From Klebsiella phage KP13-26, in the sequence record OP617743.1: a stretch of DNA of 64,000 bases. One strand, written 5' to 3'. The position numbers and the translations under genes are program-made. This document shows, one piece after another, positions 1 through 64,000 of the stretch. The first letter of the stretch is position 1; the number at the start of each line of letters is the position of its first letter. The notes below the pieces were generated by a model, which was not told the origin of the DNA, ran no database searches, and saw only the letters and a list, made by a program, of their open reading frames with translations.

Positions 1-784
1 TGCAAACCTTGCTCAAAGCCATAACAAAACTCTGACGAGCAGGAACTTCAAAATTAAAAGGGATCTGCGAACGTTCCAGTGCTAAGACACAGCTTTCTTC
101 GTACACACCGAGAAGACGGATATGATTTTCTTGCTCAAAGAACTTTTCTTTGGAGGTCATCACTTCACTATCATCTTTCATATACGATTTGTATGCAGGA
201 ACACCGAGAACTGCCACCGCTTCGTGAATGGTGTCATGATCGTACACATATGGCACTTCGTCGCCTTTGAAGAAGTCTTTGCTCTTCACATCCAAGTTTG
301 GGTGAGAATAGTTATAGGTTTCTTTCTCACGCAGTTTGAATACTTCTTCTAACTCCGGCGGAATTTTAGCCCCAAGAGAGCGCATGAAATGAATGTCGTT
401 CATGGTCTTGAAAAAGTGTGGACTGTTCTTCTTATAACGATGACTCATTTTCAGAAGATACAGAACATCTACCGGAGCCACGAAATCACCGTTGTTAAGG
501 AACATACTCTGTGGGCTTGCCTTGCAATATTGGATCAGAATATCTGTGCTATCGCCCGGTTGAGCAATATCAAACTCGATATGTGTCCCATCTGTCAGTT
601 TGACATGACCTTTGTTGCCAGTACGTTCCACAAGCTCAACGCCTTCTTCGTGGGTGTAACGCATGAATGCTATACTCCACTCCTTCTCTGTGCAAAGAAA
701 GTCAAGATCAAGACAAGGGCGATAAAATTTCTTAGCCTCCCGTTCTAATTGAATCTCTAAACCACGGCTACCAACCATAATCAT
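1..784 (-). CDS. hypothetical protein (3' end outside window); begins MIMVGSRGLEIQ...
   Basis: Open minus-strand frame running off the window edge; ATG at 784 is preceded by a GAGGAG SD; balanced protein-like composition. Confidence 0.5.
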   Translation of the reverse strand, partial: MIMVGSRGLEIQLEREAKKFYRPCLDLDFLCTEKEWSIAFMRYTHEEGVELVERTGNKGHVKLTDGTHIEFDIAQPGDSTDILIQYCKASPQSMFLNNGDFVAPVDVLYLLKMSHRYKKNSPHFFKTMNDIHFMRSLGAKIPPELEEVFKLREKETYNYSHPNLDVKSKDFFKGDEVPYVYDHDTIHEAVAVLGVPAYKSYMKDDSEVMTSKEKFFEQENHIRLLGVYEESCVLALERSQIPFNFEVPARQSFVMALSKVC

Positions 785-814
785 AATGTTTCTCCTCTCT
801 TAAATGATAGATAG

Positions 815-843
815 AGTTTACTTAGTATTATACCCAATGTCAA
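815..843 (-). promoter_or_regulatory. sigma70-like promoter (TTGACA-N17-TAAACT; a perfect TATAAT is also present in the spacer)
   Basis: Minus-sense TTGACA at 843-838 and a -10 region at 820-815, upstream of the gene starting at 784 and downstream of a terminator. Confidence 0.4.
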
Positions 844-857
844 TACTTAGACAATAA

Positions 858-880
858 AAAACCCGCCGAAGCGGGTTCTT
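858..880 (-). terminator. rho-independent terminator
   Basis: Minus-sense CCCGC-TTCG-GCGGG hairpin followed by TTTTTT, directly after the stop of the 886 gene. Confidence 0.7.
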
Positions 881-885
881 GTCAT

Positions 886-1155
886 TTAACACATTTCTGA
901 AGAAGACACCCAGATACCTTGAGTTAGTTTACCTTCCTCATCGGCATATTCACTTGCTCGCCAGCCCAGGTAGTATTCTTCAATATCTGTACCTTTAGGA
1001 TAATATGTTTGTCCATTTTCCCCATATTCACCCCAGTAGGCTTGTACACCACCCTCGTCAGCCAAAGCGGCTATCTGATCTTTCACCGTCTCCACATATT
1101 CTTCTGCGGCTTTGGTCAGCTCTTGAATTTCTTTATCGTAATCACGTTTTTCCAT
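886..1155 (-). CDS. small acidic protein, WxSSSxxC C-terminal family (paralog 1)
   Basis: ORF 886..1290; the internal ATG at 1155 has a strong AGGAGAAGAAA SD, so an alternative TTG start at 1290 remains possible. Ends ...GIWVSSSEMC. Confidence 0.45.
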   Translation of the reverse strand: MEKRDYDKEIQELTKAAEEYVETVKDQIAALADEGGVQAYWGEYGENGQTYYPKGTDIEEYYLGWRASEYADEEGKLTQGIWVSSSEMC

Positions 1156-1219
1156 TTTCTTCTCCTCTGCTTCTGCGATTAAGTTTAGCTCTGGCATCAG
1201 GAATGACCAGAGCAATTCA

Positions 1220-1444
1220 TTAGCAACTGGACGTGACCCAAACTGATCCATCTGCGTACACTCCAAACGTTTCGGAATTTCCTTCGCCAAAACAGTCAGA
1301 AGACTGCCAATCTTCGAAGGTCATTTCTCCATCACAACTGATATCTAATCCGAAATCATTAGCTTCAGCCAGTGCGTGTAGTTCTTTAATGATTTTTTGT
1401 GCTTCAAGTGCCTTCTCTTGAATCTGATCAATGTTACGTGACAT
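1220..1444 (-). CDS. small acidic protein, WxSSSxxC C-terminal family (paralog 2)
   Basis: ATG at 1444 with a GAGGG SD; the longer ORF-track N-terminus is low-complexity and overlaps the next gene. Ends ...GSVWVTSSC. Confidence 0.55.
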   Translation of the reverse strand: MSRNIDQIQEKALEAQKIIKELHALAEANDFGLDISCDGEMTFEDWQSSDCFGEGNSETFGVYADGSVWVTSSC

Positions 1445-1474
1445 TTTTGTACCCTCTATTGTTAAACTGCTTTC

Positions 1475-1503
1475 ATTATAGGGCAAAACTTCATGCCCTG
1501 CAA
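1475..1503 (-). promoter_or_regulatory. sigma70-like promoter (TTGCAG-N17-TATAAT)
   Basis: Minus-sense perfect TATAAT about 30 nt upstream of the ATG at 1444, with 17-nt spacing to TTGCAG. Confidence 0.4.
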
Positions 1504-1529
1504 TAAAAATTCTTACATCATAACCCATA

Positions 1530-1724
1530 CTAGCAACCCAGAGAAGACGGGAACCAGTTATCACCAGTATACTCGTTTTCTTCTTCTGGATCAAAGTAAC
1601 CGCCCATGCCGTAAGCCGGATGGAAACCAAAACCTTCACCTGTTTCCAAGGATAGACGCTGTGCTTCTTCAAGAGCGGCTCTTGCCGCAGCTACTGCTTC
1701 GCTTACTGTTTTAAATTCACCCAT
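1530..1724 (-). CDS. small acidic protein, WxSSSxxC C-terminal family (paralog 3)
   Basis: AGGAGA SD 5 nt before the ATG; ends ...DNWFPSSLGC. Confidence 0.55.
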   Translation of the reverse strand: MGEFKTVSEAVAAARAALEEAQRLSLETGEGFGFHPAYGMGGYFDPEEENEYTGDNWFPSSLGC

Positions 1725-1739
1725 TTTTATCTCCTATTA

Positions 1740-2177
1740 TTACCAGCAAATACTGCTTGAAATCCAACCATGCTCATATCCAGCGTTAATGTGCGCTGAA
1801 AGAACTTGCTCTTTACCTACACTAAACTTTCCGTCTTCGTAGACGAAAGGTTCTTGGATACCAGATTCTTCCCAGAGATTCATCAGCACCTGTTTAGCAG
1901 TGTTGATTTCATCCAGGCGTTCTTTACTAACCATAACATTGTTGTAGCAATAATCATAGATTGCATCTTCCTGAATAGGTTCCATAGTCTCTTTGTTATA
2001 AGCCCATGTGGTCAGCATGTAATCATCTGTCCAATAAGGTTTAACTTCGAGAGGAATACCTTCCACATGAAGACGCTCATCTTCATCACCCAAGAACAAA
2101 ACGGTAAATTTATATTCGCCGCTACTTAGATCGTAGTAATCTTCACCTACACGAAGGTTGTCAATGTTATTATACAT
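1740..2177 (-). CDS. acidic protein, WxSSSxC C-terminal family (paralog 4)
   Basis: AAGGGG SD; ends ...EHGWISSSICW. Confidence 0.55.
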   Translation of the reverse strand: MYNNIDNLRVGEDYYDLSSGEYKFTVLFLGDEDERLHVEGIPLEVKPYWTDDYMLTTWAYNKETMEPIQEDAIYDYCYNNVMVSKERLDEINTAKQVLMNLWEESGIQEPFVYEDGKFSVGKEQVLSAHINAGYEHGWISSSICW

Positions 2178-2186
2178 TTTAGCCCC

Positions 2187-2606
2187 TTAACAAGTCATGC
2201 TACTAGAGCACCAAGCATGAGTACCTTGGATATAGGCAGAGCATTCGTCGTTACCAATATACACACGGTCATCTGATACAATAAGATCTCTTGTATTTAC
2301 ACCCAGAGACTTCAGCGTATCCACGATGTGTTGGCGTTCTTTATCTTTTCTTTTACGTTCTACAGGATCGATTAGACCGTGTTCATTAATAAATTCTTCA
2401 ATATAATTATCCCCTTCAATAAATTCGTCATTATAATAATCTTCGTAAAGAATTGCATCGTTATGTTCAGGGAGTTCATTCATTTCTTCTAGATATGCCT
2501 GTTTGTCTTCATCACTAGACCAAACACCATCAGCAAACACAATGCGAGCTACTTCATCACCCCAATTATCTTCGAATACTTGCCCAGCCACATATTTATT
2601 CTTCAC
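2187..2606 (-). CDS. acidic protein, WxSSSxxC C-terminal family (paralog 5)
   Basis: Ends ...THAWCSSSMTC; very acidic, D/E/Y-rich. Confidence 0.55.
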   Translation of the reverse strand: MKNKYVAGQVFEDNWGDEVARIVFADGVWSSDEDKQAYLEEMNELPEHNDAILYEDYYNDEFIEGDNYIEEFINEHGLIDPVERKRKDKERQHIVDTLKSLGVNTRDLIVSDDRVYIGNDECSAYIQGTHAWCSSSMTC

Positions 2607-2880
2607 AAGGTATCTCCTCTTCTAATACTGCTTTAATTTTAAATGCTTTACTTCCTAAGTAACCGTCGCAACGGTCTTCATCCCCATAGTGCGAATAAAA
2701 GTCAAATTGTACAGTTGATTCACTCATTAGAAAAATCATATCTGTATGCTTTGTACCTTCGGGAACAATATTTTGGATATGCGGTAGAAGTTTACAATCA
2801 TAAAAACAAAGATCACCCGCACTACCTACTTCATCCCAACCTTCCCAAGACTCCACAAAAGAATGTTCTAAGCCTGCCAT
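2596..2880 (-). CDS. hypothetical protein
   Basis: 94-aa ORF with an 11-nt overlap onto the downstream gene; protein-like composition. Confidence 0.45.
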   Translation of the reverse strand: MAGLEHSFVESWEGWDEVGSAGDLCFYDCKLLPHIQNIVPEGTKHTDMIFLMSESTVQFDFYSHYGDEDRCDGYLGSKAFKIKAVLEEEIPCEE

Positions 2881-2895
2881 ACAACCCTCCTCTAG

Positions 2896-3054
2896 TTAAC
2901 AATCATAAGAAGAACTACGCCAAGAGACATTTACTTCAACATTTTCCCCATCTTCTAAAGTAATGTTGAAATAATCATGCCCTAAACCCTCAGCACGAGC
3001 CATAACAATGGCCTCTTCTAGCTTTTGTGCAATCAGTTGCTCGATAGTTTTCAT
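2896..3054 (-). CDS. small protein (52 aa), WxSSSxxC C-terminal family (paralog 6), missed by the ORF track
   Basis: ATG at 3054 with a GAGGAG SD 7 nt upstream; translation MKTIEQLIAQKLEEAIVMARAEGLGHDYFNITLEDGENVEVNVSWRSSSYDC. Confidence 0.5.
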   Translation of the reverse strand: MKTIEQLIAQKLEEAIVMARAEGLGHDYFNITLEDGENVEVNVSWRSSSYDC

Positions 3055-3077
3055 TTACTTCTCCTCTATTCTAAATA

Positions 3078-3521
3078 TTACACCAATACACTCTTGCTGA
3101 TATCTTCTAAAAGAAAGCTGAATTCTAGAACTAAAAAATCTCCTTCAGAATTACTTTCTATATATACAGAAAAACCAACATCTGTGTTATCCTTAGAGAG
3201 TGGCCCCAAGTGAAGTTTATATTCTTTATGATCTTCTTTTGTATATGTTACTGTATAGAACATATCCCTAAGTAACCCAGCCACAAAACGTTGTTTTTCT
3301 AACGGATTGGTATAAGTTAAAAGCTTCTCTTTTTGCTCCTCATTCAAAGGTCTTTCTACTGTATAGAAAGGAATTTCTTTCTTTTCTTCAGAATTAAGAA
3401 TTACCGTAGAGTTTGTAGAATAAACCCTGTCTTTTAAACCCACCTCGTCTAACTTATCATTTACATATTTAGTTAAAGCAGGTGTTAATTTGAATATCTC
3501 GTTTACTTGTCTTATCGTCAT
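3078..3521 (-). CDS. hypothetical protein
   Basis: 147-aa ORF packed tightly with its neighbours. Confidence 0.5.
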   Translation of the reverse strand: MTIRQVNEIFKLTPALTKYVNDKLDEVGLKDRVYSTNSTVILNSEEKKEIPFYTVERPLNEEQKEKLLTYTNPLEKQRFVAGLLRDMFYTVTYTKEDHKEYKLHLGPLSKDNTDVGFSVYIESNSEGDFLVLEFSFLLEDISKSVLV

Positions 3522-4039
3522 TACCAGGTATCTCCCTTTGGCTTGATAACCTCAACGAAGAAAGAAGTTTCCATTTGCAGAGTATTGTTTAAAATAAACC
3601 CGTATAAAGGATACGCTGTAGTTCCTGCATATTGAATAGTATCAGCAGGAGCAAAATGCACAGCTACTTTTTGTGCTCCGTTATCTAACTCATGAACAAT
3701 TGCACGTAAGATCTCATTCACCATCACGGTAGTGAATGTTTGCAGTACAGTGTTTTCAAATGGAACATACCCTAAGAAATGAAGATTAATATCTTCAATC
3801 TCTTGTTGAGTCAAATCTTTATCCAGTGGATAAAATGGAATAGTATATGCAACGTTATCTTTTGTCAAGAAGACATCACAATTATGATAAAGGAAGTCTA
3901 CTTTGTCCATAACAAAACGAATACCTTGCCAAAGTGTATCTTGTACACGTTCTTGGATAGCCTCAGTTAAATCTACGAGATCGTGATGCATATGACTTAC
4001 ATTAGTACGTTCTCCTCCTCTAAGACATGCTTTAAGCAT
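3521..4039 (-). CDS. hypothetical protein
   Basis: 172-aa ORF whose stop overlaps the next start. Confidence 0.5.
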   Translation of the reverse strand: MLKACLRGGERTNVSHMHHDLVDLTEAIQERVQDTLWQGIRFVMDKVDFLYHNCDVFLTKDNVAYTIPFYPLDKDLTQQEIEDINLHFLGYVPFENTVLQTFTTVMVNEILRAIVHELDNGAQKVAVHFAPADTIQYAGTTAYPLYGFILNNTLQMETSFFVEVIKPKGDTW

Positions 4040-4604
4040 TAATTGCCTCCTCTAAAATAGGTTTAATGAAATCAAATATTTCCCGTTTACTTTTACCTCG
4101 TATGTTAAAGCAAGGAATATTAAACTGTTTTGCTAACATCCATGCAGTTCTAGTCCCTCCTTTTGCATCCCCATTTTTATCTACATCTGAACAGGCCAAT
4201 AAAAATAAAGAGGGAACAGGATTTTCCAAATCTCTTCCTAGCACCTGATGAACATTGCGTTGATGCAATTTCTTACCCCCTTGTGATAACCTATCCCAAG
4301 CAGGATGTATTTCTTTTGCATATTTAACGCTTATAGCGTAGTTCATTGTATCAGGGCTGTCAAGACAAATTTTCTCCCCTGCTATTTCATTACCTTCAAA
4401 TTTAGGCCACGGAATGTAAATTTCTTTGTTATCAGGAAGATTAGACAAGGATACACCATACTCGAATGCAGAATCGGAGCCTCCTGCCTTACCGGATCTT
4501 AACTTAAGCCATTGGGCTAACCATTTAGCGACGGCAACCATTATATCCCATTCTTCATCTGTGATATCACGACTTCCTACACCAGTGTAAAATAATCCCT
4601 CCAT
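4032..4604 (-). CDS. Rossmann-fold nucleotide-binding protein, DprA/Smf (SLOG)-like
   Basis: Motifs YTGVGSR ... GKAGGSDSAFEYG resemble the DprA/SLOG fold; weak call made by eye. Confidence 0.35.
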   Translation of the reverse strand: MEGLFYTGVGSRDITDEEWDIMVAVAKWLAQWLKLRSGKAGGSDSAFEYGVSLSNLPDNKEIYIPWPKFEGNEIAGEKICLDSPDTMNYAISVKYAKEIHPAWDRLSQGGKKLHQRNVHQVLGRDLENPVPSLFLLACSDVDKNGDAKGGTRTAWMLAKQFNIPCFNIRGKSKREIFDFIKPILEEAINA

Positions 4605-4613
4605 CCTATCACC

Positions 4614-4868
4614 TCAGCAGGTTACAGTAAATGGATTACCTGGGGTATAAGGTATTTGTGGATTCTTCCAGATATCCTCGATTTGCTGTTTCCAAATTTC
4701 CCTTAGCTTTGTCACATCTGGATCAATGCTTTCATTAGGAACATCTGTTTCCACCTTAATAATTTCTTCTGACACCAAAATCTCTTTGGCTAGCTCAAGG
4801 TTGTCTGTCTCGATAGTGGTTTCTTTAGTCACTTCACCGACAGTTTCTTTGATTGTTATTTTGTACAT
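4614..4868 (-). CDS. hypothetical protein
   Basis: 84-aa ORF. Confidence 0.45.
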   Translation of the reverse strand: MYKITIKETVGEVTKETTIETDNLELAKEILVSEEIIKVETDVPNESIDPDVTKLREIWKQQIEDIWKNPQIPYTPGNPFTVTC

Positions 4869-5605
4869 TAGTCTTCCTCTAAAGTTGAATAAAACTTAAC
4901 CGTTCCTTGCTCATCAAACCAACTAAATGTCAGATTATTGTTGAAACAAGACCCGGTATCCATATATATACGATTAGCATTCATTAATGGCTTTGGTACA
5001 TAAGAGTGTCCATGAAATACATAGTCTACGCCTAATACTTTAGGCAAAGAAATCCCCTCCTGAGCACAGGAAATCATATCTCTATCCCACATTAAAGACT
5101 CTGCAAAAATATCTTCCTTTTCCTTGGATAATCCCAAATTAGGTATCTCTGTTACTGGTAAATATTCATAAGCAGAAGGATAACCTCCATGTATAAATGC
5201 TAACTTTTTACCTCTATGTTCTACTACTAGAACAACGGGGAGATTTTCTACCATTGTTGCCAATAAACTAACACCATCTTCCCCAAGCTCACTCCAAACA
5301 GTATGACCACCATTCTGATACCAACATTCATAATAATCTCTACTGCCTTCTAACATGCCTCTAATTAGCATATCTTCATGATTACCACGGATAGCAAAAC
5401 GGTTAGACTTACGTGTGAATTCAATTACACATCGCAGATTTTGTTTACCCCTGTCAGTAAGATCTCCGAGAGAAATAACATAATCTGTATCTCTAATTCC
5501 TAGAACTCTTTCTCCTTTTTTATAGAGATCGTAACATCCATGTAAATCCCCTATGATAAATAAATCTTTATCATCCTCCAATTTAATAAATTCATAAAGT
5601 TTCAC
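4868..5605 (-). CDS. Ser/Thr protein phosphatase (calcineurin-like metallophosphoesterase, lambda-PPase type)
   Basis: GDLHG, GDLTDRG and GNHE motifs present. Confidence 0.85.
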   Translation of the reverse strand: MKLYEFIKLEDDKDLFIIGDLHGCYDLYKKGERVLGIRDTDYVISLGDLTDRGKQNLRCVIEFTRKSNRFAIRGNHEDMLIRGMLEGSRDYYECWYQNGGHTVWSELGEDGVSLLATMVENLPVVLVVEHRGKKLAFIHGGYPSAYEYLPVTEIPNLGLSKEKEDIFAESLMWDRDMISCAQEGISLPKVLGVDYVFHGHSYVPKPLMNANRIYMDTGSCFNNNLTFSWFDEQGTVKFYSTLEED

Positions 5606-5614
5606 TTTTTCTCC

Positions 5615-6187
5615 TCAATAAGTCATTCCAACAGCGTAGCTGAAGGTAGGCTCGACAATAACAGTTGCAACAGCTATATATTTTTCATTTACTGCATAGC
5701 ATTCTACACGACATACAACAATACCATTTACAATGAACTCCATACAATGTGTCATATCCTCGCATGTAAATATAGTATATGTTATTCCCATAGCATCATA
5801 CAACGATTTTACTTCTTTTGCAAGTTCTGTGATAGGGTCTGTTTCTGCTACAATATATGCTGCTACTATTAAACTATTTGAGTAGTGTGTTGTATCTTCT
5901 AAAGATAATGATCGACAAGGAAGTAATGAAAAGTACTTACCATATGCCAATAACCCAGATCTTACTTGATTAATAACAGCTTGAGAAGGATTTGTTACAT
6001 AAAATAAATTCTCTTTTGGGTTATCAATATTACTGCGAGCTATACATTTAGTAGGAGAATTCTGGTCAAAGACATGATCAAAGTCTACACAAATAGGTAG
6101 ATTATAAGTTTTAAAATTATTTTGTAGGATTGAGACAGCTTTTAAAATGCTGTCCGTATTTATTTTACCATTAAAAGCCAAAGGCAT
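5615..6187 (-). CDS. hypothetical protein
   Basis: 190-aa ORF. Confidence 0.5.
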   Translation of the reverse strand: MPLAFNGKINTDSILKAVSILQNNFKTYNLPICVDFDHVFDQNSPTKCIARSNIDNPKENLFYVTNPSQAVINQVRSGLLAYGKYFSLLPCRSLSLEDTTHYSNSLIVAAYIVAETDPITELAKEVKSLYDAMGITYTIFTCEDMTHCMEFIVNGIVVCRVECYAVNEKYIAVATVIVEPTFSYAVGMTY

Positions 6188-6196
6188 ATGTGCTCC

Positions 6197-6427
6197 TTAA
6201 CTAGTAACATCTACCTCAGTACTTCCTTCCGTAGGAGATATTACAGTACACCTGGTTGCCATATAAGAAACATTCCAACCATTTGGAGAAGTTTCTATTA
6301 AAACCCTATCTTTTGCGATAAACTGGATATAATCAAGTGCTTCTCGCATAGATAAGAACGTTTTTGTAATTTGTTCTTCGTGCAATGATTCCATAGGTCT
6401 CCTCAACTTATTTCTAATTTGTGACAT
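6197..6427 (-). CDS. hypothetical protein
   Basis: 76-aa ORF. Confidence 0.4.
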   Translation of the reverse strand: MSQIRNKLRRPMESLHEEQITKTFLSMREALDYIQFIAKDRVLIETSPNGWNVSYMATRCTVISPTEGSTEVDVTS

Positions 6428-7065
6428 AAACGTTGTACTGCTTTTGCATCGAAAGCTGCGCCTCTTATTGTTTTTTTGCCTGCCTCATTTAACCTTTTTG
6501 AAATAGTTAAAAATGGCATGTTTTGAGACCTGTATGCAGTTAACAATGGTTTAAATTCTTCTGCCCACTCCAAGGAGTACTTAGTATGTTCCTTCTTCGA
6601 GTAATCTGTTCTATGGTATTTTTCATTAGCAGCGCCTAAGAGAGTACCTTTCTCTTTAGCTACTTTTAAACTTTTCTTTACACGATCAGAGATTCCTTTT
6701 GCTTCCTCTTCTGCAAGAACTGCAAGAATATTAATGATCATGTTTTCTGCGGAGGGCATCGTAGCTACACGCACTTGTATCATTTCCAATAAAGCCGCAA
6801 CGGAGGCTGTGTTACGTCCTAAACGGTCAACCTTAGCAACAACTAAGGTGGCTCCTGTTTGCTTACATAGGTTAACAGCTTTAACAAGTTCCCTACGCTG
6901 ACGCCAGTCGCCTTTACCCGTGTAGTACTCAGCAAAACTACCAATAACAGTACAATCTTCTTGAGTATCAAGAAATCTTTGAATGTCAATCTCTTGAGCT
7001 TCAATACCGTATTGATTACCTTGTTGTTTTCTTTTAGATAGACGATGATAAAGTACGTATTTCAT
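6403..7065 (-). CDS. serine recombinase (resolvase/invertase family)
   Basis: N-terminal YHRLSKRKQ (YxRxSxxxQ) with a catalytic Ser; TGATLVVAKVDRLGRN box; ILAVLAEEE element. Confidence 0.7.
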   Translation of the reverse strand: MKYVLYHRLSKRKQQGNQYGIEAQEIDIQRFLDTQEDCTVIGSFAEYYTGKGDWRQRRELVKAVNLCKQTGATLVVAKVDRLGRNTASVAALLEMIQVRVATMPSAENMIINILAVLAEEEAKGISDRVKKSLKVAKEKGTLLGAANEKYHRTDYSKKEHTKYSLEWAEEFKPLLTAYRSQNMPFLTISKRLNEAGKKTIRGAAFDAKAVQRLCHKLEIS

Positions 7066-7114
7066 AATGCCCTCCTGCTATTTATGAAGAGTATGCACTA
7101 CTCTTCATCATATG

Positions 7115-7318
7115 TCAAGTGGTTGTGATATCATCTTCCTGAATAGTTGATTCTTCATCAACAAAAACTTTATCAGGAGTGATATTCTTTCCTGTTATAC
7201 GTGATAGAAGAACAGCACCAATATCTTTTGCTTGCTGTTCATTATCAGCGTAGACATTAGTTCCCGTGTCCTTCTTAGTACTTTCATTAGTGTACACTAA
7301 GTAATAACTGTATGGCAT
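7115..7318 (-). CDS. hypothetical protein
   Basis: 67-aa ORF. Confidence 0.4.
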   Translation of the reverse strand: MPYSYYLVYTNESTKKDTGTNVYADNEQQAKDIGAVLLSRITGKNITPDKVFVDEESTIQEDDITTT

Positions 7319-7326
7319 TTTTATTC

Positions 7327-7569
7327 CTAGTAGTTATCTCGTTCATCCTGAAGACTTTTAGCAATCTTTCCGTACTCTATAGCCAGTCCAGCCATGCTTT
7401 CTGTTTGTGCCGTCATAGCTTCTTTGAAGAACATAGAAATTGCTGCTTGTTGAATAGTTTCAATACCGTCTGAATCTGTAGTGATATTGAGGCTCAAGTC
7501 ATCATCTTCTGTAAAGATAAGCGAGATGTTAAAATTAAAAGTTGATTCCATTAGTTTCTCCTCATACAA
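7327..7569 (-). CDS. hypothetical protein
   Basis: 80-aa ORF. Confidence 0.4.
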   Translation of the reverse strand: MYEEKLMESTFNFNISLIFTEDDDLSLNITTDSDGIETIQQAAISMFFKEAMTAQTESMAGLAIEYGKIAKSLQDERDNY

Positions 7570-8071
7570 AATAGAAAGGTTGCGTAAGCCCTAGACGATT
7601 CTTAGGGTCATAAACATACCACGCATATGCTGTTTTATCTGTCCCGCCACCAACAAAAGAGGGTCTTTCTGACAAAACGATCAAATGATTAGGGGGATTA
7701 TTTTTATGAAACTCCCTACGTTTCTTGGATTCTAAGAATCCTAAACGAAGGAGGTATATACACACATCACATTCTTGTAGACTCTTCTCTAAGAATTGTA
7801 ATGCCAGTTTAAATGGAGGATTTGTGATAATAGCATCTGGCTTTCTCTTCCAACTACTATTAAAATAATCTATCCCCTCGTCTAACTCACAATATTCAGA
7901 TCCTTCTGGAAAATGCTGATAGATAGCATTTGCTAAACCTCTACAAGGTTCAGCAAAAGTCCATCCCTCTTCCACAAGATTTTTAAAATCTATAATACCG
8001 AATAAACTATCTATACACTTTTGGGGAGTAGGATAAAAGTCATTATCCGGTCTTTCATAGTTGTTTGCCAA
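7562..8071 (-). CDS. DNA N6-adenine methyltransferase (phage Dam/T1-type)
   Basis: DFYPTP motif near the N-terminus and an NPPF catalytic motif. Confidence 0.7.
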   Translation of the reverse strand: MANNYERPDNDFYPTPQKCIDSLFGIIDFKNLVEEGWTFAEPCRGLANAIYQHFPEGSEYCELDEGIDYFNSSWKRKPDAIITNPPFKLALQFLEKSLQECDVCIYLLRLGFLESKKRREFHKNNPPNHLIVLSERPSFVGGGTDKTAYAWYVYDPKNRLGLTQPFYFV

Positions 8072-8489
8072 TTTCTAAAATATCCTCTTTAGTTAACTCT
8101 GGGTCTTCCTCGAAGGAGCTGATATCCATAAGAACTTGAAACTCCTCCAGAGACACAGGAATTACCTGATTTTCCTCACGTGCTTTTAATACTTCCAATA
8201 AAGCATCTACCATATCAGAGTATTCATAGAACTTGAGTAGTTGATAATCTAAAGGAGATATCTTATCTTCTTGAAGTAGCCATTCTGTGGCATTATCGAG
8301 AGAACCAACAACGTGCATCATTTCTCCAAAGGCATTAACCTCCCATTGGCGTGTTCTCCACCAACTTAACTTCTCAGTTAAAACGTAACGCTTGTTAGAA
8401 AGATAACTTAAATAATTTTCAGCACGCTTACATGTTTGCTGATAAGCATATACCTGTTTATCAAAAAACTCTACTGGGATAGGTAACAT
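8055..8489 (-). CDS. hypothetical protein
   Basis: 144-aa ORF. Confidence 0.45.
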   Translation of the reverse strand: MLPIPVEFFDKQVYAYQQTCKRAENYLSYLSNKRYVLTEKLSWWRTRQWEVNAFGEMMHVVGSLDNATEWLLQEDKISPLDYQLLKFYEYSDMVDALLEVLKAREENQVIPVSLEEFQVLMDISSFEEDPELTKEDILEIGKQL

Positions 8490-8525
8490 ATCTCCTCCTT
8501 AAAATGCCCCGGAGGGCATTTTTTA

Positions 8526-9152
8526 TTAGTTGTCTACACTACTCGATGTGTCTGTCTCATCTGAGCCTTCGGCTAGAATTCTATCCCCTTCTTCACCATC
8601 AGGGCTACCTGTAAGGAGCAGATTTAAAAGTTGTGCTCGGGTGAATCCACGGAGATCCTCGTCAGTAATATCCACAGGAACTTTTTGCTCTTCTATGAAG
8701 GTATCTCCTCCAGAAAAAGCATCTCTAAGTTTAGCTACATCCATTGCTACCTCTGGTGTAGCGCCACTATCCAGTGCTGCTAAAGCGTAATCCGCTCCAC
8801 TTCCTACAGCGTAGTATTCAGCTTCTATTGGCATTGCACGTGCTGGATTATTTCCTTCGTGAATAAAAATTTTACCATCAGGATGAACAACAAGCGCCAC
8901 AAATTCTTCATCTTCTTTATCTGGGTCAGATTGAATCATTAACCCCGGAATAGCTTCTTGTGCAGCCTGACATTGTAGATTTTGTTCAAACCAAGAGAAA
9001 AAAGTTAAAATAGAAGATAAACGCCCTGCACCACCCACAAGATAATCACCAATTTTTCTTACTTTTTTAAAGTTGTATTGATCTACTCTGGAGCCTACAG
9101 TCACTTTACCATCACTAAGGATTTTATTTCTTGTTGCAATAATTGTTGTCAT
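8526..9152 (-). CDS. HslV-like (proteasome beta-type) Thr peptidase with an acidic C-terminal tail
   Basis: ATG at 9152 with a CAGGAGGAG SD yields an N-terminal MTTIIATR (Thr nucleophile); KKVRKIGDYLVGGAG and AVGSGADYALAA align with HslV. Confidence 0.65.
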   Translation of the reverse strand: MTTIIATRNKILSDGKVTVGSRVDQYNFKKVRKIGDYLVGGAGRLSSILTFFSWFEQNLQCQAAQEAIPGLMIQSDPDKEDEEFVALVVHPDGKIFIHEGNNPARAMPIEAEYYAVGSGADYALAALDSGATPEVAMDVAKLRDAFSGGDTFIEEQKVPVDITDEDLRGFTRAQLLNLLLTGSPDGEEGDRILAEGSDETDTSSSVDN

Positions 9153-9153
9153 A

Positions 9154-9645
9154 TTATTTCTCCTCCTGAAGTGTTTTAAGAACAGCTTTGCCACCATTGG
9201 TATATTTTCTTAAATAATCAATGGCTCGCAATGTTTCTTTATCTACTGTTATTTTACTGGATACTGCCAGAGGATGATTCAGTAAATCACTGCATTCTCT
9301 CACTAGCAAAGACTTTTTATGGAATATATTACTTAAGAACAATAGTTTACTCTCTTCTTCGTCCAGGAGAAGAAGCTCAGGAGTTGAGCCTGCTATCTCT
9401 ATTATACACTCAAGTAAGCTCCCATTACTATCAGAAAGTTCTTGATAGTAGCTTAAAATATAATTTTTATTTGTAATCCACGATAAAAACATTTTAAATT
9501 TTTGTCTTAAAGTCAGATTTTCTAATCTTAAAGATATTTCCTGCTCAATAAGATTACTACAAATTTGTCTAAACTCATTGGGTTTTACTAACCCTGCTTG
9601 ATAACACTCGTCTATTCCATTCTTATCAATCTCAACAAAAACCAT
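9154..9645 (-). CDS. hypothetical protein
   Basis: 163-aa ORF. Confidence 0.45.
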   Translation of the reverse strand: MVFVEIDKNGIDECYQAGLVKPNEFRQICSNLIEQEISLRLENLTLRQKFKMFLSWITNKNYILSYYQELSDSNGSLLECIIEIAGSTPELLLLDEEESKLLFLSNIFHKKSLLVRECSDLLNHPLAVSSKITVDKETLRAIDYLRKYTNGGKAVLKTLQEEK

Positions 9646-9683
9646 TATCTCTCCTTAAAAGTGGCGTCCTTGCCTTATTATTA

Positions 9684-10439
9684 TCACTTATAAACGTCTG
9701 TCATCAACTTAGAAAGACGAGAACGTTTGTTTTCATCCGAGGACATTTCTACATAACCGATAAAGTCTACGATAGGTTGTCTATCACCATACTCATCTTC
9801 TGGTACGAGATGGTCTAGAAGATCTTTTAGACCATTAGGACGTTTCTTAATAGCATATGTTTGCCTAATATCTCCAAGAACAACAACGTGAGTATTAATA
9901 CCCGCTCGCTCAACGAGAAGTTTTAAAGTATCCGGCGACATGAGCTGTGCTTCATCAATTAAAACAATGGAGTTATCCAAGGTGGCACCAAGCATGTAGT
10001 TCGGAATATTAAGCTCAATCTTACCAGAAGAAATATCATTTTCTAGCTTATTCGCGGTCATGAACTGCTGGAAGATGCGTTTCGTTGAATCATAGTGGGC
10101 TGCCAGTTTGTCTGTTTTATCTCCTGATAAAAAACCAATCTGGTCATCACCGACTTCCGTTGGATTTTTAAGGAAGATAAGTTTACGATAATCTCCTGCA
10201 CGGAGCATTTGTAGTGCTTTCCATAGGGCTGTGGATGTTTTACCAGTACCTGCTGGGGCAGTAACGATAGTCAAATCATTCCACACCATACTATGTACAA
10301 TATCTTGTTGCGCTTCGGTAGGATAAAATTCGTCTAAACGATAGTCATCATTTCCTACAGCCTTTTGTGCGTAGCGACTTTCGCGTTTATCATTGTTTGC
10401 TAACTCTTGACGACGAGTTTTTGCTGGTTTATTTCCCAT
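9684..10439 (-). CDS. phoH: PhoH-like ATPase
   Basis: Walker A APAGTGKT, DEAQ box and the KNPTEVGDDQIGFLSG motif. Confidence 0.85.
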   Translation of the reverse strand: MGNKPAKTRRQELANNDKRESRYAQKAVGNDDYRLDEFYPTEAQQDIVHSMVWNDLTIVTAPAGTGKTSTALWKALQMLRAGDYRKLIFLKNPTEVGDDQIGFLSGDKTDKLAAHYDSTKRIFQQFMTANKLENDISSGKIELNIPNYMLGATLDNSIVLIDEAQLMSPDTLKLLVERAGINTHVVVLGDIRQTYAIKKRPNGLKDLLDHLVPEDEYGDRQPIVDFIGYVEMSSDENKRSRLSKLMTDVYK

Positions 10440-10475
10440 AGTACCGCTCCTTAATAAGGGGCTTACGCCCCTTTG

Positions 10476-10976
10476 TTAGTTGTAAGCATCAAGTGTTCCA
10501 GAGGTTAGAACCTTGATTACTCGCTCTGCACGATTAGGCGTTTGTTTGTACCACTTACTCTTACGTAAGTTAATACCAGCCTGAGTATAGTACGAATTGC
10601 TTACTAATGTCAAGCTGTTTTTGAAAGATTCTGCTCCAGCAATCCCCATTTGGAATACCATATTGATGATTGCCATTTTACGAATAGGACTAACCTTATC
10701 GTAGATAGGAGACAGGATCTTACTTTGTTTAATTTGCTTAGTTGCTTTTTCAACATCAGCTCGGAATATAGCACGTGCTTCTGCTTCAGTGATAACTCCA
10801 TTGGTCTTACGACCTACTAGCTTATCCAGTTCAGCAATAGCCACTGCTTTATCTTTGACTTTTGTTAAAAGATGCCCAATACCAATTGTCCAATACCCAA
10901 GGGTATCTTTATAGACAGTTAGCTTTAAGCCTTCATCTAAGCGAAGCATATCAAACTCATCTACTACTCTAGCCAT
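10476..10976 (-). CDS. T4 e-type lysozyme (GH24 endolysin)
   Basis: MLRLDEGLKLTVYKDTLGYWTIGIGHLLTK matches the T4 lysozyme N-terminus; start set to the ATG at 10976 (AAGGAA SD); WYKQTPNRAERV is also present. Confidence 0.9.
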   Translation of the reverse strand: MARVVDEFDMLRLDEGLKLTVYKDTLGYWTIGIGHLLTKVKDKAVAIAELDKLVGRKTNGVITEAEARAIFRADVEKATKQIKQSKILSPIYDKVSPIRKMAIINMVFQMGIAGAESFKNSLTLVSNSYYTQAGINLRKSKWYKQTPNRAERVIKVLTSGTLDAYN

Positions 10977-10983
10977 GTTTTCC

Positions 10984-11130
10984 TTATGCGTCAACCTCAC
11001 CATGATCCAGAACATCAAAAAGCATGTGTTCTTGAGTTGGTTCACGTTTCGGTTTTGTTTTCTTAGTGTGGGACTTAAGCTCTGCTGCTAAAGCACGAGA
11101 AAAGATCTTACGTTTTTGTTTACCTTTCAT
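10984..11130 (-). CDS. small basic protein (about 46 aa), missed by the ORF track
   Basis: ATG with a GGAG SD between the glutaredoxin and lysozyme genes; K/R-rich. Confidence 0.3.
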   Translation of the reverse strand: MKGKQKRKIFSRALAAELKSHTKKTKPKREPTQEHMLFDVLDHGEVDA

Positions 11131-11134
11131 ATTG

Positions 11135-11401
11135 TTACTCCGCAATCTGAGCCATGAATTCACGTAGTTCTGTAAAACCTCCTACGTGTTTATAGTCCAC
11201 GTCAGCATCTTCCTGTACTAGAATCTGAGGAAAAGTGCGTGGTGGAACTCCTGTTTTCTCTATGACCACTGCTTGCATGTGGTCTAGAGAATAATCTTCA
11301 TCCAAGGTAAGATATTTAAAATCCTGACCTCTCATCTCCAACAGTTGTTTAGCCATGTTGCAGAATTGGCAGTCAGGTTTACCGTAGATTACAAAATTCA
11401 T
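11135..11401 (-). CDS. nrdC: glutaredoxin (NrdC-like)
   Basis: CQFC redox motif and a C-terminus resembling T4 NrdC. Confidence 0.8.
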   Translation of the reverse strand: MNFVIYGKPDCQFCNMAKQLLEMRGQDFKYLTLDEDYSLDHMQAVVIEKTGVPPRTFPQILVQEDADVDYKHVGGFTELREFMAQIAE

Positions 11402-12240
11402 TCTCTCTCCTTATTTAATAGAACTTTCAGTGATTCATTAATACCGCAGACTACTGGTTTTGGATTCAGAAAGCCTTTGGTTTCAAGATAAGATTTAGCA
11501 GGACGTGGTGCCTTGGAATTATATTGCGAAGCAGATATTGGATTCACTTTAACTGTCGTATCTATTTCGCAGAAAATAGTTGTCGCGAAATCATACCAAC
11601 TTAAATAGTCCTTGCCTGCATAATGAAAAATACGAGCACCAACCCCATACTCCAGCATGGCAAAGATCATCTCGGCAAGGTAAGGAGCATATGTTGGACA
11701 AGAGTAATGATCACAGATAACATCAAACTCCCGCTGACCTGCGTTATAACGACCTAACAATGTTTTTAGGAAGTTATTACCGAACTCACTGTATACCGAA
11801 GCAGTACGAATAATTAAAGCTCCCGGATGAATGGCATGAACTAACTCTTCACCAAAACGTTTGGAATAACCATATACATTTAGAGGATTGGTTGGAGCAC
11901 CTTCGATACCAGGGAATGAACCATCAAAAACATAATCAGTCGAAATGTGGATTAAGTCAATGTGCAATTCGCTACAAATTTTAGCAATGTTAGCCGCACC
12001 ATAAGCATTTACATCTAAAGCTGCTTGAATGTTATCTTCTGCTTTGTCAACATCTGTGTAAGCTGCACAGTTAATAACTGCATCTGGCATCTCATCAATA
12101 ATCAAGTTACGGATTTGCTCAAAATTGGTAATGTCGCTGCGTTTACGATCAGGTCTGATGAGTTCCACGTCATCGGGTTTCACTTTCTTAAGTGCTTGGC
12201 CTAATTGTCCTTGCGCTCCCAATACTAAGTAACGTTTCAT
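11398..12240 (-). CDS. rmlD: dTDP-4-dehydrorhamnose reductase
   Basis: Rossmann GAQGQLG; STDYVF and NxYGxSK motifs; aligns with RmlD. Confidence 0.85.
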   Translation of the reverse strand: MKRYLVLGAQGQLGQALKKVKPDDVELIRPDRKRSDITNFEQIRNLIIDEMPDAVINCAAYTDVDKAEDNIQAALDVNAYGAANIAKICSELHIDLIHISTDYVFDGSFPGIEGAPTNPLNVYGYSKRFGEELVHAIHPGALIIRTASVYSEFGNNFLKTLLGRYNAGQREFDVICDHYSCPTYAPYLAEMIFAMLEYGVGARIFHYAGKDYLSWYDFATTIFCEIDTTVKVNPISASQYNSKAPRPAKSYLETKGFLNPKPVVCGINESLKVLLNKERE

Positions 12241-12824
12241 CCAAAGATCTCCCTTAACGTTTTAGCCTCTCGGTCTTTTTGGGACAAGATAGGCTTAAAG
12301 TAGTCATCATTAAAGATGAGGTCAAATCCCCAATCAACAGCCACATCTGGATCATTCCAAGCGAGGCTACGCTCTGACGTAGGATCGTAATATTCAGTGC
12401 ATTTGTACTCGAAGTCGGCAGTATCAGAAACCACAACGAAACCGTGGGCGAAGCCTGGTGGAATCCAGAACTGCACCTTGTTTTGTTCGCTAAGTACCAC
12501 ACCCTCCCACTCCCCAAAGGTCGGACTACCTTCACGCAAATCAACAGCTACGTCAAAGACCATGCCACTTGTGCATCGCACCAACTTACCTTGAGGATTT
12601 GTTTCTTGATAGTGGAGTCCACGCAGGACTCCTTTTGAAGAACGAGAATGATTGTCTTGAACAAATGTATATTTTCCAATAAGAGTATCATAACGAGCTT
12701 GATTAAAAGATTCTAGAAAAAATCCTCGGTCATCAGCAAATACTCTAGGTGTGATTATTAGGAGACCTTCAATACCTGTCTCTCTTACGTTATGAGTATT
12801 CTCCACTGTTACCCCTCTTACCAA
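12237..12824 (-). CDS. rmlC: dTDP-4-dehydrorhamnose 3,5-epimerase
   Basis: RGFFLESF ... RGLHYQ cupin motifs. Confidence 0.85.
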   Translation of the reverse strand: MVRGVTVENTHNVRETGIEGLLIITPRVFADDRGFFLESFNQARYDTLIGKYTFVQDNHSRSSKGVLRGLHYQETNPQGKLVRCTSGMVFDVAVDLREGSPTFGEWEGVVLSEQNKVQFWIPPGFAHGFVVVSDTADFEYKCTEYYDPTSERSLAWNDPDVAVDWGFDLIFNDDYFKPILSQKDREAKTLREIFG

Positions 12825-13144
12825 ACATTTTGACTACAAATAGTTGTTGTCTCAACCCCATATTTCTCTTTAAGTTCTTTAGCAATTTCTTCAGCCTTTA
12901 CAGTAAGGAATTTCAAATCTATGTCTTTTGCATAATCCCCGCCTGCTAGTTCAACACCAAACATACAATCTTCTTGAGCAGCATCATAATAAGGAGAAGC
13001 AGAAACTACTTTAAGACAATCATATAGGAACCAAGTGAAATCCCCATCGTATCCCTCAACAACTTCTTCATTATCTCCTAATGCTTGCTCCCAAACTGAG
13101 AAAGGAGCACCTTGAATCATTTTCCAGCCAATATCAATTCCCAT
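12818..13144 (-). CDS. hypothetical protein
   Basis: 108-aa ORF. Confidence 0.45.
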   Translation of the reverse strand: MGIDIGWKMIQGAPFSVWEQALGDNEEVVEGYDGDFTWFLYDCLKVVSASPYYDAAQEDCMFGVELAGGDYAKDIDLKFLTVKAEEIAKELKEKYGVETTTICSQNVW

Positions 13145-13347
13145 TATAACTCCTCTTTAATCTGTTTAAGCATAGTTTTCAACTCTAGTTCTGATAACAC
13201 CAACTCAAAAATATCTCCTGATTCTTCTGATTTGACGAATATGGAGTAACCTTTCTTAAGACTTCCATCATTAGACACAAAGTCAACAGCACCACCTTCC
13301 TCAACAACTAATTCTGAAATTATACTAGCGTCTTCAAATTCAATCAT
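13144..13347 (-). CDS. hypothetical protein
   Basis: 67-aa ORF. Confidence 0.4.
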   Translation of the reverse strand: MIEFEDASIISELVVEEGGAVDFVSNDGSLKKGYSIFVKSEESGDIFELVLSELELKTMLKQIKEEL

Positions 13348-13356
13348 GTTTTCTCC

Positions 13357-14442
13357 TCAAAAATCAAACTCTTCATCATCGGCAATATCTTTATTTGCTG
13401 AATTAAGTTTATAATCAGTGCGCTGAATCTCTTGTGCTGCTGCTTGAATTTGATCCGGGTTTAGCCACACATCCATCCAAGCTAAAGGAGTTTGTTTTGG
13501 AGCACGGAATTTGTGTTTCATCTTTAAACGACGATAAATAGGTGCAGCATTGAAGTAAACCCATTGTTTTGACAACTCAGCATTCAGGCCAACGATAACA
13601 CGTCCTTCACTGAACAGATAATCGCACCAATCTTCTTCTTGGGCAATAATAGTATCCAGAATAGCAGTCAGTTCTTCAATGTTATCTTCATAAACTTTCT
13701 TCCATTCAGGTTCTTTCATCAGCGCGTCAATAATAGCATAATCCATCTTAACATGCAATACCTCATCCAACATAATTTTCTGAATCAGCTTACATGCACC
13801 AACGAACAATTGTTGCTCTGCTAAAGCAAATGTTGCAGAGAAAGAAGAAATAAACTGAATACCTTCCAGACCAATTAGAGCAATCATACCTTTGAGGATC
13901 AACAGACGCAGGTCGTCATTTGCTTCCAGTTGTCCTAGAGCGTATTTGTGACCAGCTTCATACAGTTCTGACATCACTTCTTCCACAACACCCATACGCT
14001 GGAAAATACGGTCATTCTCCATGATCTGTTCAATCACTTCGTTTGGATTTGGAATACACTGACGGATAATTTCAGAGTAAGTGAGAGCGTGAAGCACTTC
14101 AATTTCAGATTGCTTCATCATCATCGCACAAGCTTCGTTATTACTCAGGAACGGAGCAAACAACGTGATAATAGATTTCGCCAGGGAATCATTCTCCCAC
14201 TGGAACGACAGGTTCTTTATCATCACATCGTAGTTATTGGCAGAACACGCTACGAAGTCTTTTCTTGTTTGATCTAAGTTGACTTCATTTTCATCCCAAT
14301 CTTGGGCCTTTTGTAGTTTGTACAAGCGATGCATTTCAGGATAGGTAACATTAATGGAATCGAAGATACCCAGTTGTTCACCTAAGAAGACCGGGTATTT
14401 ACCCTCTTTGTAAGTTTCGTTATGTAAGTTAATTGCTGCCAT
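13357..14442 (-). CDS. nrdB: ribonucleotide reductase small subunit
   Basis: 361 aa with the di-iron/tyrosyl-radical NrdB fold signature; lies next to nrdA. Confidence 0.9.
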   Translation of the reverse strand: MAAINLHNETYKEGKYPVFLGEQLGIFDSINVTYPEMHRLYKLQKAQDWDENEVNLDQTRKDFVACSANNYDVMIKNLSFQWENDSLAKSIITLFAPFLSNNEACAMMMKQSEIEVLHALTYSEIIRQCIPNPNEVIEQIMENDRIFQRMGVVEEVMSELYEAGHKYALGQLEANDDLRLLILKGMIALIGLEGIQFISSFSATFALAEQQLFVGACKLIQKIMLDEVLHVKMDYAIIDALMKEPEWKKVYEDNIEELTAILDTIIAQEEDWCDYLFSEGRVIVGLNAELSKQWVYFNAAPIYRRLKMKHKFRAPKQTPLAWMDVWLNPDQIQAAAQEIQRTDYKLNSANKDIADDEEFDF

Positions 14443-14774
14443 TATTTTAAATCCTCCACGATATTACACGATGTTTTAATTGCCTCAATGTGTTTTTGTT
14501 CCATGTTTTCCATTTGATAAAGTGATTCCAATGCTTCCCATACACTTTTTGTTAGCAGGATTGTACCAGTATTATTCCTTTTCCCAAAGTATCTAGACAT
14601 AGCCCATGCTGTGGCCTCTGGATCATCTGAAGCCCATATTTCAACGTTATCAAACTGCATACCTGCAATACACTTACAACACCAACTAGACGTAAAATCT
14701 TTACTATCAACTAATATATAGTTTCCATTTCGTCTTAAAGGTGTTACGCCAGGGAGTACGATTAACGTATGCAT
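14442..14774 (-). CDS. hypothetical protein
   Basis: ATG at 14774 with an AAGGAGG SD; the ORF-track N-terminus spans a terminator hairpin. Confidence 0.5.
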   Translation of the reverse strand: MHTLIVLPGVTPLRRNGNYILVDSKDFTSSWCCKCIAGMQFDNVEIWASDDPEATAWAMSRYFGKRNNTGTILLTKSVWEALESLYQMENMEQKHIEAIKTSCNIVEDLK

Positions 14775-14789
14775 ATTCCTCCTTAGAAA

Positions 14790-14812
14790 AATAAAGGGGC
14801 TTTCGCCCCTTG
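14790..14812 (-). terminator. terminator-like hairpin after nrdA
   Basis: AGGGGC-GAAA-GCCCCT stem-loop followed by TTTATTTTT and then the SD of the next gene. Confidence 0.55.
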
Positions 14813-14815
14813 ATA

Positions 14816-17065
14816 CTACATCTTGCAAGCGGAACAACCATCTTCATCAAAACCAGAATCCTCTTGGGCCAAAGATTCGGCTGACTTAGTTTTACTATTC
14901 AGATAGTAAAGAGACTTACCACCTAACTTAGCAAATGTAAAGATAAATTGCATCTGAGCTTTAATAGATAGACGACCACCCTCCATTTTTGAATAGTCAA
15001 CCCATTCATCACAGGAAATACCCTGATCCATGAATTTAGTTAACAATCCGTACATTTCAGCAACATCCTTTGGAGGAGTATCCCATGCACTCTGATAAAC
15101 AGTTTTCAGCTTTTCGTAGTCAGGTACGATAAACAATACGTTCCCTTTCTGACTCTGTTTATACATGATTGTGTCACGTACTGGATATACAGAATTGGTG
15201 GTGTTACTCACTAGGCTACTTGATTCGTTCGGTGCAATAGCTGTTAATACACTGTTGCGGATACCACCCTGAGCAATAATCTCCTGGCGTAATCCTTCCC
15301 AATCGTGTTTCAACTCAAAGTTGCCAATATCATCCACCGCTTTTGAGTAGGTGTCAATTGGGAGCCAACCTTGAGGCCATTTGGTTTTGTCAATCCATTC
15401 TGCATTACCTTTCTCTTTCGCCAAGCGAAGAGATGCACTTGCCAACCAGAAATAGTGGCGTTCGGCTAACTCGTGAATCAGTTTCTTACCATACGGATCA
15501 GAATATGTCGCGAAGTTACTTGCGAGATAATGAGCAAGGTTTGTAATCCCAACACCGATGGAACGACGAGCTTTCGCTGTGATCTCATTGTGCTTGAATG
15601 GGTAAACCATTGTCTCAATAACGTTGTCGATTGTCAATACGGTATAGTAAGCGACATCTTCATACTCTTCCGGTTTAACTCTACCAGCAACGATAGAAGA
15701 TAGGAAGCACAAAGCTAATTCCTGATCCTCAGTATTATCACCAGTGAAAAGATCCGTCATCTTATGGAATGCTTTCGTCGGCAGGAAAATTTCCTGACAC
15801 AGGTTTGACTGATACACGGTATCAATAAACGGTGTGTGATTATTTACGTTGTCAGCAAAGAACATATAAATACGTCCTGTTTCTGCACGTTGAATAATAA
15901 TCTCCGTCAATAGATCACGAGCTTTAACGAATTTCTTTTTAATACGTTTACGACTAACACGGTCATAAACCTCATCAAACTCTTCTTCGCTCTTATAAAG
16001 CGCCTCATAGAGTTCTGGAGCATCATCACAACTCACCAACATCCATTCTTCACCTTTCGCTGCACGACGCAGGAAGGAACGGTTAACCACAACAGAATAA
16101 TCTAACTTATCTACACGCTTGTCAACTGGAGTTGTCGGATTCTTGATACGGATTAAGTCATCAAAATCTGGTTCCAAGATAGTGTATGTGACGGTAGCAC
16201 TACCACCACGACTTGCCTGTTTTGAAGCACCAACACTATCTTCCATCCACTTCAAATAGGGAAGTAATCCACCGTGAATAATACGGTTTTTCTTAACTCC
16301 TTGTCCCGTAGCACGAGTCTGAAGGTTAACACCAATACCAGCGTTATTCAGAGTATACTCGTGTGCGAGATAGTTTGCAATAGCCAACGATTCTGCTGTA
16401 TCGTCTGCACGGAACAAACAACAAGAAGCACTACCCGGAATAGGAGTACGCAGTGTCGTCAGATAAGGTGACGGTAGATTGATTTTAAGATCGCTGACAT
16501 AGGTGTACAGGCGCTTAATATCTTCAATGCGTCGTTCCTTCGGCTGGATCTCCATTACCTTCATTGCCACACCGATAAATAAGAACTGTGGAGATTCATG
16601 AACAATATCGTTCACGGCATCTTTAACTAGGTATTTATCTGACATTTGGCGAAGAACAGAGTAACCATAGCCCAAGTTCTTATCGTGTTTAACAATCTTG
16701 CCTATTTCTTTAATTTCTTCTTCGGTATAGTCCATTTTGATCCAGTGGCCTTGGCTCACCATATCTCTATAGAAATCATTCAGGGAAGGGATACTGTGGT
16801 ATCCCCCATGTGCCTGCTTATAAATCATACCAAGAAGTAATCGACCAGCCATATCACTATATGCTTGAGTTTTCTTGTCAATACACGCAGAGATCATTGC
16901 TTTATGCAGATCACGTGTTGACACCCCATCATAACAACGTTTTACAGCTTCTAATTCAATTTCAGACCAGTTTAGTTTTCCGGCAGCGAATTCAGACCAT
17001 TTACGAAGTTTCTCTGGATTAAACTCTTCTTTCTTTCCATTAGATTTGGTTACGTATCGAATCAC
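14816..17065 (-). CDS. nrdA: ribonucleotide reductase large subunit (class Ia)
   Basis: 749 aa with an N-terminal ATP cone, catalytic-core motifs and a C-terminal CSACKM tail. Confidence 0.95.
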   Translation of the reverse strand: MIRYVTKSNGKKEEFNPEKLRKWSEFAAGKLNWSEIELEAVKRCYDGVSTRDLHKAMISACIDKKTQAYSDMAGRLLLGMIYKQAHGGYHSIPSLNDFYRDMVSQGHWIKMDYTEEEIKEIGKIVKHDKNLGYGYSVLRQMSDKYLVKDAVNDIVHESPQFLFIGVAMKVMEIQPKERRIEDIKRLYTYVSDLKINLPSPYLTTLRTPIPGSASCCLFRADDTAESLAIANYLAHEYTLNNAGIGVNLQTRATGQGVKKNRIIHGGLLPYLKWMEDSVGASKQASRGGSATVTYTILEPDFDDLIRIKNPTTPVDKRVDKLDYSVVVNRSFLRRAAKGEEWMLVSCDDAPELYEALYKSEEEFDEVYDRVSRKRIKKKFVKARDLLTEIIIQRAETGRIYMFFADNVNNHTPFIDTVYQSNLCQEIFLPTKAFHKMTDLFTGDNTEDQELALCFLSSIVAGRVKPEEYEDVAYYTVLTIDNVIETMVYPFKHNEITAKARRSIGVGITNLAHYLASNFATYSDPYGKKLIHELAERHYFWLASASLRLAKEKGNAEWIDKTKWPQGWLPIDTYSKAVDDIGNFELKHDWEGLRQEIIAQGGIRNSVLTAIAPNESSSLVSNTTNSVYPVRDTIMYKQSQKGNVLFIVPDYEKLKTVYQSAWDTPPKDVAEMYGLLTKFMDQGISCDEWVDYSKMEGGRLSIKAQMQFIFTFAKLGGKSLYYLNSKTKSAESLAQEDSGFDEDGCSACKM

Positions 17066-17075
17066 TTCTACTCCA

Positions 17076-17336
17076 TTAATTATGCATATTTAGAACATCT
17101 ACATCATACCCTGTTTTCATTTCGTTATATAAGCCATTTGCATATAAGAATCCTTCAAAATGAGTAATATCTTGAAAACCTTTTTCTTTAGCTTTACGAT
17201 CTGCTTCTTGTCTTTTAGGGGATAATCGTTTAGATGTGTCTTTAATTACTGTGACATTACAGCCAATACTTTCATCAAAGTAAACTTCAATATCACAACC
17301 TTCATATTTATTACTTTCGGTCATTTGGCCTCTCAA
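17076..17336 (-). CDS. hypothetical protein
   Basis: 86-aa ORF. Confidence 0.45.
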   Translation of the reverse strand: MRGQMTESNKYEGCDIEVYFDESIGCNVTVIKDTSKRLSPKRQEADRKAKEKGFQDITHFEGFLYANGLYNEMKTGYDVDVLNMHN

Positions 17337-17750
17337 TTAGAAATCAGAGCCATCATCATTACGTGACGGATCATGTTCATTTCCAAAGTCTTCCATTTTA
17401 ATATGAGAAACACCCCAACCTTCAAATTCTTCTTCTCCAAAATGTAAAATGTCATTGTTTTGATATACACGTTTAAATAGACAATTTGCATCTACAGGGA
17501 AAGTAAATAAAGTGGTTTTAGCATAAACAACACGACGATTATTATTACTACGAATATTCATATCGCGCTCGACAGTGTAATGTCCATTTTCAGGCATACC
17601 TAACATAACGAGAGCAGCTCGTAACACATTAGAATATTCTGAATTTGGGATTGTGCCATTATTTTCCTGTTCTTTTTTCTGCCAGATAGGTGTAGCTTTG
17701 ATGGTAGACATGCTTACGGTCGCCCAAGTGGTTGTATTAATTAGTGACAT
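17337..17750 (-). CDS. hypothetical protein
   Basis: 137-aa ORF. Confidence 0.45.
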   Translation of the reverse strand: MSLINTTTWATVSMSTIKATPIWQKKEQENNGTIPNSEYSNVLRAALVMLGMPENGHYTVERDMNIRSNNNRRVVYAKTTLFTFPVDANCLFKRVYQNNDILHFGEEEFEGWGVSHIKMEDFGNEHDPSRNDDGSDF

Positions 17751-17826
17751 AAATTCTCCTTATTCTCCAAAGGAGAGCTATAGCTCTCCCAACGTTATGC
17801 TATCTTACATCAATCTCAAGTAAAAG

Positions 17827-18249
17827 TCAATAGGAGTTTGGTAAATATCTCCCTGTGGTTAAATCTCTGGGGTTGGTTGGTTTTAACCCCATATTTATAG
17901 CGTGGGTAGTGTTTTCTTTTTCAGTACACCACTCCAGATTTTCCACGGTGTTATTATGTTTGTTACCATCTTTATGGTTGACAAAAGGTTTGTTATCAGG
18001 GTTTGGAATAAACGCTTCTGCAACTAACCTGTGAACCCTGTACGTCTTAACAATACCATCCTTAGCTAGCCGTATGGTAAGGTAGCCTGTGCCATGTTCT
18101 GAACACTTTCTTTCACATTCTGGTACAAACTGTTGAACATCACCGTAAGGAGTTTTCCTTGTAACCCATCTCTCTAAACTATAAACCTTACCATTTTCAT
18201 CAACTTCGTAGACGCCCTCATACCCTTTAACAGATTTACGTTTTACCAT
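17827..18249 (-). CDS. HNH homing endonuclease (NUMOD4 + HNH_3)
   Basis: [16 protein letters not shown] (NUMOD4) and HRLVAEAF ... [10 protein letters not shown] ... NLEW HNH motifs. Confidence 0.8.
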
Positions 18250-19211
18250 TTAGTGTGGTTCGGTAGTAGTTGTCTATATTGCACCCATCCTTTGAAATTA
18301 GCACTCCAGAAGTTACCATGCTTGTCTACATGAGTATAACCTTCATATCTATTAAGGGTGGCAAATACATCTTCACCTGTTGAAGAATCAACTACTAGCA
18401 TGGGAGTGGCAATATGTTCGAAAGGAGAAGCATGTACCTTACGACCAGTTAGTAAACGTCCATAGATATCCAAAGCTTTATCTTTAGTAGAGTTTAGACG
18501 ACGATAACTCACCTGCGCACAACAGGATGATGAAATAGCTTTAGCTTCTTGCTCATCTAGGATAACTTTCTCGCCATTTTCATCTTCTACGTAATAGCCG
18601 CAGAATACCCAGACGTCATCCCCTTCTGTACCAATATTTTCGTAGAAGTGTTCTACGTAAGGTGTATGCCACTGCCCTGGATGAAGCAGTTCTGGAGTTG
18701 AAGATTCCACTTCTTTATGCATAGCTTTAGCCAGAGCTTCAATAGTAGGATCAGCTTCCTCGTCATCTCGTAGCCACCAAAAGTTTTCATATTCTGTTGC
18801 AGTGAGCACTGTTTTCATTCTCTGGAACGGCTCTAGGAGACGATTAGCAATCTGCTTATGATAACCAGCTTCTGCTAGTTCTTCTGCAAAACGTGCTGCA
18901 CTAAGAGCAGCCAATTTCCACCATTCACGACCAGTGTATCCTGCACCCACAATACCATCGTGTTCTACGCCCTTATCTTGCATACCTGGTTGATTAGCCC
19001 CAAACCGATAAGGCATTGCAGGTTCATTTCTAACCATTTCAATTAGTGTTTTTACTGGAATTGCGCGGCTAGAAGCAGCATTTCTACTGAATAAGCGATG
19101 TGTCATTAACTCGCTATGGATGATTCGAGGGTATTCCAACTCGAAGGTGATGATTTCATTTCCACGCCCATTATGTGAATGAGCAATTACTTTTGCGCTA
19201 ATATCTGGCAT
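18243..19211 (-). CDS. thyX: flavin-dependent thymidylate synthase (ThyX-like)
   Basis: [13 protein letters not shown] matches the ThyX RHRxxSxxxxSxR signature (first R is T). Confidence 0.65.
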
Positions 19212-19220
19212 TGTTTCTCC

Positions 19221-19832
19221 TTATTTATGATAAATGTCCACAACATTAAAGATATCCTTCCAAGGATCTTCAATTGAAGTTATCAATACATTTGGTAGTG
19301 CTTTTAATTCTTCTAAAAATGGGTCTTCGTAAATAGTATTAAAGTATACCTTTACAACATGATCAGGGAATAGAACAAGATTCTCTGCCCGATCATCAAT
19401 TGTTATGTCACAAGGTAGTAAGTATTTCTCCTTTGTTGCGAAGAAGCCATTACCTGTTCCTCTCCCAAAATCAAATTCAGGAAGGTTACGCTTTATATAA
19501 CGATATTTGGAACTAAAGTGTCCACCCTTTGTATGGCTTGCAATGAGAAGTGAATCCCCCGCTTTACCAAAGTAGTTAAGTGTTTCGACACTTCCTGGTA
19601 CTGTACCCATTGTGTCGTATAGATGCTGATTATCCCAGAAGGAATGTGGGTCTATCCCAAATCTCTTTTCGAAATCAGGAAAGTATGCGGATAGGTTGTA
19701 AAGTGCATCTTTGCCAGAAGTTGGCAATACCACGTTATCACCACTCACAGCATTCAACCAAGCAAGCCAGGGAACATCAGCCGGAGCTATTACTAAATCA
19801 CAATCACAAACGATTCTCATGTTTCTCCTCAA
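19221..19832 (-). CDS. HAD-family 5'-nucleotidase / dNMP phosphatase-like
   Basis: IVCDCDLV (DxD motif I) and IDDRAEN (motif IV). Confidence 0.45.
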   Translation of the reverse strand: MRRNMRIVCDCDLVIAPADVPWLAWLNAVSGDNVVLPTSGKDALYNLSAYFPDFEKRFGIDPHSFWDNQHLYDTMGTVPGSVETLNYFGKAGDSLLIASHTKGGHFSSKYRYIKRNLPEFDFGRGTGNGFFATKEKYLLPCDITIDDRAENLVLFPDHVVKVYFNTIYEDPFLEELKALPNVLITSIEDPWKDIFNVVDIYHK

Positions 19833-19862
19833 AGCCCCGTCTGTGGGGCTTATATTACTCTC

Positions 19863-20435
19863 TTAAGACTTAGATGCAAGCAAAATTTCAACTATCTGTT
19901 TTCTTCGCTTAATTATTGTACTGGCGGGAATAACCCCACGTTTTGTAAGCCAAGCTTTATCTTTTTTAGCTGAACACAAAGCAATTGCTTCTTTCTCTAT
20001 TCTAGCTTCTTCAAAAGAAATTCCATGTTTATCTGCATAAGCATGGATGGCATTACATTGTTTACACAGAATACGCAAGTCTTCCTCCTTAACATATAGA
20101 AGACGTAGGACAAATTCTGGCACATCTTCATAACATGTTAGGGCTTTTGCAGGATAAATATGGTCTACCTGAAAATCTGCCATTTTACCTGTATGTCCAC
20201 AGATATCGCAAGTGCAATTCCATATTTGCTTAGGCTTACCTGTTTTCTTATCTAACATGACATTTCCGTCTTTGTCAAGTCTATCTACTTTGAATCTTGC
20301 AGCATTAAGTTTTTTTATTTTGTTAGGGTGTACCATCCAAGCTCTACGTAAACACCCTCTTATATACGTATAAAATTCTGCTTGTGTTTTCCAGGGAGTT
20401 CCTTCTCCCCACATTATTTTTGGTTCTTTATTCAC
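19863..20435 (-). CDS. HNH endonuclease (zinc-binding)
   Basis: CTCDICGH ... DHIYP ... CKQCNAIHAY HNH/zinc-finger motifs. Confidence 0.65.
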   Translation of the reverse strand: MNKEPKIMWGEGTPWKTQAEFYTYIRGCLRRAWMVHPNKIKKLNAARFKVDRLDKDGNVMLDKKTGKPKQIWNCTCDICGHTGKMADFQVDHIYPAKALTCYEDVPEFVLRLLYVKEEDLRILCKQCNAIHAYADKHGISFEEARIEKEAIALCSAKKDKAWLTKRGVIPASTIIKRRKQIVEILLASKS

Positions 20436-20619
20436 TACTACTTACCTTCTCTGCTGAATAATCACCCGGTGGAATGTTATATTTGAAAAATAGCATTCTA
20501 TCTAAACCTGATTTACACATATGCTCAGGGATAACAATAGTATGAAGAAGTTTGCTTTTTCTTTTATTATATATGTGATAAACATCTCCTTCCCTATATT
20601 GTTTATTCTCTGCCATCAA
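20428..20619 (-). CDS. hypothetical protein
   Basis: 63-aa ORF. Confidence 0.35.
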   Translation of the reverse strand: MMAENKQYREGDVYHIYNKRKSKLLHTIVIPEHMCKSGLDRMLFFKYNIPPGDYSAEKVSSSE

Positions 20620-21001
20620 GTTTTCTCTTTAAAGATTCTACTTCCGCTACTGCTGCAAAGTAGTCCTGATGAATCATAGCTTTTAATGCAGCTTGAATAA
20701 AAGGATCTTCAGAATACATGTCAATAAGGATTTCTGCTTGTTCCTTCTTCTCTTGACTATTGAACAATGGGTAGTTGCTTTTGAGATAATTTGGTGCAGA
20801 AGCACAGATATCCCGTTCAATATTAATACAATGAATGGCCTTATTTAAATTGACTAATCTATCGCCTTTATCTCTGATGATGTATTTAGCTAGCTTAGTA
20901 AAACAAGGTGTTCCCCCAATAAGATATGCTAATTCTAGGGGTTGCATTTTAAGACGTTTGTAATGATCGCCATCTATTTGAATGTTTAATGCATCAGACA
21001 T
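20603..21001 (-). CDS. hypothetical protein
   Basis: ATG at 21001 with a TAGGAGA SD, downstream of a terminator hairpin. Confidence 0.5.
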   Translation of the reverse strand: MSDALNIQIDGDHYKRLKMQPLELAYLIGGTPCFTKLAKYIIRDKGDRLVNLNKAIHCINIERDICASAPNYLKSNYPLFNSQEKKEQAEILIDMYSEDPFIQAALKAMIHQDYFAAVAEVESLKRKLDGRE

Positions 21002-21017
21002 ATAATCTCCTAAATAA

Positions 21018-21040
21018 GAAAGGGGCCGAAGCCCCTGTGT
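21018..21040 (-). terminator. terminator-like hairpin
   Basis: GGGGC-TTCG-GCCCC followed by TTTCTTATTT, directly after the stop at 21042. Confidence 0.55.
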
Positions 21041-21041
21041 G

Positions 21042-22010
21042 TTAGATACCAATAGTTGTATTGGCACGTTTTTCTTTATTACGTAGGTTAATACGCCCAC
21101 GAGACAAGCTGTTGCAAGAGGAGCAGCGCAACACTTGGAATGTACTTACCGTGGTATGATAAAACTTACCAGGTACAATTTCTAAATGATCCTTCCCACA
21201 ACGAGGACAACGAACATTCTCGTCTTCGTAATAAGCTGACAGATTAGGATGTTGAGGAATCCACGCCAAGATTTTAATGTACAAATCACGTAATGAAACT
21301 ACATCCCCGTCATTATATGTTTGCATACGTTCGAAAGCACTTTTATCACCTTCGCAACAAGCTTTCCACAATGGGAATCCTTCATTATCTAGCTTTTCGC
21401 TTTCTGTTTCAAAGTATGCACCCATTTCTTTTAACGAGTTGGACGGTAGCGCAAACTGTTTCTTGGCTGCTTTCAATGTGTCTACAACAACATACGTAGA
21501 TGGTGGTTTCATACCATGATAAGCAAATCTTTGATTAATGTAGGCTCTATCAAACTTATACCCATTGTGTGCGACAACCACATCAGCATCATCTAGAATC
21601 TGCCATAGGTCTTGACACAATTCCCAATCATCTGTATGATCGATATCGAACAACGGGTATGAAGTTAAGTTCTTACCTTCTACTTCTCCTGTATAAAGAT
21701 CAGAAATAGAATAAGACAACAGATAACCACGTTTAATAACTTGATCTGGTGAAATAAAAGCTTTGAAACGGCGGAAACTATAAACAATTTCCGGGGCTGT
21801 CTCTACGTCAATGATTTTGATTACAGGCTGTTTAATTCCATCTGCAATATCCCTGACTTCACTAAGACTCTCGCCACGTGCAAGAAAATCATTTACTGTG
21901 CTCTTTCTACTGGCACTTCCTAGAACTTTAGCTGCAATGTGTCTTGAAGAATAACCCGCAGCTTTCATCGATGCAATTTCGATTTTCTGTTCATTTGTTA
22001 ACTTACTCAA
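21042..22010 (-). CDS. DnaQ-like 3'-5' exonuclease with an N-terminal HTH and a C-terminal zinc ribbon
   Basis: VVAHNGYKFD (DEDDh exo III-like motif); CPRCGK ... CSSCNS. Confidence 0.5.
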   Translation of the reverse strand: MSKLTNEQKIEIASMKAAGYSSRHIAAKVLGSASRKSTVNDFLARGESLSEVRDIADGIKQPVIKIIDVETAPEIVYSFRRFKAFISPDQVIKRGYLLSYSISDLYTGEVEGKNLTSYPLFDIDHTDDWELCQDLWQILDDADVVVAHNGYKFDRAYINQRFAYHGMKPPSTYVVVDTLKAAKKQFALPSNSLKEMGAYFETESEKLDNEGFPLWKACCEGDKSAFERMQTYNDGDVVSLRDLYIKILAWIPQHPNLSAYYEDENVRCPRCGKDHLEIVPGKFYHTTVSTFQVLRCSSCNSLSRGRINLRNKEKRANTTIGI

Positions 22011-23122
22011 ACTTCCTCCTCTTCTGAGATATAGCTCTGAAGCATACTCTCAAATGTTGTTTCATCTTTATCCCAACGTTTCATATAAACCAACTGGAAT
22101 ATTGTTTCTAGCCATTCATCAGTAGTCAGATATACATCTACCCCATCGAAAGATGTAAAAGTAACTCCTGTAGGGAACCATTCATAGTACTGGTCTTTTA
22201 CGGTTTGGAATAATTCCGCTTGGGTTTTACACTGAGATATTAATTTATAACATGTCATATCGCCAAATTTAATATCAAAATCTTGGTATGGGCGGATACT
22301 ATCTGTTTTATCTCCCATAAGCATCTGGTATGCTAACCAATAACTACCCCAGCCCTTAACCTCTTTCTTTTTACTTTTTTCTACTACCCAAATATCTCCG
22401 ATAGAGTCATCTATCAGAATTATCTGAGGTGTTTTAAACACACCATCTTCTTTATAGAAGTTGAATAGTAAACTAGGAGTGGATAAGCTGTCCTTATCTA
22501 TTGAGCACACTACGTATGAAAATTTCCCTGTTTTAAGGTAATCTTGGTATCCCGTATACCCATATTTTTCAAGTTCATCGTCTGCTTCAATATCTGTGAC
22601 TACATCCCCGTTATGTTGTTCCACAAGGTAGTTTTTAGTCTCAGATAATTGTAAGGGTTTTATTTCAGATCTTTCAGATTTGTATTCTGTTGGCATTTGG
22701 AATAAATGCCGGAATGTTTTACCTACACCAATAACGCCACGGTATTTTGTTACTTTGAGATGGTCTAAAATACCACCGATTTTTGTTTTTGCTGCTTGAA
22801 AAGTGAATGCAATGTTATCAGGAGCAACTTGAACATCTTCAATGTCAAAATCTTCTTTTGAGAAAGTTTTTTTGCCTGCCTTCTCTCTTGAGCTATTTAA
22901 AGCTCCTAACCAACCCCCAATGGTTGTTTTACTACTTCCCCAAAAATCGGTACGTTTATCAAACTCTTTTGTGTTCCCGGAAGATTTGTGTATAACTTTG
23001 ATTGAACGTTTCTCTAAAGCAGATGCGGCTTGGAAAGCAATCTGATCATAGTCAATTACAAGTGTTGTATTTTCATCAATATACTTATGTAAATCTTCCG
23101 GCTCTATTAATATGTAGCCGAT
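22007..23122 (-). CDS. rnh: 5'-3' exonuclease / flap endonuclease (T4 RNase H-like)
   Basis: The frame is open upstream of the ORF-track Met up to the TAG at 23132-34. TLVIDYDQIAFQAASAL matches T4 RNase H ICLIDFSQIALSTAL, and LMGDKTDSIRPY matches LKGDKKDNVASV. No ATG/GTG/TTG exists in the essential N-terminal part; an AGGAGGG SD precedes ATC/ATA codons, so the start is non-canonical and uncertain. Confidence 0.65.
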   Translation of the reverse strand: MGYILIEPEDLHKYIDENTTLVIDYDQIAFQAASALEKRSIKVIHKSSGNTKEFDKRTDFWGSSKTTIGGWLGALNSSREKAGKKTFSKEDFDIEDVQVAPDNIAFTFQAAKTKIGGILDHLKVTKYRGVIGVGKTFRHLFQMPTEYKSERSEIKPLQLSETKNYLVEQHNGDVVTDIEADDELEKYGYTGYQDYLKTGKFSYVVCSIDKDSLSTPSLLFNFYKEDGVFKTPQIILIDDSIGDIWVVEKSKKKEVKGWGSYWLAYQMLMGDKTDSIRPYQDFDIKFGDMTCYKLISQCKTQAELFQTVKDQYYEWFPTGVTFTSFDGVDVYLTTDEWLETIFQLVYMKRWDKDETTFESMLQSYISEEEEV

Positions 23123-23131
23123 ATTACCCTC

Positions 23132-23341
23132 CTATTCATCATCCTCGTCGGTTGAAAATGTCTTTGTATATGGACATTGACGATTTACAGATACTTCGTA
23201 GGTGAAGTCATAATTTGAGTTAGAATAGAAACAAACTTTTGTATCACCACTCACAGTTTCTCCTGAATTTGGAATGGTTATTTGCCCTGCTTTTGCAGAA
23301 GCACTTGTGATTAATAATAAAACAAGTAGAATGTTCTTCAT
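23132..23341 (-). CDS. small secreted protein (signal peptide, 2 Cys)
   Basis: MKNILLVLLLITSASA-KA is a typical SPase I signal; GAGGA SD. Confidence 0.5.
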   Translation of the reverse strand: MKNILLVLLLITSASAKAGQITIPNSGETVSGDTKVCFYSNSNYDFTYEVSVNRQCPYTKTFSTDEDDE

Positions 23342-23415
23342 AATATTATCCTCATAATGCCCACCTAACTAAGTAGGAGGGCATGTTAACACAAACGAAG
23401 TCCGTAAGTCAAGCG

Positions 23416-24300
23416 TTATTTTTTAAAAGTGGCCCCAGCCAGATCTTCGAGCATACCACGTACCTCTTTGAAGCACAGCAGGACTGCTGCTTCGATACTA
23501 CCTTCCTCGTCGTTGAAGTATTTCGGGAACTTGATTCCGCTCAGACGGAAATCTTTATCCACAATGAAGTTGACAACACCATCATACTCCAGACCAATAG
23601 CCTGAACAGATTTGCCATCTTCTTTCAGTTCTAGAGCTTTAGAGTCATACAGAGATTCTTTGCTCCAGACAACGATACCTTCATCATCTTCTAGTTTGAT
23701 GTAGTTGCCTAGGGTTAGACGCTGAAATTCATGAGTCTCTAAAATCTCACCAAAACCTTTTACAATAAGGTCTTCATGGACACCAAAACCCATAACTGCA
23801 AAACTACCCAGAACATCACGCAGGAATGCAGTAATTTCCTCGCTGACTTTCTTACTACCATTAATAACGTACAGAATGTCCATCTCAGTATCAAGCACTA
23901 CGTAGTTGTAGAAATCATCTGCTTCTGTCTCCGGGAGGAGAGAGAAAATAACATCAGCTTCAATAGCTTTCTTACTTTCTTTGTCGAGGAAGAACTCAAT
24001 ACCGGGATTATCGATAGCATGGGCTTCTTCCATCTGTTTAATCTTAGCAGCAACCAGGCGTTTAACTTTTTTCTTGTTCACTTTCTTGACAGACTGACCA
24101 ACGTTGATCAGTTGCAAACCGTTAAACTCTTTCACATAAGATTGGTCATCCTCAAACTTAACAAGGCCAATTGTATGAGCTTGCTGACCTTCTGCAATCA
24201 CAAAGTCCAGAGGACGATCAGTGATGTTATTTAGTTCGGCAATAGACAGACCTTCGGCAGCAGCCAGCGGAAGGGCAGATTTGAATTTTTTAGCAAACAT
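23416..24300 (-). CDS. rdgC: recombination-associated protein RdgC-like
   Basis: About 294 aa, with segments (VIFSLLPET, EITAFLRDVLGS) resembling E. coli RdgC. Confidence 0.5.
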   Translation of the reverse strand: MFAKKFKSALPLAAAEGLSIAELNNITDRPLDFVIAEGQQAHTIGLVKFEDDQSYVKEFNGLQLINVGQSVKKVNKKKVKRLVAAKIKQMEEAHAIDNPGIEFFLDKESKKAIEADVIFSLLPETEADDFYNYVVLDTEMDILYVINGSKKVSEEITAFLRDVLGSFAVMGFGVHEDLIVKGFGEILETHEFQRLTLGNYIKLEDDEGIVVWSKESLYDSKALELKEDGKSVQAIGLEYDGVVNFIVDKDFRLSGIKFPKYFNDEEGSIEAAVLLCFKEVRGMLEDLAGATFKK

Positions 24301-24309
24301 AGTTTCTCC

Positions 24310-24594
24310 TTATTTCACTTCAACAACGAAATACTGTACCTTCTCATAGGTCACGATATAGTCAGGCATCTTATACTCACCCTTGTAGGTCTTACCAAAT
24401 AGGCGCACAGCTTCATTTACTTTATTAGCAGGGTCAGCTAACCACTGTGCTTCAGTATGGAAACGGAACTTCATGTGTTTGTTGCCACTATGCAACCCAA
24501 CAACTTCTGTTGTAATGTCTTCGATACCTGCACGTTTGAGGTTTTGAATAACCTGTACTAATCCGTTCTCGAAAATTTGATTTTGTTCAAACAC
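24310..24594 (-). CDS. hypothetical protein
   Basis: GTG start with a GGAGG SD; the longer ORF-track N-terminus would encode across a G/C hairpin. Confidence 0.5.
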   Translation of the reverse strand: MFEQNQIFENGLVQVIQNLKRAGIEDITTEVVGLHSGNKHMKFRFHTEAQWLADPANKVNEAVRLFGKTYKGEYKMPDYIVTYEKVQYFVVEVK

Positions 24595-24634
24595 GGTTTC
24601 CTCCAAACATTGCCCCCGAAGGGGGGGCATAAAG

Positions 24635-25357
24635 TTAGCCTACAATACTTTTAATATCAGGTTTAGAAAAGGTAGAAGGTTTCATGATCTTACCTTTATC
24701 ATCAAAAAACACATAGACTTTTTGTTTCTCATTGTAGGTGGCATGTACACCAATGTACGCACCTTCTGAACGATCCTTATTACGCTCCTCGATTGCAGCA
24801 CATTCTTGTGCAATAGCAAACTCAATATCCTTAGTCTCCCACACTGCCAGAAGCTGTTTGCGAGTTGGGTATTTCGAGTCATTACTACGTAATACCTCTT
24901 TAAGAACTTTTTTGTAGTTGTACTTAGAACGGACTAGAGTGTCTCTTGCCATGCGTAGCATAGCTATAGTAAGAGGGATAATTTGTGCATCGGTTGACAT
25001 TTCTTTCTCATATAAAAGAAATTCATCATACACTGCTTCAGGGAAAACATCACCAACACCTGTGCTTAAAATCTTTTCGAGATTTTCTTCACTAGTAAAC
25101 ATAAAAGTTAGGTAACTAGCTACTACAAAAACATCTGCGGCAGCATCTAAAAGTTCAACATGATCGTTAATCTTCGCAGCATCTTGAAATTCTTTCAACT
25201 CTTCTCTGACATATCCTAACTGTGCAATAAACATTTCATTGGTAAACTCAGGAGTTTCTCCTCCTCGTGCTTTAGCATTCCATGCAATAACATGTTTAGC
25301 AGCGTCAATGAAAAATTGATTATCGGCTTTAATAGGTTTATAAAAATCTGTAATCAC
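24635..25357 (-). CDS. MazG-like nucleoside triphosphate pyrophosphohydrolase domain protein
   Basis: REELKEFQDAAK ... ELLDAAADVFVV resembles the MazG EExxE/DxxD helix; GTG start with an AAGGAG SD. Confidence 0.4.
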   Translation of the reverse strand: MITDFYKPIKADNQFFIDAAKHVIAWNAKARGGETPEFTNEMFIAQLGYVREELKEFQDAAKINDHVELLDAAADVFVVASYLTFMFTSEENLEKILSTGVGDVFPEAVYDEFLLYEKEMSTDAQIIPLTIAMLRMARDTLVRSKYNYKKVLKEVLRSNDSKYPTRKQLLAVWETKDIEFAIAQECAAIEERNKDRSEGAYIGVHATYNEKQKVYVFFDDKGKIMKPSTFSKPDIKSIVG

Positions 25358-25366
25358 TCGTTCTCC

Positions 25367-25546
25367 TTAAATTAAATCAGAAATATAGCGTGCTAGGTAA
25401 TATGTAACTAAACCAAAACCAATCCCAGACATAGCCGAATCTATAACGCCAGCAACTTGTACAGGAATAGTTTTTCTTTCTTGTTCAGCAAGGGTCATAA
25501 TACCGATTGCGATAATAAACAACACTAATAAAATAATGTAAAACAT
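25367..25546 (-). CDS. small membrane protein (59 aa, 2 TM), missed by the ORF track
   Basis: ATG with an AAGGAGG SD; MFYIILLVLFIIAIGIMTL ... GIGFGLVTYYLA. Confidence 0.4.
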   Translation of the reverse strand: MFYIILLVLFIIAIGIMTLAEQERKTIPVQVAGVIDSAMSGIGFGLVTYYLARYISDLI

Positions 25547-25555
25547 TTTACCTCC

Positions 25556-26674
25556 TTATTCGGCAGGTTCCCATGTCCCGTCGATCATCTCTCTTAGACG
25601 AACACCAACTGGTTTCGTAGGAATCCCGGCGTCAGATAATTCTTCATATTCAATTTCTACAAATTGATCGATAAGTTGGGAAGCGTTATCGGCTTTGCGG
25701 TAGTTAATGGTCGGATGTGAATCTTTCCTCATCAGGAATTCCACAATCTTATCATCTTTTGTAACCCCTGTCAACACCCCATCACCATTTTTATCAACAG
25801 TCATACCCGTTACTTTTACTTCCATGTTGCCACGAGGTTTACGTTTGATAACGTCATAGGAACGTTTACCGAACTCATACATACCGTCTTCGTTGCGATA
25901 CACGATACCTTCGGCTTTATCTTCCAAAGCTTTTTCATAAAAAGCGTCTAACTGCTCTTGGTTTTCAATGTACTCAGAATGCACAACATGAATAAGGTCT
26001 TCTAAGCCAGCTTGTACAACCATCTCTGCTAAGTCTTTCAAGAACTCTACACGCTTCTTGAATGGTAGATCTGGTACAGGAATATCATATACGTAGTAGC
26101 CTAACTGCTCAGTGATACCAGCCTTATACTTCTTCCATGCTCCATTGATGACTTGCAGACTCAGAACACCCAAGCCAGCAAACACTTCACCATCTAAAGG
26201 ATACCCAAAATCTTCCTGAATGAACTCAGGAATTTTAGTCCAGTGTTCAGGAAGTGTATACACTTCACCAGCTTTTGATAGGCATTCACCATCATCGTTA
26301 AGCATAGAACGTAAACCATTCAACTTGTATTGCGCATACCCTGGGAAACGCACTTTATGAGAGAAGTCCTTATAATCCTGACACTTCATCGGTGTAAAGG
26401 GTTCGTGATCTTGTGCTTCCTCAATGGTGTGGTAATATCCTCGTTTAAGCTGCTTCGTCCATTTTGCCAAAGCTTCTAATTCCGCTTGCTCTTCTGGTGT
26501 AGTTTCATTAGATCGACCAACATTTTTAGCTTCGGCTTCATAGGACTTCGTAGTAATCTTTCCACCAAGACGACCATGACCAACTGTAACAGTTGCACCA
26601 TCCGTATAGACAGACCATTCTTTAATATTACCTTTGGTGTCTTTACCATACAATGTAGGATTTAATTGCAGCAT
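25556..26674 (-). CDS. ATP-dependent DNA ligase (T7-like)
   Basis: Motif I KLNGLR (KxNG variant), motif III LDGEVF, motif IV EGIVYR, motif V KRKP; C-terminal OB region. Confidence 0.7.
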   Translation of the reverse strand: MLQLNPTLYGKDTKGNIKEWSVYTDGATVTVGHGRLGGKITTKSYEAEAKNVGRSNETTPEEQAELEALAKWTKQLKRGYYHTIEEAQDHEPFTPMKCQDYKDFSHKVRFPGYAQYKLNGLRSMLNDDGECLSKAGEVYTLPEHWTKIPEFIQEDFGYPLDGEVFAGLGVLSLQVINGAWKKYKAGITEQLGYYVYDIPVPDLPFKKRVEFLKDLAEMVVQAGLEDLIHVVHSEYIENQEQLDAFYEKALEDKAEGIVYRNEDGMYEFGKRSYDVIKRKPRGNMEVKVTGMTVDKNGDGVLTGVTKDDKIVEFLMRKDSHPTINYRKADNASQLIDQFVEIEYEELSDAGIPTKPVGVRLREMIDGTWEPAE

Positions 26675-26683
26675 TATTTCTCC

Positions 26684-26908
26684 TTACCAATCAAAAACTG
26701 TTTCTTGGACACTAAACATCATCTGTGTTAAATCAACCTCTAAATATTCTGATGAGGTAACGAGGAATGAGTTTACAATAGTGAATCCTTCATTATCCAA
26801 GACTTCGCAAATCTCTTGATACATATCTTCAATCTCTACACCTTCCCCAAAAGAGAAAAGGCATTGCTCATGCTCACTCACGCCTCTTACATAAATAGCT
26901 GTACTCAT
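26684..26908 (-). CDS. hypothetical protein
   Basis: 74-aa ORF. Confidence 0.4.
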   Translation of the reverse strand: MSTAIYVRGVSEHEQCLFSFGEGVEIEDMYQEICEVLDNEGFTIVNSFLVTSSEYLEVDLTQMMFSVQETVFDW

Positions 26909-27090
26909 TCATCCTCCCACGCTGCATACGCGCAGCAATCATCTGTTTCGATTTCACCTTCATTTCCGCAAACAAGGCATTTCACTTTGTCGCCATAATA
27001 GAGGTATAACTCATCACCTTTTTCGGTCTCTACTTCAATCTTACTGCTCCCACAAGGGCAATAGAGCCACGGTACAATAAGTTTTCTCAA
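26905..27090 (-). CDS. zinc-ribbon protein
   Basis: CPCG ... CLVCGN pairs of cysteines. Confidence 0.4.
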   Translation of the reverse strand: MRKLIVPWLYCPCGSSKIEVETEKGDELYLYYGDKVKCLVCGNEGEIETDDCCAYAAWEDE

Positions 27091-27329
27091 ATATCACCTC
27101 CACACATTCCACAGCGTTCACGCCCACTCATATCATAGTAGGTAGCACCATCATGGGGACAACCCTTATGAAGTTGCTCATAAGCGTGATTGAATGCACG
27201 TAATTCATGTTCCCAAAACCCACGGTTATCTTCATCAGGTTCACCAGTTACAGGCTCCAGTTCGATAAGACGTTCAAGAGCCTTTCTCCACGAGTTCTCA
27301 TGGGTATAAAAATCATCTGGAATATTCAT
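27087..27329 (-). CDS. hypothetical Cys-rich protein
   Basis: ATG at 27329 (AAGGGG SD) inside the ORF-track GTG ORF; GCPHDG ... CGMCGG. Confidence 0.45.
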   Translation of the reverse strand: MNIPDDFYTHENSWRKALERLIELEPVTGEPDEDNRGFWEHELRAFNHAYEQLHKGCPHDGATYYDMSGRERCGMCGGDI

Positions 27330-27331
27330 TT

Positions 27332-27490
27332 TCACCCCTTTGGTACGCAGATGCCACGGTCAAAGATTTTGTTGCGAACGCCCTCATTCAAGGCCATCAT
27401 ACATGCACCCTGAGAATTAAACTCCTGATTCCAACCACTGCTACCTTCCCCGTAAGTCCAGATAGCAAACAGTATATACATTGTTACCAT
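27332..27490 (-). CDS. small protein (about 52 aa), missed by the ORF track
   Basis: ATG with an AGGAGGAG SD; its stop overlaps the next start. Confidence 0.3.
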   Translation of the reverse strand: MVTMYILFAIWTYGEGSSGWNQEFNSQGACMMALNEGVRNKIFDRGICVPKG

Positions 27491-27501
27491 TATTACTCCT
27501 C

Positions 27502-27906
27502 CTACTGTAATTTTAAGGAATTACGCAAACGTTTTTCTTGAGTATCACGAATATTCTGTGGAACATCGTGGATAGAGTTATTCCCATGACGGTTTTCTAC
27601 AACTAAGCTTACCACCTGATATTCGTACTCTTCTGCTAAATCCAGATAAGGAGTAAGTTCTTTCTCCGTGGTGGATGTATTAGATACGATAATCTTGAGG
27701 AAACCCTGTTCCATCGCTTCCTTTACCTTATCTTGGCACCATTTATGTGCTGCATGAACATTCTCAGGTTTCCAATCGTAAACACCATCCTCAGTGTAAT
27801 GAAATTTGTCTGCTTCACAGACAGGCCACAAATCTTCTGCCAACATATCTGCCACTGTGGACTTACCAGCACCAGACACACCACGTAAAATAATAAGTCT
27901 TTTCAT
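27502..27906 (-). CDS. pnk: polynucleotide 5'-kinase (T4 Pnk kinase-domain-like P-loop kinase)
   Basis: LRGVSGAGKST Walker A; overall similarity to the T4 Pnk kinase domain; no HAD phosphatase domain. Confidence 0.7.
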   Translation of the reverse strand: MKRLIILRGVSGAGKSTVADMLAEDLWPVCEADKFHYTEDGVYDWKPENVHAAHKWCQDKVKEAMEQGFLKIIVSNTSTTEKELTPYLDLAEEYEYQVVSLVVENRHGNNSIHDVPQNIRDTQEKRLRNSLKLQ

Positions 27907-28826
27907 TATTTCTCCCTCTCAAAGTACGTTTCGATTTTCTCTCTCCGAACTTGGGAATCTAAAGCTTTCCATTCTTCTTTTTCAAAAGCGAAACGTAGCC
28001 ACTCTAGCAGTGAATAGTATTCTTCGTCAATACGTTTCCTTGCTTCTTGTGGATTATCCCAAATCATATCCCATTTATTATCCCCTCCGCGCATCAGGAA
28101 TTTTTTCGCCAAGTAATGTGGAGATTTGATTTTCATAAGAAGTTCGCTGTTTTCTTCATCTGTTCCGATATTACGGATGACATAACCCTCATGCTGGACA
28201 TGCTGGACATTATAGACCACATCACCAAAAGGAACAACACCCCATGTAGGGCGCTTTGCGCCAATAACCTCAGCAATACGATCAAGCTTATGTTCTTCCA
28301 CCATAACACCGTTCAAAGCAAGGTCACGGACACCAATAAGATATGCCCCTTCTTCCTCATCTATAATGTGCGGATCACTTCTATCACAGATTTCAAAGAT
28401 AAATGTGAAATCCTCTGGAAACGCCACACGGTCAAACTTAAGTTCGTCAAGATGTTTCCGTGCAAGAGTGGAGAACTCGGAATCCAAGGTTCCTGTTGTT
28501 GACACAAGAAGTTTTTCACCACGTACCGCAGCAGTTGCCATAAATCCATTGACTTTACGAACGCACACAACCTGCTGATCAAGTGGTAAGTCTGTTCCAT
28601 TTTCAAAACGATTGAAAATCTTCGTGAAAGGCCAGATAATAACATTATCTTCTGCATCAACAACCATCCCACGGCATTCCAGCAAACGTTGGTCTGTATG
28701 CCATAGGTTATCCCAGAACACATTGTTCTTATATTTAAGAACAGACAGTCCCGCGTATGGGCCATCAATATAAGTCTTTTTCGTGACTAATTTTTTAGCT
28801 ACCAAGTCATCGACATTAAATTTCAT
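27906..28826 (-). CDS. rnl: RNA ligase, Rnl1 family
   Basis: LLECRGMVVD ... WPFTKIFN ... RKVNGFMA parallels T4 Rnl1 ALECRGIMFE ... EKFFN ... KEDGSL (nucleotidyltransferase motif I). Confidence 0.7.
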   Translation of the reverse strand: MKFNVDDLVAKKLVTKKTYIDGPYAGLSVLKYKNNVFWDNLWHTDQRLLECRGMVVDAEDNVIIWPFTKIFNRFENGTDLPLDQQVVCVRKVNGFMATAAVRGEKLLVSTTGTLDSEFSTLARKHLDELKFDRVAFPEDFTFIFEICDRSDPHIIDEEEGAYLIGVRDLALNGVMVEEHKLDRIAEVIGAKRPTWGVVPFGDVVYNVQHVQHEGYVIRNIGTDEENSELLMKIKSPHYLAKKFLMRGGDNKWDMIWDNPQEARKRIDEEYYSLLEWLRFAFEKEEWKALDSQVRREKIETYFEREK

Positions 28827-28828
28827 AA

Positions 28829-29377
28829 CTATTCCTCAATCTTTTTATGGTGATCGATTACCTTCACGTCGCGCGTATCCATAATCTCAATAACTTCATC
28901 GAAATGAATTATTTTACCAACAGCATCCCAACCAACATCCATCATCTTTCCGAATAAATGGTCTGGAAAACTTCCATGTGAGTGCCCATGTAAATGAATT
29001 GAACCACGGCCTTGTTTATTCCATGACGCAATAGGATAGTGACAAAGAACAAAAAATTTCTTTTTATACTTCACCTCTTCATAATACTTCACTTCACCGT
29101 ACTTTTCAAGAACTTCACGGTGTTTTGAGTAATCATGATTCCCAACGATAAAGGTAATCTCACCGTTTAAACGGGAAGCAATGAAATCTGTTTCTTCTGG
29201 CGTACCAAAACAGAAATCTCCAAGATGATACATTTTTGTGCCAGGTGTTTTTGCTTTTTCGTTCCAAGCCGCAATAAGAGCCTCTGTCATCTCTTCCATA
29301 GTTTCCCACGGTCTAAAATTAGGAGCAAACTCCTTGATACGTTTATGCATGAAATGCAGGTCACTTGTCAAATACAT
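28829..29377 (-). CDS. metallophosphoesterase (candidate 2',3'/3'-phosphatase of the RNA-repair cassette)
   Basis: DLHF ... GDF ... GNHD ... HLHGHSHG metallophosphoesterase motifs. Confidence 0.7.
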   Translation of the reverse strand: MYLTSDLHFMHKRIKEFAPNFRPWETMEEMTEALIAAWNEKAKTPGTKMYHLGDFCFGTPEETDFIASRLNGEITFIVGNHDYSKHREVLEKYGEVKYYEEVKYKKKFFVLCHYPIASWNKQGRGSIHLHGHSHGSFPDHLFGKMMDVGWDAVGKIIHFDEVIEIMDTRDVKVIDHHKKIEE

Positions 29378-29736
29378 TAATATAGTCCCTCGCTAAATAG
29401 GTCACGGTGATGACCGTTTCTTTCATAGTTAATCTGATTGGCTGCTTCTGCGATGATATACGCATCTTCGCGACTCCACCAATTATAATACTGATCAATG
29501 AAGCCTTGATCATCAGGAAGACACCAACCTTTCTCCAACAAACCAGCATCCATTAGAACTTTTATCTGTTGGGATAATACCGGATTTGTGTGTCTGACAC
29601 ATGGTACAACCAATTCTTCCCCAGTTGTCAGGATGTATTTGTTAGCCGCACATACAATAACACGTTGAGCGTAAGTCTCTTCGTCATGAATCCAATAGAG
29701 ATGTTGGTAGCAAATATTATCTTTCATCATGATCAT
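29377..29736 (-). CDS. hypothetical protein
   Basis: 119-aa ORF. Confidence 0.45.
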   Translation of the reverse strand: MIMMKDNICYQHLYWIHDEETYAQRVIVCAANKYILTTGEELVVPCVRHTNPVLSQQIKVLMDAGLLEKGWCLPDDQGFIDQYYNWWSREDAYIIAEAANQINYERNGHHRDLFSEGLY

Positions 29737-29896
29737 CTGTACTAATTTTTAGACCACTTGTAATTAATACAACTACAAAAAGTAACCATTCCCATCCCGG
29801 TTTATCATGGTAGATAAGAAATGCTACAGCGAGAAATCCGGTAATAGGAATTGCTGCAAACATAAAAACAGCCAAAATGTCTCTTATTTCTTTCAT
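29717..29896 (-). CDS. small membrane protein (59 aa, 2 TM), missed by the ORF track
   Basis: ATG with a GGAG SD; the start overlaps the upstream stop (ATGA). Confidence 0.35.
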   Translation of the reverse strand: MKEIRDILAVFMFAAIPITGFLAVAFLIYHDKPGWEWLLFVVVLITSGLKISTDDHDER

Positions 29897-30060
29897 TTAG
29901 GTCTCCACATTTCAGGTGTCCAGTAGACATAACATCTGTCCCCAGCAGGGAACCAAAGATTACCGACACGATACATCTCTACTTCTTTTCCTTCTGGTGT
30001 AATGGCAATCACCACCTGATGTGGGTAAGGAAGTTGACCTTGTGCGGGTTTATTCCACAT
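29893..30060 (-). CDS. small protein (55 aa), missed by the ORF track
   Basis: CAGGAGAAATAAC-ATG; W/Y/P-rich. Confidence 0.3.
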   Translation of the reverse strand: MWNKPAQGQLPYPHQVVIAITPEGKEVEMYRVGNLWFPAGDRCYVYWTPEMWRPK

Positions 30061-30074
30061 GTTATTTCTCCTGT

Positions 30075-30206
30075 CTACTCGTCTTCAAAGTGTGAATCAT
30101 AGTAACAATAATCGAAACTGTCAAGGGCTTTCTGCACATCAGGCCAATGGTCTGTTTCTTTATAGATATACCACCCATCACCTTCATCTACCCAGATAAC
30201 GTACAT
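30075..30206 (-). CDS. small acidic protein (43 aa), missed by the ORF track
   Basis: GAGGAA SD then ATG; ends in TAG. Confidence 0.25.
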   Translation of the reverse strand: MYVIWVDEGDGWYIYKETDHWPDVQKALDSFDYCYYDSHFEDE

Positions 30207-30216
30207 ATTTGTTTCC

Positions 30217-30558
30217 TCAATAGTGTTTACGAATCAGTTCAATACCGTAACGAGCAAGATGCTCCTTTGCCAGCATGAATTTCTGTGCAGCAGATGGATT
30301 GGATGTATGCACATAGATACTCTGCAAACCTTTAAAACCTCCCGCAGCAATCATGCTCTCCAGTCTGGTGAATACATAATATCCATCGTACCCAGGGCCG
30401 AGGTCATTGTCAAAGTGAATTTCAGTCACTTCGTTTGTAATGCCTTTGAACTGAAGATTCATGTACAAACTCCAGATGCCTTGTGCGGATTTAACCCAGA
30501 TAGCTTCTGGGTAGCCGTAGTCTTTAGGATCACGTAAATCATCAAGCCAAATTCTCAT
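30217..30558 (-). CDS. hypothetical protein (MRIWLDDLRDP ...)
   Basis: ATG overlapping the upstream TGA (ATGA); conserved-looking acidic pocket (IWLDD, FDNDLGPG). Confidence 0.5.
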   Translation of the reverse strand: MRIWLDDLRDPKDYGYPEAIWVKSAQGIWSLYMNLQFKGITNEVTEIHFDNDLGPGYDGYYVFTRLESMIAAGGFKGLQSIYVHTSNPSAAQKFMLAKEHLARYGIELIRKHY

Positions 30559-30710
30559 ACCTTTTGCACCCAACCTTTTTCGATTAGGATATCGAAGATA
30601 GGCATATGCTCGTTATATTCCAAGACATCGCCTACCTTGTGTGCGCCAAGGATTGACAAAGCAATATGGTAGTTGTCAAACGCTCGGATATCAGTGATAC
30701 GTAGTTTCAT
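30555..30710 (-). CDS. small protein (51 aa), missed by the ORF track
   Basis: GGAGG SD; stop/start ATGA overlap with the downstream gene. Confidence 0.3.
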   Translation of the reverse strand: MKLRITDIRAFDNYHIALSILGAHKVGDVLEYNEHMPIFDILIEKGWVQKV

Positions 30711-31033
30711 TTCTTCTTCCTCCCTTTCGGTTTCTCATAAAGTCCCAATACCGCAGATTCTTTCGCACATATTGGAACTGTAGTCATGCCACGTCTTTTT
30801 GCATCTGGCATGTGCAATTCCCACCATCCCCACCAGTAGAGTTGATCCTGCGTGAGAGGTTCAGCCATAGGATCTGCCTCCTGCTCTTCAAAGCGTTGGA
30901 GCGCCTCTTCAATCTTCTCAATCGGTGTGTCAAAGACAAATGCCTCCGTGTCAAACTTAGGTTTCGGTGCAGATGGAGATGCTCGCTTAGTAGCGGGTTT
31001 TCGAGCGGATTGCTTCTTCGGTGTTTTCGCCAC
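30707..31033 (-). CDS. basic N-terminal (K/P/A-rich) protein, possibly nucleic-acid binding
   Basis: GTG start with a GGAGGTG SD; MAKTPKKQSARKPATKRASPSAPKPK. Confidence 0.45.
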   Translation of the reverse strand: MAKTPKKQSARKPATKRASPSAPKPKFDTEAFVFDTPIEKIEEALQRFEEQEADPMAEPLTQDQLYWWGWWELHMPDAKRRGMTTVPICAKESAVLGLYEKPKGRKKK

Positions 31034-31226
31034 TCACCACCTCCATACGATCTAAGAAGTCTCCCTGGAAACGCCAGTATTGTGTACCACTACGAAGATC
31101 TTCGTAGATCACAATAGGATCAAACACCTTTGATACGCCAGCAGGGGAAGGGAAACTAACCACTGAATACAATCCACCTTTACCCACACAAGAATAGGTA
31201 ACACCTGTAAGCGGAAATTTACTCAT
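30987..31226 (-). CDS. hypothetical protein
   Basis: 79-aa ORF overlapping out of frame. Confidence 0.4.
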   Translation of the reverse strand: MSKFPLTGVTYSCVGKGGLYSVVSFPSPAGVSKVFDPIVIYEDLRSGTQYWRFQGDFLDRMEVVSGENTEEAIRSKTRY

Positions 31227-31408
31227 TTTCGCATATACTCCAAAACAGGAACATGATCTGCTGTGAGAGTAACACTATTATATGTCACTTCACCCCACTC
31301 AATCAACTCAGCAACCCAAATAAGAAAATGTTCTTTGGCCTCTGCATAGTTGTGTGTTTGTTTAACATCATGAATACCACCCAAGGTTACACGATAAATA
31401 GGAGCCAT
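31223..31408 (-). CDS. hypothetical protein
   Basis: ATG at 31408 with a GTGGAGAAA SD. Confidence 0.45.
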   Translation of the reverse strand: MAPIYRVTLGGIHDVKQTHNYAEAKEHFLIWVAELIEWGEVTYNSVTLTADHVPVLEYMRK

Positions 31409-31409
31409 A

Positions 31410-31631
31410 TTATTTCTCCACTCGGAAAGACATAATATCACCGGGCTGAGGATCATTTTCATCAATCCACCATTCTTCTGCCTCATCCCTGCCTGTACGC
31501 ACATTGTGGAATACTTCTCCATCCCGATGGAGAACCGTCACTAACGTACCTTCTGGTACTGGGAAATAAGGTTCTTTATCACCATCGACACCCCAATTAT
31601 ACCATACGCCTTTTTCATATTCGCTCATCAT
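31410..31631 (-). CDS. hypothetical protein
   Basis: 73-aa ORF. Confidence 0.45.
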   Translation of the reverse strand: MMSEYEKGVWYNWGVDGDKEPYFPVPEGTLVTVLHRDGEVFHNVRTGRDEAEEWWIDENDPQPGDIMSFRVEK

Positions 31632-31930
31632 TTCTCCTCACAAACAAGTTGTAGTTGTCGTTCCAAGGGAATCTTGTTCCCAAATTGGAAGTTGATTAAT
31701 TTGCAATCAAGGTCGATGATCTGATTACGATCCAAACCAACTACCTTAACAGAGTTACCAACGTACCACTCTACGTGGTCGAAGTCAAGCATTGTATTTG
31801 CTTTTTCTAAGATAAACTCCAATTGCTTCCATTCCACCGACATATCATCGTCATGGAAAGCAGCACAGAAAGCTTCACCGTTATAGAATCCGCGAAGCTC
31901 TCCTATCAAAGTTGTATGTGTAAAGTCCAT
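31628..31930 (-). CDS. hypothetical protein
   Basis: 100-aa ORF. Confidence 0.45.
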   Translation of the reverse strand: MDFTHTTLIGELRGFYNGEAFCAAFHDDDMSVEWKQLEFILEKANTMLDFDHVEWYVGNSVKVVGLDRNQIIDLDCKLINFQFGNKIPLERQLQLVCEEK

Positions 31931-31948
31931 CAGACCTCCTGTATCGCG

Positions 31949-32089
31949 TTATGAGCCGTTTTCTTTCTCTGGATGATAAACCACTAGCCGTGGCTTGTCA
32001 ATGCCCTCACGGAGCGTTCTACGGCGTGATGCACCACCTCTCTTATACTTAGGTGTGAGGTCTTTTACTTGGTCTAAATTAATTTTCAT
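31949..32089 (-). CDS. small basic protein (about 46 aa), first gene of the leftward block
   Basis: AAAGGAGAAAA-ATG; R/K-rich. Confidence 0.35.
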   Translation of the reverse strand: MKINLDQVKDLTPKYKRGGASRRRTLREGIDKPRLVVYHPEKENGS

Positions 32090-32377
32090 TTTTCTCCTTT
32101 GCAGTATTGACTTTTGTTTTTATATATGCTACCCTAAACACGAAGTTCGCCGAGCGAAGCGAGGGGAGATTCTAGTGTTTGTTATGTGTATATACTATAT
32201 GTATTGTACAGAGTATCATAGATCTGTTATGTTACTCAATGACAGTACTATAGTATAAGTAGATTATATAATCAATAATTAATTTACTATTAATTAATTA
32301 TTAATTTATAAATAACTATTGACCTATGGTGTCTAGCTATGTACACTAGCGTCTATCAACTAAAGAAGGAGAAAGAT
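32090..32377. promoter_or_regulatory. AT-rich divergent control region (start of leftward and rightward transcription; possible origin)
   Basis: No ORFs; >80% A+T with tandem TTAATT repeats; TTGACC-N17-TACACT on the plus strand; flanked by genes on opposite strands. Confidence 0.5.
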
Positions 32378-32593
32378 ATGCCAAACATGAGTTATTGTAT
32401 GTTCGAGAACACATCGAATGATATGCAAGATATCATCAACAAGATGTATGAAGATGATTTCACACCTTCACAGCTATCCCCACGTGAGCGTAGAGCCTAT
32501 GATGCTCTCTGGGAACAGGCTGAGGCAATCCTTGATCGTCTGAGTGAAATTGAAGCAATGGAAGAAGCGGAGGAGGAAGAAGATGAAGATTAA
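32378..32593 (+). CDS. hypothetical acidic protein
   Basis: AAGGAGAAAGAT-ATG; acidic EEEEDED tail. Confidence 0.5.
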   Translation: MPNMSYCMFENTSNDMQDIINKMYEDDFTPSQLSPRERRAYDALWEQAEAILDRLSEIEAMEEAEEEEDED

Positions 32594-33476
32594 TGTTATT
32601 GACCAGTGGGGTCACGATAATGATATTCCAGTAAAGGTGTTCACCTTCTCCGGTGGTGAAGTGCATGTGAAGATTGATATGGAGGCTTTCAAATCTTCTT
32701 TCATTGACTTAACTACTATTCAAAAAGTAGAAGTTCACCAAGATATCCGTTCCTCAGATGATTTTATGGCTGTGGTAATGGTGAAGGATGCTTTGGACGA
32801 AATCTTACGATTCAATCCAAAACCGATTGAACTGTTTTCCCTATACGTTCCGTATGCACGACAAGATCGTTACTGCGAGAAAGGAGAAGCCTTTGGTGTG
32901 AAATCTTTCGCTCGTCTTCTGAACAGCTTGGAGTTCTCTCGTGTAGTGGTGGCTGATCCACACAGCGAAGTGACCCCAGCAGTGATTACCAATCTGGATG
33001 CCATTCCTCAAGATGAGATTGCTTTCCATGCTTTGAAATGGAAACTTCGTATGGAGCATTTTGAGTTGGTTAGCCCAGATGGTGGAGCATTGAAGAAAAT
33101 CTTCAAACTGGCTAAACGTATGGGGCTTCCTGTGCATTGTGCAGATAAGATTCGTGATACGGCTACTGGAGACATCATTCGCACGGATATCAGTGTGCAA
33201 GACTTCCACGGTGCAAACCTTATGATTGTGGACGATATTTGTGATGGCGGGCGCACGTTCATTGAGCTAGCTAAGGTACTTCGTGAACGCAATGCTGGGA
33301 AGATTGAATTATATGTTACCCACGGTATTTTCTCTAAAGGTGTAGATGTGTTTGATGGGTATGTTGACTGCATTCACTCATTTAATGTGTGGGACAACAA
33401 TGTGCAGGATACAAACATAAAAGGTCTTCTGGTGATCAATCAGGAAGAAGTACAACGGCAGGTTATTTCTAAATAA
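32583..33476 (+). CDS. prs: ribose-phosphate pyrophosphokinase (PRPP synthetase)
   Basis: FSGGEVHVKID, PYARQDR and PRPP-binding DDICDGGRTF motifs; GGAGGAAGAAG-ATG. Confidence 0.85.
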   Translation: MKINVIDQWGHDNDIPVKVFTFSGGEVHVKIDMEAFKSSFIDLTTIQKVEVHQDIRSSDDFMAVVMVKDALDEILRFNPKPIELFSLYVPYARQDRYCEKGEAFGVKSFARLLNSLEFSRVVVADPHSEVTPAVITNLDAIPQDEIAFHALKWKLRMEHFELVSPDGGALKKIFKLAKRMGLPVHCADKIRDTATGDIIRTDISVQDFHGANLMIVDDICDGGRTFIELAKVLRERNAGKIELYVTHGIFSKGVDVFDGYVDCIHSFNVWDNNVQDTNIKGLLVINQEEVQRQVISK

Positions 33477-33486
33477 GGAGAAACTC

Positions 33487-33690
33487 ATGAAAGTTAAAGT
33501 TCAATATGTTGGCCCAGGTACAGAATCAGGCTTCTGGAAGACAGAAGATCTGACCATTGGTAAAATTTATGATGGTGAGCTTGAAGATGGTTTGGTTCAT
33601 CTTCATGATGATGTAAACTACCTCATCACACGAGCAGTGAAAGGTTTGGCTGTAGACCCTTGCGAGGAATATTTTGTAATCGTTGAATAA
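33487..33690 (+). CDS. hypothetical protein
   Basis: 67-aa ORF. Confidence 0.45.
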   Translation: MKVKVQYVGPGTESGFWKTEDLTIGKIYDGELEDGLVHLHDDVNYLITRAVKGLAVDPCEEYFVIVE

Positions 33691-33759
33691 TAAGTGTTGA
33701 CTTTGTGGAGAGGATGAATTAATCTTCTCCCATCGAAACAAACATGAAAGGAGAAATAA

Positions 33760-35523
33760 ATGGAAATTTTTGCACCGTTTGCTGCTGATTGGTATAAACC
33801 TGGTCACAAGCCGATGTACAACCAGAACACAAAGCTGATCTTCTCTAACCTGACACCACGTAATGACAAAAACTTTGCTCATTACGCTGATAAGAACGCT
33901 CGTGGCGTTATTGTCTTGGGTCTGCGCCGCATGGTAATGGACTCAATGGTTGGAATCTGGAAGAAATTCTTCAAGATGAAGCGTGAAGCTGCCGTGAAGA
34001 AATTTGCTCGTATGTCCAAAAACGCACTTGGCGCTGCTGCACCATCAGCAGAATGTTGGGGTGAACTTCACGATCTGGGTTATCTGCCAGTTGAAATCCG
34101 CGCTCTGCCGGAAGGTATTCTGTCACCGATTGGTATTCCGGTGTATACCATCCATAACACCGTAGAGAAATTCTTCTGGGTGACTAACTACATCGAAACA
34201 CTTATGTCAACCGAAAGCTGGAAAACGATCACCAACGCAACCGCTGCGTTCCAGTATAAGCGTGTGGCAATGTCCTACGCCCTGGCAACCTGTGACAACG
34301 TGGATCACGTTAACTTCCAGTGTCATGATTTCAGTCTGCGTGGTTTGTCCAACATAGAAGACGGGTATAAGAGTGGCATCGCTCACTTAGCGTCGTTCAC
34401 TGGTACAGATAACATTCTGGCTATTGAAGCTGTCCACGAATACTATGGTATTGATGACGACCAGTTTGTAGCTGGTAGTATCCCTGCTTCTGAACACTCA
34501 GTGGCAACTACCAATATCAGTCGTATCGTAAAAGACTTGGAAGAGCACTTCCCTCACTTAGCAGGGGATGTAGATGGTCTTCGTTATCTGGCTGAGAAGG
34601 AATTCCTTCTGACTTTCATCCGAGACATTGTGCCGGAAGGTTTCTGCTCTTATGTTGCAGACTCTTACGATTATTGGGCTGTGCTGACTAGTATTCTACC
34701 GGAACTGAAAGAAGAAATCATGATGCGTAATGGTCGTTTGGTTGTTCGTCCTGATTCTGGTGATCCGGTGAAAGTTGTTGCTGGTTATTATGTAGCAACA
34801 CAAGATGAATGGGTGAATAACTCCGCAACTGTACCTGCGATTGAAGCAGTATTGTTCAGGAACGGTAAATATGTGAGTATGGAGACTTTAGCCAAAGATA
34901 CTTCTTGGATGCGAGATTCCGAAGGTAACGTTGTAGATTTTAATGCGTTAACTGGTGATGAATTCTCAGACTTTGTTCCAGAACATGAAATCAAAGGTTC
35001 TATCCAGATCCTGTGGGAAATCTTCGGTGGTGAAGTGAATAACAAAGGCTACAAAGTGCTGGATAGCCACATCGGCATGATTTATGGAGATTCCATCACT
35101 GTTAAACGTGAAATTGAAATCCTGAAACGCTTGAAAGCAAATGGTTTTGCTTCTTCAAACATCGTATTTGGTGTTGGTAGCTTCACCTATGAGTTTAACA
35201 CTCGTGATACCTTTGGTATTGCTGTGAAAGCTACTGGCTGCTTCATTGACAATTACGAAATCATGGTGAGCAAAGAACCGAAAACAGATCCAAGTAAACG
35301 CTCTGCGAAAGGATTCATCAAGGTTGTTCGTAAAGATGGTATCCTGCATCAAGTGGATAACATCTCGTTTGAAGAGATCAATGATGAAGATAACCTGCTT
35401 CAACCCATCTTCCGTAATGGAAATGTGTTGATTCCCCAGGTGAACGGTCGGGACGAAGATTTCAACGATATCCGTGCTCGTCTGGATAAAGAGGTTATGA
35501 ATCATTTGATTGAAGTGAAATAG
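33760..35523 (+). CDS. nadV: nicotinamide phosphoribosyltransferase (NadV/NAMPT family)
   Basis: 587 aa of the NAPRTase/NAMPT family (GTDN, SGDP regions); adjacent to prs. Confidence 0.8.
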   Translation: MEIFAPFAADWYKPGHKPMYNQNTKLIFSNLTPRNDKNFAHYADKNARGVIVLGLRRMVMDSMVGIWKKFFKMKREAAVKKFARMSKNALGAAAPSAECWGELHDLGYLPVEIRALPEGILSPIGIPVYTIHNTVEKFFWVTNYIETLMSTESWKTITNATAAFQYKRVAMSYALATCDNVDHVNFQCHDFSLRGLSNIEDGYKSGIAHLASFTGTDNILAIEAVHEYYGIDDDQFVAGSIPASEHSVATTNISRIVKDLEEHFPHLAGDVDGLRYLAEKEFLLTFIRDIVPEGFCSYVADSYDYWAVLTSILPELKEEIMMRNGRLVVRPDSGDPVKVVAGYYVATQDEWVNNSATVPAIEAVLFRNGKYVSMETLAKDTSWMRDSEGNVVDFNALTGDEFSDFVPEHEIKGSIQILWEIFGGEVNNKGYKVLDSHIGMIYGDSITVKREIEILKRLKANGFASSNIVFGVGSFTYEFNTRDTFGIAVKATGCFIDNYEIMVSKEPKTDPSKRSAKGFIKVVRKDGILHQVDNISFEEINDEDNLLQPIFRNGNVLIPQVNGRDEDFNDIRARLDKEVMNHLIEVK

Positions 35524-35601
35524 TTGACGAAATGAAACCTTCGTGTTAAGATAAAAGTGAGGAGAAGCCGATTATCACCCTATCGGGTTCACGAAGGTTT
35601 T

Positions 35602-35823
35602 ATGAAACAACACAACTTTTATTTTAGGTGTCGAGCCTGTAATAGATTATTAAAGAATCACTCCAAACGAGATAAGAATGGTCTTATCCAGGAATCAGAT
35701 CTTTGCTCGATTTGTACAGGCTTGGCATTTGATGATAGCCCCGAAAGGGCATATCAACATCAAGGTATTACAGATTTATTTTTAACTATGTCGAATGGTG
35801 ATGATGAAATAGATACAAATTAG
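35602..35823 (+). CDS. zinc-finger protein
   Basis: CRACN ... CSICTG; ATG with a GAAGG SD. Confidence 0.4.
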   Translation: MKQHNFYFRCRACNRLLKNHSKRDKNGLIQESDLCSICTGLAFDDSPERAYQHQGITDLFLTMSNGDDEIDTN

Positions 35824-35825
35824 TA

Positions 35826-35855
35826 TTGACAAGCATTGTAATCTTTTGATAAGAT
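35826..35855 (+). promoter_or_regulatory. sigma70-like promoter TTGACA-N18-TAAGAT
   Basis: Perfect -35; upstream of the 35876 gene. Confidence 0.5.
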
Positions 35856-35875
35856 TCTAAACAGAGGAGAAAATT

Positions 35876-36151
35876 ATGGAAGAGCAGATTGATGTTAGTG
35901 GACTACTTAAGCATTTGATTACGGATCAAGATGAAAATACATTTTTTATTTTTAATCCTGAAAGCATGTTTGTAGAGCAAACAGACGGTTCATTGCTTCT
36001 GCGTGAAGACGCAGCTAAAGATAAAGAGATTTTAAATATAGATTTACTTCTCGACGAGATGGGTTTACCTCGTAGTCAAGAAACTGTGTTGGCACTTATT
36101 TATGCTCTTCTTAGCCGTAAAGATGATGAAGAATTTAAAAATTTCGCTTAA
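35876..36151 (+). CDS. hypothetical protein
   Basis: GAGGAGAAAATT-ATG. Confidence 0.5.
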   Translation: MEEQIDVSGLLKHLITDQDENTFFIFNPESMFVEQTDGSLLLREDAAKDKEILNIDLLLDEMGLPRSQETVLALIYALLSRKDDEEFKNFA

Positions 36152-36156
36152 AAGTG

Positions 36157-36186
36157 TTGACACGAAGTATTATTTTATGTTAGAGT
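36157..36186 (+). promoter_or_regulatory. sigma70-like promoter TTGACA-N18-TAGAGT driving the tRNA array
   Basis: Perfect -35; the first tRNA-like gene begins about 20 nt downstream. Confidence 0.55.
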
Positions 36187-36206
36187 AATACTTCTTTCTT
36201 AAATAT

Positions 36207-43685: not shown

Positions 43686-43763
43686 CGCAGGGTGGTGGAA
43701 TGGATTTACCATGTGAGTTTCATATGCTCAAGATTGCGGGTTCGACTCCCGCCCCTGACTCCA
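43686..43763 (+). tRNA. tRNA-like with a 4-bp anticodon stem and 9-nt loop TTTCATATG (CAT) and unpaired positions 1-2/71-72
   Basis: 5' CGCAGGG / 3' CCCTGAC-T-CCA; T-arm GCGGG-TTCGACT-CCCGC; reminiscent of initiator-type features but atypical. Confidence 0.4.
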
Positions 43764-43774
43764 AACAATAGCCG

Positions 43775-43852
43775 AGCAAGTTTAAATGAGCATGGCGCTC
43801 TATGTGGCTCCAAACCACAGACTAAGGGGTTCGACTCCTCGCTTTGCTGCCA
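43775..43852 (+). tRNA. tRNA-Trp-like (CCA anticodon) with an irregular acceptor-to-D-arm junction
   Basis: Anticodon stem TGTGG/CCACA with loop CTCCAAA; T-loop TTCGACT; acceptor pairs 6 of 7, with 5 extra nt before the D-arm. Confidence 0.45.
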
Positions 43853-43972
43853 AATCTATCTAATGACCTTCTGTAGATGTAAAATAAATATGAAGGGTCG
43901 CTGCACGTGTGCTACGTCAGTCTGTAAGAGACAAGTATAGCATAGGGCTAAGAGACTAGCCCACACATTCAT

Positions 43973-44048
43973 ACTCTGATAGTTCAGATGGCAAGAACAG
44001 GCGACTGATAATCGTCAAACACTGGTTCGAGTCCAGTTCGGAGTACCA
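43973..44048 (+). tRNA. tRNA-Ile (GAT)
   Basis: D-arm GTTCAGATGGCAAGAAC; anticodon loop CTGATAA; T-arm ACTGG-TTCGAGT-CCAGT; CCA. Confidence 0.8.
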
Positions 44049-44126
44049 AACTCGCCCAGCGGGTATCTTCGAAGAACATGCCTAGTTCCTTCTAAGAATA
44101 GAGGGTTGCGTCTCTTAACGCAAATA

Positions 44127-44153
44127 ATCAACCCGCTTCGGCGGGTTTTTTGT
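44127..44153 (+). terminator. rho-independent terminator ending the tRNA array
   Basis: CCCGC-TTCG-GCGGG followed by TTTTTTG. Confidence 0.75.
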
Positions 44154-44170
44154 TATCTTACATTTAATAC

Positions 44171-44199
44171 TTTACAAACTAATAGTTTCATGATAGAAT
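44171..44199 (+). promoter_or_regulatory. sigma70-like promoter TTTACA-N17-TAGAAT
   Basis: Followed by a GGAGG SD and the ATG at 44218. Confidence 0.5.
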
Positions 44200-44217
44200 G
44201 AATATTAGGAGGCTAAT

Positions 44218-44505
44218 ATGGCAAAAATTAAACGTGGTCGTGGAAGACCCACAGCAGAAATGCAACAAATTTATGCAATGATTGCAGCGGAAGCAAAAGT
44301 AAAGGAATTATTTGCAGACAAGTATGTTGAGGCAGCACAGTATATTGTCGATCTGATTGATGATAAAGATGCGCCTAAGAATCTAAAATTCCAAGCAGCT
44401 AAAACCATTAAAGAACAGGTTGAAGGTTGGATGGAAGAACACTACGCAGAAAGTGAAGAAATTGACGATCCGCAGGATGCCCCACCTCATAAAATATCTA
44501 TTTAA
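44218..44505 (+). CDS. hypothetical protein with an RGRGRP AT-hook-like N-terminus (candidate small terminase or DNA-binding protein)
   Basis: Placed by position ahead of the packaging genes; KRGRGRPT. Confidence 0.4.
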   Translation: MAKIKRGRGRPTAEMQQIYAMIAAEAKVKELFADKYVEAAQYIVDLIDDKDAPKNLKFQAAKTIKEQVEGWMEEHYAESEEIDDPQDAPPHKISI

Positions 44506-44573
44506 TTTTTAACAATTGTTAAAGATACACTTCTCCTCTCTTGGGAGCTTTGCTCCCTCCTCCTCGTTATTTA

Positions 44574-44610
44574 ACGCCCCTCTCCGAAAGGTTAGGGGAT
44601 TTTTTTATTT
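44574..44610 (+). terminator. rho-independent terminator
   Basis: CCCCT ... AGGGG stem followed by ATTTTTTTATTTT. Confidence 0.55.
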
Positions 44611-44670
44611 TAAAAAGCTTGCTTTTTATACACATTTTATGATAAGATCAAATCTAGGAGGATACTATAT

Positions 44671-44842
44671 GAGAAACTATGTAGCAAAACATGATTATAA
44701 TCGTGCTTCAGCACACAGGGATAAGAAAAACGATTATACCCGTAACTGGAATATTGAGGAAGAATTGAATGATTACAACAGAACAATGGGAAGAGATCTT
44801 GATGAAAGCGAAACCGATGGAAGTGAAGAAAGTTATCAATAA
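44671..44842 (+). CDS. hypothetical hydrophilic protein (57 aa)
   Basis: TAGGAGGATACTAT-ATG; the ORF-track N-terminal extension spans the terminator. Confidence 0.4.
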
Positions 44843-44868
44843 TTCCACAGTCCCTAAACTTAGAGTAA

Positions 44869-45309
44869 ATGAATATGAGCTTACTAATATCTTTACTGAA
44901 TGCGATAAAGAACAACAAGACGATTAGATATCTTGTAATAGGAGTTATTCTTCTATTAGTTATCGTATTTGGTGCAATACATATTAAAAATAGTATTTAT
45001 GAAGACGGCTATAATGCAGGGGTTGCTAAAGAGCAACAGACACAACAAATTCAACAAGCGAAAGCTAGACAAGATTTTGATACATTGCAAGCTAAAGCTG
45101 ATGCAGATAGATCGGAGTTGAATAATAAAATAGCCAAACTTTCAACTGATACTGAAATTCTAAAAGAACAGTTATCGAAAAAAGAAACTGAACTCCAACA
45201 AGAGGCTAAAGAATATGCAAAAACTACTACTGGCAGCATGTCTTGCTTTGCCCCTAATGATAACGGGCTGCACATCATCAACAAATCATTCCCAACCAGT
45301 TCTCATTGA
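44869..45309 (+). CDS. i-spanin (Rz-like): N-terminal TM plus periplasmic coiled coil
   Basis: TM segment LVIGVILLLVIVFGAI followed by Q/A/K/E-rich coiled-coil heptads; overlaps the o-spanin. Confidence 0.55.
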   Translation: MNMSLLISLLNAIKNNKTIRYLVIGVILLLVIVFGAIHIKNSIYEDGYNAGVAKEQQTQQIQQAKARQDFDTLQAKADADRSELNNKIAKLSTDTEILKEQLSKKETELQQEAKEYAKTTTGSMSCFAPNDNGLHIINKSFPTSSH

Positions 45310-45544
45310 TGAGTGCAAAGCTATTGCAAAAGATGAAATAGCTAGTCCTGATAAGAGCAACCTAGAATCTCCAGAAACACCTGTAATGTATACACAAACT
45401 CAAATTACAAAAGGCGTCTCTAGATCTGAGGTTGTAGATAACCAAACAAAGAACAATGCCCTATGGGAAAAGGATAGAGAAAAGCTGATGGCATTGCAAG
45501 CATACATAAAAACTTTGCAAGATGCCGGTATTATTTCTAAATAG
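45215..45544 (+). CDS. o-spanin (Rz1-like outer-membrane lipoprotein), overlapping the i-spanin out of frame
   Basis: Lipobox LMITG-C after the signal peptide MQKLLLAACLALP; out-of-frame overlap with the i-spanin 3' end. Confidence 0.6.
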   Translation: MQKLLLAACLALPLMITGCTSSTNHSQPVLIDECKAIAKDEIASPDKSNLESPETPVMYTQTQITKGVSRSEVVDNQTKNNALWEKDREKLMALQAYIKTLQDAGIISK

Positions 45545-45552
45545 GAGGAACT

Positions 45553-47637
45553 TTGGCAAGGAAACCAGTTAAGACAAACTTAGCAAATATTGAGATTGAA
45601 GTAAAAGCTCAACCTGGTAAACAAACATTAGCAATGGATTTAATGCCAGAGGTAATGATTTATGGTGGTGCTGCGGGATGCGTTACAGCAGAGACAGAAT
45701 ATTTAACACCATCAGGATGGAAGAGAATTGATCAATACTCAGGAGAAGATATTTATCAATACAATCCAAGAAACAGGAAACTAGAGCTAGTTAGTCCATA
45801 CTTTGTAGAGTATGATACAAAAGATAACTTATATAGAATAACAAATGGTGTGGGTTTATTCCAAGAACTTAGTATGGAACACAGGTTTGTATTCTATAAA
45901 AAGAAAAAATCTAAAAAACATTTTGAGATTTTAGTTGGAGATCTTATTGCATTGCAGCAAGCAGGAGAACCACTTAGAGGGTATGTAGAAAATCCTTTCG
46001 GTAAAAGAGTACCATTTAATATCTCAGGTAAAACTAACACTTATCTAAAAATGCACGAGGTGATGACAAGTGATGATAAAAAATATTGTTTTGAAACTCC
46101 AAGCAGTTATGTTGTCTTTAGACGTGGCGATCATATCTTCGTTACTGGGAATAGTGGCAAGTCTCGTCTACTCCTACTGAAAGCTTTAAAATATGCTTGC
46201 AAAGACCCACTGTTCGGTGGAATCCTATTCCGTAAAAATACAACAGCTCTACGTAAGCCTGGTGGGTTATTTACAGAAGCTAAAAAGCTATATCTGAAAC
46301 TTCAGCCACATGTTCGTGAACAAGCTATGGAGATGGAGTTCAGAGCTACCGGAGGTGGAACATTAAAATTCGACCACTTAGAAAATGATAACGTAACAGC
46401 GGAAACTAACCACCAGGGTACACAATACAGTATGGTAGGTTTCGACGAGTTAACGCATTTTACCCAATATGAAATGCTTTACCTTCTTGGTCGTTTACGT
46501 TCTGAGTCTGCAACATCTTTTATGCTATGCACCTGTAACCCAGATGCAGATAGTTGGGTTATTAATTGGGTACTACCTTACCTGGATGAAGCAGGGTTCC
46601 CACGCGATGACATGTGTGGTAAACAACTATATTTTCTTATTGTAAATGATGAACCGGTATTTGCAGAAGACCCAGAAGAACTAAAGGAAAAGTATCCTGA
46701 AAACTGCTTCATGGAAAACCCAAATACAGGCGAAATAGTTACTATCGAACCGCAGAGCTTTGTATTTATCGGCGGAACTATATTTGATAATCCAGAGCTT
46801 ATACGTCTTAATCCTAAATATCTAGCCTCTTTGAAAGCACAAACCGCAGTGAAAAGAGCGCAGCTCTTAGATGGGTGTTGGTTTGCAAGAGCACAGGAAG
46901 AAAGTTTCTTTAATAGAGAATGGTTGCATGTAATTAAATATTCAGATGTTCCGAATAATATGAAATATATGCGAGCATGGGATAAAGCTGTATCTGTTCC
47001 AACAGAATCATATCGTTATCCAGACTATACCACGTCTGTAAAAATGGGCAAAGATACTGATGGTAATGTCTATATCTTCGGAGATTATGATTACGATGCA
47101 GTAGATGAGAAAAGTAAAATCTTTGGTAGATTTAGAAGATTACCGGGTGAACGAGATAATTTGATTCTTAATCAATGTAAAATTGATGGGGATGAGGTTA
47201 TTGTAGTTCTTCCTAAAGACCCATCTGGTGCAGGTTTGATTGAATATACAGAATCTGCTAAGAAGCTTATTTCTGAAGGTTTCATTGTAAAACCTGATGC
47301 AATGCCAGGGAACAAAAAGAAACTACAGCGTTTTATGCCTTTTAGTAGTGCTTGTCAAAATGGTTTTGTATATATTGTTGAAGACTCTTTCCCAAATAAA
47401 GAAACTTTAGATCACTTTTATAAAGAATTAGAATCTTTCAATGGAGAGAGGTCTACTGCAACACTCAAAGACGATATCCCGGATGCTGCGGCATCTTGTT
47501 TTAATACACTGATGAAAGAGGCTGTATTCAAGGCTGTAGCCATTCCTACGCCACTAGGAGCTACCACAGGATATGGTAAAATGTCTAGTGGAAGTAGGGC
47601 ATCTTTTGGTCAACCTTATAAAATAAGATCAAGATAA
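45553..47637 (+). CDS. terL: terminase large subunit (intein-containing precursor)
   Basis: TTG start with an AGGAGGAAC SD; Walker A split as GGAAG | intein | SGKS; DELTHF Walker B; C-terminal nuclease domain. Confidence 0.8.
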   Translation: MARKPVKTNLANIEIEVKAQPGKQTLAMDLMPEVMIYGGAAGCVTAETEYLTPSGWKRIDQYSGEDIYQYNPRNRKLELVSPYFVEYDTKDNLYRITNGVGLFQELSMEHRFVFYKKKKSKKHFEILVGDLIALQQAGEPLRGYVENPFGKRVPFNISGKTNTYLKMHEVMTSDDKKYCFETPSSYVVFRRGDHIFVTGNSGKSRLLLLKALKYACKDPLFGGILFRKNTTALRKPGGLFTEAKKLYLKLQPHVREQAMEMEFRATGGGTLKFDHLENDNVTAETNHQGTQYSMVGFDELTHFTQYEMLYLLGRLRSESATSFMLCTCNPDADSWVINWVLPYLDEAGFPRDDMCGKQLYFLIVNDEPVFAEDPEELKEKYPENCFMENPNTGEIVTIEPQSFVFIGGTIFDNPELIRLNPKYLASLKAQTAVKRAQLLDGCWFARAQEESFFNREWLHVIKYSDVPNNMKYMRAWDKAVSVPTESYRYPDYTTSVKMGKDTDGNVYIFGDYDYDAVDEKSKIFGRFRRLPGERDNLILNQCKIDGDEVIVVLPKDPSGAGLIEYTESAKKLISEGFIVKPDAMPGNKKKLQRFMPFSSACQNGFVYIVEDSFPNKETLDHFYKELESFNGERSTATLKDDIPDAAASCFNTLMKEAVFKAVAIPTPLGATTGYGKMSSGSRASFGQPYKIRSR
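45679..46152 (+). other. mini-intein (158 aa) inserted in the TerL P-loop
   Basis: Starts with Cys (CVTAETEY ...) and ends ... HIFVTGN, followed by Ser; excising it reconstitutes YGGAAG-SGKSRLL (GxxxxGKS). There is no room for a homing-endonuclease domain. Confidence 0.65.
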
Positions 47638-47640
47638 AGA

Positions 47641-47670
47641 TTGACAAAAGTATTAAAAGTATGGTAAAGT
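47641..47670 (+). promoter_or_regulatory. sigma70-like promoter TTGACA-N18-TAAAGT
   Basis: Perfect -35 between terL and the portal gene. Confidence 0.45.
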
Positions 47671-47734
47671 ACTTTTATAGATCTGCCCTTTTCTAGGGCA
47701 GATTATCTTTTGTAAAACGACTTAGGGGAAACAA

Positions 47735-49306
47735 GTGACAGGAAAACGTAAATATACGAAAAAGTCGGATTACTGGAATAAAGGGCAGGTAAATAAAGCA
47801 GCCTTATCTCCAACACAATCTTTGGAGAAAGAAAAAAGTCTGGTACTCTCTCCTGAAATTGGTACTATTGGTCTTAATTCAATTAAGGCTTTCACTAATT
47901 TCATGCAGCCATATGAGACTCGTTTTCCAGAAAATATCCGTACCTTCAAAGAAATGGGGGAAGACCCAGATGTAGCTACCGCGTTAGATGCTACTTACAT
48001 CTTTGTAGATAGAGCATTCTTTGATTTTACTATTACAAGTAATGTAAATTCAAAAAAATCAAGACAAGCTGCAAAATTTGTAGATTATTGTCTGAGAAAT
48101 ATGAATGGGACATTAAGACAATATGTTAGATCTTTATTAACCTATAAACAGTTTGGTTTTGCTTTTGCAGAGAAAGTTTATGAACTTGATGAAGATCCGA
48201 AAAGCCCGTATTTTGGTTATTGGCGTATTGTTAAACTTGCATTCAGACCACAAGATACAATTGATCCAGTACAACCTTTCACTTATTCTGATGATGGTCG
48301 TACAATTCTTACAGTGAACCAGAATATCACTAATTCGATGCTTACCTCTGTAGGAAATATTAATCCTAATCTCATTGGGCGCAAAGAAATACCTATGAGT
48401 AAGGTTCTGTATCTGGGTACAAACATTACAGAAAATACTCCATTAGGAGTTAGTCCTCTACTGGCAGTTTACAGGTCTTGGCGTGAAAAATCTTTAATCC
48501 AAGAGTTTGAGGTTGTTGGTGTATCTAAAGACTTAGGCGGTATGCCCGTTCTATTAGTTCCTAGTGATATTCTAAATAGGGCATCATTAAACCCTGAAGG
48601 TGACGAAGCACAATCTCTCAGAGTGCTACAAGCCAACATAGCTAACCTACACGCAGGTGAGCAATCTTATATGGTTCTCCCTTCAGACATTTATGAAAAC
48701 ACCTCTATGCGTCAATATGACTTGCATTTCCAGGGCGTGGAAGGTAATGGTAAGCAATTTGATACACAAGCGCTAATAAAACAGCGTAAGTTAGATATTT
48801 ATAATAGATTTGGTGCTAGTGTTCTTATCATGGGAGATGGAGAGGGTGGTAGTTTTTCTCTTGCAGATAATAAACAAACACTTCTATCCCATTTTATAGA
48901 ACGTGATGTAGACATTATCACAGAAGCTTTAAACACTCAAGTAATTCCCCAACTATTACGCATGAACAACATATTTTTATCTGATGAAGATATGCCTAAG
49001 TTCAAGAGTAATGATATTGGTGATCCTGATCTTGAAGTCAATGCTAAAGCTATCCAGCAACTTGTTGCAGCAGGAGCAATACCATTAACACCACAGGTGT
49101 TAAACGAATTCTTTGAGATGTGTGGCCTATCTTATCGTATTCCTGATGATATTGTGGCTGACGAGGATAAGTTCCAAGAGTTCTTGGCAACATATATGCC
49201 TGATAAAACCTCAAGAGCCGGGGATGGATTAGCCGCAGGTGCTGGAAATGGAACATCTACAAGTGTATCTTCTTTAGACCCATCTGCTGCCAATTTATCA
49301 AATTAA
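47735..49306 (+). CDS. portal protein
   Basis: 523 aa immediately after terL; GTG start with an AGGGGAAAC SD; called by synteny. Confidence 0.55.
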   Translation: MTGKRKYTKKSDYWNKGQVNKAALSPTQSLEKEKSLVLSPEIGTIGLNSIKAFTNFMQPYETRFPENIRTFKEMGEDPDVATALDATYIFVDRAFFDFTITSNVNSKKSRQAAKFVDYCLRNMNGTLRQYVRSLLTYKQFGFAFAEKVYELDEDPKSPYFGYWRIVKLAFRPQDTIDPVQPFTYSDDGRTILTVNQNITNSMLTSVGNINPNLIGRKEIPMSKVLYLGTNITENTPLGVSPLLAVYRSWREKSLIQEFEVVGVSKDLGGMPVLLVPSDILNRASLNPEGDEAQSLRVLQANIANLHAGEQSYMVLPSDIYENTSMRQYDLHFQGVEGNGKQFDTQALIKQRKLDIYNRFGASVLIMGDGEGGSFSLADNKQTLLSHFIERDVDIITEALNTQVIPQLLRMNNIFLSDEDMPKFKSNDIGDPDLEVNAKAIQQLVAAGAIPLTPQVLNEFFEMCGLSYRIPDDIVADEDKFQEFLATYMPDKTSRAGDGLAAGAGNGTSTSVSSLDPSAANLSN

Positions 49307-49326
49307 AAAATTTTTTAAATTAGGTA

Positions 49327-49355
49327 TTGACAAATAAACAAATATCCTGTAGACT
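49327..49355 (+). promoter_or_regulatory. sigma70-like promoter TTGACA-N17-TAGACT
   Basis: Perfect -35 upstream of 49392. Confidence 0.4.
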
Positions 49356-49391
49356 AAGACTTATGGGATATTTGTTTTTATAAGGAACATT

Positions 49392-49871
49392 ATGGAACTT
49401 AATAAAGACTCTCTTTGGGAACTATTTAAAGCGTTCAGCGGAACGAAAGATACTCCCCAATCTCAACAAGATTCTACTCCAGAAGAAACACCTGCGCAAG
49501 TCATTAAACAAAATAAATTTGATGAAGAAAAAATGCAGGTTATCGAAGTAATGTACTGTCCACCTGAATACGATGACCTACATGGTGAACGTATGTCTGA
49601 TCTTGAGATTAGAAAAATGGTTGACAACTTTAATCAAAATATTTCCAATGTTAGTGGTAATTTAGGCCATATTAAAAATACAGACAAATTTAAACCTGTT
49701 AAAGCATGGGTAAATGAAGTGGACTGTTATATTGGAGATGAGTTTGTGGTTGAAGGTACACCACTCGTCAAAATACAATTCTACGATCCAGAACTATATC
49801 AAGCAAGAAAAGATGGTATTCTTAAAGGTTTGAGTATTGGTGCAATGGGTAGAATAGTTAAGAAGGATTAA
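49392..49871 (+). CDS. head morphogenesis protein (hypothetical)
   Basis: 159 aa between the portal and scaffold genes. Confidence 0.4.
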   Translation: MELNKDSLWELFKAFSGTKDTPQSQQDSTPEETPAQVIKQNKFDEEKMQVIEVMYCPPEYDDLHGERMSDLEIRKMVDNFNQNISNVSGNLGHIKNTDKFKPVKAWVNEVDCYIGDEFVVEGTPLVKIQFYDPELYQARKDGILKGLSIGAMGRIVKKD

Positions 49872-49873
49872 AC

Positions 49874-51001
49874 GTGGCACATACATATTTAGCTGACGTA
49901 GACTTTTCGGGTAAAGCTACGGAAGACTCATGCGGAGCGCACATCGCATATACCTTCGATTTCCAAGGTGGTGCAGCTTCTGGCTTTAATACCCCTCTAT
50001 TATTTAAGTCTGGTGATAAACCAGATATCAGTTTAGAAAAACTGAAAGCTCTAGAAGATATGGGCGAAGACGTTACTGAATTACGCAAATCCTATTTCGG
50101 ACAGTTAATGACTCTCCTGAATGAAGCCGTTCGTGAAAAATACGAAATGGGTTGGGATTGGGTATATGTTGTTGATGCTGATTTCGATAACGGTATTGTT
50201 ATTTTCTGTAGTGATTACGGAATGTTCTCTACTGATTTTACTATTAACGGACTACTTGTAGAAGTAGGTGACGTTGCAAATCCAGTAGTTCAGACAACAG
50301 ATTACCAAGTAGTTGAAGGTGATGTTTTAGTATCTGTAGACTTCTTTGATAACTTAATTGATGATGCTTTAGGTAGCCTTGTTAAAGGTGCTTTAAAACA
50401 TGCACATGTTAAAGATTATCTGGTGAAAGCTCATTCAGCTCGCACCAATAACAACTCTGTGATTGCAGAGGATCACCCAGCAGAAGACAATAAACAATCA
50501 TCTGCAAACACAAATGAACTAAATAAAGGAGATACCCCTTTGGATAATATTAACAAAGAAGAATTCCTGAAATCTGCTGAATTCCAAGATCTGATTAAAG
50601 CCCAGATTGCAGAAGCAGTAGAAAAAGCAGCCGCTGATGCTAAAGCTCAGGCTCAGGCTGAAGCTCAGGAAGAAATTCAAAAAGCACGTGCTCAGGCTGA
50701 AGAACTATTAAAAGCAGAAGCCGCTCGTATCGAAAATGACTACACTCTAGTTATCAAATCTTACGAATTCGTAGAAGAAGATAAAGTAGAAACTCTCGTA
50801 AAATACCTTATTGAAAATAACGAAGTTGCAGAAACTGTAGTTAAAGCTTTCAGTAAAGCTCGTGAAGAAATTGAAGCAGTTAAGAAAGAGTTTGGCAAAG
50901 AGATTGGGGTAGAAGCTTCTAATCCTGAACTGGTTGCTAAAAGTGCTTCTGAACTCATTCAGCAAAAAGCTAACCTTCTGAAACAACACGCCCAGAAATA
51001 A
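49874..51001 (+). CDS. head scaffolding protein (possibly a protease-scaffold fusion)
   Basis: C-terminal AQAQAEAQEEIQKARAQAEELLKAEAARIE coiled coil; lies before the decoration and capsid genes. Confidence 0.5.
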   Translation: MAHTYLADVDFSGKATEDSCGAHIAYTFDFQGGAASGFNTPLLFKSGDKPDISLEKLKALEDMGEDVTELRKSYFGQLMTLLNEAVREKYEMGWDWVYVVDADFDNGIVIFCSDYGMFSTDFTINGLLVEVGDVANPVVQTTDYQVVEGDVLVSVDFFDNLIDDALGSLVKGALKHAHVKDYLVKAHSARTNNNSVIAEDHPAEDNKQSSANTNELNKGDTPLDNINKEEFLKSAEFQDLIKAQIAEAVEKAAADAKAQAQAEAQEEIQKARAQAEELLKAEAARIENDYTLVIKSYEFVEEDKVETLVKYLIENNEVAETVVKAFSKAREEIEAVKKEFGKEIGVEASNPELVAKSASELIQQKANLLKQHAQK

Positions 51002-51019
51002 TCTTAGGAGATTTAATTA

Positions 51020-51412
51020 ATGGCAACAGGAATTACATTACAAAACTACCGCCAGGAATTCGGATTCCTAGTTCTGGGTGGTGTATTTAGCTCTGACCTT
51101 GGACATTGCGTTCGTGAAATCAACCTTGTTAAAACTGCTACCATGCGTATCGGTTCTGTACTTGGTGCAGATAACACTGAAGCTGCAAGCGCTGCTGATG
51201 CTGTAAAAGTTCTGCTTTGGACTGATGCACTATTCAGTATTGACGATGTAGCAGTTGGTGAAACATTTACAGCAGTTGTTGGTGTTCGCGATCTAACTCT
51301 TAACCGTTTTGCAGTTTATTACAGCAATGGTTCTCTGATTGACGATGCTGGTGTCGCCGCTCTCGAAACTCATGATCTGAAACTGACTGAAAAAGTCGTT
51401 TTCACTTCTTAA
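51020..51412 (+). CDS. head decoration protein (lambda gpD-like)
   Basis: 130 aa, Gly/Ala/Val-rich beta protein immediately upstream of the capsid gene. Confidence 0.45.
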   Translation: MATGITLQNYRQEFGFLVLGGVFSSDLGHCVREINLVKTATMRIGSVLGADNTEAASAADAVKVLLWTDALFSIDDVAVGETFTAVVGVRDLTLNRFAVYYSNGSLIDDAGVAALETHDLKLTEKVVFTS

Positions 51413-51436
51413 TTATTATTATAAAGGAGATTTTAC

Positions 51437-52438
51437 ATGCCAGCTATTATTCTGGATCAGGTTGTTGACTTTAGCCCAATGATTGAGCTACAGGACTCTC
51501 CTGACACTCTTATTTCAAGTTTAGGTCTGTTCGACACTTACTATCACCAAACTACCGCTATTGAAATCGGTAAAGAGAAAGTGAATGACGGACTGATCCC
51601 AGCACGTGAACGTGGCGGGGAACGTAACTTCCTTACTATGGCTCAGCCAACTGTTAAAGTATTCCGTATTCCGTTCTTCCCTCTGGATAAGAACATCAAA
51701 GCACAAGACATTCAGTCCTTCCGTAGCTTCGCTATGGCTGGTATTAATGATCAACTGCGTACTGAAGCGGAAGTTGTTAACCGTTACATGGCTCAAATCC
51801 TGCGTGACGTTGCTAAAACAAAAGAAACCATCTTCGCAAATGCTGTAATGGGTACTGCTTATGTCGGTACTGATGGTAGCGTAAACTCAGCGTACAACTG
51901 GTACACTGAATGGGGCGCAACTCAGAAAGTTGTACCGATTGATTTCGCGTCAACTACTGTTTCTCCAGCAGCAACTGTTGAAGCAGAAGCTCGTGCTTAT
52001 ATCATTGATACAAAGCAAGACGGTTCTACTGCAACTCGTATCGTTGCACTGTGTTCACGCGAATTCTTCGCGTCTCTGGTGAACTCTCCATTCGTTCGTC
52101 AGGCGTATCAGTACTACCAAGGTACTCCTAACCTGCTACGCGACCGTCTAAGCGGTAATATGGACGTTCAGGTATTCGAGTGGAATGGTGTTACTTATAT
52201 TGAAGATATCCACGGTAACATTCCTGCTGGTGAAGCATATGTTCTACCAATGGGTATTGCAGATATGTTCCAAGCGCACTACGCGCCAGCAGACACTCCA
52301 GAGCTAGCCAACACTGTGGCTCGTGAACTGTATACCTTCATGGTTTCAGAACACCGTCAAGTTCAGCTTCAGTCTGAATTCTCACTTCTGGCTGTTAACA
52401 CTCGTCCAGAACTGGTTGTTCGTCTGACCACTGCTTAA
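51437..52438 (+). CDS. major capsid protein (lambda gpE-like family)
   Basis: 333 aa; GGAG SD; followed by a strong terminator; positional and compositional match to E-family capsid proteins. Confidence 0.6.
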   Translation: MPAIILDQVVDFSPMIELQDSPDTLISSLGLFDTYYHQTTAIEIGKEKVNDGLIPARERGGERNFLTMAQPTVKVFRIPFFPLDKNIKAQDIQSFRSFAMAGINDQLRTEAEVVNRYMAQILRDVAKTKETIFANAVMGTAYVGTDGSVNSAYNWYTEWGATQKVVPIDFASTTVSPAATVEAEARAYIIDTKQDGSTATRIVALCSREFFASLVNSPFVRQAYQYYQGTPNLLRDRLSGNMDVQVFEWNGVTYIEDIHGNIPAGEAYVLPMGIADMFQAHYAPADTPELANTVARELYTFMVSEHRQVQLQSEFSLLAVNTRPELVVRLTTA

Positions 52439-52457
52439 TCCTAACGGATGATAAAAA

Positions 52458-52485
52458 GCCTGCCCCTTGCGGGTGGGCTTTTTTG
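52458..52485 (+). terminator. rho-independent terminator after the capsid gene
   Basis: GCCTGCCCC-TTGC-GGGTGGGC followed by TTTTTTG. Confidence 0.7.
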
Positions 52486-52517
52486 TTATAATAAGACTAT
52501 AATACGAGGAGAACCGT

Positions 52518-52877
52518 ATGTCAAATCCAACTGTAAAAACTTATTTTAGTTACCATGAAATGGTGAAAGATTTCTCAGAGCTTGCTTCTAACTTAGATTT
52601 TGAGAAAACACTAACCACTGCACCTCCTATGTCTTTTTATACTAAAGATGGTCGTGTGGCTCTAGGTGGAAATTTTATTCACTTCTTAACTCGTCTAAGA
52701 GAAGAAACAGGACTGAAAGTAAATCCTTTTGGAAGTGAAGAACAGAGAGGCTTCTTTTTAGTAAGCTATGAAGATTATGCGCCTGTTCAGAATGAAAAAC
52801 AAGAAGTTTTAGAAGTAAAAGTAGTAGATACGCCAGCTAAGAAAAGATCTCAGCGTTCCACCCCTTCACAGAAATAA
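52518..52877 (+). CDS. hypothetical structural protein
   Basis: 119-aa ORF. Confidence 0.4.
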   Translation: MSNPTVKTYFSYHEMVKDFSELASNLDFEKTLTTAPPMSFYTKDGRVALGGNFIHFLTRLREETGLKVNPFGSEEQRGFFLVSYEDYAPVQNEKQEVLEVKVVDTPAKKRSQRSTPSQK

Positions 52878-52886
52878 GGAGCATCT

Positions 52887-53435
52887 ATGTTAGTAGCTGC
52901 TGATTTAGTTCCTATGATACGCATACTTGTGTTCAATCCCTCACAAGAAGTTCTTCCTGATGAGATAGTTGAACAGATAATTCAAACATGGATTGATATT
53001 ATAGGTAACAATGATAGTAATAAGTGTGCAGTGCTATGGAATAGTTTAATTTCCGTTCTTGAATATCTTTGGAACACTGATCTATTAAATCACAACGACC
53101 AAACTGGCGGGGCTATCTCTAGGAAAGAGAAAGTTGGTGAAATACAAGTAGAAGTAGTGTTCAGCAATGGGCAATCAGAATACCATTCACCTTGGGAGGA
53201 TATCTATAACGGGTATCTGAATGGAGACATGATGATCCCTGGTTGTGCATCTGGACGAGGTGTTACAAGTAAAATTCTCGTTGGTGGTGTAGATGCCAGA
53301 GAAATCGAACGTGTAAATAGTGATCCTAATTCTGTAAATGGTTTAGGTGGTGTTGCTAGTGTAGATAGAAATACTAGAAATATTAATTATCTAAGAAACT
53401 ATGGCCCAGTAGGATTTTATAGAAGAGATAGGTAA
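52887..53435 (+). CDS. head-tail connector/completion protein (hypothetical)
   Basis: 182-aa ORF. Confidence 0.4.
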   Translation: MLVAADLVPMIRILVFNPSQEVLPDEIVEQIIQTWIDIIGNNDSNKCAVLWNSLISVLEYLWNTDLLNHNDQTGGAISRKEKVGEIQVEVVFSNGQSEYHSPWEDIYNGYLNGDMMIPGCASGRGVTSKILVGGVDAREIERVNSDPNSVNGLGGVASVDRNTRNINYLRNYGPVGFYRRDR

Positions 53436-53923
53436 TGAAAAGTGAGATCACAAAAGGAGACGATATGTCTCTTGATGAGTATTTTAAAAAAATATTAGCT
53501 TTAGATAATATTGAGATAGACGCAGGCTATCTAACTCCAAAGAAACATCCTGAAACTGATCTCACTCTTCCTGCCATTGCAGCTATTCAGCAATTCGGCA
53601 GTGATACTAACAATACTCCAGCAAGGCCGTTTTTAACGGACGGAGCACTACATGCAAGTAAAGAAATACCTAAGTTATGGACTACAGTGTTCAGAGATTA
53701 CTTATTACACGGAAAAGGTTTGGCAGCATTTGAACCTGTAGCAAAAGCTTCCCGAGAAGGTATTGCCCAAGCAATTGCGTTACAAAGATATCGTCCACTA
53801 TCTCCTGTAACTCTTAAAATACGTCAAGATAAAGGTAACTATTCTACTCACATACTTATTGATAGTGGTCACTTAATAAACGGTATTGAAACTAAAGTTA
53901 CTCGTAGACGTTCTAAAAAATAA
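53435..53923 (+). CDS. head-tail joining protein (hypothetical)
   Basis: 162-aa ORF. Confidence 0.4.
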   Translation: MKSEITKGDDMSLDEYFKKILALDNIEIDAGYLTPKKHPETDLTLPAIAAIQQFGSDTNNTPARPFLTDGALHASKEIPKLWTTVFRDYLLHGKGLAAFEPVAKASREGIAQAIALQRYRPLSPVTLKIRQDKGNYSTHILIDSGHLINGIETKVTRRRSKK

Positions 53924-53944
53924 CTTGCAATTAGTTAATTTTTA

Positions 53945-54385
53945 ATGTATACTAAAAAGGAGATACAAATGCTATTAGATAATTTTACTCTCCTTGATCT
54001 CACCACTTATCAAGGGCGAAGAAGAACATATGTGAAAAGTTCCACATCTGTTTTTGGTAATATGGATAATTCTATTCAGTATACCACATTTAACATAGAA
54101 ACAGCCAGCTTGCAACCTATATCAGGAAAAACTTTACAGGCACTACCTGAAGGATATAGATCTAAAGCTCAATACAGCTTCTGGACAAAAACAGAGATAC
54201 ATGGTATTCAGCAGGGAACAGATCAGTTACCAGACCAGATTTTAATAGATGGTTTATGGTATTCTATTTATGCTCTTAAAGATTGGACAAGAACCTCCTT
54301 TTTAATTCATTGTCACTGTGTGGCTATCCTAGATGACCAAAATAATACTTGGTCTTATGAAAAGGAAGGTGGTAACTTTGGCTAG
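53945..54385 (+). CDS. tail completion protein (hypothetical)
   Basis: 146-aa ORF. Confidence 0.4.
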   Translation: MYTKKEIQMLLDNFTLLDLTTYQGRRRTYVKSSTSVFGNMDNSIQYTTFNIETASLQPISGKTLQALPEGYRSKAQYSFWTKTEIHGIQQGTDQLPDQILIDGLWYSIYALKDWTRTSFLIHCHCVAILDDQNNTWSYEKEGGNFG

Positions 54386-55043
54386 TATCTATGAACAAAT
54401 AGAAGCATATGAAAACAATATTCTTGAAAATATTGGGGCTTTTATTAGTAGACTTGTAGGCTTACCTGTTTTTTTAATGGATAAACCATTTATAAAACCA
54501 GACGGGCCTTATTTAGCATTACGGATTGTATCATCCGACGATTCTAATGGTTGGTCTCAAAAATTTTCTTTTGAGAACGATATGTTTTCCTACTTAATGG
54601 ATAATAAGTATGACATCGAATTACTAGCTTGTCGTGGAAGACCTGTCACATTACTAACCTATGTTCTTGCAGCCTTACGCGGTGCAGATGAACTAAAATA
54701 CCAATATCTTTATTCCAAAGGAGTTAGTTTCCTATCCGCAACAAATGTAGCTCAAGCTAATACAATTTTAGATGGGGATAAGACAGAGCCTAGGGCAAGA
54801 ATATTCTTAACATTTAATACAACAATGGTTATTGAGGATTTAGCTACTACAGAAGTAGAGCAGGTAGATCTAACAGTCACCTCATATCGTACTAGTTATG
54901 AAGATCCTACACCTTTGAGTTTGTCCCTAGATCTAGTGAACATTTATGCAGGAGTTTTGGAATCCTCTGATGCCGTATACTCATTTGTAAATAAGGACGG
55001 ACTCCCTAAAAACACATCATCTACGTGGTGGAATAACTCTTAA
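54378..55043 (+). CDS. hypothetical structural protein
   Basis: TTG start with a GGAAGGTGG SD; the earlier ORF-track start overlaps the previous gene. Confidence 0.4.
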   Translation: MASIYEQIEAYENNILENIGAFISRLVGLPVFLMDKPFIKPDGPYLALRIVSSDDSNGWSQKFSFENDMFSYLMDNKYDIELLACRGRPVTLLTYVLAALRGADELKYQYLYSKGVSFLSATNVAQANTILDGDKTEPRARIFLTFNTTMVIEDLATTEVEQVDLTVTSYRTSYEDPTPLSLSLDLVNIYAGVLESSDAVYSFVNKDGLPKNTSSTWWNNS

Positions 55044-55120
55044 GAGTACATCATAAGATTAAATAACCTTTATCCATGTGGATAATTTTTCTAAGACCAA
55101 AGTTTCTAACAGGAGCATAA

Positions 55121-56527
55121 ATGGCAACTTTTCGTGATAAGGTAGTTTCCGTTACTCTAACTTACGGCGCTACTTCAATCAGTGAAACACAATTTGATAT
55201 CCCTCTAATTCTTACAGGGCATAACGTCACTGATAATCTTGTAGATTACTTTACTTCAACCGATGCATTACTAGCCGCAGGTTTTAGTACAAGTGATCCA
55301 GCCTATAAAATGGCTAAACTATTATTTGATGGCTTGTTTAAACCACAGCAAGTAATGATTGGTAAACGTGAAGTAAGTACTTTTACTTTCACCCCTACTG
55401 TTGTTAATGGTGCGACCTACACAGTCACTATTAAAGCAGGACAAAATTCAAAAGATTTTACTTTTGTTGCAGATACTTCCGCTACTGCCCAAGAGATTGT
55501 AGTAGGATTAACAGATCTCATTAATGCAGATTCTACATACAGTGCGTATTTCACTGTAGCAAATGATGGTGCTGTTATTACCTTTACCCCGGTAGTTGGT
55601 AAACTAGCAACAGTTTCTGCAAGTGGCTTAACAGGAACAGTAGCATATGCAAATGATATCTCAGAAGATATTACCGCTATTGCAGATGCAGATAACTCCT
55701 GGTTCTGGTTACTGTCAGATTCCCACGCTGACCAAGACATTATTGACTTGGCAGGTTATGTAGAAGAACATGATAAAGTTTATTTCTTCTCTAGCTCAGA
55801 TACAGCTATAACTACCAATGCTGAAGGAAACGTTCTCAAACGTCTTGGTAATATGGGTTATAATAACACCAGCATGGCATTGTGGATGACTACCGCAGAT
55901 TCTGTATTCCCAGAGGCGGCTGTAGTTGGTAGTATTTGTTCTGCTCAACCAGGTGTTACAACCTTACATGGTAAAACTCTTGTTGGTATTGAACTAGAAA
56001 AACTTAGCACTACCGCTGAGAACTACATTGTTCAGCAGAACGGAAACATCTATCGTAAAGAGCATGGGACATTGTTCTATCGTGATGGATTTATGGTTAG
56101 TGGTTTCTATGCTGACTATATTGTTCATGCGCTGTGGTTCAAAGCACGTGTAGATGAATCCCTGTTCGCCCTATTCAAGCAACAATCCATGATGGGTTCA
56201 GGTGTTCGTGCAACTTCTGCTGGTTTAGCATTGATTCGTCAAGCCGTTACCGCTAACCCAATTCAAGTAGGTATTCTGAATGGTACTATTGCTAACGAAA
56301 TTGTTACTTCAGAAGAAACAGGTCAATTAGTAAGTTTAAAACCTACTGTCTATATCCCTTCTCGTGCAGATATGACTGATGCTCAAATCAATCAACGTCT
56401 GGTCGATGGAATGGTTATTGAATATGTCTACGCTGGGTTCTTCCACTATGTCAAAGTACAGGTCAACGTATTGACCAATCGTACTTCGAGCAGTACTACT
56501 AGCAATAGCAGCACAACATCTTCATAA
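55121..56527 (+). CDS. tail sheath protein
   Basis: 468 aa, T/S/V-rich, directly upstream of a 159-aa tube-like gene; called by synteny. Confidence 0.55.
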   Translation: MATFRDKVVSVTLTYGATSISETQFDIPLILTGHNVTDNLVDYFTSTDALLAAGFSTSDPAYKMAKLLFDGLFKPQQVMIGKREVSTFTFTPTVVNGATYTVTIKAGQNSKDFTFVADTSATAQEIVVGLTDLINADSTYSAYFTVANDGAVITFTPVVGKLATVSASGLTGTVAYANDISEDITAIADADNSWFWLLSDSHADQDIIDLAGYVEEHDKVYFFSSSDTAITTNAEGNVLKRLGNMGYNNTSMALWMTTADSVFPEAAVVGSICSAQPGVTTLHGKTLVGIELEKLSTTAENYIVQQNGNIYRKEHGTLFYRDGFMVSGFYADYIVHALWFKARVDESLFALFKQQSMMGSGVRATSAGLALIRQAVTANPIQVGILNGTIANEIVTSEETGQLVSLKPTVYIPSRADMTDAQINQRLVDGMVIEYVYAGFFHYVKVQVNVLTNRTSSSTTSNSSTTSS

Positions 56528-56575
56528 TTAAAAGCGGGGGAAACCCCGCATGAATGTAAATAAAGGAGATCCACT

Positions 56576-57055
56576 TTGGATAAAATGCTTACTGGCATCT
56601 ATGCTTACGACCCTTCCCAGGTGATTCTATCTCTTGGTGGATGGGAGCCGTGGGGGTTTGCCGCAGACACTAAGATCGTTATTTCTAAAAGTAATGATAT
56701 CATCAACCCATATTCTGGTACTGATGGAGATGTTTCACTAGCACTTAGTCGTAACCGTCTAGGTACTCTAACTATGTCGCTACAACGTACATCACCAGCC
56801 AACGAAGTTCTTTCTGCCTATGCACAGACTATGTATTCAACTCGCCAAGTTGCATTCTCAGTCTATCTGGAAGATCCTCGTGGGTACTATATTTCTACCA
56901 TCGGATGGATTCAAAGTCAACCTGATGACACCATTGGAGAAACAATTCAAGAGAACCAATGGGTAATTGGTCTTAAAGATGCAAGCCTGCTTCGTTCAGC
57001 AGTAGGTGCTGGAGTTAACGTACTTAACTCAATTACAGCTCTAACTATTCAGTAA
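56576..57055 (+). CDS. tail tube protein
   Basis: 159 aa after the sheath gene, followed by a terminator and chaperone genes. Confidence 0.5.
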   Translation: MDKMLTGIYAYDPSQVILSLGGWEPWGFAADTKIVISKSNDIINPYSGTDGDVSLALSRNRLGTLTMSLQRTSPANEVLSAYAQTMYSTRQVAFSVYLEDPRGYYISTIGWIQSQPDDTIGETIQENQWVIGLKDASLLRSAVGAGVNVLNSITALTIQ

Positions 57056-57061
57056 TATAAA

Positions 57062-57087
57062 GGGCAGAAATGCCCTTTTCTTTTAAG
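57062..57087 (+). terminator. rho-independent terminator
   Basis: AGGGCA-GAAA-TGCCCT followed by TTTCTTTT. Confidence 0.65.
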
Positions 57088-57097
57088 AGAGGAAATA

Positions 57098-57577
57098 ATG
57101 GAACAAAAAGATAATACAATTCAAAAATTCGCACGTCCAGAAGTTATGGTTGATATTCCATTGGAAGAAGGACGTTTCGCAACATTTCGAATTTTAAAGT
57201 GGAATCCTACTAAAGTATTTGAAAGGATTCCTGAACTAGGTAGTGTGTTAGCTGTGCCTATGGTTATGTATGATACAGCAGCTATGTCAGCAGACGAAGA
57301 TTTAGAACCTCGTATTGCAATGGCTTTGATTCAACTGTTTTCTGGTTTAGAAGAAAAAAATCTAGCTAACTTTCTAAAGAAAATTCTAGATGAAGTTTAC
57401 ACAGAATCAGGTCATAATGTATCTGAAAACTTTGATGAATTATTTTTCGCACACCCTGAACTCGTTATTGACTTGACAGCTAAAGTTCTTGAGGTGAACT
57501 ATGGCCCTTTTTTCAAACGCGGTTTCGGCAAACTGTTGACCCAATTCAAAGGAATAGAGAGCCTGGTACAGAGTTAA
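57098..57577 (+). CDS. tail assembly chaperone (gpG-like)
   Basis: Sits between the tube and tape-measure genes; contains a slippery site. Confidence 0.55.
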   Translation: MEQKDNTIQKFARPEVMVDIPLEEGRFATFRILKWNPTKVFERIPELGSVLAVPMVMYDTAAMSADEDLEPRIAMALIQLFSGLEEKNLANFLKKILDEVYTESGHNVSENFDELFFAHPELVIDLTAKVLEVNYGPFFKRGFGKLLTQFKGIESLVQS

Positions 57578-57852
57578 GCCCAGCTATTGAACATGCAATA
57601 CAAATAGCATCGCAAACTATGAGTTTAACATGGTATGAAGTAATTCTTTGTAAGGTAGTTAAAAATACGTCAGAAACCTTATCTACATTAGATAATTATG
57701 GTGTAGATTATTTATTAAAACTATACGAATATCTATCTTTTGAAGAATATGTTGATGCTATGTACCACAAAGATGTTGATATAAAGAAAGGGCAACAAAA
57801 AACAGTACAAGAGTTAGATAAAGCTCTCAAAAAGATGATTCCAGCAGAATAA
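57098..57852 (+). CDS. tail assembly chaperone frameshift fusion (gpGT-like), -1 slip at T_TTT_TTC (57508-57514)
   Basis: The -1 frame opens at 57493 and continues into ORF 57619..57852; the canonical X_XXY_YYZ heptamer U_UUU_UUC lies in the overlap. Confidence 0.45.
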
Positions 57853-57864
57853 CGGAGAACTCCC

Positions 57865-59838
57865 TTGCTAGAAATTAATACCTCTAAAATTAAAAACACT
57901 GTTACCTTCACGGTGGATAAACAAAGCTTGAAAGAAGCTAAAGACTCTATTCAGAGTGTTAAGACTTTCGCAGAAGGTATTAAACCATCCTTAGACATGA
58001 CAAGGATGAGAAAGCAGATGCAGGAGATGGAACGTTACGCGAAACGTGTTCGGGACTTAATGCGCGGTCAGGGAGGAGGTAATCCTCCTCCACATCCCCC
58101 AGGTGGAAATCCACCACCACCACCTCCTGGCCCTCCAGGTAGACCACCTAAACCACCCAAGGTTGACCCAGCACAACGCAGAGCAGACATTGCAGCAATG
58201 AAGATGGAGAACTTCTCCTTCCGAGCTGCGGCCCTACCTAAAGCTGACATTGCCACATTAACACAAGCAAACAGGATTATTGCACAAACACTTGACTTAT
58301 ACCGCCAAGAGAAGATAACCCTAGCGCGTGTAAACCAAACAATGGCGCATCAGTTAGATAACATTCGTCGATCACATCGAGCAGCAAACGCTCGTATTGA
58401 GGATGAAGTTAGAGGTCGTCGCCGCATTAAACGTGAAGAAGAGGCTATTGCTAAAGCTAGAATTCGTGCTCGTGAACGTGAGCGCAAATTACGTGAACGG
58501 GAAGAGAAACGTATTCGTGATCAAAGAGCGCGTGACCGCGCTCGCCGCTATGAGCGTGTGAAGGAAAGTGTTCTGGGGTTAAACCCATCAATGTTAGCTG
58601 GATCATTGGTAGGTGGTGCATTAGTAGCTGGTCTTGCTCAAATTCGTAATATTATGAGTGAAAGCGCACAACGTACCAACATGGTCAGTCGAGGTGCTCA
58701 GAACGTACAAACAAACCCTAATGCCGTACTTGCTATGGAATCATGGGGGCGTGTGAACGGTGTTGACTCAGCTAACATCATCAAAGCAATCGACAACATC
58801 AAGGACGTTCGTGAACGTTTAGGTAACTCTGCAATGATGAGCGAGTTTGATGAAAAATCTGGCAAATGGAAAGGCGGAGATAGTGGTATTAATGACATTA
58901 TGAACCAGTTTGGCTGGACTAAAGATCAGATTGCCCAATTCCAAAACAGACCTCTTGACTTTATCCAAGCAACTGTGAACGAAGGTCAGCGCCGTGGTAT
59001 GAACTCAGCGCAGATTGGTCGTCTGATGGAGAACCTCGGTGATGACTTAATGCACTACCAACGTATGTTCTTAGATAATGGTAAAGAATACATGGATATG
59101 GTTCGCCAGTTAACCCAAACTGGTGGTGCTCTAAATGAAGAGCAAATGGTGGCAGCTCAAAATTATGTTATTCTATCTGAAAAACTGAACCAGTTCGGTA
59201 ATGGATTTAATGCTAATCTAGTTGTTGGTTTCATGGATGCAATGAAGGGGTCGCCAGAGTTCGCTCAGAACGTTCCGATTTTCATGGATGCAGCAAAAAG
59301 TATTGGTAAGTCCGCAGGGGAGATTGCTATAGCCTTGGCTAATTTGGTTAGCTGGATTCCAAATATTAATCCTGAGAACAAACATGAGCAGATTGCCGGA
59401 GATACCTTCTTGGGCATGTCCTACTATCGGGATAGCTGGTTAGGTCAGTGGTTAATCCCACACCTGGAAGGATTCACTGATAGCGTAGCAAGTCTGAACA
59501 GTATCCCTGGTATACAGAACGCTAACCTAATGGCGGGTACAGCAGCACTTGGCCCGAACCAAGTTGGTATCGGCAATAGCTATAATGGACTTGATCCGTA
59601 TAGTTTTGCGGCTAATCGTGGTGGCCCACTTGGAAGCAATCTGTACTATCCTACTGCTTCTGCTGTTAATCTACAGGCAACCCTGAAAGTTCCTGAGAAT
59701 TCGTTCACAATTAACGTTGTGCCGGATGGCTATGGATTTAGTAATTTCTTACGTAGCGAAATGGATGCATCATTTAGTGGTTACACAAGAGATCTGACTT
59801 TACAGATAAATAGTGGACAATCTTCTACCGGAGGCTAA
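57865..59838 (+). CDS. tail tape measure protein
   Basis: 657 aa; TTG start; Pro-rich GGNPPPHPPGGNPPPPPPGPPGRPPKPP linker followed by Arg/Glu coiled coil and a Gly/Asn-rich C-terminus. Confidence 0.55.
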   Translation: MLEINTSKIKNTVTFTVDKQSLKEAKDSIQSVKTFAEGIKPSLDMTRMRKQMQEMERYAKRVRDLMRGQGGGNPPPHPPGGNPPPPPPGPPGRPPKPPKVDPAQRRADIAAMKMENFSFRAAALPKADIATLTQANRIIAQTLDLYRQEKITLARVNQTMAHQLDNIRRSHRAANARIEDEVRGRRRIKREEEAIAKARIRARERERKLREREEKRIRDQRARDRARRYERVKESVLGLNPSMLAGSLVGGALVAGLAQIRNIMSESAQRTNMVSRGAQNVQTNPNAVLAMESWGRVNGVDSANIIKAIDNIKDVRERLGNSAMMSEFDEKSGKWKGGDSGINDIMNQFGWTKDQIAQFQNRPLDFIQATVNEGQRRGMNSAQIGRLMENLGDDLMHYQRMFLDNGKEYMDMVRQLTQTGGALNEEQMVAAQNYVILSEKLNQFGNGFNANLVVGFMDAMKGSPEFAQNVPIFMDAAKSIGKSAGEIAIALANLVSWIPNINPENKHEQIAGDTFLGMSYYRDSWLGQWLIPHLEGFTDSVASLNSIPGIQNANLMAGTAALGPNQVGIGNSYNGLDPYSFAANRGGPLGSNLYYPTASAVNLQATLKVPENSFTINVVPDGYGFSNFLRSEMDASFSGYTRDLTLQINSGQSSTGG

Positions 59839-59890
59839 AACGTTGTACATCAGTATTGACAATATATCGATAAACATGTTATCATAACTG

Positions 59891-60571
59891 ATGTACAATA
59901 GTATTATTATGGCAAATACAGTAAATAACACATCTAATACAAATGCAAAAACTACAGACAAAGGTCAGAATGGTTTTTGTATTTTAGCTAGCGTATATAA
60001 TAATGCAAGTAATTCTTATATTCAAGATTATCAAGCTATTGTCTTCGACGCTGTACCTAGCATTGGTATTAAACGCCAAGCAGACGTGACAGCATATCCT
60101 GTGGAGAGTGGTGCGAATGTATCAGACCACGTTCAGATAAAAAATAATACTTTTTCTTTATCTGGGATGATCACTGAAACGCCAATACGATTAATGCGAG
60201 ATATGCTCTACAGTGCAGGCGTTAACGGTACACGTATAAGTCAAGCTATTACATACCTAGATCAAATCTTTGAGGCAAGACAGCCTATTATCCTAATAAC
60301 AGAACATAAGATTTTTGAGAATGTTATTCTTAAAGGTATATCTTATGATTATCAGTCTGAATATTCTATGCAGTTTGATTTAGAATTTGAACAAATTCGC
60401 CTAGTAAGTTACGCCGAAACTAATGTTATTGCAACTAAAACAAAAGGCAATAAGAACGTTGGTGGAACAGTTAAACAGAAAGGCCCAGGCCCATCTGGGA
60501 ATCTAACTGAACGTACCGGGGAGGCAACCGGAACATCGAATAGAAATAATGGTACTGCCTCAAATCAGTAA
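59891..60571 (+). CDS. baseplate/tail-tip protein (hypothetical)
   Basis: 226-aa ORF. Confidence 0.4.
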   Translation: MYNSIIMANTVNNTSNTNAKTTDKGQNGFCILASVYNNASNSYIQDYQAIVFDAVPSIGIKRQADVTAYPVESGANVSDHVQIKNNTFSLSGMITETPIRLMRDMLYSAGVNGTRISQAITYLDQIFEARQPIILITEHKIFENVILKGISYDYQSEYSMQFDLEFEQIRLVSYAETNVIATKTKGNKNVGGTVKQKGPGPSGNLTERTGEATGTSNRNNGTASNQ

Positions 60572-60580
60572 GGAGTTATA

Positions 60581-61000
60581 GTGACAGTTTCTACATTTTC
60601 AGAAGCCAGTAGAGCTACAACTAATACTGGTTACAATGCTGTATTTATAGAAGACAGATCTGTTTATTTTTCTTGGTTATTAAAAACAGATGAATATCCA
60701 GACCAAACCTATACTGTAACATTGGATGGCGTAGACTATGACATACGTTTGCGTTGGAACACTCGTGATGAATCATGGCAAATGTTATTAGGGTTATCGG
60801 GTGATGAACCTAGTATTACTTTCAAAGTAACAAATGGCTTAGACCTACTTCTCCCATACAAATATATGGAAGCTGTTCCTGACGGGGAGTTGTACTTGGT
60901 AGATACTGTTAAAATAAACGGTAGACCTAACTATGATGATACAGGTATAGATAAACGTTTTGTTCTTGTGTATATAGATTCATTACCTAACCAAGCTTAA
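60581..61000 (+). CDS. hypothetical structural protein
   Basis: 139 aa; GTG start. Confidence 0.4.
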   Translation: MTVSTFSEASRATTNTGYNAVFIEDRSVYFSWLLKTDEYPDQTYTVTLDGVDYDIRLRWNTRDESWQMLLGLSGDEPSITFKVTNGLDLLLPYKYMEAVPDGELYLVDTVKINGRPNYDDTGIDKRFVLVYIDSLPNQA

Positions 61001-61014
61001 AATATGGAGGTTAC

Positions 61015-62016
61015 GTGGCAGATTATGTAAAAGCCCCAGCCCCTAATTTAAACAGGGCATATAAATTATTAATTGGTGCTGCAACTAACGTAGAAAGGAA
61101 GAAGACTAAGAATTCTTCTTTTAGTTCTACTGTTGATTTAGATACGAAAATGGCTAGCACTACCAAGTCGTCATCTAACCTCTATTTATTAACAGAATAT
61201 CAAATATCTTTTAATATTCGTAAAGATAATAATAAAGATCCTAACCAAGCTGAAATAACAATCTATAACTTAACTGACGATACTGTTAATTACATCAACA
61301 GAAGTATTAGAAACAACTTGGCTGTAGCCTTATCTGTTGGATATGAAGGTCAAGAGTTAACTATGATCTTTAAAGGAACAGTACAATGGGTTAGTGATTC
61401 TTTCAATAATACAGACCGAAGAACGGTTCTGCATTGTTTAGATGGCGGGATAAATATAGCGGAAGCCAGAACTAGCCGCAGTTATCCAAAAGGAACTAAA
61501 GTTAAAAAAGTTGTAGGAGATCTTGTAAAAGATTTAGGTACAACTGAAGGTAATATTCACATAGATACTGAAGAAACATTGTCATCTTCAACAGTTATGT
61601 GCGGTAACACCTCACATTATTTAGAGAGTATTTGCCGAGGAATAGATCATAACATATCTATTCAAGATGGATCAGTTTATGTTACACCTCGATCTCAAAT
61701 GTCAAGTGCTCGTTGCGCTTACATCTCTCCTGAAACAGGTTTAGTCGGAAGCCCTGAGCCTTTCCATAATGATATTAAACCAACTAAAAAAGTTACAAAG
61801 TCTAGTAAAAAATCAAAAAAACCTACTGACGGTGTAAAATTTAAATGTGAGATGAATGGTGCAATCCTCCCTGAAAAAACTATATGGTTAAAAAGCCACG
61901 ATTATGATGGAGCTTTTAAGGTTGTCTCTGTCGTACATTCTGGAGATAAAGAAGGGAAAGACTGGACAACAGAAGTGGAATCCGTTTCAGTATCTTCAAT
62001 AATTAAGAAAGGTTAA
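61015..62016 (+). CDS. baseplate hub protein (hypothetical)
   Basis: 333-aa ORF. Confidence 0.4.
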   Translation: MADYVKAPAPNLNRAYKLLIGAATNVERKKTKNSSFSSTVDLDTKMASTTKSSSNLYLLTEYQISFNIRKDNNKDPNQAEITIYNLTDDTVNYINRSIRNNLAVALSVGYEGQELTMIFKGTVQWVSDSFNNTDRRTVLHCLDGGINIAEARTSRSYPKGTKVKKVVGDLVKDLGTTEGNIHIDTEETLSSSTVMCGNTSHYLESICRGIDHNISIQDGSVYVTPRSQMSSARCAYISPETGLVGSPEPFHNDIKPTKKVTKSSKKSKKPTDGVKFKCEMNGAILPEKTIWLKSHDYDGAFKVVSVVHSGDKEGKDWTTEVESVSVSSIIKKG

Positions 62017-62017
62017 T

Positions 62018-62716
62018 ATGGATTCTTTAAATATTGTAACTTCTATGCGAGGATTGATAAATGAACAAATCGCAGAAGTTCATACAGCACTACCTGTAAG
62101 AGTAACAGCGGTAGATTATGGAGCTAAGACAGTAACTTTAGAATCTTTGGTAACTAATAAGCGTAGTACTGAAGATGAAATAGAATATCCAACATTCCAT
62201 GATGTACCGTTTGCAATTAATGGTGGAGGTACTGCCCGTATATCATTTCCTTTAAAAGCTGGAGATATTGGAACAGTAATCTTCTCGGAAAGAGACCCAT
62301 CTAATGCACTGCAAACAACAGGGGAAACTACCAGCACTTCTACACTTATTCAACCATGTGGATTATACCCTGTTTGTTTTATTCCAAAAATAGCCACAGC
62401 CGCTGATACTACAGATGCAGTAGATTCTGACAAGATAGTAATTTCTAATAATAAGAACACTTATGCTGAATTTGATTCTACAGATACAATCTCAATATAT
62501 AATAGCGCTGGACTTAAGATAGAGATTAATGGTTCTGAGATTACTTTGGCAGACGGGGCGGGAAGTTTAACTCTCTCTAATGGAACTTTCAATATTAATG
62601 GCTTAAAAATAGCTCCAGATGGAACCCTAACGCTTGCAGATGGTAGTGTCGTAGATAGACATACCCACGGTGGTGTTGAGTCTGGTGGTAGTTCTACAGC
62701 TCCTCTAGGAGGATAA
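62018..62716 (+). CDS. baseplate spike / gpV-like protein
   Basis: 232 aa; beta-rich with a Gly-rich C-terminus (VDRHTHGGVESGGSS). Confidence 0.4.
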   Translation: MDSLNIVTSMRGLINEQIAEVHTALPVRVTAVDYGAKTVTLESLVTNKRSTEDEIEYPTFHDVPFAINGGGTARISFPLKAGDIGTVIFSERDPSNALQTTGETTSTSTLIQPCGLYPVCFIPKIATAADTTDAVDSDKIVISNNKNTYAEFDSTDTISIYNSAGLKIEINGSEITLADGAGSLTLSNGTFNINGLKIAPDGTLTLADGSVVDRHTHGGVESGGSSTAPLGG

Positions 62717-62717
62717 T

Positions 62718-63338
62718 ATGGGTGTACCTTTTGACCTTAAGCTGGATAGTACAAATGATTTGATTATTGTAGAGGGTGATCTCACCCTCACAACTACCCG
62801 TACTGAAATGGCAGCACAAACTTTAGGAATTACTCTTAAAACCTTTAAAGGGGAGTGGTTCTTAAACACCAATTTTGGTACACCTTATCTTCAAGAGATT
62901 ATAGGTGTAGCTAGGAAAAAAGAAACAGTAGATAGAATATTTTTATCTCAAATTGCTAATAACAGATTTGTAGATAATATTAATAATTATACCTCTAGTT
63001 TTGATAGAGATGAACGTTACTACACTATGGTAGTTAACGTTGCAGTTGGTGAAGACAATGTTACAACTGTTTTCTCTACACAACCTTCTGAAGAATACAT
63101 CTATCCTGAAGTTAGTGACGATGATGCACGAATTACATGTTCATACTTTGGTACTATACCAGATGCAAACAGATTATATAAGTTTATAAATATTGACGGG
63201 TTGCCTGATCAGACCTACTCCACTTGGTGGAATGAATGGGGGAACTTCATATCCCTAGAGCAATATTCATTAGTTGCACAACTAGGGGAAGAGATAGCTA
63301 CTCAGCTTAACACAACATTAAGTGCTAATACAGATTAG
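62718..63338 (+). CDS. baseplate wedge protein (gpW/gp25-like) with a C-terminal extension
   Basis: N-terminus DLKLDSTNDLIIVEGDL ... GEWFLNTNFGTPYLQEIIG matches the gp25/W family. Confidence 0.5.
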   Translation: MGVPFDLKLDSTNDLIIVEGDLTLTTTRTEMAAQTLGITLKTFKGEWFLNTNFGTPYLQEIIGVARKKETVDRIFLSQIANNRFVDNINNYTSSFDRDERYYTMVVNVAVGEDNVTTVFSTQPSEEYIYPEVSDDDARITCSYFGTIPDANRLYKFINIDGLPDQTYSTWWNEWGNFISLEQYSLVAQLGEEIATQLNTTLSANTD

Positions 63339-63602
63339 GTGGATAAGTTGAAAAATTTTATAAAAGGATTACTAGGAAATATTCATACAGGAAGAGTTAG
63401 TTCTACAAAGTTCTGGAATGCAGTAGGATTTTTAACAATGACTGCTATGTTTATTTACTTAGGTATTGAAAAAGAAATTCCCGAGTGGATGGGTTGGGTG
63501 TATGTTTTCATGGTTACGCCTTCTCGATTAATGAATAGTTTGATAGATTTACGTTGGGGCAGAACACCACCCCCTAAAAAAGAAGAGGAAAAGAATGAGT
63601 GA
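63339..63602 (+). CDS. small membrane-associated protein
   Basis: 87 aa with one hydrophobic helix. Confidence 0.35.
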   Translation: MDKLKNFIKGLLGNIHTGRVSSTKFWNAVGFLTMTAMFIYLGIEKEIPEWMGWVYVFMVTPSRLMNSLIDLRWGRTPPPKKEEEKNE

Positions 63603-64000
63603 TTACGGTTTAACAGACGCAGGGTTTGTAATCCCTACTTACGATGATGTGTTGGATAACTATCTAACAGCTTTAAAAAATACATTTGGTGCGGATACAG
63701 CCACGTCTGAAGATACCGTATTCGGACAATTATTCCGTATTATTGCATATACAGATTATACTCTTTGGGAAGGAATGCAAGGAGTATATAACACCCAAAC
63801 ACTAAACGGGGCAGAGGGTGTCTATCTAGATGAAATCTTTTCTAAACGTGGCTTCTATAGAAAAGGAGCCACGACAGGAAGTGGCTATGCTTATATTAAA
63901 ACAGATAAAAGAGCAGCTTGGGATTATTTGGTAGATACCTCTGTTTCTTTTGCAGCAACTAACAGCTTAGATTATACAGTTAGTACAGACACTGAATTAA
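63595..64000 (+). CDS. baseplate J-like protein (N-terminal part; continues beyond the window)
   Basis: ATG at 63595 in an open frame reaching the window end; follows the W-like gene. Confidence 0.45.
   Translation, partial: MSDYGLTDAGFVIPTYDDVLDNYLTALKNTFGADTATSEDTVFGQLFRIIAYTDYTLWEGMQGVYNTQTLNGAEGVYLDEIFSKRGFYRKGATTGSGYAYIKTDKRAAWDYLVDTSVSFAATNSLDYTVSTDTEL

Follow-up and report, generated by a model that had tools for sequence, protein, structure and literature searches.

Phage T4 repairs tRNA-Lys that has been cut by PrrC, using Pnkp and the RNA ligase Rnl1 (PMC10946426). In the bacterial Pnkp/Hen1 system (Clostridium thermocellum Pnkp, CthPnkp) and the Capnocytophaga Pnkp1-Rnl-Hen1 complex, a Pnk-type kinase and an ATP-dependent RNA ligase are combined with a binuclear metallophosphoesterase (MPE) that heals the 3′ end (PMC2190708, PMC4411300). 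Both CthPnkp and lambda phosphatase hydrolyse 2′,3′-cyclic phosphates (PMC2190708). A sirtuin-centred type 2 neighbourhood, found in Escherichia phage V5 and Proteus phage Mydo, was described by Iyer, Burroughs, Anantharaman and Aravind in 2022, and was predicted to function in RNA repair (PMC9503650). The cassette considered here is already known from this rV5/Mydo version, and also from phage phi92, where gp096 is annotated as 'RNA ligase / RNA repair' and gp097 as 'phosphoesterase'.

The window (the whole 64-kb stretch of DNA that was analysed) carries the cassette as three adjoining, co-oriented ORFs on the minus strand, exactly where the initial annotation had placed them. These genes, and the others discussed below, are:

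nt 29377–28829, minus strand: metallophosphoesterase (MPE), 182 aa
nt 28826–27906, minus strand: Rnl1-family RNA ligase, 306 aa
nt 27906–27502, minus strand: small P-loop kinase of the Pnk/AAA_33 type, 134 aa
nt 29377–29736, minus strand: 119-aa ORF of the phi92 gp098 family (phrog_839, 1.2e-43), function unknown
nt 30217–30573, minus strand: cREC domain protein, ~113–118 aa (Pfam cREC_REC PF20274, 1e-13; phrog_1479, 8.2e-26)
nt 26674–25556: ATP-dependent DNA ligase, 0.8 kb downstream of the cassette
nt 25357–24635: MazG-type pyrophosphatase gene
nt 5605–4868: another gene of the window, matching lambda phosphatase (1g5b) at 1.9e-29

The packing of the cassette is operon-like and its three genes are translationally coupled: two bases separate the MPE stop codon from the ligase ATG, and the ligase stop codon shares a TAATG with the kinase start codon. 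The motifs quoted in the initial annotation are all present, namely GNHD and HLHGHSHG in the MPE, ECRG, KIFN and K-V-N-G in the ligase, and the P-loop GVSGAGKST in the kinase. The more distant elements that it had associated with the cassette were also located: a tRNA array (24 genes nearby), a pair of NadV-like and Prs-like genes and, as the Ro60-like gene, one specifying a DUF2828/DUF7788 protein that weakly matches the Ro60 vWA domain. Scans of the window ORFs against Pfam and PHROGs returned no Hen1-type methyltransferase domain.

By sequence and by predicted fold, the middle gene codes for an ATP-dependent RNA ligase of the Rnl1 family (T4 Rnl1/fungal Trl1-LIG type). The protein matches Pfam RNA_lig_T4_1 (PF09511; 4.4e-10, 40.2 bits against a cutoff of 28.3) over model positions 1–226 of 227, as well as phrog_562 (3.8e-61), and is 79% identical to the Mydo ligase. 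Homology to T4 Rnl1, initially described as clear, holds at the profile level (a 26-sequence family profile finds 2c5u at E = 1.1e-11) but not at the level of single sequences, as a phmmer search of the PDB missed T4 Rnl1. The nucleotidyltransferase motifs are invariant in 26 ligase homologs (K91-x-N93-G94, F144-E145, Y162-L-I-G165, E213-G214 and K232-x-K234). In the alignment with T4 Rnl1, invariant R52, K69, F71, K91 and G94 pair with R54, K75, F77, K99 and G102, and invariant E145, E213, G214, K232 and K234 with E159, E227, G228, K240 and K242; the motif I lysine (K91) and motif IV glutamate (E213), which the initial annotation had singled out for checking, are thus both kept. Upstream of motif I, R52 lies within ECRG and K69 and F71 within TKIFN, aligning with LECRG and EKFFN of T4. 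Mutagenesis in the Shuman laboratory reportedly found T4 R54, K75 and F77 to be essential. The T4 residues that pair one-to-one with the ligase invariants are those essential to T4 Rnl1, and none of the catalytic residues of T4 Rnl1 is missing from the window ligase. K91 in motif I (K-V-N-G) is the predicted adenylylation site, and this motif has the KxNG form of fungal Trl1 rather than the KxDG form of T4 (KEDG). An AF2 model of the ligase (pLDDT 90.1) gave Trl1 LIG as the top Foldseek match in the PDB (6n0t, 9e-12), followed by T4 Rnl1 (9do4/2c5u, 5.3e-11), with Rnl3 ligases close behind. Residues 236–305 are all-helical in the model and form a C-terminal domain of ~70 aa, compared with ~120 aa in T4, where the helical C-terminal domain has been implicated in tRNA specificity. 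The profile alignment ends at T4 residue 271 and detects no sequence similarity between the C-terminal region and the T4 Rnl1 C-terminal domain.

The last gene of the cassette specifies a predicted 5′-OH RNA kinase of a minimal Pnk type. It matches Pfam AAA_33 (1.7e-10), phrog_2071 (3.1e-57) and phrog_505, 'polynucleotide kinase' (3e-9), and the best PDB matches to the family profile are mostly polynucleotide kinases, including Capnocytophaga Pnkp1 (7.9e-5), CthPnk (1.1e-4, full length) and T4 Pnk (3e-3). The initial annotation likened the protein to the kinase domain of T4 Pnk, and the AF2 model (pLDDT 90.1) bears this out: T4 Pnk (1ly1, 1.2e-6, TM 0.77; 1ltq, TM 0.80) and CthPnk (4jt2, TM 0.78) are the best Foldseek matches in the PDB, while gluconokinase and adenylate kinases give lower TM values. 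Matches also include the Mucorales kinases 9d8a and 9drz. Within the P-loop (G9-VSGAGKS-T17), G12, G14 and K15 are invariant and position 16 is S/T. Invariant D33 fits the position of the general base, Cth D38 (T4 D35), with the printed HMM alignment offset by one residue; the role of this aspartate in Pnk has been described (PMC3902929). Invariant N76-T77 aligns with Cth A79-T80 (T4 T86, the Thr anchoring the first phosphodiester), and invariant R106 with the lid arginine Cth R116. Where Cth has R120 and R123, the family has residues other than Arg (N/K, and an invariant H113). The resemblance has one clear gap, at the acceptor arginine (T4 R38/Cth R41, at Asp + 3), which is essential in T4 and Cth Pnk. 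None of the 25 aligned members has Arg at this position; most have His, as does the window kinase (His36). A family-specific invariant arginine, R8, might compensate.

Its sequence places the first gene product among the binuclear metallophosphoesterases, in a clade with Aquifex aq_1665. The protein matches Pfam Metallophos (6.7e-7; PF00149, 30.4 bits against a cutoff of 21.5) and phrog_547 (3.8e-56). All six metal-binding motifs (DxH, GD, GNH[DE], H, GH and GxH) are intact, and their ligands are invariant across 26 homologs (D6-x-H8, G53-D54, G79-N80-H81, H113, G131-H132 and H134); D82 is kept in at least 90% of them. The only strong relative in the PDB is the uncharacterised aq_1665 (1xm7; 1.5e-8 by single sequence, 7.9e-22 by profile), and the next match to the family profile is GpdQ at 0.06. 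This profile search retrieved neither the CthPnkp phosphatase (4j6o) nor lambda phosphatase (1g5b), with which no relation is detectable past the superfamily motifs. The cassette MPE lies outside the CthPnkp/lambda-phosphatase clade. We predict that the enzyme heals 3′ ends, acting as a 2′,3′-cyclic phosphodiesterase and/or a 3′- or 2′-phosphatase.

The initial annotation held that the three genes act together, and this claim draws support from more than adjacency, i.e., from synteny, matching distributions and natural fusions. Synteny was assessed for 84 ligase loci, representing 42 clusters at 70% identity. Within 1.5 kb and on the same strand, a kinase gene was found in 63 of the 84 loci and an MPE gene in 65. 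By cluster, and counting either strand, the kinase is present within that distance in 34/42, the MPE in 36/42 (often abutting the ligase) and both in 30/42. Sir2 was found near the ligase in only four clusters, and cREC in three, all from enterobacterial Vequintavirinae/Stephanstirmvirinae lineages. The conserved core across phages is accordingly kinase-MPE-ligase, with Sir2 and cREC as lineage-specific additions. A survey of 50,697 phage records located the ligase in 693 of them and the kinase in 621, with near-identical counts by genus; the cassette family is carried by phages of Escherichia, Klebsiella, Pseudomonas, Vibrio and Acinetobacter, among other hosts.

Fusion proteins join the same activities. 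The best 150 ligase-family representatives include 12 kinase-ligase, three ligase-kinase and one MPE-ligase protein, and kinase-ligase ORFs of ~430 aa were found at nine IMG/VR loci. The existence of both domain orders lends indirect support to the predicted role of the kinase. There are also 23 proteins of 700–812 aa, of which 13 were tested: 12 have the arrangement AAA_33-Metallophos-RNA_lig_T4_1, and the thirteenth lacks only an AAA_33 match at E ≤ 1e-4. The ligase domains of these bacterial trifunctional proteins (~750 aa) belong to the window ligase family (profile E = 1e-78 to 1e-91). P0434 (767 aa, from the MAG GCA_023270075.1, a cellular genome), for instance, has a kinase domain and an MPE domain homologous to those of CthPnkp (4e-13 and 3e-14, respectively), whose healing activities have been characterised biochemically. 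These trifunctional fusions carry a CthPnkp-type MPE, which the cassette MPE profile fails to detect.

Two upstream neighbours differ in their relationship to this core. The cREC gene lies on the MPE strand, ~0.85 kb upstream of the MPE, and its real start is likely the ATG at nt 30558 (MRIWLDD...). A role for cREC has been predicted by Iyer et al. (PMC7824862, PMC9503650); here it is probably an accessory cyclic phosphodiesterase, and the module probably extends upstream to include it. The 119-aa ORF in between has a stop codon that runs into the MPE start (TAATG). It could be expressed together with the cassette, but with its family in only 4 of the 84 ligase loci it does not count as a conserved member. 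It has no Pfam or PDB match. Some GenBank records give its family the putative label 'anti-restriction nuclease'.

Family membership, the intact active sites of the three enzymes, operon-like packing, conserved linkage and the fusions were computed directly. We consider it probable that the three genes form a module for healing and sealing RNA ends, most likely those of RNAs (e.g., tRNAs) cut by host defence nucleases. The counter-defence role is suggested by analogy with the action of T4 Pnkp and Rnl1 against PrrC, and the RNA substrate, the order of steps and the activity of the MPE on RNA ends are likewise inferred. The tRNA genes, Ro60-like gene and NAD-salvage (NadV/Prs) pair in the vicinity fit this reading. 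A host ribotoxin or anticodon nuclease would cleave a tRNA or some other essential RNA to produce ends with a 2′,3′-cyclic phosphate and a 5′-OH. The cyclic phosphate may first be opened by cREC, after which the MPE would take off the 3′-terminal phosphate to give a 3′-OH, and the Pnk-like kinase would transfer a phosphate from NTP to the 5′-OH. The ligase would then adenylylate itself on K91, pass the AMP to the 5′-phosphate and join the ends. A literature search found no biochemical or genetic test of this ligase, kinase or MPE family.

Other divisions of labour between these enzymes were considered. The repair unit could consist of kinase and ligase alone, with the MPE an independent counter-defence or nucleotide-metabolism phosphodiesterase that shares the early-gene cluster and, for example, degrades cyclic-nucleotide or ADP-ribose-derived immune signals. 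Its family is about twice as widespread as the ligase (1241 records compared with 693) and extends to phages of Staphylococcus (119), Enterococcus (75) and Bacillus (39), genera absent from those listed for the ligase, although the matches in these Gram-positive phages are confined to the N-terminal half, and a different subfamily may be involved. An aq_1665-type MPE was not seen in any fusion, the extension of a 300-aa MPE homolog (P0343) contains no P-loop, no MPE gene lies within 8 kb at the kinase-ligase fusion loci, and the closest solved structure (1xm7) is of a protein without known function. An independent MPE nevertheless seems unlikely: 36 of the 42 ligase clusters have it no more than 1.5 kb away, and in the window it ends just two bases ahead of the ligase ATG. 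Moreover, a different MPE clade is fused to the same ligase family in bacteria, and this ligase family therefore works with an MPE. A second possibility is that the kinase and MPE heal DNA ends (3′-phosphate, 5′-OH) for the nearby DNA ligase, leaving the RNA ligase as a bystander. T4 Pnkp acts on DNA ends too, an ATP-dependent DNA ligase gene lies 0.8 kb downstream in the window and within 8 kb in 39 of the 84 loci, and the MPE weakly matches PdeM, a ligase-associated DNA-damage endonuclease (TIGR04123, E = 0.001). The PdeM score is, however, far under the cutoff (18.5 bits against 150), and a DNA ligase is found within 1.5 kb in only 11 of the 84 loci, compared with 63 for the kinase and 65 for the MPE. 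The phyletic pattern of the kinase mirrors that of the RNA ligase, and among the fusions found the kinase or MPE is joined to an Rnl1-type RNA ligase and never to a DNA ligase, all of which makes healing of DNA ends very improbable.

The Trl1-like features of the ligase suggest an alternative chemistry, linked to NAD, in which cREC would open the cyclic phosphate to give 3′-OH/2′-PO4 ends, the KxNG ligase would seal these 2′-phosphate ends, and the MPE, replacing the sirtuin proposed for rV5/Mydo, would remove the 2′-phosphate or the ADP-ribose cyclic-phosphate by-product. The fungal form of motif I, the top fold match to Trl1 LIG and the presence of a cREC gene in the window are all consistent with such a route, as are the NadV-like and Prs-like genes, present no more than 8 kb from the ligase in 20 of the 42 clusters. 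NAD-dependent removal of 2′-phosphate has also been proposed for the sirtuin-containing relatives (Iyer et al. 2022, PMC9503650). Against this, scans of ~70 window ORFs with Pfam (~60 of them) or PHROGs detected no sirtuin, KptA/Tpt1, 2H or Macro domain, and a six-frame tblastn search of the window with two Sir2 proteins, from Mydo and pangalan, was negative. The arginines that bind the 2′-PO4 in Chaetomium Trl1 (R334 and R337) could not be mapped on the window ligase, and the NadV/Prs pair is better explained by the NARP1 NAD-reconstitution pathway. cREC and Sir2 are restricted to a few clusters (three and four of 42), whereas the triad is general. We regard the Trl1-like route as distinctly unlikely here.

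Returning to healing and sealing by all three enzymes, we would tentatively entertain, as less than an even prospect, that the triad is a distinct phage RNA-repair system, present in ~1.2–1.4% of sequenced phages, with a chemistry or substrate range unlike that of T4. It could possibly provide broad-spectrum repair of many tRNAs or other RNAs, or Trl1-like sealing of 2′-phosphate ends, and may be deployed together with NAD+ reconstitution (NARP1) against defences that degrade RNA and NAD.

Defences that disable infection by cleaving RNA or tRNA include PrrC, RloC, Cas13a and HEPN toxins, and PARIS and retron/PtuAB are also of this kind. Phage tRNA arrays are now seen as one answer to tRNA-cutting attack, and a widespread heal-and-seal module would be a second. 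The cassette family is carried by several hundred sequenced phages, including kinds used in therapy, and host range would be easier to predict if its effectiveness, and the nucleases it counters, were known. The initial annotation of the locus proved sound; the present analysis places its conserved core in the kinase-MPE-ligase triad, not in a sirtuin-centred set, and brings to light fusion proteins in which the three activities are joined. The clade of the MPE and the absent acceptor arginine of the kinase are two points at which the biochemistry might hold a surprise.

Compared with T4 Pnkp and Rnl1, the cassette is likewise phage-encoded, in a genome with a set of tRNA genes, and its predicted activities are the same (5′-kinase, 3′-phosphate removal and an Rnl1-family ligase). 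In the window the three genes form one cassette, unlike those of T4. A Pfam scan of the cassette found no HAD (DxDxT) domain; the kinase is a stand-alone domain of 134 aa, and a separate MPE gene takes the place of the HAD phosphatase of T4. The kinase also lacks an equivalent of R38 (having His36), and the ligase differs in its KxNG motif (KEDG in T4) and shorter C-terminal domain. CthPnkp and Capnocytophaga Pnkp1-Rnl-Hen1 share the enzyme logic, with CthPnkp a precedent for the replacement of the HAD phosphatase by an MPE. However, CthPnkp is one polypeptide and the cassette three proteins, the MPE of the cassette is of the aq_1665 clade, and the cassette ligase is Rnl1/Trl1-like; the CthPnkp ligase domain was neither retrieved by the ligase profile search nor among the top 50 fold matches. 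Fungal/plant Trl1 (LIG-KIN-CPD) resembles the cassette in the fold and KxNG motif of the ligase and in its coupling to a Pnk-type kinase. It differs in having a 2H cyclic phosphodiesterase and in requiring a 2′-PO4, later removed by Tpt1, whereas the window has an MPE and cREC, with no Tpt1/KptA or 2H detected. The bacterial trifunctional proteins, such as P0434, share the ligase family and the three activities, and have the domain order of CthPnkp, but they are single polypeptides of cellular genomes, with CthPnkp-type kinase and MPE domains only distantly related to those of the phage. The rV5/Mydo neighbourhood has a homologous T4-like tRNA ligase, cREC, a nucleotide kinase, a MazG-type pyrophosphatase and a calcineurin-like phosphoesterase. 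It is defined by its sirtuin, which was found neither in the 64-kb window (by the tblastn searches, or as a SIR2 Pfam match among ~60 ORFs) nor in three other phi92-like loci (L001, L002 and L010), while the phosphoesterase, 'occasional' in that neighbourhood, is a constant part of the cassette family.

The source phage is a phi92-like myovirus (Stephanstirmvirinae, Justusliebigvirus), and the records nearest to the window are those of Klebsiella phages KP2025 and FKP3, with about 92% nucleotide identity. The initial annotation described three contiguous, co-oriented RNA-repair genes, and minus-strand ORFs are present at exactly these positions, containing all of the motifs that it quoted:

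29377..28829, minus strand, metallophosphoesterase (MPE), ORF of 182 aa
28826..27906, minus strand, RNA ligase, ORF of 306 aa
27906..27502, minus strand, kinase, ORF of 134 aa

The packing is operon-like, with two bases between the MPE stop and the ligase ATG, and an overlap of the ligase stop with the kinase start (TAATG). The KP13-26 record labels the ligase protein as hypothetical. In the GenBank record of phi92, gp096 is a 'putative RNA ligase / RNA repair' protein, gp097 a 'putative phosphoesterase' and gp095, the kinase, is hypothetical. An Rfam search over 24-46 kb detected tRNAs only, and no structured RNA in the cassette. A promoter/terminator scan returned promoter-like sites at no more than chance frequency (22 observed vs 22.3 expected), so that the transcription unit is not delimited by them.

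Four independent lines of evidence (synteny, phyletic pattern, two-domain fusions and wider fusions) indicate that the ligase and kinase act together, and that the MPE probably does so with them. Synteny was assessed in 84 loci (80 from IMG/VR and four from GenBank), each encoding a ligase relative of 36-96% identity. Within 1.5 kb of the ligase and on the same strand, a kinase gene occurs in 63/84 loci and an MPE gene in 65/84. Single-linkage clustering at 70% ligase identity reduced the loci to 42 clusters. When either strand is allowed within the 1.5 kb, the kinase is present in 34 of these clusters and the MPE in 36, and 30 have the two together in one locus. A tblastn search of 50,697 phage records gave 693 with the ligase and 621 with the kinase, and the genus counts of the two are nearly the same (ligase and kinase, respectively: Escherichia, 199 and 198; Pseudomonas, 175 and 173; Klebsiella, 35 and 35; Acinetobacter, 24 and 24; Salmonella, 14 and 14; Aeromonas, 13 and 13). 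The MPE family was detected by tblastn in 1241 phage records, including those of Gram-positive phages, a spread about twice that of the ligase, this figure being the MPE record count and not a per-record overlap with the ligase.

Gene fusions extend this picture. At nine loci on IMG/VR contigs (L042-L045, L048, L049 and L055-L057), single ORFs of about 430 aa carry an AAA_33 domain followed by RNA_lig_T4_1; the phage group to which these loci belong has no cassette-type MPE within 8 kb. When the ligase profile was run exhaustively with HMMER against 1.84 billion representatives, 7887 relatives were returned at E <= 1e-3. The best 150 of these include 12 kinase-ligase and three ligase-kinase proteins (identified by the window kinase profile), one MPE-ligase protein and 23 proteins of 700-812 aa. 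The kinase of the two-domain fusions of about 420-490 aa is closely related to that of the window, and the longer fusion proteins match the window kinase profile weakly. Pfam analysis of 13 of the 23 long proteins showed the arrangement AAA_33-Metallophos-RNA_lig_T4_1 in 12, with the thirteenth missing only the AAA_33 match at E <= 1e-4. These trifunctional bacterial proteins include P0407, P0434, P0441 and P0467. P0434 is found in a bacterial genome context (locus L086, 8001-10304, MAG GCA_023270075.1), and both its kinase domain and its MPE domain show homology to the healing domains of the characterised kinase-MPE-ligase of Clostridium thermocellum, CthPnkp (4e-13 and 3e-14). The domain order of the trifunctional proteins is CthPnkp-like, but their ligase is of the Rnl1/Trl1-like family of the phage cassette. 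Hen1 is absent next to the trifunctional gene in the one context examined (L086), where the neighbouring genes specify a faintly HEAT-like protein and a DUF2201 protein. These fusions show that members of this ligase family recurrently share a polypeptide with a Pnk-type kinase and with a metallophosphoesterase.

The case for joint function is weakest for the cassette's own MPE: its clade is not that of the fused MPE in the trifunctional proteins, its family is more widely spread than the ligase, and no fusion involving it was found. Its profile matches none of the 150 best ligase representatives, and no P-loop was seen in the C-terminal extension of P0343, a 300-aa MPE homolog. In the cassette MPE family, every metal-ligand motif typical of binuclear metallophosphoesterases is invariant. 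The only clear solved relative is aq_1665, an uncharacterised Aquifex protein (PDB 1xm7), and membership in the CthPnkp/lambda-phosphatase clade, for which 2',3'-cyclic phosphodiesterase activity has been demonstrated (PMC2190708), was not detectable. The window also carries a second MPE (4868-5605, minus strand, 245 aa), a full-length homolog of the lambda Ser/Thr phosphatase (1g5b, E = 1.9e-29) that weakly matches the CthPnkp phosphatase domain as well (4j6o, 1.1e-4). This protein belongs to the clade with in vitro 2',3'-cyclic phosphodiesterase activity, yet its gene is 22 kb from the RNA ligase.

The ligase covers the entire Pfam model RNA_lig_T4_1 above the curated threshold. Its reported homology to T4 Rnl1 holds at the level of the family profile (built from 26 homologs with 48-86% identity to the query), which matches T4 Rnl1 with E = 1.1e-11; a single-sequence PDB search did not reach T4 Rnl1 and gave only a weak match to an Rnl3 (8uce, E = 0.02). 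Invariant residues R52, K69, F71, K91, G94, E145, E213, G214, K232 and K234 align with R54, K75, F77, K99, G102, E159, E227, G228, K240 and K242 of T4 Rnl1, the T4 numbers being obtained by counting along the profile alignment. The motif I lysine (K91) and motif IV glutamate (E213) are both kept, and mutagenesis of T4 Rnl1 has reportedly shown the residues aligned to the invariant positions to be essential. AlphaFold gave a model of high confidence (pLDDT 90.1), which among PDB folds best matches the ligase domains of fungal Trl1 (the tRNA ligase) and T4 Rnl1, closely followed by archaeal Rnl3. Motif I is KEDG in T4 Rnl1 but K-x-N-G in the phage ligase, which is the Trl1 form (PMC10946426). 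Residues 236-305, at the C-terminus, make up a helical bundle roughly half as large as the T4 Rnl1 C-domain, to which no sequence similarity was detected.

The kinase is assigned by Pfam to AAA_33. A single-sequence PDB search gave only weak gluconokinase matches and a profile was required; with one of 25 sequences, polynucleotide kinases make up most of the top matches, among them Capnocytophaga Pnkp1, the CthPnk kinase domain (over its full length) and T4 Pnk. The closest structures to the predicted model (pLDDT 90.1) are T4 Pnk (TM 0.77-0.80) and CthPnk (TM 0.78), and the likeness to the T4 Pnk kinase domain proposed in the initial annotation is borne out by both approaches. The P-loop lysine (followed by Ser/Thr), the general base D33, T77 (which anchors the first phosphodiester) and one lid arginine (R106) are retained. 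The acceptor-site arginine, essential in CthPnk (R41) and T4 Pnk (R38) (PMC3902929), is present in none of the members of the kinase alignment, most of which have histidine (His36 in the window protein). Because of this, the enzyme is a Pnk-like kinase missing one defining feature of canonical Pnk.

A gene for a cyclic-phosphate-processing receiver-like (cREC) domain is found about 0.85 kb upstream of the cassette on the same strand (PF20274, 1e-13). Aravind and colleagues predicted that cREC opens cyclic phosphates, and reported its operonic linkage to RNA ligases (PMC7824862, PMC9503650). The Mydo and rV5-like loci agree with the layout given by Iyer et al. 2022 (PMC9503650), and this neighbourhood shares with the window the ligase, cREC, kinase, MazG-like (25357..24635) and MPE genes. 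It differs in its sirtuin, which was found neither in the window nor in other phi92-like loci. Sirtuin, KptA, 2H and Macro partners were not detected in the window by Pfam (about 60 ORFs) or PHROG (further ORFs), tblastn with two Sir2 proteins gave no Sir2 homolog there, and the stretch between the kinase and the DNA ligase holds small ORFs only. Gene 136 of Escherichia phage pangalan (locus L004, 11037-11750) is labelled 'putative Sir2-like protein', but it proved to be homologous to the MazG-like pyrophosphohydrolase of the window (tblastn 1.3e-8); the label is likely a propagated misannotation. Among the sampled ligase loci, Sir2 occurs in 4/42 clusters and cREC in 3/42, in enterobacterial lineages only, unlike the kinase-MPE-ligase triad, which is general. 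The three genes of the initial annotation are therefore the conserved core, and what the sirtuin-centred description covers is a lineage-specific elaboration.

The cassette belongs, as a sound and ordinary case, to the phage RNA-repair gene sets that have been predicted computationally and annotated for years. Such systems were reportedly described by Burroughs and Aravind in 2016 (NAR), likely for the first time. No experimental study of the ligase, kinase or MPE family was found in the literature, and the available part of the HIDEN-SEQ report, which covers the rV5-like phage Bas54, contains nothing on the Bas54 ligase. What is new here is the quantitative evidence for the triad as a conserved core, together with the fusion proteins and the particular deviations of the MPE, kinase and ligase.

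The surrounding genes, namely the 24-tRNA array, a Ro60-like gene and a NadV/Prs pair, fit the counter-defence neighbourhood suggested initially but prove nothing. The Prs-like gene (32544-33476) and the NadV/NAMPT-like gene (33760-35523) are on the plus strand, divergent from the repair block, and probably represent the NAD+ reconstitution pathway NARP1 (Adps + Namat). In 20/42 clusters the ligase has a NadV homolog within 8 kb, and this is often just downstream on the same strand, as in Pakpunavirus-like loci. Identification of the cassette MPE with the 'phage phosphatase' of extended NARP1 was rejected, since that enzyme, Adpp, is a Macro-domain protein. The 476-aa protein encoded within the tRNA array (38247-39677, plus strand) matches DUF7788 (1.6e-52), DUF2828 (4.2e-23) and PHROG 850, 'RNA-binding protein' (2.4e-150); its Ro60 vWA match is sub-threshold (0.003), which leaves the Ro60-like label plausible but not established. 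One tRNA (37756-37830, plus strand), labelled 'Pyl' by ARAGORN, has a CUA anticodon and would read amber codons, and a 99-nt tRNA-like element upstream of the array (36207-36305, plus strand; Rfam 39.2 bits) was not called by ARAGORN. The GC skew changes sign at about 31900-32550, being negative as far as 32 kb and positive after it, at the switch from minus- to plus-strand genes. This point of divergent transcription separates the repair/replication block from the NAD/tRNA/structural block.

Directly upstream of the MPE is a 119-aa ORF of the phi92 gp098 family (29377-29736, minus strand; phrog_839), the stop of which overlaps the MPE start codon (TAATG). It has no Pfam or PDB match even at permissive thresholds, and relatives occur in only 4/84 ligase loci. 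Some GenBank records call the family 'anti-restriction nuclease', a label for which support was not found. Further away, RmlD-like dTDP-4-dehydrorhamnose reductase (1.2e-75) and RmlC-like 3,5-epimerase (9.4e-72) genes (11398-12824, minus strand) are unusual phage cargo, and nearby are genes for a serine resolvase (6403-7065), a proteasome-subunit-like protein (8526-9197) and PhoH (9684-10439).

The best-supported mechanism is a heal-and-seal pathway carried out by the MPE, kinase and ligase. The MPE would turn a 2',3'-cyclic or 3'-phosphate end into a 3'-OH, perhaps after opening of the cyclic phosphate by cREC, the kinase would phosphorylate the 5'-OH, and the ligase would be adenylylated on K91 and then seal the ends. 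A less likely alternative is a Trl1-like variant, in which ends bearing a 2'-phosphate are sealed; the ligase points to it by its KxNG motif and by its fold match to Trl1, although no candidate 2'-phosphotransferase is visible in the window. A role in DNA repair together with the adjacent DNA ligase is unlikely in view of the fusion partners of the kinase and MPE. The cassette deviates from known systems in three respects: the clade of its MPE, the missing acceptor arginine of its kinase, and the Trl1-like motif I of its ligase combined with a short C-domain. In biological role and ligase family its closest analogue is the tRNA repair pair of phage T4, Pnkp and Rnl1, and in its use of a metallophosphoesterase it is closest to CthPnkp.

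Follow-up and report, generated by a model that had tools for sequence, protein, structure and literature searches.

The large terminase gene (terL) of Klebsiella phage KP13-26 raises the question of how a terminase could work when its reading frame encodes no intact P-loop, and of what the segment is that divides this motif. Within the window, the 64,000-nucleotide stretch of sequence record OP617743.1 analysed here, terL spans 45553..47637 on the plus strand (694 codons plus stop in the open reading frame list) and encodes a predicted precursor of 79.0 kDa. A Shine-Dalgarno sequence, AGGAGG, can be read at 45543..45548 on the same strand, 4 nt upstream of the TTG start codon; in orthologs the start codon at this position is GTG. 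The Pfam domain Terminase_6N matches residues 201–458 of the precursor (E=1.8e-17), and a search for [GA]xxxxGK[ST] throughout its 694 residues found no match. Klebsiella phages KP2025 and phi1_175008 encode a TerL 99% identical to the precursor, and phi92 gp119 is 88.9% identical to it; KP13-26 is a phi92-like Klebsiella phage. A frameshift or pseudogene was rejected, the reading frame being intact and conserved, as was an intron, the insert being in frame, translated and evolving as protein (dN/dS about 0.06).

The Walker A motif of TerL is encoded in two halves. The N-extein (42 residues; 45553..45678, plus strand) ends in the first half, G-A-A-G (nt 45667–45678), and the C-extein (494 residues plus stop; 46153..47637, plus strand) begins with Ser+1 and the second half, S-G-K-S (nt 46153–46164). 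Between them, at 45679..46152 on the plus strand, lie TerL residues 43–200, a mini-intein of 158 residues, 18.5 kDa and pI 8.7 that comprises a single HINT domain. Codon 43 is TGC (Cys; 45679–45681) and codons 198–200 are ACT GGG AAT (Thr-Gly-Asn; 46144–46152), followed by AGT (Ser) at 46153–46155, exactly the boundaries given in the original prediction. In-silico removal of residues 43–200 leaves 536 residues that read YGGAAGSGKSRLL at the junction and contain GAAGSGKS once, at residue 39, which bears out the claim that excision creates a Walker A motif otherwise absent from the protein. Restoration of the motif in this way is far beyond chance.

Orthologs across the junction, proposed beforehand as a comparison, agree with this reading. 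Intein-less TerL alleles have a continuous P-loop, YGGAAGSGKSRL[IL]L, and are colinear with the spliced TerL at 61–63% identity, and the uninterrupted YGGAAGSGKSRLL is present in dozens of orthologs. Other TerL orthologs carry inserts of 146, 158–159, 246 or 301–328 residues at the identical position, all of which begin with Cys and end in [TS]GN|S, with the shared pattern C1 ... KYC ... [TS]GN|S. Terminase P-loops are, as had been stated, a documented intein hot-spot (PMC5050341).

The AlphaFold2 model of the 158-residue insert has a HINT fold (pLDDT 93.7), and its top 50 Foldseek matches in the PDB are all inteins, BIL or Hedgehog Hint domains, the best being the AceL NrdHF intein (6ZGQ; TM 0.71–0.73). 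Full-length hhalign of the family against the AceL NrdHF sequence, taken from the supplement of its paper (PMC7891396), gives 97.9% and E=4.6e-13, placing C137 of the TerL intein on AceL Cys124 and TGNS on TGNS. This alignment set the C-terminal register in place of a 38-residue C-terminal profile, which was rejected because it matched only spurious 'DGKKYYF' cell-wall-binding repeats of clostridial toxins in the PDB. In the proposed check against intein HMMs, the curated Pfam profile Intein_splicing gave no more than a subthreshold match (E=0.061; 13.6 bits, with a cutoff of 35.8) and an NCBIfam scan of the insert gave no match, whereas the clade profile retrieved 6ZGQ from the PDB at E=3.8e-11. 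A single-sequence phmmer search of the insert against the PDB returned noise only, and a word-indexed homolog search with the insert alone found just 5 close fragments; the family members were obtained from whole-TerL matches rather than from an insert-only search. When every six-frame ORF of the window was scanned with the family HMM, no further intein of the clade came up. The HINT fold and the homology to AceL NrdHF, a biochemically proven intein, identify the insert as an intein, and TerL residues 43–200 are very probably a functional, endonuclease-less mini-intein that excises itself from Walker A.

The catalytic positions of the insert are strongly conserved. Cys1 (block A:1; 45679..45681, plus strand), the candidate first nucleophile, is invariant in the TerL intein alignment and is Cys in 192 of 195 family inteins. 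Block B (45871..45888, plus strand) reads S65-M-E-H68-R69-F70, with Ser at B:7, His at B:10, Arg at B:11 and Phe at B:12; H68 is invariant, and S65-x-x-H68, which corresponds to [TS]xxH, is invariant or near-invariant. Cys137 (block F:4; 46087..46089, plus strand), which occupies the place of the branch-point cysteine in class 3 inteins, is also invariant in the alignment (Cys in 191/195) and is followed by P141, giving C-x3-P. Block G (46144..46152, plus strand) consists of T156-G157-N158, with Thr at G:5, Gly instead of His at G:6 and Asn at G:7. The terminal Asn is present in 195/195 family members and the +1 residue is Ser, Cys or Thr in all but one of them (194/195), being Ser or Thr in 73%. 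Both of the usual Asn-cyclisation histidines (G:6 and F:13) are absent from the TerL intein, which holds exactly two cysteines, C1 and C137, an unusual two-cysteine active site.

Within the clade as a whole, Cys1 and Cys F:4 are each 98% conserved, the penultimate residue is Gly in 97% of members and G:5 is Thr or Ser in 92%, while B:12 is V, M, I, L or F, with Trp in just 3/195. Judged by sequence, Cys1, His B:10, Cys F:4, Thr/Ser G:5, Gly G:6 and Asn G:7 constitute the signature of a very large phage intein clade, the profile of which is matched by 9515 cluster representatives. The penultimate Gly had been called an uncommon but documented variant; documented it is, in that the Gly-Asn-ending AceL NrdHF (PMC7891396) and Bethlehem RDF (PMC5050341) inteins splice, but rather than an uncommon oddity it is a mark of this clade. 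The full insert was found in 133 phage genomes, with one TerL locus per genome, and is under purifying selection, with dN/dS values of 0.055–0.075 for the intein versus 0.04–0.07 for the extein at near-saturated dS.

Among solved structures, AceL NrdHF alone shows significant sequence similarity to the TerL intein. Its block B, S65-P-N-H68-R69-M70, has the identical numbering and a hydrophobic residue at 70, and the two inteins share Cys F:4 followed by x3-Pro, the lack of F:13 and G:6 histidines, the T-G-N|S end and a phage-like context. AceL NrdHF splices in experiments by the class 3 mechanism, Met at B:12 notwithstanding; G145H kills splicing, and R69 aids Asn cyclisation (PMC7891396). It differs in having Ala1, and thus no N-terminal nucleophile, in its natural split, which flanks a GIY-YIG endonuclease gene, and in residing in ribonucleotide reductase, whereas the TerL intein has Cys1, is contiguous and lies in the TerL Walker A; class 3 is proven for AceL only. 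The Bethlehem RDF (phosphoesterase) intein has the same signature, with Cys1, VWC296LRVP at F:4 and L-T-G316-N|S, and splices completely in an E. coli reporter, where G316H slows it (PMC5050341). This intein is distinct in its 317 residues, its LAGLIDADG endonuclease and its host protein and site, and is distant in sequence, matching the family profile weakly in two in-register blocks (29 bits).

The mycobacteriophage TerL1-a/b inteins (Kelley et al. 2016) also interrupt Walker A of a phage large terminase, where neither the ATPase site nor the pentamer can form without splicing; inteins representing other TerL sites, TerL1-b among them, were shown to splice (PMC5050341). Their terminase belongs to Terminase_1 and that of KP13-26 to Terminase_6, and the TerL1-a site falls between Lys and Thr (GK|T), whereas the TerL intein lies three residues upstream (G|SGKS). 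The WCT class 3 inteins (MP-Be DnaB, Msm/Mch DnaBi1) have the same triad of Cys F:4, Thr G:5 and His B:10 as the TerL intein, and favour Ser/Thr at +1 and insertion into the P-loops of phage-derived ATPases (PMC2807308, PMC7664689). In contrast to the TerL intein, they have no N-terminal nucleophile, their B:12 residue is Trp and the penultimate His is retained. Their likeness to the TerL intein is at the level of fold (Foldseek E about 6e-4 to 4e-3, 10–13% identity), and in the search of the family profile against the PDB they were not significant by sequence.

We infer a splicing pathway from these residues. The insertion point lies between Gly42 and Ser201 of Walker A (GAAG|SGKS); with its P-loop interrupted, the 79-kDa precursor is unable to act as a terminase in binding or hydrolysing ATP. 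Once translated, the intein would fold and excise itself without cofactors, yielding a 60.5-kDa TerL with an intact GAAGSGKS, the junction peptide of which would be IYGGAAGSGKSR, and a free 18.5-kDa intein. Splicing would begin with a cysteine thioester at the N-terminal junction. As Cys1 is so highly conserved across a deeply diverged clade, it is more likely to be the first nucleophile (the class 1 route), and the Cys137-His68-Thr156 triad may assist or serve as a relay or alternative nucleophile. The N-extein would then move to the hydroxyl of Ser+1, and Asn158 would cyclise to cleave the C-terminal junction without a penultimate or F:13 His, with Arg69 (B:11) probably polarising the scissile carbonyl, by analogy with Arg69 of AceL NrdHF. 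A spontaneous O-to-N acyl shift would finally produce a native peptide bond.

Whether Cys1 indeed starts the reaction has to be weighed against a class 3 route, in which Cys137, activated by His68/Thr156, would attack the N-terminal junction and carry a branched thioester that is then passed to Ser+1, leaving Cys1 dispensable or auxiliary. Tori and Perler reportedly found in 2011 that some inteins keeping Ser1/Cys1 still splice in this way. The TerL intein has the Cys F:4 (C137) and Thr G:5 (T156) of class 3, both of which are strongly conserved in the clade, and shares H68-R69-hydrophobic, C(F:4)-x3-P and T-G-N|S with its closest solved and tested relative, itself a class 3 intein; the frequent Ser or Thr at +1 fits the preference of class 3 noted in PMC2807308. 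However, position 1 is Cys and B:12 is F70 rather than Trp, and conservation of Cys1 to 98% at <30% identity would be unexpected of a dispensable residue. The rare exceptions point in opposite directions, since the few clade members without Cys1 (K, A or P at position 1) retain Cys F:4 and the few without Cys F:4 (Gly or Ser) retain Cys1. Moreover, Kelley et al. took the Bethlehem RDF intein, which has the same signature, as class 1 (PMC5050341), and the operational definition of Hoffmann et al. leaves out Cys1 inteins (PMC7891396). We regard the class 3 route as possible, although unlikely to be the one used. A hybrid between classes 1 and 3 that uses both cysteines is put forward only tentatively: Cys1 and Cys137 would both form covalent acyl intermediates, either as a relay running from Cys1 through Cys137 to Ser+1 or as a pair of redundant entry points, and the clade would be ancestral to AceL chemistry, with the class 3 mechanism of AceL arising simply through the disappearance of Cys1 and separately from the WCT class 3 lineage. 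If so, a Cys1–Cys137 disulfide could make terminase maturation redox-sensitive.

Such a disulfide, formed reversibly, is one form that an adaptive checkpoint might take, in which redox or stress would gate TerL maturation and packaging. The only two cysteines of the intein are both catalytic-site residues, other inteins provide documented cases of conditional splicing and of precursors trapped by disulfides (PMC6195587), and the RDF G316H mutant has disulfide-bonded precursor conformers (PMC5050341). The presence of the intein in all 133 genomes with the full insert and its strong purifying selection would suit a checkpoint, but are equally expected of any endonuclease-less intein in an essential gene, as a fixed selfish element whose host gene is essential has to go on splicing. 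In E. coli, the cytoplasm of which is reducing, splicing of the tested relatives is rapid and complete. The suggestion in the original prediction of a regulatory or conditional role for splicing finds no support, a fixed endonuclease-less selfish element fitting the data equally well, and we hold a checkpoint to be improbable. Far less credible still is a degenerate, non-splicing Hint-like or cleavage-only BIL-type domain, with the terminase working despite its insert or being supplied otherwise. The subthreshold scores with curated intein HMMs and the missing penultimate and F:13 histidines could be read in this way. Against it, Walker A is missing from the precursor, every catalytic position is invariant, dN/dS is about 0.06, more than 130 viable phages have one TerL-like locus per genome, inteins of the same signature splice in experiments, and cleavage alone would leave a C-extein missing half of the P-loop. 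BIL domains lack a +1 nucleophile and occur in variable, non-conserved regions of host proteins (PMC4031507), unlike the TerL intein, with its conserved Ser+1 and terminal Asn and its insertion in the most conserved TerL motif.

The preferred reading of a self-excising mini-intein also accommodates its longer relatives. The same-site inserts of 301–328 residues have an extra centre of about 170 residues with LAGLIDADG-like motifs, an assignment that rests on these motifs and on matches to LAGLIDADG_3 at the Pfam threshold in 2/10 long-member proteins, the matches being assigned to the proteins and not to intein coordinates. An AlphaFold2 model of a 328-residue long member, built from a 4-sequence alignment, has a pLDDT of 53.9. 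The KP13-26 insert, in contrast, is a single compact domain in its model, with no endonuclease between blocks B and F, and the view that 158 residues leave no room for such a domain stands. The intein family is also found in unrelated host proteins, namely a helicase P-loop, RtcB, UvrD, SbcC and SF2 helicases. We suggest that the TerL intein descends from LAGLIDADG-bearing inteins homing into 'G|[STC]GK[ST]' P-loop codons of phage ATPases, that the endonuclease was lost and that every full-length TerL of Stephanstirmvirinae type that the collection yielded has the element by vertical descent, with selection for an active terminase maintaining splicing.

The TerL insert is a known kind of element that is unrecorded in the public annotation of this phage group. 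It is carried by over 130 deposited genomes of Justusliebigvirus and Phapecoctavirus, among them phi92, BASEL phages and many therapeutic candidates, and the public names and annotation rows examined for the carrier genomes make no mention of an intein. The BASEL table gives 0 inteins for a phage that carries the TerL intein, and a 2024 paper says that inteins have not been reported from coliphages, yet describes a phage with a TerL intein. The clade is probably under-annotated in general because standard HMMs miss it. For structural, proteomic and phylogenetic work it matters that mature TerL would comprise 536 rather than 694 residues. A 158-residue intein with a Ser+1 junction, presumably splicing in enterobacterial hosts, could serve as a protein-engineering tool. 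Because this clade combines an N-terminal Cys with the class 3 Cys-His-Thr triad, and the one member with a solved structure is class 3, it offers a natural system for studying class 3 evolution.

The window derives from a phi92-like myovirus (Stephanstirmvirinae, Justusliebigvirus), and its large terminase (TerL) is 99% identical to that of Klebsiella phages KP2025 and phi1_175008 and 88.9% identical to phi92 gp119. The terL precursor ORF (45553-47637, + strand) encodes 694 aa from a TTG start 4 nt downstream of AGGAGG, and is flanked by spanin genes on one side and the portal gene on the other. Two overlapping ORFs just 5' of terL, 44869-45309 and 45215-45544, match the genes that relatives list as Rz-like i-spanin and o-spanin; the second ORF carries a lipoprotein-like LxxC signal (LMITGC). 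The Terminase_6N (Pfam) match begins only at residue 201 of the precursor, and no Walker A motif is found anywhere in the precursor sequence. As read from the ORF, residue 43 is Cys (45679-45681, +), and the Thr-Gly-Asn at residues 198-200 (46144-46152, +) precedes a Ser; deletion of residues 43-200 in silico leaves a 536-aa TerL with a single GAAGSGKS. The original prediction of a 158-aa insert splitting an otherwise missing P-loop is thus exact in its coordinates and residue counts. The insert is more AT-rich than the host gene (GC 33.3% versus 38.4% for 45553-47637; window 39.2%), with only a slight difference in GC3 (23.4% versus 26.6%).

Comparison with intein-less orthologs, as the prediction had proposed, reveals a continuous P-loop: the uninterrupted ...YGGAAGSGKSRLL... 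is present in dozens of the 120 TerL homologs compared, and the in silico spliced TerL aligns end-to-end with the nearest of the intein-less homologs at 61-63% identity with only 3-7 gaps. Other homologs bear inserts of 146, 158-159, 246 or 301-328 aa at the same position, all beginning with Cys and ending with [TS]-G-N ahead of Ser. Across 24 aligned short inserts, with pairwise identity down to 24-31%, the invariant columns are C1, G13-W14, H68, D132, K135-Y136-C137, G157-N158 and S+1. The full-length insert was found in 133 phage records, with one TerL locus per genome among insert-bearing relatives (tblastn hits), and no TerL at >=80% identity lacks it. In Klebsiella phage FKP3 (PP895363), terL is 99.6% identical and is also split by a ~1.3-kb insertion (2365-3768), located approximately after window terL codon 287 (near nt 46413), with small ORFs and one for an HNH endonuclease inside it. 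The window has no such insertion, which is probably either an intron or a cassette with a free-standing homing endonuclease; two different kinds of mobile element thus target this terL.

Alignment of the single insert sequence to intein HMMs gives little (Pfam Intein_splicing, E=0.061; no match in NCBIfam, nor by phmmer against the PDB), whereas the profile of the 24 inserts matches the AceL NrdHF intein (PDB 6ZGQ; E=3.8e-11), as does full-length hhalign (probability 97.9%, E=4.6e-13). An AlphaFold2 model from the insert alignment (pLDDT 93.7) has inteins, BIL or Hedgehog Hint domains as its best 50 Foldseek matches in the PDB, with 6ZGQ at the top (TM 0.71-0.73). The predicted intein identity and Hint similarity are thereby upheld. 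The same element is present in the P-loop of a Pseudomonas phage primase/helicase (GSASG/C...TGN/TGKST, slashes marking junctions), the RtcB ligase of a Corynebacterium phage, in long form the TerL of an Avunavirus coliphage, and UvrD, SbcC/Rad50 and SF2 helicases, among others; occurrence in unrelated host proteins is typical of inteins. Pseudomonas phage KIL3 has an intein of this clade in its helicase P-loop; there the primase/helicase CDS (1430-4231) is recorded as a join of two pieces and the adjacent DNA polymerase CDS likewise as a join, perhaps because inteins were taken for introns during annotation. Escherichia phage 19-1-2 (Avunavirus; 2411-4413 and 4470-5156) carries the long LAGLIDADG-like form of this intein at the same G/SGKS site of TerL; its terL is annotated as two CDSs, with an HNH homing endonuclease gene after them.

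Scanning 1.84 billion cluster representatives with the insert profile (HMMER) returned 9515 proteins at E<=1e-3, each representing a 50%-identity cluster, and 1915 at E<=1e-10. The best 150 proteins yielded 195 parsed inteins; in these, Cys occupies A:1 and F:4 in 98% each, B:10 is His in 194 (one unaligned), B:11 is Arg in 54% and B:12 is V, M, I, L or F, with Trp in only three. G:5 is Thr or Ser in 92%, G:6 Gly in 97% and G:7 Asn in 100%, while +1 is Ser, Cys or Thr (57%, 27% and 16%); [STC]GK[ST] directly follows the intein in 87. The penultimate Gly, originally regarded as an uncommon variant, thus characterises a large clade carried mostly by phages. Many clade proteins hold 2-3 intein copies; in rare members Cys1 is replaced by K, A or P, or Cys F:4 by G or S. 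A clade HMM scan detected no second member in the window. Pfam intein models never reached threshold in a small sample (window TerL, 6 TerL homologs and 10 clade proteins), so inteins of this clade probably often go unannotated in phage genomes.

Class 3 inteins have Cys(F:4)-His(B:10)-Thr(G:5) as their catalytic triad (PMC7664689; PMC2807308), and the residues at these positions here are C137, H68 and T156. S65/H68/R69/M70, C124-x3-P128 and T144-G145-N146/S of the AceL NrdHF intein correspond to S65/H68/R69/F70, C137-x3-P141 and T156-G157-N158/S of the window intein, and neither has the F:13 or the G:6 histidine; position 1 is Ala in AceL NrdHF and Cys in the window intein. AceL NrdHF splices via a Cys124 branched thioester, G145H kills activity and Arg69 helps Asn cyclisation (PMC7891396). 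The Bethlehem RDF intein shares the signature C1 ... VWC296LRVP ... LTG316N/S (retrieved sequence); it splices completely in E. coli, more slowly with G316H, and was assigned to class 1 (Kelley et al., PMC5050341).

The TerL precursor very probably self-splices into a 60.5-kDa TerL and an 18.5-kDa intein. We lean towards initiation at Cys1, with Cys137 assisting, given that Cys1 is conserved in 98% even of very divergent members and that rare members keep Cys1 without Cys F:4. Covalent catalysis by Cys137, as in class 3 or as a relay, is the less probable course, favoured by the equal conservation of Cys F:4, the class 3 route of the nearest characterised relative (AceL NrdHF), the Ser/Thr preference at +1 and rare members that keep Cys F:4 without Cys1. 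Asn158 cyclisation would have to proceed without the usual histidines, with Arg69 the best candidate helper by analogy with AceL NrdHF. C1 and C137 are the sole cysteines of the intein, so a redox trap is conceivable.

The centre of the long relatives, ~170 aa, bears LAGLIDADG-like motifs (LRLQVAVMADG, EVxHWDGS), so the 158-aa form is, as predicted, a mini-intein, its endonuclease having been lost. LAGLIDADG_3 (Pfam) passed its cutoff in two of the ten family proteins scanned and was sub-threshold in one more, as it was for a separately scanned central region. Between the window, two Justusliebigvirus phages and one Phapecoctavirus, dN/dS is 0.055-0.075 for the intein and 0.04-0.07 for the exteins, with near-saturated synonymous divergence; amino-acid identities run in parallel, at 85-87% and 87-89% respectively. 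Since a split P-loop rules out ATPase function, we infer that viable phages must excise the insert, a reading supported by the splicing of mycobacteriophage TerL inteins (PMC5050341). The suggestion that splicing is a regulatory or conditional step gains no specific support. Any intein that lacks an endonuclease and sits in an essential gene would show fixation and purifying selection, and the tested relatives splice fast and completely.

Terminase P-loops are, as originally stated, a well documented intein site (PMC5050341; PMC2807308), and the window TerL intein itself appears unrecorded so far. No intein feature occurs in three related records inspected in detail or in the feature names of all tblastn hits, which label the CDS as terminase, as hypothetical protein or, in one case, as 'large terminase with endonuclease'; none of the named members read in four clusters (226 sequences in total) refers to an intein. 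EmilieFrey carries the TerL intein despite being listed with 0 inteins in the BASEL table (PMC8594841 S5). Phage KMB37 carries it too, although the 2024 paper that describes this phage states that inteins have not been reported from coliphages. The same table lists two inteins and one intron for PaulScherrer (Bas60) and one of each for JohannJBalmer (Bas62), elements that vary among phi92-like phages and are distinct from the fixed TerL intein. Among the open-access papers searched, none links inteins with this phage subfamily; earlier mention elsewhere is possible. Hoffmann et al. defined class 3 operationally in a way that barred Cys1 inteins from their census, which would have missed this clade. 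The window intein is thus an unannotated example of a kind already known, its observation confirmed and its interpretation supported; also of note are its class-3-like active site with two cysteines and how large this probably under-annotated clade is.
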